This document shows, piece by piece, positions 1 to 35,389 of a DNA stretch of 35,389 bases (position 1 is the stretch's first letter; the number at the start of each line of letters is the position of its first letter). A program made the position numbers and the translations under genes. The DNA lies in contig CAZSNN010000005.1 in NCBI GenBank assembly GCA_964608425.1, forward strand, positions 1-35,389, written 5' to 3'. Source of the DNA: an uncultured Gammaproteobacteria bacterium (GTDB lineage Bacteria > Patescibacteriota > Patescibacteriia > Patescibacteriales > UBA12465). The notes under the pieces are model-generated. The model saw only the letters and a list, made by a program, of their open reading frames with translations. It was not told where the DNA came from and ran no database searches.

Positions 1-6
1 ATTCAC

Positions 7-35
7 ATTGTAGGAATACATGGAGAAAGTGTCAA
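7..35 (-). promoter_or_regulatory. sigma70-type promoter firing out of the left end of the window
   Basis: Minus strand reads TTGACA (35-30), 17 nt, TACAAT (12-7). Confidence 0.75.
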
Positions 36-96
36 ATTTTTGGGGTACCTTCCAAAATAAGGGCTGAAGCTCGGTCGCTTTCACCGAATTTGTCTG

Positions 97-167
97 CTCG
101 GGGACTAGGATTCGAACCCAGATATACAGGACCAGAACCTGCAGTCCTACCATTAGACGATCCCCGA
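97..167 (-). tRNA. trnQ: tRNA-Gln, anticodon CTG; CCA not encoded
   Basis: Acceptor stem TCGGGGA/TCCCCGA; D arm GTCT-AATGGT-AGGAC; anticodon arm GCAGG-TTCTGGT-CCTGT; T arm CTGGG-TTCGAAT-CCTAG; discriminator G at 97. Confidence 0.95.
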
Positions 168-569
168 ATCTTTAATTTGTTTCATAAAATTGCCAAATTG
201 TTCACGTAATTTTTCATTTTGAATATGAGCCAAATCAATACCATCTCCCTCATGTCTTGGAATTAAATGTAAATGAAAATGAAAAACCTCCTGTTGTCCA
301 TACTTGCCAGCGTTATGAATTAACTGTAAATTGTCTATACCAAAAATCTCCTTATAGGCTAAAGCCAATTTTCTAGTAACCTTAATAATTTCTGTTAAAT
401 AATCTTCCTCAATATCATAAACATTAATAAAATGTTTTTTAGGAATAATAAGAGTATGTCCTAAACTGGTTGGAAATATATCCAGAAAAGCCAATACTTT
501 ATCATTCTCATAAATAATATCGGTCGGAATTTCTTTATTAATTATTTTACAAAAAATACAATCATCCAT
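153..569 (-). CDS. HIT family (histidine triad) nucleotide hydrolase
   Basis: N-terminal DCIFCKII zinc motif, AFLDIFP, GHTLIIPKKH and the histidine triad FHFHLHLIP. Confidence 0.93.
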   Translation of the reverse strand: MDDCIFCKIINKEIPTDIIYENDKVLAFLDIFPTSLGHTLIIPKKHFINVYDIEEDYLTEIIKVTRKLALAYKEIFGIDNLQLIHNAGKYGQQEVFHFHLHLIPRHEGDGIDLAHIQNEKLREQFGNFMKQIKDSGIV

Positions 570-570
570 A

Positions 571-2031
571 TTATTCTTTTTTAGGTTTTAATAATGGAAA
601 CAAAGTAGTTTCCCTAACTGGCTTGTTGGCCATAAAGGCAAAAAGTCTTTCACCAAAACCAAATCCACAAGCAGGAGGCATACCATGCTCCAACATCTCC
701 ACAAACTCCCAATCTGGCATCATAGCTTCATCATCTCCACGATCAATTAGGCTTTGTTGATCTTCAAATCTTTTTCTCTGATCAACTGGATCATTCAATT
801 CACTAAAACCATTACCAACTTCACTTCCGGCAATAATAATCTGAAATCTTTCAGTTAGCTCTGGATTATCTTCACGAGATTTAGATAAAGGAGATACTAA
901 TTTAGGGTGATTTATTAAAAAAGCTGGTCCGGCAATACTTTTTCGACAATATTTCCATAAAGTATCCATGAGTCTTTCTCGAGTTTTGCCATCATATTTA
1001 ACCTTTAATTCTTGCAATTTATTAGCCATTTCTTGTTCAGAGGCCTCCAAAACATCAATTCCGGTTTGCTTTAAAACCTCTTCTCGATAATCTATTCTTT
1101 TCCAATCATCAGCCAAATCATACTCATAGTCTTTGGTTTTAAATTTTGTTGTACCAAAAACTTGTACAGCAATTTCTCTGTATAATTCTTGTGAAATACT
1201 CATTCCATCTTCATAATTAGCATAAGACCAATAGAACTCCATGTTTGTAAATTCCTGAAGATGATCGGGACTACTACCCTCATTTCTAAAAACCTTTCCA
1301 ATTTCAAAGGTTTTTTCATAACCAGCAGCCATTAATCTTTTTTGCCATAATTCACCCACTGAGATTCTAAGATAAACGTCTAAATCAAAATCATTATGAT
1401 GAGTTTTGAAAGGTCGAGCCTCAGCTCCTCCAGTAGTAGTCTCTAGAATAGGGGTTTCTACTTCACAAAAACCTTTTCTTAACATAAAATCACGAGTCAC
1501 TTGCCAAAATTTAGCTTTTTTAACAAATAATTCTTTAAGATCATCATCTAATAATAAATCTAGATATCTTTTGCGTAATCTCTCTTCCTCGTCTTTTAAT
1601 CCATGCCATTTTTCAGGTAAAGGCAATAAAGCCTTGCTTATAATCCTATATTTATTAACTAAAACACTATTTTGCCCCTTATGAGTAACAAAGCAAGTTC
1701 CTGACACCTCAATAAAATCAGCCATATCAACTAATTTCGTAAATTCTTTATAATCTTCAGCTCCTAATTCATTTTTGGAACAAGCTAATTGAATTTCAGA
1801 AGTTCCATCTTTTAAATTAACAAAACTTAAATTTCCATGAGTACGAACCCCTAAAACTCGACCAGCCAAAGATACTATTGTTTTATTCTTTTCTAAATCA
1901 GAAAAATTAGTTAAAACCTCTCCAATAGTATGAGTTCTATTAACTCGACTTGGATAAGGATTAGTCTGAGCAGATATCTTTTCTAATTTAGCTAAGCGAT
2001 CAGCTCGCTCATTAATTCCAATATTTTCCAT
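571..2031 (-). CDS. lysS: Lysine--tRNA ligase (class II)
   Basis: OB-fold anticodon domain (AGRV..R.HG..SF..LKD), motif 2 FRNEG, motif 3 GFGFGERL, YLRISVGELWQKRLMAAG. Start placed at ATG 2031 (MENIG), 1 nt after the greA stop, rather than at the ORF-track 2067. Confidence 0.97.
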   Translation of the reverse strand: MENIGINERADRLAKLEKISAQTNPYPSRVNRTHTIGEVLTNFSDLEKNKTIVSLAGRVLGVRTHGNLSFVNLKDGTSEIQLACSKNELGAEDYKEFTKLVDMADFIEVSGTCFVTHKGQNSVLVNKYRIISKALLPLPEKWHGLKDEEERLRKRYLDLLLDDDLKELFVKKAKFWQVTRDFMLRKGFCEVETPILETTTGGAEARPFKTHHNDFDLDVYLRISVGELWQKRLMAAGYEKTFEIGKVFRNEGSSPDHLQEFTNMEFYWSYANYEDGMSISQELYREIAVQVFGTTKFKTKDYEYDLADDWKRIDYREEVLKQTGIDVLEASEQEMANKLQELKVKYDGKTRERLMDTLWKYCRKSIAGPAFLINHPKLVSPLSKSREDNPELTERFQIIIAGSEVGNGFSELNDPVDQRKRFEDQQSLIDRGDDEAMMPDWEFVEMLEHGMPPACGFGFGERLFAFMANKPVRETTLFPLLKPKKE

Positions 2032-2032
2032 A

Positions 2033-2494
2033 TTATTTAAAATCAATAATCTTATATTTAACTTCACCCCTAGGAGTTTCAGCTATTACCTCGTCCCCCT
2101 TTTTCTTCCCTAAGAAAGCCATGCCCAAAGGAGATTCATTAGAAATCTTACCACTTAAAGGATCGGCCTCATTAAAGCTAACTAATTCATATTCTTTTTC
2201 TTTTCCGTTAACTAAAACTTTAACCTTAGATCCCATATCAATCTTTCCCTTTCCATCAACCACACTGTCAACCACAGTAACATTTTTTAAGATTGCAGAT
2301 AATTCCAAAATACGACCCTCATTTAGAGCCTGAGTATCTTTAGCTTCGCTATATTCAGCATTCTCACTTAAATCCCCTAACTCTTTAGCCCTTTCGATTC
2401 TCTCAGCAATTTCTTTTCTTCTAACAGTGCTTAAAAGGTCTAATTCTTCTTTTAATTTATTATACCCTTCACGAGTGATAATTTGATCATTCAT
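2033..2494 (-). CDS. greA: Transcription elongation factor GreA
   Basis: AKELGDLSENAEYSEAK acidic tip; C-terminal EADPLSGKISNESPLGMAFLGKKKGD. Confidence 0.96.
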   Translation of the reverse strand: MNDQIITREGYNKLKEELDLLSTVRRKEIAERIERAKELGDLSENAEYSEAKDTQALNEGRILELSAILKNVTVVDSVVDGKGKIDMGSKVKVLVNGKEKEYELVSFNEADPLSGKISNESPLGMAFLGKKKGDEVIAETPRGEVKYKIIDFK

Positions 2495-2534
2495 AATTTT
2501 AACTTATTAGATAAATATTAGATTAACGTTTTAA

Positions 2535-2563
2535 ATAATACACCATTATTATTGATCTGACAA
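2535..2563 (-). promoter_or_regulatory. sigma70-type promoter for greA-lysS-HIT-tRNA
   Basis: Minus strand TTGTCA (2563-2558), 17 nt, TATTAT (2540-2535), about 40 nt upstream of the greA ATG. Confidence 0.55.
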
Positions 2564-2574
2564 GAGTTTTGTCA

Positions 2575-3195
2575 TCAATTAATCAATTTAAAAATCAGAT
2601 ATATTATCAATAAATGAACCGGATAAAAGAGATACTGGACCCATTTATTAATTTTAAAATTAATATCTTTAATATAATAAACCAAAAACAACGGAATAAT
2701 GGCAAATAAATTTAATATTTGATCATAATTTAATAAGGTTTGAGCAAAAACCAATAAAGAGCCAAACAGAATTAATAGAATATTATTTCTAAAAATATAG
2801 AAACATAAAATTAATAAGATTCCATAGGCGCCATATTCGACATTAAGCCACTGACCCAAAAATAAAATGAAAAGAATGCTAAATACTTTTATCCACCAAT
2901 GTTTTCCTTTGTCATATAAATAAATCGCAGCTAGACCTAGTGTTAAAGTAAAACAAATATTTAAAGCCCCCTGATTAAATAATAAATAAAAAATTGGCTG
3001 AGATATTAAGGCTAATAATAAAATTCTTTGAAAATACTTACTTAGGTTTTTGGTATGTAAATAACCTTGAGCAATACCAAAGGCAAATAGAGGAAAGGCC
3101 AATCTTCCAATAATTCTAAAAATAAAATAATCTGGAAAAAAAACTAAACCAACATGATCAATCACCATTGTAATGAGAGCAATTATTCTCAGCAT
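2575..3195 (-). CDS. traX: TraX family membrane protein (pilin acetylase-like)
   Basis: LRIIALITMVIDHVG, RIIGRLAFPLFAF.IAQGYLHTKNLSKYFQRI, ALISQP, VEYGAYG and the terminal FYPVHLLII match my recollection of the TraX family pattern. Confidence 0.8.
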   Translation of the reverse strand: MLRIIALITMVIDHVGLVFFPDYFIFRIIGRLAFPLFAFGIAQGYLHTKNLSKYFQRILLLALISQPIFYLLFNQGALNICFTLTLGLAAIYLYDKGKHWWIKVFSILFILFLGQWLNVEYGAYGILLILCFYIFRNNILLILFGSLLVFAQTLLNYDQILNLFAIIPLFLVYYIKDINFKINKWVQYLFYPVHLLIIYLIFKLIN

Positions 3196-3201
3196 AAAAA
3201 A

Positions 3202-4713
3202 TTATTCATTATTATTACTCTTTGAGCCAAATAATAAAAATATAAAAACTATAAAACCAATTCCTAGTGGATGGTTTAAATATGGGGTAAAAAAATTAAC
3301 CGCCATTAAAGATATTATTCCCAAGCCTAAACCTAGATACCAATAATCATTATTTTTAAAAAAATTTAAACCGGCTTCTTTTAAGAAAAAATACAAAAGT
3401 AAAATATAAGATAAAACACCCAATAGGCCCAATTTCAACCAAATATCAAACCAACCCCACTCAAAAGCGTAAGTTGAATAAACTCCATCAGCTGAATTTT
3501 CTAAAACCCTAGGGTCACTAGATTTATACTCCAGTCTAGCCCCAAAACCACGGCCCAATAAAAAATTAGCTGATAAATCATCTTTCATTACCTCTAGTAA
3601 TGCCCACCTAGAAGAAACTGCCGCTTCATCACTTTTAAGAATTTTAGCTCTTTCGGAAATCAAGTTTAAATCAAAATTGGCCATTGGATCGGGCCAAGGA
3701 AATTTAACCACTAAAAAAACAAATAAAAATCCCAACAATAAACTAACAACCCCCAAACAAAATGATTTAAGCATTGTTCTAAAATTGTTTTTTCTCCATA
3801 AAATAATCAACATTAACCCAAATGACAGAAATCCGGCTAACCAAAAACTACGAGAAAAACTTAAAATCAAAGCTGAGCTCAATAGGGACAAAAATAATAA
3901 TAACCAAATAATATTTTTTCTATTTTTAAGATTATTAAAAACTGGTAAAAATATTAACCAACTTAATAATACAAAGATTTGCGACTGTAAAAAAACCCTA
4001 TAAAAACCACCGCTCATAGCAGTTATTTCCCCTAATCGATAATCCCTGACCCAATGATAAAGATCCAATAAAAAGCTAACATTATGAGAAAACAAAAATA
4101 ACAATAATAAAGATTCAAAAACTAAAAATAAAACAGCCGAAATAAAAATAACAATAATATTCTGATAAAATTTTTCTTTTTTTTCTGAGTCTAAAAAAGA
4201 CAAGATATGCCACAGAGGAAAAATCAATAAAAAATAAAGCCAAGCATTAAAATCAAAAAAAGCATCGCTAAAATTATTCTTTATAAACCCATAAATCAAA
4301 CCAAAGGCAATAAAAAACAATAAAACTAAAAAATATTTGAAATAAGGCATTCCTAAATATTTCTGCCACAAAGCTCGACGATTTTTAATAAACTCTAAAA
4401 TAAATTTACCTGCCCAGATAAGCATAATTACTAACCATAAAGCAATCCTCAAAGAAATTTTAAAATCTCCAATTTCTAAGAAAAAAATATATCCCATGGA
4501 ATTAAACAATAATTCCCCTAAAACCAAATAAAAAGCCCATCTTAATTTGTAAATACCAAAAATTAAGGCTAAAACTACTATAACAAAAAACATAATAATA
4601 TTAAGTTCAGCCAAATAAAAAGAAAAAAAGGATAATGCTTCCAATAATAGAAAAATACCAAATACCCAAAAAATTGTTTTTTTCTCCTTTAAAATTGAAA
4701 ATTTATTTATCAT
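3202..4713 (-). CDS. O-antigen ligase / O-oligosaccharyltransferase-like polytopic membrane protein
   Basis: About 12 TM segments; LILSFSRSFWL motif; periplasmic loop SSRW...LLGRGFG; WFDIWLKLGLLG; located in a glycosyltransferase operon. Confidence 0.7.
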   Translation of the reverse strand: MINKFSILKEKKTIFWVFGIFLLLEALSFFSFYLAELNIIMFFVIVVLALIFGIYKLRWAFYLVLGELLFNSMGYIFFLEIGDFKISLRIALWLVIMLIWAGKFILEFIKNRRALWQKYLGMPYFKYFLVLLFFIAFGLIYGFIKNNFSDAFFDFNAWLYFLLIFPLWHILSFLDSEKKEKFYQNIIVIFISAVLFLVFESLLLLFLFSHNVSFLLDLYHWVRDYRLGEITAMSGGFYRVFLQSQIFVLLSWLIFLPVFNNLKNRKNIIWLLLFLSLLSSALILSFSRSFWLAGFLSFGLMLIILWRKNNFRTMLKSFCLGVVSLLLGFLFVFLVVKFPWPDPMANFDLNLISERAKILKSDEAAVSSRWALLEVMKDDLSANFLLGRGFGARLEYKSSDPRVLENSADGVYSTYAFEWGWFDIWLKLGLLGVLSYILLLYFFLKEAGLNFFKNNDYWYLGLGLGIISLMAVNFFTPYLNHPLGIGFIVFIFLLFGSKSNNNE

Positions 4714-5411
4714 ATTAGATTATGTTTTTTCTTAATTATTTCTACAGCTCGTTGATATTTTTTAACCACCGGCAAAAAAGGAAAAGCCTTATAAGCAAAA
4801 GCTGGTAACCAAGAACTAATTCCTCCACCTGGTTTAATTCTAAATAAGGGATCGTTAATAAAACCACCTTGATGACCAGCCTCCAACATAGTCAGCCACA
4901 AATCCCAATCCTGTAGTTTTTTAATGCTTTCATCCCAACCACCGACTGGAAAAGTCTCCTTTCTAATTAAAGCCATAGTATGAATATAGGGCATTTTTTT
5001 TAAACGCTCAACATCAAAAGGCCATAATTTAAACAATTTTTTACCCCAATAAAAAGAGGAATAAGTATAAGCTATTGAGTTATCAGCTTGCAAAAATTTC
5101 ATCATTTTTTCTAGAGCATCTGAACGTAAAACAGCATCATCATCACAAAAAAATAAAAATCTTCCTTGAGCTTCTTTAAGTCCACGATTTCTGGCGGCTG
5201 GCGCCCCTTTATTTTCCTGATTAAAAAAATAATAATTATTTTCTAATTTATATTTTTCAGAAAATTTTTCAAAAATATTTAAAGTATTGTCAGTAGAACC
5301 ATCATTAACAATAATAACCTCAAAATCGCGAAAGGTTTGTTTCTCAACACTTTTAATAGTATCTAATAAAGTTTTAGCTCCATTATAAACTGGAATAATA
5401 ATTGAAATCAT
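4710..5411 (-). CDS. Glycosyltransferase family 2
   Basis: ISIIIPVYN, EVIIVNDGSTD, NKGAPAARNRG, FCDDD (DXD motif), QDWDLWL. Confidence 0.93.
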   Translation of the reverse strand: MISIIIPVYNGAKTLLDTIKSVEKQTFRDFEVIIVNDGSTDNTLNIFEKFSEKYKLENNYYFFNQENKGAPAARNRGLKEAQGRFLFFCDDDAVLRSDALEKMMKFLQADNSIAYTYSSFYWGKKLFKLWPFDVERLKKMPYIHTMALIRKETFPVGGWDESIKKLQDWDLWLTMLEAGHQGGFINDPLFRIKPGGGISSWLPAFAYKAFPFLPVVKKYQRAVEIIKKKHNLI

Positions 5412-5412
5412 A

Positions 5413-6507
5413 TTAATAACTTAAAAATCTATAAATATCTTGAACTTGTTTTTTCCAATTGAATTTGAGCAAAACTCGATCTCTACCCTGCTCCCCCATT
5501 TTTAATCTTTTTTCTTCGTTATCTAATAAATATAAAATAGCTTCTGATATTTCATCAACATTTTCGGGGCTAACCAAGAGTCCATTAACTCCATTTTCTA
5601 CGGCATCACTAACCCCTCCGCTATTTCCAGCAATAACTGGTTTCTTGGCTAAATTAGCTTCTAAATAGACAATACCAAAGCCCTCAAAATCACCATTAAT
5701 ATTACGAGATGGCATTATAAAAATATCACATAAAGAAAATAGAGCCCATTTTTCCGCTTCGCTAATTTCTCCAATAAAGTTAATATATCTTTCCCAATTA
5801 TCTCCAAAATTATCATAAGCTATCTTTTTTAGGTATTCCATTTCTGGTCCCTTACCAGCTATTAAATATAAAATATTACTATCAGGATTTTCCCTGATAA
5901 TATTTTTTAAAGCCAAAATAACATAATCAAACCCCTTTCGCTTAACCAGTCGTCCCAGGCTAAATAAAATTTTATGATTTTGTAAATTATTTTTAATTTT
6001 AATTTTCTCAACCAATTCTTCATTAAAATTAGAAAAATCTTTAGCCCCAGGATTAACTACTGAAATTTTAGAATAATTTTTTAAAAAATCAGAGCACAAT
6101 TTGGCAGTATAAGAATTAGCAGCAATGATTTTATCAGCTGATTTTAAAATAATTCTACTAATCATCTTCTTCCAAGAATTTCTAGTAGCATAAGAAAAAT
6201 CCATGCCATGCAAAATAACCGTATAACGAGTTTTTAAAATTTTAGAAACTAAATACATAGCAATTCCTAATGGCAAAATATGACCAACAATAACATAGTC
6301 AATTTTATTTTTTTTTATATAATGATACAATTCAGATATAGATTTAGTCCATTTAAAAATTCCTCTTCTTCTTAATAATTCATGATTATTATTGTTTAAA
6401 ATAAATAGCCTCTCGCTGGTTGGCCAATGATAAGCTAGGTTGGTATAATAATTAGCAATACCACCCTTAAACGGAAAATATTCTAAAGTGATTAATAAAA
6501 ATCTCAT
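5413..6507 (-). CDS. Glycosyltransferase family 4 (GT-B)
   Basis: GGIANY at the N-terminus, LGRLVKRKGFD, EGFGIVYLEA (EX7E), PVIAGNSGGVSDAVENGVNGLLV. Confidence 0.93.
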   Translation of the reverse strand: MRFLLITLEYFPFKGGIANYYTNLAYHWPTSERLFILNNNNHELLRRRGIFKWTKSISELYHYIKKNKIDYVIVGHILPLGIAMYLVSKILKTRYTVILHGMDFSYATRNSWKKMISRIILKSADKIIAANSYTAKLCSDFLKNYSKISVVNPGAKDFSNFNEELVEKIKIKNNLQNHKILFSLGRLVKRKGFDYVILALKNIIRENPDSNILYLIAGKGPEMEYLKKIAYDNFGDNWERYINFIGEISEAEKWALFSLCDIFIMPSRNINGDFEGFGIVYLEANLAKKPVIAGNSGGVSDAVENGVNGLLVSPENVDEISEAILYLLDNEEKRLKMGEQGRDRVLLKFNWKKQVQDIYRFLSY

Positions 6508-7964
6508 ATCTTTGAATTACTCTTTTTAAAAGAATTTAAAACATAAAAAATATCATCTTTTTTAACTCCTCCCAATAAGAATAAAATTACAAAATAAAAC
6601 ATCATGGCCAAAAAGCACAGCAAGAATAAATTAACCGAATCCTTTAAAACAAAAATAAACCCACCCATCAAAAGGGCGGAAAAAAATATTCTAAAGAAAC
6701 TCAATAAATTATCTTTAACCCTATAATCAATTATTTTCCTACATTCTATTATTCCCAAAATAAACATCAGCATATTACTCAAAAAAACTACCAAGGAAGC
6801 TCCGACGGCTTGAAACATCGGAATAAAAATAATATTTAAAATTATAGCTGATATTAAAGTAATCAACATATTTCGGGTGTTTTTAGACTGACGGTCACAA
6901 GCATTCAATAAGGAACCAATTGGAAAATTTACAAAAATAAAAATCAAAGACAAGATAGATATTCGAAGTGGCCAATTAGCGCCCTCATAACCACCTTTAA
7001 ATATTAATAAAATTTGATCTGACAACAAAAAGACAGCCACCGAAATCGGAACTGAAATTAAAAGCAGATAATCAATTGATCGTTTAAAGGCTATTTTCAG
7101 TTGAGCGCGATTATTGAGCCAATAATAACTCATAGCTGGATACAAGGAGGCCACAAAAGCCATTGGCAAGAACTGTAAAGCAAAAATTATTTTAAAGGCT
7201 ATTTGATAAATACCAACATAATAATCACCAGAAAAAAATGATAATAAAACTGAATCTAAATAAGTATATAATCTCTGAAATATTCCATAAAGAGCAAACG
7301 GCAAGCTCAATAATAATATTTTTTTAATAAAAGTAAAATCCAAGGAGATTTTAAAAGAAACTTTCATTTTGAAACGCAAAACTATAAAAGAATAGATAAA
7401 ATTAAAAACACTAGCCATTACCAAGGATAACATTATTATTTTTAAATCCATTTTTAATATTAAAAAAATCCATCCCGTTACCAAAACTATGGCCTGAAAA
7501 ATAATAGAAGAAATGCTTTCAAATTTCAAATTATGAAATCCACGAATAGAGCCAAAAAAGGTTAAAGTAAAAGAATCCAATACCATACAAATACTAGATA
7601 TATAAACCAATTGTTTACTCAAAACATCATAATCACCCAAAATATTAATAAAGAAAAAGACTGCCAAAATTGACAAAGAGCCAGTAATAAACTTTAAACC
7701 AATAATATTCGATAATAATTTATGAGATTTCTCTAAGCTCTTAGCTGTTTCCCGAATTAAATAATTTACTAGTCCTAAATCAATAAAAATAGCAAAAATA
7801 GTAGTAAAAGATATAGCAAAATAATATTTACCCAAGCTCTCTGGTCCGATATTTCTAGCCAATAAGACAAAATAAAAAAAAGATAGAAACTTTTGTATTA
7901 TCAGGGCAATAGTTAAATAAGATGTATTTTTAGCAATATTTTCTATTTTTTTAGAATCTTCCAT
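6504..7964 (-). CDS. Polysaccharide/oligosaccharide flippase (Wzx/MOP family)
   Basis: About 12-14 TM segments; IAKNT..L, LARNIGPESLGKY, DLGL, DSVLLSFF....VGIY.IA, FIPMFQAVGAS. Confidence 0.88.
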   Translation of the reverse strand: MEDSKKIENIAKNTSYLTIALIIQKFLSFFYFVLLARNIGPESLGKYYFAISFTTIFAIFIDLGLVNYLIRETAKSLEKSHKLLSNIIGLKFITGSLSILAVFFFINILGDYDVLSKQLVYISSICMVLDSFTLTFFGSIRGFHNLKFESISSIIFQAIVLVTGWIFLILKMDLKIIMLSLVMASVFNFIYSFIVLRFKMKVSFKISLDFTFIKKILLLSLPFALYGIFQRLYTYLDSVLLSFFSGDYYVGIYQIAFKIIFALQFLPMAFVASLYPAMSYYWLNNRAQLKIAFKRSIDYLLLISVPISVAVFLLSDQILLIFKGGYEGANWPLRISILSLIFIFVNFPIGSLLNACDRQSKNTRNMLITLISAIILNIIFIPMFQAVGASLVVFLSNMLMFILGIIECRKIIDYRVKDNLLSFFRIFFSALLMGGFIFVLKDSVNLFLLCFLAMMFYFVILFLLGGVKKDDIFYVLNSFKKSNSKI

Positions 7965-7990
7965 ATTCTTAATAGTTTTAATATGTTTAA

Positions 7991-8018
7991 ATTATAACAC
8001 AAAAATAAATAAAGCCAA
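7991..8018 (-). promoter_or_regulatory. Extended -10 promoter for the glycan operon
   Basis: Minus strand TTGGCT, 16 nt, with TGt directly before TATAAT (7996-7991). Confidence 0.5.
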
Positions 8019-8152
8019 TATTTTTAGAATTAAATAGCTCTAACTAATTTAAGATAAATTTATCTAAAATTTAACAACAACTCAAGTAAAATATTATAAA
8101 ATCTAAATATCTTAATAATTAATCAAGCGGAAATATTTCGCTAACAAAAATT

Positions 8153-8833
8153 ATGAAAATTTTAATCATCGAAGACGATAAAGAAATCGTGGAATTACTA
8201 AAGGAGTCCTTAAAAAGAGAATTATTTATTGTTGATTATGCCTATGACGGAAAGGATGGATTATTCTTGTATCGAACTAATCATTATGATCTATTAATTG
8301 TTGACTATAATCTGCCAGAAAAAACGGGAATAGAAATAATAAAAGAAATAAAATCAGAAAACAAAAACATAAAAACTATAATTTTAACAGTTGATTCCAC
8401 TCAAGAAACTAAGGAATCTTTTTTTAATTTAGGAGTAGATGATTATATAACCAAGCCTTTTGTTTTCAAGGAATTTCTTTCTCGCATAAAAGCCGTTATG
8501 CGAAGACCGGCTATCACTCAAAAATCTATTTACAAAATCGACGACCTAGTAGTCGACATTGATAAACATTCCGTAACTAGAGACAAAAAAAGCATTTATC
8601 TAACTTTTAAGGAATTAATGCTTTTAGAATTTTTGCTAAAAAATAGAGGTAAAGTTATATCTCGCACTGTTTTAATGGAAAATCTTTGGGATTTTAATGC
8701 CGACCCTTTCTCTAACACAGTCGAGTCTCATATTTTAAAATTAAGAAGAAAACTTGACCCTCAACGAAATAAAAGGAATTTAATTCACACTATTAAGGGT
8801 CGAGGCTATAAATTAGATTTAAAAAAATGGTAG
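8153..8833 (+). CDS. OmpR/PhoB family response regulator (no adjacent kinase)
   Basis: Receiver domain IEDD, LIVD (phospho-Asp), ILT, DDYITKPF; winged helix LMENLWD...SNTVESHILKLRRKL, IHTIKGRGY. Confidence 0.95.
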   Translation: MKILIIEDDKEIVELLKESLKRELFIVDYAYDGKDGLFLYRTNHYDLLIVDYNLPEKTGIEIIKEIKSENKNIKTIILTVDSTQETKESFFNLGVDDYITKPFVFKEFLSRIKAVMRRPAITQKSIYKIDDLVVDIDKHSVTRDKKSIYLTFKELMLLEFLLKNRGKVISRTVLMENLWDFNADPFSNTVESHILKLRRKLDPQRNKRNLIHTIKGRGYKLDLKKW

Positions 8834-8838
8834 GAGTA

Positions 8839-9651
8839 TTAAGATAAAGAAATTTTTTCAATAATATCAATTTTTTTACCCAAAAAAACCTCTCCCAATT
8901 CTTTAAATTTTTTGGGACTATCAGTAGTAAAAAAAACACATTTTTTCTCTTTTTTATTAAGAGCTGTTTCAATCTCCGGATGCCTTTGTAAATAATCCTT
9001 TAGACTATCACTAACTACTTTACCTGGATCAAACACTAAACACCCCTTCCCCATTATATTCTTAATATTTTTTAATAAAAAAGGATAATGCGTGCAAGCT
9101 AAAACCAAAGCTTCAACCTGCTTATTCTTCAGGGCGATTAAATATTTTTTTAATATCATTTTAGTTTCTGGTTTTTTTAACCAACCCTCCTCTATTAATG
9201 GCACCAGCAATGGGGTGGCCTTTTGGAATATTTCAATATTAGAATTTAAATCCTTAATCTCATCAAGATAAATATTAGAATTAATAGTGGCTTTGGTCCC
9301 AATTATCCCTATTTTTTTAATATTATTAATAGAAACAATTTTTTCAGCAATAGGCCTAATAACTCCCAAAACCTTTAAATCTGGGTAATTCTCGGGTAAA
9401 TACTCTTGCTGAAGTCTTCTAAGAGCTTGAGCCGAAGCACTATTACAGGCAATAATAATCAACTTACACCCCCTGGAATACAAAAAATCAATAGCCTTTT
9501 TGCTGTAGCTATAAATAATTTCAGGAGACTTGTTGCCATAAGGGACATTAGCATTATCGCCTAAATAAATATAATTATATTGTGGTAGCTCTATCAAAAA
9601 ATGATGTAAAACTGTTAGACCACCAACACCCGAATCAAAAACTCCAATCAT
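8839..9651 (-). CDS. murI: Glutamate racemase
   Basis: IGVFDSGVGGLTV, DNANVPYGNKS, IACNSASA, LACTHYP (both catalytic cysteines). Confidence 0.96.
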   Translation of the reverse strand: MIGVFDSGVGGLTVLHHFLIELPQYNYIYLGDNANVPYGNKSPEIIYSYSKKAIDFLYSRGCKLIIIACNSASAQALRRLQQEYLPENYPDLKVLGVIRPIAEKIVSINNIKKIGIIGTKATINSNIYLDEIKDLNSNIEIFQKATPLLVPLIEEGWLKKPETKMILKKYLIALKNKQVEALVLACTHYPFLLKNIKNIMGKGCLVFDPGKVVSDSLKDYLQRHPEIETALNKKEKKCVFFTTDSPKKFKELGEVFLGKKIDIIEKISLS

Positions 9652-9654
9652 ATA

Positions 9655-10320
9655 TTAAGCTAATTTAAAATTATTAATAACTAAAACAAAATTATACCCC
9701 AAAAAATTAGCCGCCTTACGACAAACAATCATTCTTTCATTAAATATTTCAAAATATTCCATAGACCCAGTAACTTTGGTATCAATTTTTAATCGCAAAA
9801 CAATTTCTTTTTTAATTTTATTAAGCTTGAAAGAAGAATCAATCACCGAATAATTAACCCGATCATGAATATCACTTTTAATATTTTCTGGGCTATTATC
9901 TTTAACTCTACTGCGATGTACATCCGATTTATCAGCCAAAATTAAAATAGCTCCAATTTTGTTAATGATTTCATATTTATTTTCATCATGATTGGCAATC
10001 GCTTGCATTATTTCTAGAACACCCTTGGTATCTTCTGAGGCACCTAAAAAAAACTGCGAAAACAACATCGCCCCAGTATAACAATGCTCAGTTCTTTGTA
10101 AAAAATTACCCATATCATGACAATATCCAGCAATAGAAGCCAATTCTTGCTCTCTTTCATCTAGGCCAATATTTTTAGCTAAACTTTTAGCTCGATCAGA
10201 CACCACACTAACATGACGAATACCATGATCAGTATAACCTAAAAAATTTAAATATTGTTCTGATTTTTTTATACATTCTTTAACTCCGGGATGTTTTTTA
10301 ACTTCTTCCAAATTTAACAT
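9655..10320 (-). CDS. HD-domain metal-dependent phosphohydrolase
   Basis: DHGIRH, GYCHDMG (HD motif), IANHDE, LILADKSD. Confidence 0.85.
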   Translation of the reverse strand: MLNLEEVKKHPGVKECIKKSEQYLNFLGYTDHGIRHVSVVSDRAKSLAKNIGLDEREQELASIAGYCHDMGNFLQRTEHCYTGAMLFSQFFLGASEDTKGVLEIMQAIANHDENKYEIINKIGAILILADKSDVHRSRVKDNSPENIKSDIHDRVNYSVIDSSFKLNKIKKEIVLRLKIDTKVTGSMEYFEIFNERMIVCRKAANFLGYNFVLVINNFKLA

Positions 10321-10337
10321 AAATAATGTAATTAATT

Positions 10338-11387
10338 TTAATTGTTTTTATTTAACAAACCATGAGCCATACTCTCTTTAATGCCAGCACCAGTAATAGA
10401 GATAAAATCAACCTTGCCTTTAATTTTTTCAATACTATCCGCTCCTACATAAGTCATACCGGAAGCTAGTCCTCCAATTAATTTAGTAACAATCGGAATA
10501 ACTGACCCTTTATACTCAACCATAGTCATTTCTCCTTCCACATGAACCACCTCTTCTTTTTTCTTTCCGTCTAATTCCATTTTTTTAACCGTAGCTAAAT
10601 AACTAGCCATACCTCGATATTCTTTAAATTTTTTTCCATCTTTTTCAATTATTTTACCCGGAGTTTCATCAGTCCCGGAGAACAAAGAGCCCAACATCAC
10701 AGTATCAGCTCCAGCTCCAATAGCTTTAGTGATATCACCTGATATTTTTATCCCACCATCAGCACAAATTGGCACTCGTCCTTGAGCAGCTTCATAAACA
10801 TCCATAATAGCAGTAATTTGCGGGACACCAGCACCAGCCATAATTCTAGTGGTACACATTGAACCTGGTCCAATTCCAACCTTTAAAGCATCGGCTCCTT
10901 TATTGATAAAATATTCCGCTGCATCCTTGGTGGCAATATTTCCAACAATAACATCTATCTGGGGATATTTTTCTTTAATATAGTCCAAAGTCTTTCCGAC
11001 TCTTTTAGAATGACCATGAGCCACATCCAAAACTAAAATATCTACTCCAGCTTTATTTAAAGCTTCGGCCCTTTCTTCAAAGTCCTTAACCCCGATAGCT
11101 GCGGCTGTTAAAAGTTTTTCCTTCTTAACCGCTAAGACTTCTTTAACCTGATTTTCAGTAGTCATAAAGCGATGTAAAACACCTAGTCCACCCAAACGAC
11201 CAATAGTAATTGCCATTTGACTTTCACAAACGGTATCCATATTGGCTACTAAAAAAGGAATATCTAAATAATGATTTTTAGTTACTCTAGTTTGAAAGGA
11301 AACGCTTTTGCGAGACTCTACTCTATTATATTTTGGAACTACCAAAACATCATCAAAAGAATATCCCGGACCAATAATTCTTGCCAT
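10338..11387 (-). CDS. IMPDH/GMP reductase family enzyme, lacking CBS domains (GMPR-like)
   Basis: SFDDVLVVP, ANMDTV, LDVAHGHS, GIGPGSMCTTR (catalytic Cys), ADGGI, MLGSLFSG, YRGMAS. Confidence 0.88.
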   Translation of the reverse strand: MARIIGPGYSFDDVLVVPKYNRVESRKSVSFQTRVTKNHYLDIPFLVANMDTVCESQMAITIGRLGGLGVLHRFMTTENQVKEVLAVKKEKLLTAAAIGVKDFEERAEALNKAGVDILVLDVAHGHSKRVGKTLDYIKEKYPQIDVIVGNIATKDAAEYFINKGADALKVGIGPGSMCTTRIMAGAGVPQITAIMDVYEAAQGRVPICADGGIKISGDITKAIGAGADTVMLGSLFSGTDETPGKIIEKDGKKFKEYRGMASYLATVKKMELDGKKKEEVVHVEGEMTMVEYKGSVIPIVTKLIGGLASGMTYVGADSIEKIKGKVDFISITGAGIKESMAHGLLNKNN

Positions 11388-11406
11388 ATATATTTTATTT
11401 AAATAA

Positions 11407-11895
11407 TTAATTTAATAACCAAATATTATAAGTTAAATAAGTAGCGAAACTAACCCATAAAAGATAGGGCCATAATAAAACCGAAGAAAATTTATTATTT
11501 TTCCATAACAAAATAATTAAAATCAAAGTGGTAACGTTTAGAACGGTCATTTCTACAATTGACCAAAATATCATTCCCCAACCAAAAAATAGAGTGCTCC
11601 AAAAAATGTTTAAAATTCCATTAGCAATAAAAAACAACAAAATCGGCTGAAATCTAATCTCCTTATTCTCTTTATTTTTTCTAAGAAAAAATAAGATAGA
11701 AAAAGTAGCCAAAATAAAAATTATAGTCCAAACCATTCCGATAAAAGAACCTGGGGGTGTAAAACTTGGTAAATTAATAGCATTATACCAATCCATTCCT
11801 TTATTAGTAATTAAGCTACCAATCGCCGAAACTAAAAAAACAGAAATAATTGCTGAGGCATATTTAATTCTGTTTTTAATAAAATTGTTCTTCAT
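11407..11895 (-). CDS. tspO: TspO/MBR family tryptophan-rich sensory protein
   Basis: WYNAINLPSFTPP...VWT, LNIFWSTLFFG, LLWPYLLWVSFATYLTYNIWLLN; five TM segments. Confidence 0.92.
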   Translation of the reverse strand: MKNNFIKNRIKYASAIISVFLVSAIGSLITNKGMDWYNAINLPSFTPPGSFIGMVWTIIFILATFSILFFLRKNKENKEIRFQPILLFFIANGILNIFWSTLFFGWGMIFWSIVEMTVLNVTTLILIILLWKNNKFSSVLLWPYLLWVSFATYLTYNIWLLN

Positions 11896-11924
11896 AGTTT
11901 TAGAATTAATTTTAAACCTTTATT

Positions 11925-11953
11925 ATTATAACATTTTCTAAAAATAAAGTCAT
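11925..11953 (-). promoter_or_regulatory. Extended -10 promoter for the tspO-GMPR-HD-murI unit
   Basis: Minus strand ATGACT, 17 nt ending in TGt, TATAAT (11930-11925). Confidence 0.55.
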
Positions 11954-11957
11954 TGAT

Positions 11958-12719
11958 TTAGGAAAAATCATCAGCGAAAAACTCATACCCTAATATTAAG
12001 GCTGGTGTTGATAAAAAATACCAAATAATAACATCATCTAAAGGAAAAACCTCTCCCCAAATTTTCACGGGAAATAAATAATCTCCTGGCCAAAACCAAC
12101 TACCAATCTTTAAAGAAACTAATTCATAAACAAAAAAAACTAAAGCAAAAAATAAGGTTGGAATAATAGTTTTTTTTATTAATAAGGGTTTTTTAAAAAA
12201 CAACCAAGTCATCGGAATAATTAAAACTATCACAGCGATAGTAATATAATTAGCTCCTATTATATCTTTATTATAAAAATATAGAGAAAAAACAATTACT
12301 GAAAAAATTAAAAACAAGTCTATTAAATACTTAAAATTTTTATTAATTTTTCCAGGACGGTCATTATTTATAAAATATTCATAAAAAGATAATCCCCAAA
12401 AAAAGTTTAAAAAAGCAAACAACATATTTTCCAGAGGAATAAGTCCCAATATTCTAGGAAAAACAGAAGATACGTCCCAAACATCTTTTAATCTAGCCAT
12501 TAATTCTACTGGAGGAGCAAATAAAAATAAGGCTACTATAGAAAAAATTAAAACCCTAGCTCGAGAATTCTTCAACCAATAAAAATTTAAAATACTTGGC
12601 GGTAATAAAACTATGATAATAGAAATAATATAGATTGGCTGCCAAAAATAAACCAAACAACAGGCCAATAAAACATACAATAATAATAAAAATATTTTTA
12701 TTTTTTTATTTTTGCTCAT
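11958..12719 (-). CDS. Membrane protein with two tandem lycopene-cyclase-domain-like (CrtYc/d-like) units
   Basis: Two similar halves, each with an acidic residue in a TM helix, a Trp, and a P-L-E/D motif: VELMARLKDVW...ILGLIPLENMLFAF and YELVSLKIGSW...IWGEVFPLDDVIIWY. Family recognized from memory. Confidence 0.5.
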   Translation of the reverse strand: MSKNKKIKIFLLLLYVLLACCLVYFWQPIYIISIIIVLLPPSILNFYWLKNSRARVLIFSIVALFLFAPPVELMARLKDVWDVSSVFPRILGLIPLENMLFAFLNFFWGLSFYEYFINNDRPGKINKNFKYLIDLFLIFSVIVFSLYFYNKDIIGANYITIAVIVLIIPMTWLFFKKPLLIKKTIIPTLFFALVFFVYELVSLKIGSWFWPGDYLFPVKIWGEVFPLDDVIIWYFLSTPALILGYEFFADDFS

Positions 12720-12728
12720 ACTATAAAA

Positions 12729-13205
12729 CTATAAGATACTTTTATTAATTATATTACCCAATAAATAGGATAAGACTATTACAATGATAGCTATAAAAAG
12801 ATGCTCCCCCACTACTCGATAAGGATTTTCTCTGCCTTGCTTACCAATTTGGTAACTCAAAACTGATAATAAGATTATTCCCCAAGCAATAGAAATAAAG
12901 GAAGAAATTTTTAAATCAAAAAATAAAAAAGGAATAACAAAAGTTAAAGCAAACAAAAACTTAGCTAAAAAAGTTACAATAGTAGCCTCCCAGACATGTC
13001 TTGTTTTATTTTTTCTATCCGACTCTTCAGAAACATGAATTCCTAGAGAATCAGAAAAAGCGTCAGCCAGAGCAATAATGAGTATTCCGCTAATAACAGC
13101 TAGTTTTGATCCCGTCCCCGAATTCAACCCTACCATCAATCCCAAGGTTGTGATAACAGCCGAAGTCAAGCCAAAACTTAATCCCTTTTTATAAGATTTT
13201 TTCAT
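12729..13205 (-). CDS. VIT1/CCC1 family (iron/manganese transporter-like) protein
   Basis: FGLTSAVITTLGLMVG, LIIALADAFSDSLGIHVSEES; short form without the cytoplasmic domain. Confidence 0.8.
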   Translation of the reverse strand: MKKSYKKGLSFGLTSAVITTLGLMVGLNSGTGSKLAVISGILIIALADAFSDSLGIHVSEESDRKNKTRHVWEATIVTFLAKFLFALTFVIPFLFFDLKISSFISIAWGIILLSVLSYQIGKQGRENPYRVVGEHLFIAIIVIVLSYLLGNIINKSIL

Positions 13206-14355
13206 ATCTTTTAGATTTTTTACGAGCTAAATTAGCGAAGCGATGAGCCTCGTCCCTAGCTTGCAATAAAATATTTTTAATACTTAAAACTTTTTCTTTG
13301 AAACTATCAGTAGCTCGATCATCAAAAATAATTTCATCTCCAGAAAATTTTGACAATCCCACAAAATTATTAATTTTATATTTTTTAAAAATAGGTCGCA
13401 AAAAATCAATCTGAGGCTTGCCTCCATCAATTAACACAAAATCAGGATACTTCCACTCCAAATGAGAAAATCTCCTAACCAAGACCTCTTCTAAGGCTCT
13501 TAAATCATCGCTTAAAAAAGAATTCTTTATTTTAAATAAACGATATTCTTTATTATCACTCTGACCAAAAGAATCAAAAACAACCATTGAACCGTAAGCC
13601 TCTTTTCCAGAAAAATGAGAAATGTCATAAGCCTCAATTCTAGAAAAAGGAATTGCTGTTAAATTTAATTCTTTTCCCAGCAAAGAAACATCTTGCAGGT
13701 GTTGCAAGGATTTGGCCTGCTGAGGATTTTCTTTGGTCAATTTTTTTAATAATAATTCTTTTTTCCCCTGAAGTAATAAAACTATATTTTTAATATTTTT
13801 ATTATAATCCCTTTTGCTAATCAGCCCCAGGCAAGAACCAGGACAAAGACCAACTTGATAATCAAAACAAGCTTTTCCAGAATTGGGTCGACAAGTTCCA
13901 TAGGGAAAAATCCTTCTAATTATCCTTAAGGCGTTTTTAATTAAAGAAAAAGATTGATAGGGGCCAAAAATATAATTATCCTCCTCTGAGTGTTTCATTA
14001 AATCCTTGCCCCTAATTATTAGAGGGGCAGGAAATTCTTTTTTAGGCATGATTATATAAATAAAAGAACGATCATCACGATCTTTAATATTATACTTAGG
14101 CCAATATTTCTTTATATATTTAGCTTCTAAAATTATAGCCTCTAACAAAGTATTGGTTTCGATTGTCTTTATTTTTTTAGCAAGAGACACCATTTCTTTT
14201 ATTCGAGAATCAACATTAGTCAAAAAGTATTGACTCAAGCGATTCTTAAGACTAGTAGCTCGCCCCACATATAAAACTTTACCCTTATTATCAAGCCAGA
14301 AATAAATACCTGGTTTGGCTGGTATATTTTTAATTGTCTCTTTTAGTTTATTCAT
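13189..14355 (-). CDS. uvrC: Excinuclease ABC subunit C, short form
   Basis: GIY-YIG domain (PGIYFW..VLYVGRATSLKNRLSQYF), four-Cys cluster, RNase H-like EAYDISH...DGG...RDEAHRFA. Confidence 0.88.
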   Translation of the reverse strand: MNKLKETIKNIPAKPGIYFWLDNKGKVLYVGRATSLKNRLSQYFLTNVDSRIKEMVSLAKKIKTIETNTLLEAIILEAKYIKKYWPKYNIKDRDDRSFIYIIMPKKEFPAPLIIRGKDLMKHSEEDNYIFGPYQSFSLIKNALRIIRRIFPYGTCRPNSGKACFDYQVGLCPGSCLGLISKRDYNKNIKNIVLLLQGKKELLLKKLTKENPQQAKSLQHLQDVSLLGKELNLTAIPFSRIEAYDISHFSGKEAYGSMVVFDSFGQSDNKEYRLFKIKNSFLSDDLRALEEVLVRRFSHLEWKYPDFVLIDGGKPQIDFLRPIFKKYKINNFVGLSKFSGDEIIFDDRATDSFKEKVLSIKNILLQARDEAHRFANLARKKSKRYEKIL

Positions 14356-14361
14356 ACTAAA

Positions 14362-14389
14362 ATTATAGCACTTCGGCTGATTTTCTCAA
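14362..14389 (-). promoter_or_regulatory. uvrC promoter (likely leaderless)
   Basis: Minus strand TTGAGA, 16 nt ending in TGc, TATAAT, then 6 nt to the ATG. Confidence 0.6.
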
Positions 14390-14391
14390 AT

Positions 14392-14418
14392 AAAAAACCC
14401 CGACTTATCATCGAGGTT
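14392..14418 (-). terminator. Rho-independent terminator
   Basis: Minus strand AACCTCGA-TGATAAG-TCGGGGTT followed by TTTT. Confidence 0.75.
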
Positions 14419-14429
14419 AAAATATTTTA

Positions 14430-14960
14430 TTATTTTTTTTCTATTCTAGGTGTTATCAAAAAAAACACAAAGAATAAAGATAAAATGACTGACACGATCT
14501 TCATAGATTGAAAATTAGCTACCAGGCCATTTACATTAAAATAATAAATCACAAAAAATATTGTTCCAAGAAAAATACAGAAGATTAATACTGGTAAATA
14601 TTTTTGTCGAATGGAAAAGGCCAAGCCATAAGTCATCAAAAATATTGATGAAACAGTCAGCGAAAAAAGACAATCTTCTAAATGTCCAGATTTAAACAAA
14701 TAGAAGGTTAACCCGGCTAAAAACAGACCTATCATCATCATAACCATTCCCTTTACGGCAAATCTACCAAAAAGGATTTCTGTTTCAGCATCATAAGACA
14801 CTTTAGCACCAAAATGCTTTCTATTAAATTCAGCGATTTCATCAAGTTCTTTTTGAGCCTGATAAATTTCATCTTTTGACACGGGAGCCTTAAATACAAA
14901 CCTAATCAAAATTACCAATAATATTGGTAAAGAAACTAATATACTATCCAATAATTCCAT
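14430..14960 (-). CDS. Hypothetical membrane protein
   Basis: 176-aa ORF with about five hydrophobic segments, its own promoter and a terminator; no recognizable family. Confidence 0.7.
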   Translation of the reverse strand: MELLDSILVSLPILLVILIRFVFKAPVSKDEIYQAQKELDEIAEFNRKHFGAKVSYDAETEILFGRFAVKGMVMMMIGLFLAGLTFYLFKSGHLEDCLFSLTVSSIFLMTYGLAFSIRQKYLPVLIFCIFLGTIFFVIYYFNVNGLVANFQSMKIVSVILSLFFVFFLITPRIEKK

Positions 14961-15007
14961 AATAATATTTTTTGATTTAACATTTTTAAAGGACTAAACA
15001 ATATAGA

Positions 15008-15036
15008 AACTTATCACAAACATTAAAAAAAGTCAA
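15008..15036 (-). promoter_or_regulatory. sigma70 promoter for the 14430-14960 gene, abutting the uvrA stop
   Basis: Minus strand TTGACT (15036-15031), 17 nt ending in TGa, TAAGTT (15013-15008). Confidence 0.55.
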
Positions 15037-17562
15037 CTACTTTAAATAATCTTTTAAATATTTACCAGTAATACTTTTTTCATTTCTAATCAAATCTTCG
15101 GGTTCGCCACTGGCCAATAAATATCCACCTTTCTCTCCTCCATCTGGACCTAAATCAATTAAATAATCCATCGACTTAAGCATATGCATATTATGCTCAA
15201 TAACCACAACAGTATGACCTTTTTCTACCAATTTATTTAAAACCTGAAGTAATAATTCAATATCACGATAATGAAGTCCAGTAGTTGGCTCGTCTAATAA
15301 ATACAAGGTTTTTTGTCCCAAAACATAAGTTAACTCTTTGGCTATTTTAATCCTCTGAGCTTCACCTCCGGAGAGAGTAGTAGCACTCTGACCCAATTTA
15401 ATATAGCCAAGACCAACCGATTTTAAAATATTTAATTTATCAGTAATATGATAATTTCCATCAAATAATTTTATACCCTCCTCGACACTTAAGTCCAAAA
15501 CATCAGAAATATTATGCCCCTTATATTCAACTTGTAGAGTTTCTCGATTAAACCTTTTACCGCGACAAACCTCGCACTCTACTAATACAGCTGGTAGAAA
15601 ATGCATTTCTATTAAATTGAAACCCGCTCCCTGACAAGCTTCACAACGACCACCAGCCCGATTAAAAGAAAAACGAGATAAACTATAACCCCTTTCTTTA
15701 GCCTCTGGTAAAGCAGCAAAAAAATCTCTAATTGGCGTAAATATTCCCGTATAGGTAGCTGGATTAGACCTGGGAGTTCGACCAATTGGCGATTGATCAA
15801 TAACCGACACTTTATTTATATATTCAACTCCCTTAATATCAGCGACATCAATTAGCTTATTTTTTCCAGGATTATTCTTTATCTGTGCAATATTTTTATA
15901 CAATACATCATACATTAAAGAAGATTTCCCGCTACCCGACACTCCGCAAAGACCAATCAATCTTCCTAGTGGTATTTCTATATTAATATTCTTTAAATTA
16001 TTAGCCCTAGCCCCTTTTATATTAATAATACCCTTGTTTTGCGACCTTCTTTTAGTTGGAATAATTATTTTCTTTCGACCACTAAGATAGTCTAGGGTTA
16101 AAGATTTTTTGTTTTTATTATCAATTTTATCATTTTTGAGCAAATCTTTAGTACTACCGATAGCCACTATCTCACCGCCATAAACCCCAGCCTCAGGCCC
16201 AATATCAACTAAATAATCGGAATTAATAATAGTCTGCTCATCATGTTCTACTAAAATAACAGTATTTCCCTTATCTCTTAACGATTTTAAAGTTTCGATT
16301 AACTTAAAAGTATCTCTTTCATGCAGACCAATGGTTGGTTCATCTAAAATATATAGAGTTCTTGATAATTGGGACCCAATTTGAGAAGATAAGCGAATTC
16401 TCTGAGCCTCACCACCAGACAAGGTCTCGGCCTCCCTATTTAAAGTCAAATATCCCAAACCAACCTTATTCAAAAATTCCAATCTATCTATTATCTGTTG
16501 CATAACATTTGAAACTATATTCAAGCTTCTATCGCTTAGATTTCCTAAAACATTTTCAAAAAAAGAACTAGCTCGCTCCAGAGACAAGGCAGTTACTTCA
16601 GCAATATTTTTATCACCAATTTTAACTGATAGGGCCTCCTCCCTAAGTCTTTTACCTTGACACTTAGGGCAAACTTCATTAGCGTAAAAACCAATCTTTC
16701 CCAAACCAGAACAAGACGGACAAGCTCCATGAGGAGAATTAAAAGAAAATAAGCGAGGCTCCATTTCAGGAAAAGCAAAACTGTCATTAGGACAAGTCCA
16801 ATTAGAAGATAATAAAAATTCTTTTTTGTCATCTAGGGATACAAAAACTAACCCCTTGCTGTGAGCAATAGCATTCTCAATGGCCTCGAATAAACGAGAG
16901 TCATCGCTCGGCATGACCTTATCAATAATTATATCAATATTATGCTGTTTATTAGGACTCAATTTAATTTGATCGCGCAATGAATAAATCTGACCATCAA
17001 TTCTAGCCTCTGAGTAACCTAAAGACAAATAATCATATAATAATTGATAATATTCCCCTTTTCTTCCTCTAATAACTGGAGAGATGATTGTTAAATATTT
17101 GGCCCCCGATTCTTTGGCTCGAGAAATAGAAATATCAACCATCTCTTCTAAGGTCAACTTTTGAATTTTATGATCACATTTAGGACAATATACTTCTCCA
17201 ATTCTGGCATACAAAACTCTTAGATAATCATAGATATCGGTTAAGGTGCCAACTGTAGATCGAGGATTATGCGACAGGGCTTTTTGATCAATAGAGATAG
17301 CTGGAGCTAATCCAATAATTTCATCGACCTCAGCCGCCTTCTTTTGTCCAATAAATTGTCGCATATATGGAGATAAAGACTCTACATAACGACGTTGTCC
17401 TTCAGCAAAAATAGTATCGAAGGCCAAGGAAGATTTACCAGAACCAGAAACTCCAGTTATAACAGTCAATTCATTATGAGGTATCTCTAGGCTAATATTT
17501 TTTAAATTATGCATCCTAGCTCCCTTTATGATTATATTATTGTTATTATTATTTTTATTCAT
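15037..17562 (-). CDS. uvrA: Excinuclease ABC subunit A
   Basis: Two ABC ATPase modules (GVSGSGKSS twice, LSGGEAQRI twice, LDEPT.GLH twice) plus zinc-module cysteines. Start taken as ATG 17562; the ORF track uses GTG 17577. Confidence 0.96.
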   Translation of the reverse strand: MNKNNNNNNIIIKGARMHNLKNISLEIPHNELTVITGVSGSGKSSLAFDTIFAEGQRRYVESLSPYMRQFIGQKKAAEVDEIIGLAPAISIDQKALSHNPRSTVGTLTDIYDYLRVLYARIGEVYCPKCDHKIQKLTLEEMVDISISRAKESGAKYLTIISPVIRGRKGEYYQLLYDYLSLGYSEARIDGQIYSLRDQIKLSPNKQHNIDIIIDKVMPSDDSRLFEAIENAIAHSKGLVFVSLDDKKEFLLSSNWTCPNDSFAFPEMEPRLFSFNSPHGACPSCSGLGKIGFYANEVCPKCQGKRLREEALSVKIGDKNIAEVTALSLERASSFFENVLGNLSDRSLNIVSNVMQQIIDRLEFLNKVGLGYLTLNREAETLSGGEAQRIRLSSQIGSQLSRTLYILDEPTIGLHERDTFKLIETLKSLRDKGNTVILVEHDEQTIINSDYLVDIGPEAGVYGGEIVAIGSTKDLLKNDKIDNKNKKSLTLDYLSGRKKIIIPTKRRSQNKGIINIKGARANNLKNINIEIPLGRLIGLCGVSGSGKSSLMYDVLYKNIAQIKNNPGKNKLIDVADIKGVEYINKVSVIDQSPIGRTPRSNPATYTGIFTPIRDFFAALPEAKERGYSLSRFSFNRAGGRCEACQGAGFNLIEMHFLPAVLVECEVCRGKRFNRETLQVEYKGHNISDVLDLSVEEGIKLFDGNYHITDKLNILKSVGLGYIKLGQSATTLSGGEAQRIKIAKELTYVLGQKTLYLLDEPTTGLHYRDIELLLQVLNKLVEKGHTVVVIEHNMHMLKSMDYLIDLGPDGGEKGGYLLASGEPEDLIRNEKSITGKYLKDYLK

Positions 17563-17671
17563 ATTATATAAAAACACGCCAGAATTTGTTTCTGGGGGTT
17601 AACACAATTTTAAGTTAAATTGATATTATCATCAGCTAATAATAAAATCAAGTAAAATTTCAAATAAATGC

Positions 17672-17701
17672 TTGACAATAATATTAATTAAAAACTATAA
17701 T
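17672..17701 (+). promoter_or_regulatory. Consensus sigma70 promoter for the thioredoxin-DsbD gene
   Basis: TTGACA (17672-17677), 18 nt, TATAAT (17696-17701). Confidence 0.7.
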
Positions 17702-17733
17702 ATAATATTATTAAAAAATAAATTTATATAATT

Positions 17734-18870
17734 ATGAAAAAAAATATTCTTAAAAATATATTTTTTATTTTCTTTTTAGCTTTATTAATATTTTTTCCTT
17801 ATAAAAATAGTCAAGCCCAAGAAATAAAAAACGACAATTCTACTAAAATAATATTTTTTGGCAGCCCCACTTGTCCTCATTGTTCAGCTGAAAAACAATT
17901 TCTAAAAGAATTAAAGAAAGATCATTCTAATTTAATAATTGAAGAGTATGATTTTTCACAAAATATTAATTTAGTTAATACTCTATACAAAGAACATCAA
18001 GTGCCTCAAAATCAACAAGGGTTAGTTCCGGTAACTTTTATAGAAGATAATTTTTTTATAGGATTTAACGAATCAATAGAAAATAATATTACCAATAAAA
18101 TTGCTGGAATAGAGAATGGCAAAAATGAAAAAAACATCAAGATTCCCTTTTTCGGAGAAGTTGATATCTATAAATTATCCTTACCAACCCTAGCTATTGT
18201 CTTGGGGGTAGTTGATGGCTTTAATGTTTGCTCTCTGGGAGCTTTGATAATAATATTAGGACTGGTTATGGTTCTAGGATCCCGAAAAAGAATATTATTT
18301 TTAGGTAGTGCTTTTTTATTGGTCACCGGAATAACTTATGGACTATTAATTTTTATGTGGCACCAATTTTTTTCAATCATTGCCCCCTATATAAAAAGCA
18401 TGGAATTATTAATTGGAATATTATCAATCGCCGGAGGAATTTACCTTATTAGAGAATATATTAAATCCAGAAAACAAGGAGCTGCTTGCAATTCCGGAGG
18501 AATTATCGCTAAATTATCGCCTAAGGTTGAAAAAATCTTCGCTAATAAGAAAAATATAGCTATTTTAGTGGGGGTGGTAATATTATTTGCCGCCGCTGTT
18601 ACTATAATAGAGTTCCCTTGTTCAGCCTTTTTACCAGTTTTATTCGCTAGCATTCTAGTAGAAGCTAATCTATCAATGTCCTCAACCATATCTTATATGG
18701 CCTTGTTTATTTTGTTCTATATGCTAGATGAAATTATTATATTTTTGATAGCCTTCTTTACTATGAGAATAAAAATAGTTTCACCTAAATTTATTAATAT
18801 CTTCAATCTAATTGCGGCTTTAATATTTCTATTTTTGGGAAGTTTTTATCTATATCGAATATTTATATAA
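17734..18870 (+). CDS. Exported thioredoxin-like (CPHC) domain fused to a DsbD/CcdA-type transmembrane domain
   Basis: Signal-like N-terminus; FGSPTCPHC; VPVTF; about six TM helices containing DGFNVCSLG and EFPCSAFLP, the two membrane cysteines. Confidence 0.75.
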   Translation: MKKNILKNIFFIFFLALLIFFPYKNSQAQEIKNDNSTKIIFFGSPTCPHCSAEKQFLKELKKDHSNLIIEEYDFSQNINLVNTLYKEHQVPQNQQGLVPVTFIEDNFFIGFNESIENNITNKIAGIENGKNEKNIKIPFFGEVDIYKLSLPTLAIVLGVVDGFNVCSLGALIIILGLVMVLGSRKRILFLGSAFLLVTGITYGLLIFMWHQFFSIIAPYIKSMELLIGILSIAGGIYLIREYIKSRKQGAACNSGGIIAKLSPKVEKIFANKKNIAILVGVVILFAAAVTIIEFPCSAFLPVLFASILVEANLSMSSTISYMALFILFYMLDEIIIFLIAFFTMRIKIVSPKFINIFNLIAALIFLFLGSFYLYRIFI

Positions 18871-18884
18871 AATTAAATAATAAC

Positions 18885-18915
18885 AAAAAAGAGCTTTTAT
18901 CAAAGCTCTTTTTTT
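18885..18915. terminator. Bidirectional rho-independent terminator
   Basis: AAAAAA-GAGCTTT-TATC-AAAGCTC-TTTTTTT between convergent genes. Confidence 0.85.
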
Positions 18916-18931
18916 ATATTCTATTTTATTA

Positions 18932-19738
18932 TTACTTTTCAGAATAACGACCCTCACCTTGACGAGCCATTTTTAATTCTGAATAAATTTTGTCAATTAT
19001 TCTATTAATTTTACTAAGCCTCTCTTGATCTTCTTTTTCTTCCAACGGTGTTTTATAAGAATTATTTTTTTTAATATCTGCTCCTAGTTTTACAGAAAAA
19101 TCCACAAACATTTTATCGATTAATTTAGGATCAACCGGCTTATTTTTCATAGCATCCTTAATCTTCTCAGAAAAACTAAAATAATCACTTATATTTTCAT
19201 CATCCCTCTCTTTTACTGCCTCGGCTGTTTTTAAAAAATAATCAATCCAATTATCTAAATGAACATAATTGTCCGACCTCAATCCATCCAAGATATAATT
19301 AATAGATTTTAATTCATCTTTTTTAGCGATTTGTAATTTCTTAGAAACCCTTTCCTTTTCTATCATCATCATTAACATTCTATTTGATAAAATTTCTACT
19401 GGGGTTGGTTCAATGCCATATTCATTTCTAATATCAATAATCTTTTGAGAAATCTCACCACCTTCGGTAGAAATTTGTTGACGAATTTTTTCTCTTTGGT
19501 CTTTGCTTATTCCAAAAGAAATCATTTTATCTTCAAAATCCTTAACCTGATTATAATATTCTAATCTTTCTTCTTCTAGCTGAGAAATTTCATTCTTTTT
19601 TTCTTCTAAAACATTTAACCTTTCTGCCAAGCTTAATCCATCTAAAGGATCTTTTTTTTCTTCTACTTTTTCTTCTAATCCCTCAGTAGTTTTTTCATCT
19701 AAAATTTTATCAGCTAAGTTATCAAATTTATTACCCAA
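18932..19738 (-). CDS. Hypothetical charged, coiled-coil-rich protein; probable true start at 19824 via a -1 shift
   Basis: 268-aa ORF opening at TTG. The frame stays open upstream to 19807, and an ATG at 19824 joins it across an A8 run. Confidence 0.7.
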   Translation of the reverse strand: MGNKFDNLADKILDEKTTEGLEEKVEEKKDPLDGLSLAERLNVLEEKKNEISQLEEERLEYYNQVKDFEDKMISFGISKDQREKIRQQISTEGGEISQKIIDIRNEYGIEPTPVEILSNRMLMMMIEKERVSKKLQIAKKDELKSINYILDGLRSDNYVHLDNWIDYFLKTAEAVKERDDENISDYFSFSEKIKDAMKNKPVDPKLIDKMFVDFSVKLGADIKKNNSYKTPLEEKEDQERLSKINRIIDKIYSELKMARQGEGRYSEK

Positions 19739-19862
19739 ATCTAAGCTATCTTTTGTCTCTTTGGGGGCCTCCTTTTTATCATCTGGCTTTTTTTTCCACC
19801 AAAAATATTAAATTCTTTAAACATAATTTTTTAAATTAATAATTATTAAGATTAATTAAATT

Positions 19863-19891
19863 ACGATACCACAAAAATGATAAAATTGCAA
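19863..19891 (-). promoter_or_regulatory. sigma70 extended -10 promoter for the 18932 gene
   Basis: Minus strand TTGCAA (19891-19886), 17 nt ending in TGg, TATCGT (19868-19863). Confidence 0.55.
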
Positions 19892-19892
19892 G

Positions 19893-21743
19893 CTATTTGG
19901 CTTCTTTTTCTGGTATATCTAGAAAATCTTCGATCTTTTTTATGACTGTTTTGGGGTCGATTTTATGCTTTTTGTTATATGCTAATTGTTTGATGCGCCT
20001 CCTGTCCACCTCTTTAACAGCGTTCTTAATAGACCCGGTTATCTTATCAGCATACAATATGATTTTACCAGAAACATTACGAGCAGCTCGACCCATAGTT
20101 TGGATGAGCGAGGTTTGACTACGCAAAAATCCTTCACGATCAGCATCTAAAATAGCCACCAAGGAAACCTCTGGTAGGTCTAGTCCTTCTCTTAATAAGT
20201 TTACTCCTATCAAAATATCAAAAACGCCTAAGCGAAAATCTTTTAAAATTTCTGTTCTAGCTAGCGTTTTAGTATCAGAATGAATATAATTTGATTTAAT
20301 ATTATTTTGTTTCAGATAAGCATCTAAATCTTCGGCTTGTTTTTTGGTCAAGGTATTAATTATAACTCGTTCCCCTTTTTTAATAATTTTTTCTGATTCT
20401 AAAACAATATCATTGATTTGACTATAATTATTTTCTTTATTAAAAACTGGTCTAATTTCAATCTCGGGATCAATTAATCCAGTTGGTCTAATAACCTGTT
20501 CAACAATCTGTTTTGATTTTTCTAATTCAAATTTTCCAGGAGTTGCGGTAGTAAAGATAGCCTGACCAATTCTTTTTTCGAACTCAGAAAATTTTAAAGG
20601 ACGATTGTCTAGAGCTGATGGTAATCGCCAACCATATTTTATAAGAGTTTCTTTTCTGCTATGATCTCCGGCATACATTCCGCCAATTTGTGGAATACCA
20701 ATATGACTTTCATCTACAATCAATAAAAAATCTGGTCGACCATTCTCATCTTTTGGAAAATATTCTAATAAAGAATCCGGAGACTCACCCGCCAATTTTC
20801 CGGTTAAATGACGAGAATAATTTTCAATACCATGACAATATCCCAGACTTCTAAGCATCTCCATATCATAACGAACTCGACGCTCTAATCTTTCCGCTTC
20901 TAAATATAATTTATTCTTTTTGAAATATTTTAAACGATCTTTTAATTCTTCTTGAATACTTTTAATAGCCTGCTCAATTTGGGGTTTGGTGGAAATAAAA
21001 TGTTTTGGAGGAAAAATAACAATCTCTGGCAAATGTTCTAAAATATTTTTGGTCAATTCATCGATAATGGTTAAATCAGAAACCAATTGATCTTTTAATT
21101 CTAAGCGATAAATAATATTTTCCGACATCGGACGAATTTCAAAAACATCACCCCGAACTCGGAATTGACCTCTTTTAACATTCCCCAAAGATCTTTCAAA
21201 TTGCATTTTTATCAATTGAGAAATTAAATCGGCTCTAGTCATCGGCTTATCTTTTTCTAAATGAAGGGAGGCTTCCATGTAGCTAATTGGAACACCTAAA
21301 TTGTAGATACAAGAAACTGAGGCTACAATAATAACATCTCGGCGAGAAAGAAGAGCCGAGGTAGCTCCATGACGAAGACGATCTATCTCTTCATTGATCA
21401 TGGCCTCTTTTTCTATATAAGTTCCAGAATTTGGCAAATAAGCCTCAGGCTGATAATAATCATAATAGGAAACAAAATAATGAACCGCATTATCAGGAAA
21501 AAAATTTTTATATTCTCTATACAACTGAGCAGCCAAAGATTTATTAGGAGCCATTACTAAAACTGGCTTATTAAAATCTTTAATAATATTAGCGATTGTA
21601 AAGGTTTTTCCTGATCCAGTAACACCAAGCAAGGTTTGGTAATCAAAACCCTTCTCCAGGCCATTTTGGAGCTTAGAAATAGCCTCCGGCTGATCACCGG
21701 CTGGCCGAAAGTCTGATTTTAGAGTAAATAATTTCTTAGACAC
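19893..21743 (-). CDS. uvrB: Excinuclease ABC subunit B (no C-terminal UVR domain)
   Basis: GDQPEAI, LLGVTGSGKTFT, YFVSYYDYYQPEAY beta-hairpin, DESH, GWRLPSALDNRPL, NLLREGLDLPEV, QTMGRAAR; GTG start. Confidence 0.96.
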   Translation of the reverse strand: MSKKLFTLKSDFRPAGDQPEAISKLQNGLEKGFDYQTLLGVTGSGKTFTIANIIKDFNKPVLVMAPNKSLAAQLYREYKNFFPDNAVHYFVSYYDYYQPEAYLPNSGTYIEKEAMINEEIDRLRHGATSALLSRRDVIIVASVSCIYNLGVPISYMEASLHLEKDKPMTRADLISQLIKMQFERSLGNVKRGQFRVRGDVFEIRPMSENIIYRLELKDQLVSDLTIIDELTKNILEHLPEIVIFPPKHFISTKPQIEQAIKSIQEELKDRLKYFKKNKLYLEAERLERRVRYDMEMLRSLGYCHGIENYSRHLTGKLAGESPDSLLEYFPKDENGRPDFLLIVDESHIGIPQIGGMYAGDHSRKETLIKYGWRLPSALDNRPLKFSEFEKRIGQAIFTTATPGKFELEKSKQIVEQVIRPTGLIDPEIEIRPVFNKENNYSQINDIVLESEKIIKKGERVIINTLTKKQAEDLDAYLKQNNIKSNYIHSDTKTLARTEILKDFRLGVFDILIGVNLLREGLDLPEVSLVAILDADREGFLRSQTSLIQTMGRAARNVSGKIILYADKITGSIKNAVKEVDRRRIKQLAYNKKHKIDPKTVIKKIEDFLDIPEKEAK

Positions 21744-21755
21744 AAATTTTAAAAT

Positions 21756-22217
21756 TTAATAATGATATCTTTTCCCCTTCTCTATATTAACAGCTCGATA
21801 AATCTGCTCTATTAATATAACCTTAGCCATTTCGTGTAAAAATGTCATTTTAGACAAAGATAAGATATTATAGCCCTTTAAAATATCAGAATCAAAGCCT
21901 AGAGATCCAGCAATAACAAAAATTATCGGACGATCAAGGCTAAAAATTTTTTCAGAGAAACCAATAGAATCATATTCCCGTCCATTTTCTGACAATAAAA
22001 AAATCTCAGAATCTTTATTCTTTTGTAAAAATTCTAGAATCCTCTGACTCTCTTGCCTTTTTATAGTCAAAATATTCTTATCGGAAAAACTTTTAGCTGG
22101 AAGCTCCTTTAAGTCTAATTTAATATCAGGGCCCAGTCTTTTTTGATATTCAGAAATAGCCTCTTGATAATATTTTTCCTTAACACCCCCAATACTTAAA
22201 ATAATTATTTTTTTCAT
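21756..22217 (-). CDS. rlmH: 23S rRNA (pseudouridine1915-N3)-methyltransferase (SPOUT)
   Basis: IILSIGGVKE, EYQKRL, FVIAGSLGF, LSLSKMTFLHEMAKVILIEQIYRA..I.KG.RYH. Confidence 0.92.
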   Translation of the reverse strand: MKKIIILSIGGVKEKYYQEAISEYQKRLGPDIKLDLKELPAKSFSDKNILTIKRQESQRILEFLQKNKDSEIFLLSENGREYDSIGFSEKIFSLDRPIIFVIAGSLGFDSDILKGYNILSLSKMTFLHEMAKVILIEQIYRAVNIEKGKRYHY

Positions 22218-22223
22218 AATAAT

Positions 22224-22251
22224 ATCATACTATAATTATAATAAATTTCAA
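22224..22251 (-). promoter_or_regulatory. rlmH-uvrB promoter (possibly leaderless)
   Basis: Minus strand TTGAAA, 16 nt, TATGAT, then 6 nt to the ATG. Confidence 0.45.
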
Positions 22252-22255
22252 AACC

Positions 22256-22284
22256 TTGACTTTTTTCTAACAAAATGATAGAGT
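22256..22284 (+). promoter_or_regulatory. sigma70 extended -10 promoter for the DksA-like gene
   Basis: TTGACT (22256-22261), 17 nt ending in TGa, TAGAGT (22279-22284). Confidence 0.55.
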
Positions 22285-22321
22285 CACTTATCACATTAGT
22301 TCATTTAAACAAGATAGAAGT

Positions 22322-22645
22322 ATGAAAAAAGTTGTTTCCGAAAAAACAAACCAAGAATGGTTTGACCCAAATTTTATTGAAGCTCAAAAGTTGATCATTG
22401 AAAGCCGCATGGAAAAATATGGTAACCTACAAAAATTTCGCCAAGAAATGAGAGAAAATGGCGCGGGATCTCATGGGACTAATTATCTCCTTTATAAAAA
22501 CAATGAGGTATTACCCCAACTAAAAAAAGCTTTACAAAAAATAAAAGATGGGACTTATGGGGTCTGTGAAAAATGTGGTAAAAACATCGAGAAAAGAAGA
22601 TTGGAATTAATTCCAGGGGCTCTCGTTTGCATGAACTGCATATAA
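22322..22645 (+). CDS. DksA/TraR C4-type zinc finger protein
   Basis: ALQKIKDGTYGVCEKCGKNIEKRRLELIPGALVCMNC, the canonical C4 finger. Confidence 0.85.
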   Translation: MKKVVSEKTNQEWFDPNFIEAQKLIIESRMEKYGNLQKFRQEMRENGAGSHGTNYLLYKNNEVLPQLKKALQKIKDGTYGVCEKCGKNIEKRRLELIPGALVCMNCI

Positions 22646-22665
22646 AAAAAATTAATTAAAATTTG

Positions 22666-22691
22666 AAAAAGGTTCCAAGGGGAGCCTTTTT
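22666..22691. terminator. Bidirectional rho-independent terminator
   Basis: AAAAA-GGTTCC-AAGG-GGAGCC-TTTTT between convergent genes. Confidence 0.8.
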
Positions 22692-23469
22692 AATTTTTGT
22701 TTTTTAAAATATTTTTAAATCTATCAGAAAAAACAAAAGCTCTCATAATATAAAAAAATTTATTTTCAGCTTTGTCCTCTTTTTTTTCTTTTTCTGTCAT
22801 CATCTCTTCGGCAAAATATGTTCTAGGAATTCTAACAATAATAAATTCTAAATCCTTTAAACCAATTTCACCTGATAATATCCTCACTGAAACCCTATTT
22901 AAATCTCCTAGGTGCATCATTTTATCCTTAGCGTCTTCTAGAGTTAATTTATCACTTTTTTTATAATCAACTCCTATAACGGTTGATATAGGACCAGCTG
23001 AAGTAAAACCCTCTATAAAAGCATTAGCTATTCCACTAGTACCAGCAGGTCCGTGTGGCCAAATGGCACAATTAGCATATTTATCACCCCTTTCTCCTAC
23101 AACCTTAGGGTCAAAATTTAATTTTATATTATCTCCATTTACTAAATTAACAATTTTTTCGGGATCATCTTTTCGAACTGCTAGCTCCCTAGATCCATTT
23201 ATATAATAATTATAAACCTCATTAACATCACTAACCATTTCAGCTCCAGATAATTCTAAAAAATTAACTAAATCACTAAAAGCTTCCTGTGTCTTTTTTT
23301 TATACTCTTTCAAAAATTCACTATCTTTGCACTTTTTTTTATTCTCTTTTAAAAACTTAAGATTATTTATAACAATATCTCTATGTTTATTAATACTTTC
23401 TTTTTCTAAAGAGTTTTTTTTAATTTTAAATTCTTTTACTGAATCTAAAATCATTTGTTCTTCTATCAT
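22690..23469 (-). CDS. Hypothetical protein
   Basis: 259-aa ORF with typical composition, co-oriented with upstream genes and followed by a terminator. Confidence 0.75.
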   Translation of the reverse strand: MIEEQMILDSVKEFKIKKNSLEKESINKHRDIVINNLKFLKENKKKCKDSEFLKEYKKKTQEAFSDLVNFLELSGAEMVSDVNEVYNYYINGSRELAVRKDDPEKIVNLVNGDNIKLNFDPKVVGERGDKYANCAIWPHGPAGTSGIANAFIEGFTSAGPISTVIGVDYKKSDKLTLEDAKDKMMHLGDLNRVSVRILSGEIGLKDLEFIIVRIPRTYFAEEMMTEKEKKEDKAENKFFYIMRAFVFSDRFKNILKNKN

Positions 23470-23483
23470 ATTTTTATAGTTAA

Positions 23484-24083
23484 TTATAATAAAGAAAAGA
23501 GATAGGCCGCTAGCGATGGTAAAACTAAGTTGTCTAGTCCAAAAAATAAAGAAAATTCTACTAAGGTCAACAATAAAGCAATTATTAGATATAAGTCGAT
23601 ATTATAGAAATCAACATTACTACGAAATAAAAATATCAAAAAAAGAGTAGAAAGCAAAAATATTAAAGAACCTTCTAGACTTTTAGCCCCTCCTAATAAT
23701 TTAATTCTATGAATTCCAAAAAGATCGCCAAAAATATTAGCCAAGGAATCAGAAAAACCTAAAACCAAAACTCCAAACTGAAAAGCCCTAATATTTTCTG
23801 GCAAGAAAAAAATAGCTACCAACATTATCCCCAGAGGATAAAAAACTTCACCCCAAGAAACTCGCCTTACCCTATTAATAATTGGAAGGAAATTAAAAAA
23901 TCTAGCTACCGAGAATATTAAAGCAAATAATAGGCTAATAAAGATTATTTGATTTAAAGAAAAAATATAAGGAAAAAAGAAAATAATAACCGCTGACAAT
24001 ATATGAATAATTTTTCTATTAAAATTATCAATTTTTTTAGCTAGAGCAATTTTTTTAAAGTTAAATATTTTATTTATAATCAT
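23484..24083 (-). CDS. Dolichol/phytol kinase-like (CTP-dependent polyprenol kinase family) membrane protein
   Basis: RKIIHILS, SWGEVFYPLG, LGFSDSLANIFG..FG, KSLEGS and terminal DNLVLP. Confidence 0.78.
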   Translation of the reverse strand: MIINKIFNFKKIALAKKIDNFNRKIIHILSAVIIFFFPYIFSLNQIIFISLLFALIFSVARFFNFLPIINRVRRVSWGEVFYPLGIMLVAIFFLPENIRAFQFGVLVLGFSDSLANIFGDLFGIHRIKLLGGAKSLEGSLIFLLSTLFLIFLFRSNVDFYNIDLYLIIALLLTLVEFSLFFGLDNLVLPSLAAYLFSLL

Positions 24084-24085
24084 AT

Positions 24086-24796
24086 TTAAAAACTATTTTT
24101 CAAAAATCTTTTTCTTTCAACTTCATTAAACTTTTCAATGGCATATCTTAAGGTGGTCCGAGAAATTATCTTTCCATTATCAATTAAAAAGGCTTTTAAT
24201 CTATCTTGGTCTCTCTTACCAGCCTCTCGAAGCATCCAGCCAACAGCCTTATGTATTAAATCATGTTGATCTTTTATCAATATCTGTGAAATTTTAAAAG
24301 TATCATCTAAATCATTATTTTTTATAAAATAAAAAGTAGAAACTATTGAAATTCGACGAGACCACAAATTTTTAGAAATAGCCAAATTATAAAGAATTTT
24401 TTTATCTCGAGAATACAGATAATTACCTAGAATATTATAACAACTAACATCAACTAAATCCCAATTATTAATATTTTTTATATTTTTTAAATAAAAAGCA
24501 ACAATCTTTTTTTTATCACCAATACTAGCTAATTGATATTTTTTTACTAAAATAATTAAAGCCGAAAAACGAAATTCATGTATTTTGGAATTTAAAAATT
24601 TTTGCAAATCTTCAAGAGAAAGGTCTAAAAAATCTTTTATTATTTTTCGTTGATCGACTACACTAATGCCTAAAAAAATATCCCCCTCTCCATAATCACC
24701 CGGTCCGGTTTTGAAGTAGCGAGATAAAATTTTAGACTTTTCAGCATCTTTATTTTTCAATAATTTTTGTTCTAATTTTTGAGCTTGAGCCAACAT
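24086..24796 (-). CDS. DNA alkylation repair enzyme (AlkD-like HEAT-repeat glycosylase family)
   Basis: YFKTGPGDYGEGDIFLGI, INNWDLVD, NLWSRRISIVST, DLIHKAVGWMLREAGKRD, RTTLRYAIEK. Confidence 0.88.
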   Translation of the reverse strand: MLAQAQKLEQKLLKNKDAEKSKILSRYFKTGPGDYGEGDIFLGISVVDQRKIIKDFLDLSLEDLQKFLNSKIHEFRFSALIILVKKYQLASIGDKKKIVAFYLKNIKNINNWDLVDVSCYNILGNYLYSRDKKILYNLAISKNLWSRRISIVSTFYFIKNNDLDDTFKISQILIKDQHDLIHKAVGWMLREAGKRDQDRLKAFLIDNGKIISRTTLRYAIEKFNEVERKRFLKNSF

Positions 24797-24903
24797 AAAA
24801 CTAAATTAATAATAAAGAGCAAATAAAAGTTTTTTTATTAAAATATAGAAACCTATTACAAATAAAAGAACCGATAAGGTCGGGAAAAAATCTTTCATAG
24901 CAA

Positions 24904-25395
24904 CTAATTCTTATTTTTAAACAATAATTTATCTGATAAGTCATCTATTAATTTGCCACGATTATCATTATCTAATATTTTATTAGAATCCAGCGCATTA
25001 ATCAAATTAATAATTTCTGAATAATCTTGAAACTCGGTCCCCTGCTCCCTTAACTCCATAACCTTATCAAATAATATTTTTAAATATCTATCCTCTAAGT
25101 TTTTAAAAGAAGAAATTTTTCCCATAGCACGATCTTGAGCAATAAATTCAATAGATAATTTTATAATCTGTTCAGAAATATTTCTTTGATTTTCTTCAGA
25201 GCCTTCTAGGTTTAGATCCTTCAAAGCTTCGGTCACAGCCTTAGCTAACTTATTTTCAACTCTAGGAGTATTAAGTCGATAATTATTTTGATCTTCAATA
25301 ATAGCATTAATAACCTGTCTAGACTTAGATAAGCAAATTTTTTCTAAATTAGGATGATTAATTTCTTGATTAATTTGATGTTCAAAATTTTTCAT
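24904..25395 (-). CDS. Hypothetical protein
   Basis: 163-aa helical, charged ORF starting 10 nt after the upstream stop. Confidence 0.65.
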   Translation of the reverse strand: MKNFEHQINQEINHPNLEKICLSKSRQVINAIIEDQNNYRLNTPRVENKLAKAVTEALKDLNLEGSEENQRNISEQIIKLSIEFIAQDRAMGKISSFKNLEDRYLKILFDKVMELREQGTEFQDYSEIINLINALDSNKILDNDNRGKLIDDLSDKLLFKNKN

Positions 25396-25405
25396 TTTTA
25401 AAAAA

Positions 25406-26929
25406 TTATTTATAAATTACATTAATCCTATTAGTTAACATAGGGGCTCTTTTTACAAAATTTGGCCAAAACTCCAATTCATAAGACTTTACATTATCAA
25501 GGCCGTCTAAATAAGCTCTGATTTGTTTTTCATTTAAATTAACTAAATGCTTTTTATTAATTAATCCATCCTCTCCTCCAGAAGTTGTTTTAGCAGAAAA
25601 ATCAACTTTAACTTCGGCTAAAGATTTACTAGAATTAAAGCTTAATAAAGAATATTCTAAACTATCAGCATCAACCTCAGAAAGATTTTGATCAAAATCT
25701 AATATAGCTAATTTTTGTTTAACAATTTTAATAACGTCATCGGGGCTAATGGTAATAATATTAACAACTGCTTTTATAGATCCATCGAAAGTGTCCACCT
25801 CTTCTCCGGCTTTATTACTAAATTCTATTTGAGCCCCATCCGAATCAACGCTAAAAATATTTTTTTGAGATAAATTGTTTTTATCACCAACTTGTTCCTG
25901 AGCCTTAACCATTAATTTTTCTTTTAATAAATTAGTAGCATCATCAATATCTTTTTGAGAAATTGATTTTTTAACTTCTTTTTTTAACTCAAAGCTTTCA
26001 TAGCTTTCAGCATAAATCTTATCTTGTAATCCAGCCCACAAGCCAGGAATAGAAAACTTACTAGGAGCAATAGCCAGTTCCTGACTAGGCTCATCAGCAT
26101 AAATTTCTACCTCCACCGAACCGCCGGCCGGAACATTAACGGTGTTTTTTAATCTAAAAAGCTTATCATCAGAACTTAATAATCTAGTGGTGGCCACTAA
26201 GGGTTGATTTTTTGAATATTCGTTAATTATTTTTACTTTTCCCACAATTTCACTCCCCAAACTTTTTTCTTCACTACTATTAAAGGTTTCGCTAACATCA
26301 AGCTCTACTCTATTAATAGAGGCCTTTACCGCTCTCTCTAAATTAACCTGACCATCATTAGAATAAGCATAAAAATTTAAATTATCATTAATAACCTCCT
26401 TATCAGTATAAGTAATTACATTTAATTTTGTTAGAGAAAAATAAGCAACAGCTAATAATAAAATAATTGTTAAAAAAGAAAAACGTAAAATCATTTTTCG
26501 ATAATAAAAAACCTTTCTTCCGGAAATAGAATTGCCAACATCTCCTTTTGTATTAATACTTTTATTGTCTTCCGATTTCAAATCATCCAAATTAGTAGGC
26601 TCTTCTTTTATTTTTTCAGCCATTAATCGAAAAAACTCTTTTTTGGAATCCAAAGACTCATTAGAAGAAAATTCTTCACCTTTTGAAGCGCTTTCTTCAT
26701 CAAGGCCTACTTCATTATTAGAAGAATCTTTTTCAAATAATTTATCATCAGTTTTAATATCCTCAGACTCTTCTGAAGAATTATTTTGATCAAAGTCATT
26801 TTTAAGCTCACTATAAACTTTAAGGCTTTCTAGACCTTCCTTAATGTTTTCTAATTCTTTCTTTTTTTGAGAATTATCAGGATTAATTGGAGGAGTTTTT
26901 AAAGGCATAAGATTATAATTCATCATCAA
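25406..26929 (-). CDS. Single-pass membrane protein with a baseplate-J/gp47-like extracellular region
   Basis: Acidic low-complexity N-terminus, one TM helix (ILRFSFLTIILLLAVAYFSL), then LVATTRL...VNVPAG..VEV.IYAD....I.P.KFSIPGL, a pattern I recall from CPR 'baseplate J-like' proteins. Confidence 0.5.
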   Translation of the reverse strand: MMMNYNLMPLKTPPINPDNSQKKKELENIKEGLESLKVYSELKNDFDQNNSSEESEDIKTDDKLFEKDSSNNEVGLDEESASKGEEFSSNESLDSKKEFFRLMAEKIKEEPTNLDDLKSEDNKSINTKGDVGNSISGRKVFYYRKMILRFSFLTIILLLAVAYFSLTKLNVITYTDKEVINDNLNFYAYSNDGQVNLERAVKASINRVELDVSETFNSSEEKSLGSEIVGKVKIINEYSKNQPLVATTRLLSSDDKLFRLKNTVNVPAGGSVEVEIYADEPSQELAIAPSKFSIPGLWAGLQDKIYAESYESFELKKEVKKSISQKDIDDATNLLKEKLMVKAQEQVGDKNNLSQKNIFSVDSDGAQIEFSNKAGEEVDTFDGSIKAVVNIITISPDDVIKIVKQKLAILDFDQNLSEVDADSLEYSLLSFNSSKSLAEVKVDFSAKTTSGGEDGLINKKHLVNLNEKQIRAYLDGLDNVKSYELEFWPNFVKRAPMLTNRINVIYK

Positions 26930-26994
26930 AAAAATTTAATGATAGGAATTGAATAAATTAATTATTTTCTATTATAATAACATTTTTTATTAAA

Positions 26995-29900
26995 TTAAAC
27001 AATATCAGCCAAGTCTTCTAACTCTTTTTTTAACTCATTTTTTAATTCTAAACAATTTTTAACTTGTAAATCAGACTTAATTAATTTTTCTCCATCCGAC
27101 AAGCTTATTTTAAAATATACCGAATCAGATCCAGGATAATTTTCTAATATTTTTTTAATAGCAGAAAATTTTTCAGTTGAAACTTGACCAATCAAGGCAA
27201 TCCCTAGCGATCTAGAATTTTTTAAATTGTTGATAGGAATTCCCGAAGAATTATTTTTATAATATCCCCCATTACCATTGTTGGGATTAAATCTTTTAGG
27301 GATTTTAATATTTTTAAAATCTTGAACAGTTTTTTCTAGATTATCTTCTTCTAATAAAATAGCTTTATTAACCAATAACTTGATCTCGCCATCTTTATCG
27401 GAAACATTAGCATTCATTAAAATAGTTTTTCCGTCTTGCCACAAATCTAATGTTCCTTTTAAAACCTTAGGAAATACCAAGATTTCCACAAAAGAAACCC
27501 CATCTTCGACCTTAACAAATAACATATTTTCATTTTTTTTAGTAACAATTTTTTTGATTGAAGAAACCACCCCGGCGGTATAAATATCTTGATTTTTATA
27601 ATCTTTTAAAGACGACAAAGGAATAATTGACTCAGACAAGCGAGGCCTAAAAACATTAAAAGGATGTTCAGAAATATAAAGACCTAATAATTCTTTCTCC
27701 CACTGCAACTTATCTTTATTATCAATATCCATCTTTTTTTCTAACTTAGGGTGATGAAAGATAGCCGAATCAGGAGTATCAGCAAATAAGCTAATTTGAG
27801 GACTATTTTTAGACTTATTAGCCTCTTTGCTAAAGTTTAACAAAACTTCTAAATTTTCTAACAATAAACCTCGATCTTCAAATTGATCAAAAGCGCCACA
27901 CTTAATTAAACTTTCTAAAGATTTTTTATTTAAATCTTTATCAACAATTCTTTCTAAAACTTCAAAAACACTGTTAAATCTACCATTATCTTTTCTTTCT
28001 CTAATAATTTCTTCAACAATATGTGATCCAACATTTTTAATGGCATTTAAACCAAACCTAATAGTTGTTATTTTTTCATCGGGGCTAACTATTTTATTAT
28101 CTTTAGTTCCACTGGTTACTACCGTAAAAGAAGCAAAGGACTCATTAATATCCGGAGGCATAATTTCTATTCCCATTTGGCGACATTCTTCTATTTCAAT
28201 AGCAATGCGATCAATATCATTTTGATCAGCTGATAATAGGGCGGCCATAAATTCAGCCGGATAATGAGCCTTTAGGTAAGCAGTCTGATAACCAATTAAA
28301 GCATAGCAAGCGGCATGTGATCTATTAAAACCATATCCCGCAAAAGGCTCAATAAAGGAGAAAACTTTTTCCGCTAAAGATTTTTCTACTCCATTATTAA
28401 CACAGCCATTAATAAATTTTTCTTTCTGCTCAGCTAAAAGTTCAGGGATTTTTTTACCCATAGCCTTTCTCAATGTGTCAGCCTCACCTCGGCTAAAACC
28501 AGCTAACTCTCGAGAAATCTGCATAACCTGTTCTTGATAAACAGCCACCCCATAAGTTTTACTTAAAATTGGTTCTAATTTGGGATGTAGATAAGTCATT
28601 TGACGACCATGTTTTCCAGAAATAAAATCAGGGATCCATTCCATTGGCCCGGGTCGATATAAGGCTACCATAGCGACAATATCTTCGAATTCACTAGGTC
28701 GGAGTTCTTTTAAATGACGTTTCATTCCACCAGACTCAAATTGAAATACTCCAGTAGTTTCGCCTTTTTTAAATAAATCTAAAACCCCTTGATCATCTAA
28801 GGAAATCTCATCAATATTAATTTCTACTCCTCTGGTATTTTTTATAATCTTAACCGCTGATTCAATAATAGTTAAATTTTTTAAACCTAAAAAATCTATT
28901 TTAAGTAAACCTAAAGAATCAACTGGATTTAAAGAATATTGCGAAACTATACTCTTATCCGAAGAAGAAGCATATTGTAATGGTACATAATTAGTTAAAG
29001 GCTCCTTGGTTATTAGAATACCACAAGCGTGGGTAGAGGAATGGCGAGAAACTCCTTCTAATTTTTGAGCGAAATCTAAAATTCTTCGAGCAGCTGACTC
29101 CTTTCTGTAGATATCCTTAACTTCAACTAAATTTTCTAGAGCATCTTTAATCTTGTAATTCATTGGAATCATCTTGGCTAATTTATCGCAATAATCATAA
29201 GACTCATCTAATACTCTGCCAACGTCTCTAATCGCCGCTCGAGCGGCCATAGTTCCAAAAGTAATAATCTGAGAAACATGATCTTCTCCATATTTTTTTG
29301 CTACGTACCTAATAACTTCATCACGACGAATATCAGCAAAATCTAAATCAATATCAGGCATTGAAATTCTATCTGGATTTAAAAATCTCTCAAATAATAA
29401 TTCATATTTTATTGGATCCAAATTAGTAATCCCGGTTAAATAACAAACCAAAGAACCAGCGGCGCTCCCTCGACCTGGACCAACTACAATTTTATTATTT
29501 TTAGCCCAATTAACTAAATCAGCTACAATTAAAAAATATGAAGGCCAACCCATTTTATTAATAACCTCTAACTCATAATCAAGCCTTTTTTTTATCTCTT
29601 CCCTTTTTACATTATCAACATTAGGGAATCTTTTTTCTAAACCATCTTCACATAATTTATTTAAATAAGAGGCTTCGTCAAATCCCTCTGGAACTGCAAA
29701 ATAAGGCAAATGAACTTCGCCTAATTCAATTTCCACATTACACATTTCTGCAATTTTTACCGTATTAGTAATAGCTTCGGGCACATCCTTGAAAGCCTCT
29801 ATTAACTCTTGCGGATCACGACAAGAATAATCTCCATATCCTATCATTTTCATTCGATCAGTATCTTCCTTTTTCTTTTTATTTTGCAAACACAATAAAA

Positions 29901-30558
29901 TATCCTGAGCCTCATCATCAGTCTTATCTAAATAATGAATATCATTAGTTACTATTAAAGGAATATTTAATTCTCTAGAAAATTTTATTAATTGCTTATT
30001 AACCTTATCTTGATCATCTAGCTCCGGATGATCCATTAATTCCAAATAAAAATTATCTTGACCAAAAAGATTATTATAATCCAAAATTCTTTCTCGAGCC
30101 TTATCTATTTTTCCAGCCCTAATTAAAAATGGTATTTCTCCTCCTAAACAAGCCGTAGAAGCTATTAAGCCTTCGTGAAACTCTTCTAATAACTCCCAAT
30201 CAATTCGAGGCTTATAATAAAAACCCTCTAGGTGGGCTTTAGAAATTAATTTTATTAAATTTTGATATCCGGTATTATTTTTTGCTAATAATAATAAATG
30301 ATAGTTTTTAGCATCATCTTTAGTATTTTTATCAAAACGAGAGCCGGGAGCCAGATAAGTTTCTACTCCAATAATTGGTTTAATTCCAGCTTTTTTACAT
30401 TTCTTATAAAACTCAATAGCTCCATACATAACCCCATGATCAGTGATGGCTAGGGCCGGACAGCCCTGCTCTTTGGCTTTGGCTATAAAATCATCAAGAT
30501 TAGTAAGGCCATCTAACAAGGAGTAATGAGTGTGGTTGTGGAGATGCACAAAAGACAT
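26995..30558 (-). CDS. dnaE: DNA polymerase III alpha subunit
   Basis: PHP domain HLHNHTHYSLLDG, GRGSAAGS, RISMPDIDLDF, LLKIDFLGL, YGFNRSHAA, C-terminal OB fold; continuous, with no intein. Confidence 0.98.
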   Translation of the reverse strand: MSFVHLHNHTHYSLLDGLTNLDDFIAKAKEQGCPALAITDHGVMYGAIEFYKKCKKAGIKPIIGVETYLAPGSRFDKNTKDDAKNYHLLLLAKNNTGYQNLIKLISKAHLEGFYYKPRIDWELLEEFHEGLIASTACLGGEIPFLIRAGKIDKARERILDYNNLFGQDNFYLELMDHPELDDQDKVNKQLIKFSRELNIPLIVTNDIHYLDKTDDEAQDILLCLQNKKKKEDTDRMKMIGYGDYSCRDPQELIEAFKDVPEAITNTVKIAEMCNVEIELGEVHLPYFAVPEGFDEASYLNKLCEDGLEKRFPNVDNVKREEIKKRLDYELEVINKMGWPSYFLIVADLVNWAKNNKIVVGPGRGSAAGSLVCYLTGITNLDPIKYELLFERFLNPDRISMPDIDLDFADIRRDEVIRYVAKKYGEDHVSQIITFGTMAARAAIRDVGRVLDESYDYCDKLAKMIPMNYKIKDALENLVEVKDIYRKESAARRILDFAQKLEGVSRHSSTHACGILITKEPLTNYVPLQYASSSDKSIVSQYSLNPVDSLGLLKIDFLGLKNLTIIESAVKIIKNTRGVEINIDEISLDDQGVLDLFKKGETTGVFQFESGGMKRHLKELRPSEFEDIVAMVALYRPGPMEWIPDFISGKHGRQMTYLHPKLEPILSKTYGVAVYQEQVMQISRELAGFSRGEADTLRKAMGKKIPELLAEQKEKFINGCVNNGVEKSLAEKVFSFIEPFAGYGFNRSHAACYALIGYQTAYLKAHYPAEFMAALLSADQNDIDRIAIEIEECRQMGIEIMPPDINESFASFTVVTSGTKDNKIVSPDEKITTIRFGLNAIKNVGSHIVEEIIRERKDNGRFNSVFEVLERIVDKDLNKKSLESLIKCGAFDQFEDRGLLLENLEVLLNFSKEANKSKNSPQISLFADTPDSAIFHHPKLEKKMDIDNKDKLQWEKELLGLYISEHPFNVFRPRLSESIIPLSSLKDYKNQDIYTAGVVSSIKKIVTKKNENMLFVKVEDGVSFVEILVFPKVLKGTLDLWQDGKTILMNANVSDKDGEIKLLVNKAILLEEDNLEKTVQDFKNIKIPKRFNPNNGNGGYYKNNSSGIPINNLKNSRSLGIALIGQVSTEKFSAIKKILENYPGSDSVYFKISLSDGEKLIKSDLQVKNCLELKNELKKELEDLADIV

Positions 30559-30603
30559 AAATTATCATTAAAGTTAATATAAACATAATAATATAAATAT
30601 AAT

Positions 30604-30629
30604 AAAAAAGGAAGAGTTATCTCTTCCTT
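30604..30629 (-). terminator. Rho-independent terminator
   Basis: Stem AAGGAAGAG/CTCTTCCTT with a 4-nt loop, followed by a T run on the minus strand. Confidence 0.8.
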
Positions 30630-30635
30630 AAAATG

Positions 30636-31307
30636 TTATTTTCTTCTTTTAATTATTTTAAATCCTTCTATTATCCATAAAAATAATAAGGATATTAACA
30701 AAAATATTGCCACCAAAATAAAAAACGAAAGAAGAAATAGGCACACCAAAAAAGTACTAATTATAAGGCTATAAATAACCCCAATTCCAATAATCATAGG
30801 AATGCAAAGAGTAAAAAATGGCTCGAAAACATCTAGAATTAGATCTATTTTTTTAAACGAGTTTTTATTTACAAAAATTGAAAAAATAAAACCAATTAAA
30901 ATAGATAGAACAATTGATATTATCATTGCCCAAATTATTCCAAACAAATTACTTAACACCACCCCAAATAATAAGGCTAAAAAAATTTCTAACCAAACTA
31001 TCTTCTTCTTTTTTTCACTATTGGCTATTTCAGCATTCTCGTTTAATTGATTATCTATAATTTTTAAGATAATCAATAAAATAAAGGTAGCCAAAAAATC
31101 AAAAAAAATAAAATAATCTGGTAAGATTAATTTTGCTGGAATTTGTAAGGATAGTAGTGTCATGGGCTGACTCAAAAAAATCAGCTCATTGATTACAGGA
31201 AAATCTCCCAAAACAATCCATTTTAAAAAATAAACAATCGCTAAAAGGATTGTAAAAACAAAAAACAGGATAAAAAATCCCTTGTTAAAAAATCTTTCTC
31301 TTCTCAT
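30636..31307 (-). CDS. Hypothetical polytopic membrane protein
   Basis: 223 aa with about six TM segments; flanked by a strong promoter and a terminator. Confidence 0.7.
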   Translation of the reverse strand: MRRERFFNKGFFILFFVFTILLAIVYFLKWIVLGDFPVINELIFLSQPMTLLSLQIPAKLILPDYFIFFDFLATFILLIILKIIDNQLNENAEIANSEKKKKIVWLEIFLALLFGVVLSNLFGIIWAMIISIVLSILIGFIFSIFVNKNSFKKIDLILDVFEPFFTLCIPMIIGIGVIYSLIISTFLVCLFLLSFFILVAIFLLISLLFLWIIEGFKIIKRRK

Positions 31308-31353
31308 TTTTTTTCTTTTTTAATTAATACTATTTTTAAGGTACTCAGGTTAG

Positions 31354-31382
31354 AGTATATCATATTTATTAAAACTTGTCAA
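31354..31382 (-). promoter_or_regulatory. Near-consensus sigma70 extended -10 promoter
   Basis: Minus strand TTGACA (31382-31377), 17 nt ending in TGa, TATACT (31359-31354). Confidence 0.8.
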
Positions 31383-31397
31383 GGACGTTTAAAAAAT

Positions 31398-31421
31398 AGA
31401 AAACCCGCCTTTTTGACGGGT
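31398..31421 (-). terminator. Rho-independent terminator of the parAB unit
   Basis: Minus strand ACCCGTC-AAAAA-GGCGGGT followed by TTTCT. Confidence 0.7.
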
Positions 31422-31445
31422 AATTTTTAATAAACTTTTTGTTTA

Positions 31446-31658
31446 TTAATTGTCTCTCTTTTTTACTTTTTTAAGATTTTGAACAATAACGAAAAACGCT
31501 ATTACGGCCATAGCTCCCAATATCAATACTGGGAATAAATTAGCAAAAATCTTGCTATAATCGGTCGCACCAGAAACAAAAAAATAGGTGCTCTGATAGG
31601 TGATAACAGATAAAACCAAGGACCCGCCCAAAATCTTAAAATTTTTAATTTTCTTCAT
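31446..31658 (-). CDS. Small two-TM hypothetical protein
   Basis: 70 aa with two hydrophobic helices and basic termini; lies between parB and a terminator. Confidence 0.6.
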   Translation of the reverse strand: MKKIKNFKILGGSLVLSVITYQSTYFFVSGATDYSKIFANLFPVLILGAMAVIAFFVIVQNLKKVKKRDN

Positions 31659-31688
31659 TAACTAACTTTTTCTATTTATATTAAATAA

Positions 31689-32573
31689 CTATTTTATTAT
31701 TTTTTTAATTATTTCATCTAAATCTTCATCGCCATAAAAGATAATTTCAATTTTGCCCCCCTTCTCTGATCTTTTTATATCTATCTTTGTATTTAAATAA
31801 TTCTGAAGATTTTTTTTATTATCCTCATCATTATTGTTTATAGCAATTTTAGCTTTTTTTGTTCCACCTGATTTTTTTATCAAATCATTAGTTTCACGAA
31901 CAGACAAATTATTATACACTATTTTTCTAAAAATAGTCAATCGTTTAACTTCGCCTTCAATTCCTAATAAATACTTGGCATGAGCCTCGGTAATTTGTTT
32001 CTTCGCTAAAGACTGCTTAATTTCTTCTGGCAACGATAAAAACCTCAAAATATTAGCCACACTAGATCTGGATTTGCCCATTCTCTTGGCCAAATCTTCT
32101 TGAGTCAAATTAAATTCATTAATTAATTGATTATAAGCAATAGCTGATTCAATCGGGTTTAAATTTTCTCTTTGAAGATTTTCAATTAAAGCAATTTCTA
32201 ATTTTTTTTGATCATCAAAATCCCTAACAATAACGGGGACCTCTGATAAGTTTAATTCCAAAGAACTACGCAATCTTCTTTCTCCGGCCACCAACTCATA
32301 TTCACCATTTTTTTTACTAACAATTAATGGTTGTATAATCCCATACTCTTTAATAGAATTGATTAAATCATTTAAAGAAATCGGATCAAAATCTTTTCTA
32401 GGCTGATAAGGATTAACTTTAATTTTTTTAGGATCTACTTTAATAATTTTCTCTGAACTATCATCCACCATCAAAGCATCGTGTTTTGTCAAATTAAAAT
32501 CAGAATAAGTTTGAGTATTTACTTTTTTAGGAATTAAGGAATCCAATCCTCTTCCCAACCCTTTATTAGCCAT
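31689..32573 (-). CDS. parB: Chromosome partitioning protein ParB/Spo0J
   Basis: GLGRGLDSLIP (ParA-interacting N-terminus), NPYQPR, GIIQPL, LVAGERRLR, ENLQRENL, HTH GKSRSSVANILR. Confidence 0.96.
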   Translation of the reverse strand: MANKGLGRGLDSLIPKKVNTQTYSDFNLTKHDALMVDDSSEKIIKVDPKKIKVNPYQPRKDFDPISLNDLINSIKEYGIIQPLIVSKKNGEYELVAGERRLRSSLELNLSEVPVIVRDFDDQKKLEIALIENLQRENLNPIESAIAYNQLINEFNLTQEDLAKRMGKSRSSVANILRFLSLPEEIKQSLAKKQITEAHAKYLLGIEGEVKRLTIFRKIVYNNLSVRETNDLIKKSGGTKKAKIAINNNDEDNKKNLQNYLNTKIDIKRSEKGGKIEIIFYGDEDLDEIIKKIIK

Positions 32574-32578
32574 ATATT

Positions 32579-33340
32579 TTAAATTAAATTAATTATTTCC
32601 TTAGCTAATCCTTCATAAGCTTTGGCAGCCACTGACTTAGGATCGTATTGTAAAATAGTAGAGCCATAACTAGGGGCTTCGGCTAGACGAACCGAACGAG
32701 GTATAATTGACTTAAAAACCTTATTGGGAAAATATTTATACAACTCATCTTTAACTAAAGAAGATAAGCGATTTCTCTTATCAAACATAGTAATTACTAC
32801 CCCCAAAATACCTAGGTCTGGCTTTAAATTATTTTGAATTAAAGAAATTGTTTCCAGCAATTGACCCAAGCCCTCTAGAGCATAATACTCGCTCTGAATC
32901 GGAATTAAAACCTCATCTGAAGCGGTTAAACTATTGATGGTTAGCAAACCTAAAGAAGGCGGACCATCAATAATTATAAAATCAAATTTATCTCTAATTT
33001 CTTGTAAAATATTTTGTAAACGATATTCCCTATTTTCTACTCCAACTAATTCAATAGAAGCACCTGATAAAGCAATAGTAGCTGGCACAACATAATAATT
33101 TTCTTGTTTGGTTTTAAAAACAACATCCTTAATTGAACAATTTCCAATCAAAGCATCATAAATCCCATGTTCTAATTTACGATGATCAATACCCAGTCCT
33201 GAAGTAGCATTGGCCTGAGGATCAAGATCCATCAATAAAACCTTCTTCTTAAAATAAGCTAAATAAGCACCCAAATTGACTGATGTAGTAGTTTTTCCAA
33301 CCCCACCCTTTTGATTAACTACGGAAATTATTTTTCCCAT
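32579..33340 (-). CDS. parA: Chromosome partitioning ATPase ParA/Soj
   Basis: NQKGGVGKTT deviant Walker A, DLDPQANATSGLG, DGPPSLG, EYYALEG, VRLAEAPS. Confidence 0.96.
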   Translation of the reverse strand: MGKIISVVNQKGGVGKTTTSVNLGAYLAYFKKKVLLMDLDPQANATSGLGIDHRKLEHGIYDALIGNCSIKDVVFKTKQENYYVVPATIALSGASIELVGVENREYRLQNILQEIRDKFDFIIIDGPPSLGLLTINSLTASDEVLIPIQSEYYALEGLGQLLETISLIQNNLKPDLGILGVVITMFDKRNRLSSLVKDELYKYFPNKVFKSIIPRSVRLAEAPSYGSTILQYDPKSVAAKAYEGLAKEIINLI

Positions 33341-33373
33341 ATTAATAAATTATTTAAAAATATTATCAAATTA

Positions 33374-33402
33374 ATTATAACTTATAATTTTATTTTGAGC
33401 AA
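33374..33402 (-). promoter_or_regulatory. parAB promoter
   Basis: Minus strand TTGCTC, 17 nt, TATAAT (33379-33374). Confidence 0.5.
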
Positions 33403-33404
33403 AT

Positions 33405-33431
33405 AAAAAAGGAGCTATTTAATAAGCTCCT
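33405..33431 (-). terminator. Rho-independent terminator
   Basis: Minus strand AGGAGCT-TATTAAAT-AGCTCCT followed by TTTTT. Confidence 0.8.
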
Positions 33432-33439
33432 CTAACAAA

Positions 33440-34438
33440 CTAATTCAAAAGAAATTCTTCTGCCTTTTTTTTGAATACTTCAATCAACTCCTCAGGAAGA
33501 TTTCTCTTTTCAATATCTTCTGATATTATTTTCAAAAAGAAATCATAATCTGCGCTACCTCTTCCTATTTTTAAAGTCAAATCAGAAATCCTTTGATAAA
33601 ACAATTTTCTAACAGCAATATCAATCCTATCAACCAGATTCATATTTTTGAATAAGGGTGACAAACTCTTCATGCTCTCAATTTCAACATCAATAGCTTT
33701 AAGTAATATTTTCTGCCCCTCACTTCTATTGGAAAATGATTTCCAATATTTATAAAGCTCCTCAAAAGAAAAAACGGAAAATAAAAAATTATTTTTAAAA
33801 ATTTCCACCAATCTTTCTTCTATTAACCTTTTAGGCTTACACTCATAATAGAATTTTTCCAAAAATGAACATAAAAAAGAAACCGAACTAGTTCGTGGGA
33901 GAATTTTTGGCAAATTATCAGCCAAAATTTTATCAACCAAGCTAACTATTGGTTTATTATATTCATTTTTACAACGAAATTCAATCAATTCCCCTGCACT
34001 TTTAACCTCTAAAATAGATTTAATTTTTTCAAATAATAAATCTTGTCCTTTTTTAAAATTAGACCATTTTTGGTAAAAAACGATTAAAATTGCCCAATCC
34101 TTTTCTTCAGCTTTCTGAAGAATTGATTGTATTTTTTGAAGAACCAAATTTTCATTTTCTGAGTCAGGGGTTATTGCCCTAATAATTTCACTTATCTCAG
34201 GAAGAAAAAATTCTAATTTAGTCGGCAAATCTGCTAAAAAAGCTGGCAAAAGTTCTAATATTTTTTTATCGATTTTTTCCCTAAATTGAGTAAAAGGGGC
34301 TGATGACTCCCAAACATTCATTAAATCAAATAAATTTTTTATATCTTCGAGATTCTGCTCCTCGTTTTTAAGATTGTTTAAAAAATTTAAAAAGATTTTC
34401 TGATCATCAATTTCTGTAATTAAATTCTTTTTTTTCAT
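33440..34438 (-). CDS. Hypothetical all-helical protein
   Basis: 332-aa Leu/Lys/Glu-rich ORF with its own promoter and terminator; no motif recognized. Confidence 0.7.
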   Translation of the reverse strand: MKKKNLITEIDDQKIFLNFLNNLKNEEQNLEDIKNLFDLMNVWESSAPFTQFREKIDKKILELLPAFLADLPTKLEFFLPEISEIIRAITPDSENENLVLQKIQSILQKAEEKDWAILIVFYQKWSNFKKGQDLLFEKIKSILEVKSAGELIEFRCKNEYNKPIVSLVDKILADNLPKILPRTSSVSFLCSFLEKFYYECKPKRLIEERLVEIFKNNFLFSVFSFEELYKYWKSFSNRSEGQKILLKAIDVEIESMKSLSPLFKNMNLVDRIDIAVRKLFYQRISDLTLKIGRGSADYDFFLKIISEDIEKRNLPEELIEVFKKKAEEFLLN

Positions 34439-34477
34439 AACCTTATTTTTTAAATTATTAATGAACTACGATTAGGA

Positions 34478-34506
34478 ATCTTAACAGTAAAGATTATTTT
34501 TGTCAA
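34478..34506 (-). promoter_or_regulatory. sigma70 extended -10 promoter
   Basis: Minus strand TTGACA (34506-34501), 17 nt ending in TGt, TAAGAT (34483-34478). Confidence 0.75.
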
Positions 34507-34665
34507 CGTTGTTAGCCTACATTCTACTCCCAATCTTAATTAAATAAAATTGGAAAATTTTAGAACCTTGTTAGTTTACCCCACCCCTTAACTCACTATA
34601 TATAAATAAAGACTGCACCTTTTTCGATGTATTCTTTTATACTTTTATTTAATTTAAAAACTTAT

Positions 34666-35388
34666 TTATTCATTTTTCAAGCAACGAACCGAATAACCAA
34701 TATCCTGATTATAAGAACTGCGAGTGACTTCATTAAGGCTAGATGCCAAGAGACGGCTCCAAGAAATACCAGGAAGACCCTCAGATGATGACCAAAAACG
34801 AGCGATGCCTCCGAGAAAAACGAAATTACCAAGGCCACTGCGGGCACCGGCTGGCAAAGCTGTAAAACCTGAAGTATTAATACCATCCCAGGAGATTGGA
34901 TTAGTTGGAGAGGCTTTTAAATATGTTCCAGCCGGAGAACATCCAGTATCAGGGTTGCAGGATGGATGAGATATAACAGCTCTAGTTAAAGTAGTCCATT
35001 CAGCATCAGTTGGTACGTGCCAGCCTGTTGGACAAATACTTATTTGGTCAACTGCATACCAATTATATAATACTCCATAGGTGGAATAATTAGGTTCAGC
35101 TTTGGCAGTAGCTACATCACTTCCGTCATAACCATAAACACCATAACCAGGTAACTCACTAGATCCTTGGGTGGCAAATTCAATATTATTATTAACTTCT
35201 GGTAAATAAGCTAGGTTTTCTTGAAACCAACATTGATCACCGATAGCTACGGTATTATAGACATTACTATCTCTCTCATCAGTGATAGGATCACCACAGG
35301 CCCAGGCTGGAGTTGAAGGAGTGTTTGGAGTAAGAGAGATTCCTGATGATGGAGGTGGAATATGTGGCAAATAAATATTTTTTACTCC
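34666..35388 (-). CDS. FISUMP (Fibrobacter succinogenes major paralogous, C-type lectin fold) domain protein, 5' end outside the window
   Basis: CGDPITDERD..Y.TV.IG.QCWFQENL, YGVLYNWYA, ICPTGWHVPTDAEW, SGFTALPAG, FWSSS, GYSVRCLK. The frame is open to the window edge (...GVKNIYLPHIP...), so TTG 35370 is probably not the start. Confidence 0.88.
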   Translation of the reverse strand, partial: GVKNIYLPHIPPPSSGISLTPNTPSTPAWACGDPITDERDSNVYNTVAIGDQCWFQENLAYLPEVNNNIEFATQGSSELPGYGVYGYDGSDVATAKAEPNYSTYGVLYNWYAVDQISICPTGWHVPTDAEWTTLTRAVISHPSCNPDTGCSPAGTYLKASPTNPISWDGINTSGFTALPAGARSGLGNFVFLGGIARFWSSSEGLPGISWSRLLASSLNEVTRSSYNQDIGYSVRCLKNE

Positions 35389-35389
35389 A

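Follow-up and report, generated by a model that had tools for sequence, protein, structure and literature searches.

An adenine-depleted variable region, very probably of DGR origin, in an accessory FISUMP-domain gene of a metagenomic contig

The window, by which we mean the whole stretch of DNA analysed here, is a full metagenomic contig (ENA ERZ4240871 NODE_1466) of 35,389 bp with a GC content of about 30%. Besides the gene treated below it carries housekeeping genes (UvrABC, DnaE, ParAB, glycosyltransferases and one tRNA-Gln), and the tRNA-Gln at 96-167 was the sole RNA gene recovered by Rfam and tRNA scans. At the far end of the window lies a FISUMP-domain gene (Table 1), the stop of which is at 34666-34668 on the minus strand and the 5' end of which is lost at the contig end, 35389; the decoded part comprises 240 residues, and its translation ends in ...GYSVRC LKNE before the stop. 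The domain was matched by Pfam Fib_succ_major (PF09603; E = 4e-35, 122.1 bits against a cut-off of 33.9) and by TIGR02145 (E = 4e-34, 118.7 bits against a cut-off of 41.65). Homologues of the gene, of which the closest is 67% identical, mostly combine an N-terminal prepilin domain, PF07963 (N_methyl), with FISUMP, and in the homologue alignment most full-length relatives begin with a pilin leader and PF07963; among relatives P0001-P0009 the pilin N-terminus is identical. Look-ups of neighbouring genes returned no longer contig that spans the 5' end. Judging from the relatives' sequences, the window gene probably encodes a type IV pilin-FISUMP fusion for cell-surface display, and the protein probably acts as a surface adhesin. 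Directly downstream of the FISUMP gene, a 332-aa ORF (33440-34438, minus strand) matches no Pfam family; it is kept in all conspecific contigs, with or without the FISUMP gene, and therefore is not part of the variable unit.

Table 1. Positions of the FISUMP gene, its variable region and the adjoining flank in the window
Feature	Position	Strand	Basis
FISUMP-domain gene, 3' 724 nt including the stop	34666..35389	-	Pfam PF09603, TIGR02145
Variable region (VR), homologous to cassette template repeats (TRs)	34676..34851	-	Alignments to TRs L011, L013, L014, L020 and L021
Adenine-site substitution span, NNY opposite TR AAY	34700..34845	-	First and last A-site mismatch to TR L020
IMH-like invariant VR 3' end, GGTTATTCGGTTCGTTGCTTGA	34677..34698	-	Same sequence closes TRs L020 and L011
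3' flank travelling with the FISUMP gene	34511..34665	-	Likeness to the L003 flank; without inverted repeat
Synteny junction	34510..34511		Window and conspecific contigs L025, L026, L028, L029 and L031 agree as far as 34510

An AF2 model of the FISUMP domain computed from 120 homologues reached a pLDDT of 93.8, and one computed from 26 sequences was poor (pLDDT 50). A PDB sequence search with the domain found nothing, and the best PDB fold matches of the model, C-type-lectin-like snaclecs, were not significant (E at least 0.34, TM at most 0.38). Matches to the model in BFVD were phage FISUMP proteins (E = 6e-16), together with weak DUF1566 matches. By analogy with the literature on the CLec2/DUF1566 VR class, the window domain may have a C-type lectin fold.

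The end of the gene has an unusual composition. The coding strand of 34681-34851 holds 25 A, 39 C, 44 G and 63 T in 171 nt, that is, 14.6% A at a GC content of 48.5%; the first 111 nt of this interval contain 11 A, and the 120 nt at 34861-34980 contain 31. Its third codon positions are T in 32, C in 14, G in 6 and A in 5 cases, so that 46 of the 57 codons (80.7%) end in Y. All counts given in the earlier note for these two stretches were reproduced exactly. Its caveat that Y-ending codons are also frequent upstream stands, with 26 rather than 27 in the 40 in-frame codons at 34852-34971. For comparison we used 8,990 in-frame 171-nt windows from the 33 other large ORFs of the contig, in which the A fraction is 33.3% on average and never below 18.7%, GC averages 30.8% with a maximum of 45.6%, and the Y-ending share does not exceed 73.7%; none of them matches the interval on low A, high GC or Y-ending share. 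All five Arg codons of the interval are CGY, a choice made for 22% of Arg in the background (AGA is used for both upstream Arg residues of the gene), and none of its six Leu codons is TTA, against 55% in the background. The codon choice of the interval is foreign to the genome.

FISUMP/DUF1566 is a documented class of DGR targets (CLec2, category d; PMC5758913). A FISUMP annotation has been given to 43 DGR target proteins, and the rarer domains that hold VRs include one of GspG-type pilins (PMC11661182). We searched for relatives of the interval with scaffold patterns. The first pattern, in which T was fixed in codon 26 where TRs have A and which finds VR-like copies only, had no match in genome contigs and two in JGI metagenomes, of which one (L010) led by way of an Avd gene to cassettes; in a 1.1-kb JGI contig, the end of a FISUMP gene is followed by a full Avd gene and then by another VR-like repeat. 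The corrected pattern retrieved four genome loci and had no match in IMG/VR. Complete cassettes with the order FISUMP target, bAvd, spacer of about 165 nt, TR and RT are present in L011-L014, L019 and L021, and their RTs show RVT_1, the DGR-typical IGNLTSQ motif and YVDD. The TR sequence opens AGNRKDNGDFNNLGDNANFWSSSESNPGNSWNRNLKSGNSEVNRNNDNQ... and contains 15-17 AAY codons per TR. In the true TR/VR pair of L021, 27 differences fall on TR adenines and none on the 121 other sites, and in that of L011 there are 25 at TR adenines and 2 at non-A sites. The TRs themselves differ from each other at 5-16 non-adenine sites, and TR differences occur even between contigs with 100% identical Avd. The L011 target (L011:25-2457) measures 810 aa and contains two FISUMP domains together with two VRs. 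The adjacent TR is cognate to the C-terminal VR (2 non-A mismatches) and not to the internal one (17).

The window interval proved to be homologous to these TRs codon for codon, starting with GCC GGT at 34851, which is the sharp 5' edge of the TRs, and the sequences diverge beyond GGTTATTCGGTTCGTTGCTTGA, after TTGA; by its position, this shared 3' end resembles an initiation-of-mutagenic-homing (IMH) site. When the VR is compared with TR L014, mismatches occupy 32 of the 51 A sites and 14 of the 120 remaining ones (Fisher p = 3e-11); with TR L020, over the same 171 nt, they occupy 33 of the 52 A sites and 14 of the 119 remaining ones. Across the TRs compared, the VR has mismatches at 31-33 of the 50-52 A sites, with 14-20 more at the roughly 120 sites that are not A (p = 1e-8 to 3e-11). 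Both NNY codons opposite AAY and adenine-free scaffold codons are seen in the window VR, and a codon alignment with L003 and L004 shows variation at positions 1-2, a largely conserved Y at position 3 and invariant scaffold codons. Among the 120 homologues, high variability marks 27 of the 52 columns of the VR and 17 of the 159 outside it; residues that NNY can encode make up 95% in the highly variable VR columns, against 86% in variable columns elsewhere. We therefore consider it very probable that 34676-34851 is a DGR variable region and was made by a DGR. The earlier note had read the interval as a DGR-type VR from its composition, and the homology begins at the very 5' coordinate that it had given, with the differences concentrated at TR adenines. 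The CLec2 target class has already been described, and the window VR is another member of it.

The non-A mismatches of the window VR exceed those of true pairs, 15 against TR L020 over the full 176-nt homology (beside 33 A-site mismatches) compared with 0-2, and they are distributed along the whole length. Thirteen of the 15 are changes from G/C to A/T, a skew stronger than in other non-cognate pairs and as expected from drift in a genome of 30% GC. Because the TRs mutually differ at 5-16 non-A sites, the window VR appears to have been templated by a member of the cassette family but by no TR that we found. Ordinary repeat searches and an adenine-tolerant sliding comparison detected no second copy of the VR in the window, an IUPAC pattern that also accepted A in place of each non-A base matched in the window only the VR itself, and no Avd or RT was found on the contig, in agreement with the earlier note, which had seen neither a template repeat nor an RT here. 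A cognate TR was absent from the window, from 185,579 species-representative genomes, from JGI metagenomes and from IMG/VR, though a strain-specific one could lie in the part that is missing from the window's own, incomplete genome.

A DGR probably occurs in the same species. The ParB of the window is found unchanged on contig 13 of the MAG GCA_964567645.1, a contig that aligns with 12.8 kb of the window at 96.65% identity; at the end of contig 23 of this MAG (L020) a TR is followed by an RT with IGNLTSQ and YVDD, and its contig 12 (L022) carries a FISUMP VR without a nearby cassette. In addition, a conspecific contig (L026) and a cassette (L014) occur together in the sample ERZ27247376. The species thus appears to carry a DGR elsewhere, the link of the TR/RT contig to it depending on the binning of a MAG from a different strain. 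GCA_964567645.1, the source of L020, L022 and L028, is titled 'uncultured Gammaproteobacteria bacterium', and its FISUMP genes and DGR cassette have close relatives that are named Patescibacteria by their sources; to judge from these names, the title is probably wrong. A placement of the window in the CPR would likewise follow from the names under which its closest homologues are recorded.

Downstream of the stop, 34549-34665 lies within an alignment that is 84% identical to the flank of the FISUMP-pilin gene of L003, which belongs to another genome. Beyond 34510 all five conspecific contigs share one other sequence, which in the three longer ones, L025 (97.8 kb), L026 and L029, continues into an HD-domain gene and MnmA; none of the five has the FISUMP gene or its 3' flank at this locus. 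This absence, together with the L003-like flank, indicates that gene and flank form an accessory, recombining unit. The common sequence resumes at AACGTTGACAAAAATAATC, in which a TTGACA box precedes the 332-aa gene. Within the flank, GTTAAGGGGTGGGGTAAAC (34574-34592, minus strand) is kept 3' of the FISUMP genes in L003 and L004 and has no match in Rfam. In L004, L021 and L022 the VR is followed by a perfect 12-bp inverted repeat, and in L011 by a strong nested hairpin; they sit about 17-22 nt past the stop, and these four flanks fold with z = -3.7 to -5.5. An Avd gene adjoins the VR in L004, L011 and L021 (the one in L004, directly 3' of the target gene, is truncated; PF22296, E = 1.7e-5), whereas that of L022 is remote. 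No inverted repeat is present in the window flank, the DNA fold of which (MFE -3.1 kcal/mol, z = +0.87) is no better than that of shuffles. The share of DGRs with a GC-rich inverted repeat assigned at high confidence has been put at only 34% (PMC5758913).

The gene end is found in one other assembly, a Logan assembly of SRR27197515 (L030), and there the earlier note's expectation of variation at the VR was not borne out: the two sequences have no differences in 503 nt of the gene end, including the whole VR, and 142 in the next 1.5 kb, mostly in a recombined patch. Such lack of variation is among the outcomes that the earlier note had named as counting against its reading. Because L030 is near-clonal with the window outside this patch, the identity of the VRs demonstrates stasis over a short time only. 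The patch, at 33000-33750 of the window, spans the 5' end of ParA and the 3' end of the 332-aa gene, accounts for 128 of 148 differences between the window and L030, and looks like a recombination import. We also considered whether the assembly breaks near the gene might reflect hypervariability and rejected this, as both assemblies that reach the VR cross it without a break. One break is that of a Logan contig, 22 nt beyond the stop, and the other is the end of the window within the gene; both adjoin sequence that resembles related FISUMP genes (the 3' flank is L003-like, and P0001-P0009 have the pilin N-terminus in common).

How the pattern might have arisen can be outlined from the known DGR mechanism. 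A TR transcript would be copied by the DGR reverse transcriptase with misincorporation opposite template adenines, and the cDNA would replace the VR (mutagenic retrohoming), so that AAY codons of the template would become NNY, and scaffold codons kept adenine-free in the template (CGY for Arg, CTY or TTG for Leu, TGG, TCN) would be copied faithfully. The template would have come from the Avd-TR-RT cassette family that the species carries elsewhere, and the accessory copy in the window, without an adjacent cassette, an inverted repeat or a cognate TR, would since have drifted toward the A+T-rich composition of the genome. From the composition, the TR homology with its adenine-specific differences, the cassettes, the missing hairpin and the identical VR of the second sample, all of them observed directly, we infer both this retrohoming history and present inactivity.

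An origin without any DGR would have to come from the amino-acid composition of FISUMP C-termini, from transfer out of a GC-richer donor or from recombination between paralogous cassettes. The whole gene is indeed richer in GC than the contig (40% against about 30%), it is accessory, and the alleles of L003 and L004 differ over the whole FISUMP domain. However, composition alone leaves unexplained why mismatches fall on the adenines of an independent TR (p = 3e-11), why the homology starts exactly at the TR boundary and why Arg and Leu switch to A-free codons inside the VR only, and recombination moves a VR but does not create its pattern; we regard such an origin as highly improbable. What remains to be weighed is whether the VR is still in use. 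We think it probable that the window holds an orphan or relic VR of DGR origin that is no longer, or only rarely, rewritten; recent homing would have reset the 15 non-A mismatches.

The earlier note had proposed instead that the VR is now hypervariable and is diversified in trans by a DGR elsewhere, which would require that a TR variant of the strain's own, or a second DGR, rewrites it as a remote target. Several observations would fit: a cassette-less VR does exist in L022, in the MAG that carries TR L020; remote targets are documented for other DGRs (PMC5758913); the TRs of close relatives vary at 5-16 non-A sites; and the ORF is intact with a 22-nt 3' end identical to that of the conspecific TR, so that recognition could still work. 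However, a cognate TR was not found in any of the collections searched, the non-A mismatches to the conspecific TR are nearly all from G/C to A/T, the inverted repeat that marks the VRs of L004, L011 and L021, each next to an Avd gene, and the remote VR of L022 is missing, and the VR is identical in the second sample. On balance, rewriting in trans by either route seems unlikely, as does diversification of the VR in this strain today. We also think it unlikely that the VR is a live remote target of a DGR at least tens of kb away that rewrites the tip domain of a type IV pilin without an inverted repeat. If this were true, it would imply target recognition independent of a hairpin together with strain-specific TRs, in a host that is probably an episymbiotic bacterium with a small genome.

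The closest comparison for the orphan VR that we favour is with the Avd-TR-RT FISUMP cassettes themselves (L011-L014, L021), which share with the window the VR scaffold AG.R...G.F..LG..A.FWSSS...PG.SW.R.L.S....V.R....Q..G.SVRCL, the TR boundary, the invariant 3' end and the protein domain; in contrast to them, the window has no adjacent Avd, TR or RT and no inverted repeat, and shows 14-20 non-adenine mismatches per TR. LdtA of Legionella pneumophila (CLec2, category d: DUF1566/DUF823/Fib_succ_major; Wu et al. 2018, PMC5758913) is likewise a surface protein, with a C-terminal VR in a domain of DUF1566/FISUMP type and with AAY mutagenesis. LdtA, however, is a lipoprotein that adjoins its cassette and needs its inverted repeat for efficient homing (PMC5758913), whereas the relatives of the window protein are pilin fusions, its VR is cassette-less and the repeat is absent. 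In the DGR of Treponema denticola, with its remote TvpA-type targets, one TR can serve VRs far from the RT, which provides a model for the in-trans idea of the earlier note, and these VRs differ from the TR at adenines only (as cited in PMC5758913); the window VR does not share this property. The Mtd/Brt/Avd system of Bordetella phage BPP-1 has the same mechanism and parts (VR, TR, IMH, Avd and RT) but, unlike the window, a phage tail-fibre target of the CLec1 class and an adjacent cassette.

The window offers an example of a DGR VR that can be recognised from composition alone with TR and RT off the contig, for adenine depletion, an A-free scaffold and NNY codons sufficed. Such a composition-based call is silent on present activity, and orphan VRs would inflate counts of remote targets unless non-adenine mismatches, the downstream repeat and variation across samples are checked. 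With this gene, a probable FISUMP adhesin associated with a pilin also joins the accessory surface repertoire that DGRs have shaped in a lineage from biogas and wastewater.

The genomes of L003 and L004 are 97% identical over 11 kb and both have a pilin-FISUMP gene after AlaRS, the N-terminal pilin part of which (about 150 aa) is identical (L003:10445-11068 against L004:10445-11047; also L004:11156-11338), whereas the FISUMP domain differs throughout, beyond the VR. L004 has the truncated Avd gene and the 12-bp hairpin and L003 has neither, and this locus looks like a decayed DGR cassette with domain swapping among paralogues. In L015, L016 and L017 the position of the TR (L015:1010-1130, L016:994-1114, L017:837-996) is occupied by an adenine-depleted, VR-like copy (AGFRDGLGVFLGLGGTASFWSSSECLPGGSW...) that is preceded by the same spacer and by an Avd with 100% identity. 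Of the 50 adenines of TR L014, 32 are changed in this copy, along with five other sites; the independence of the three samples is uncertain. A k-mer misjoin is unlikely because the change starts at the first variable codon, and mutagenised cDNA made from the TR may have replaced the TR itself, in which case the element would be disabled.
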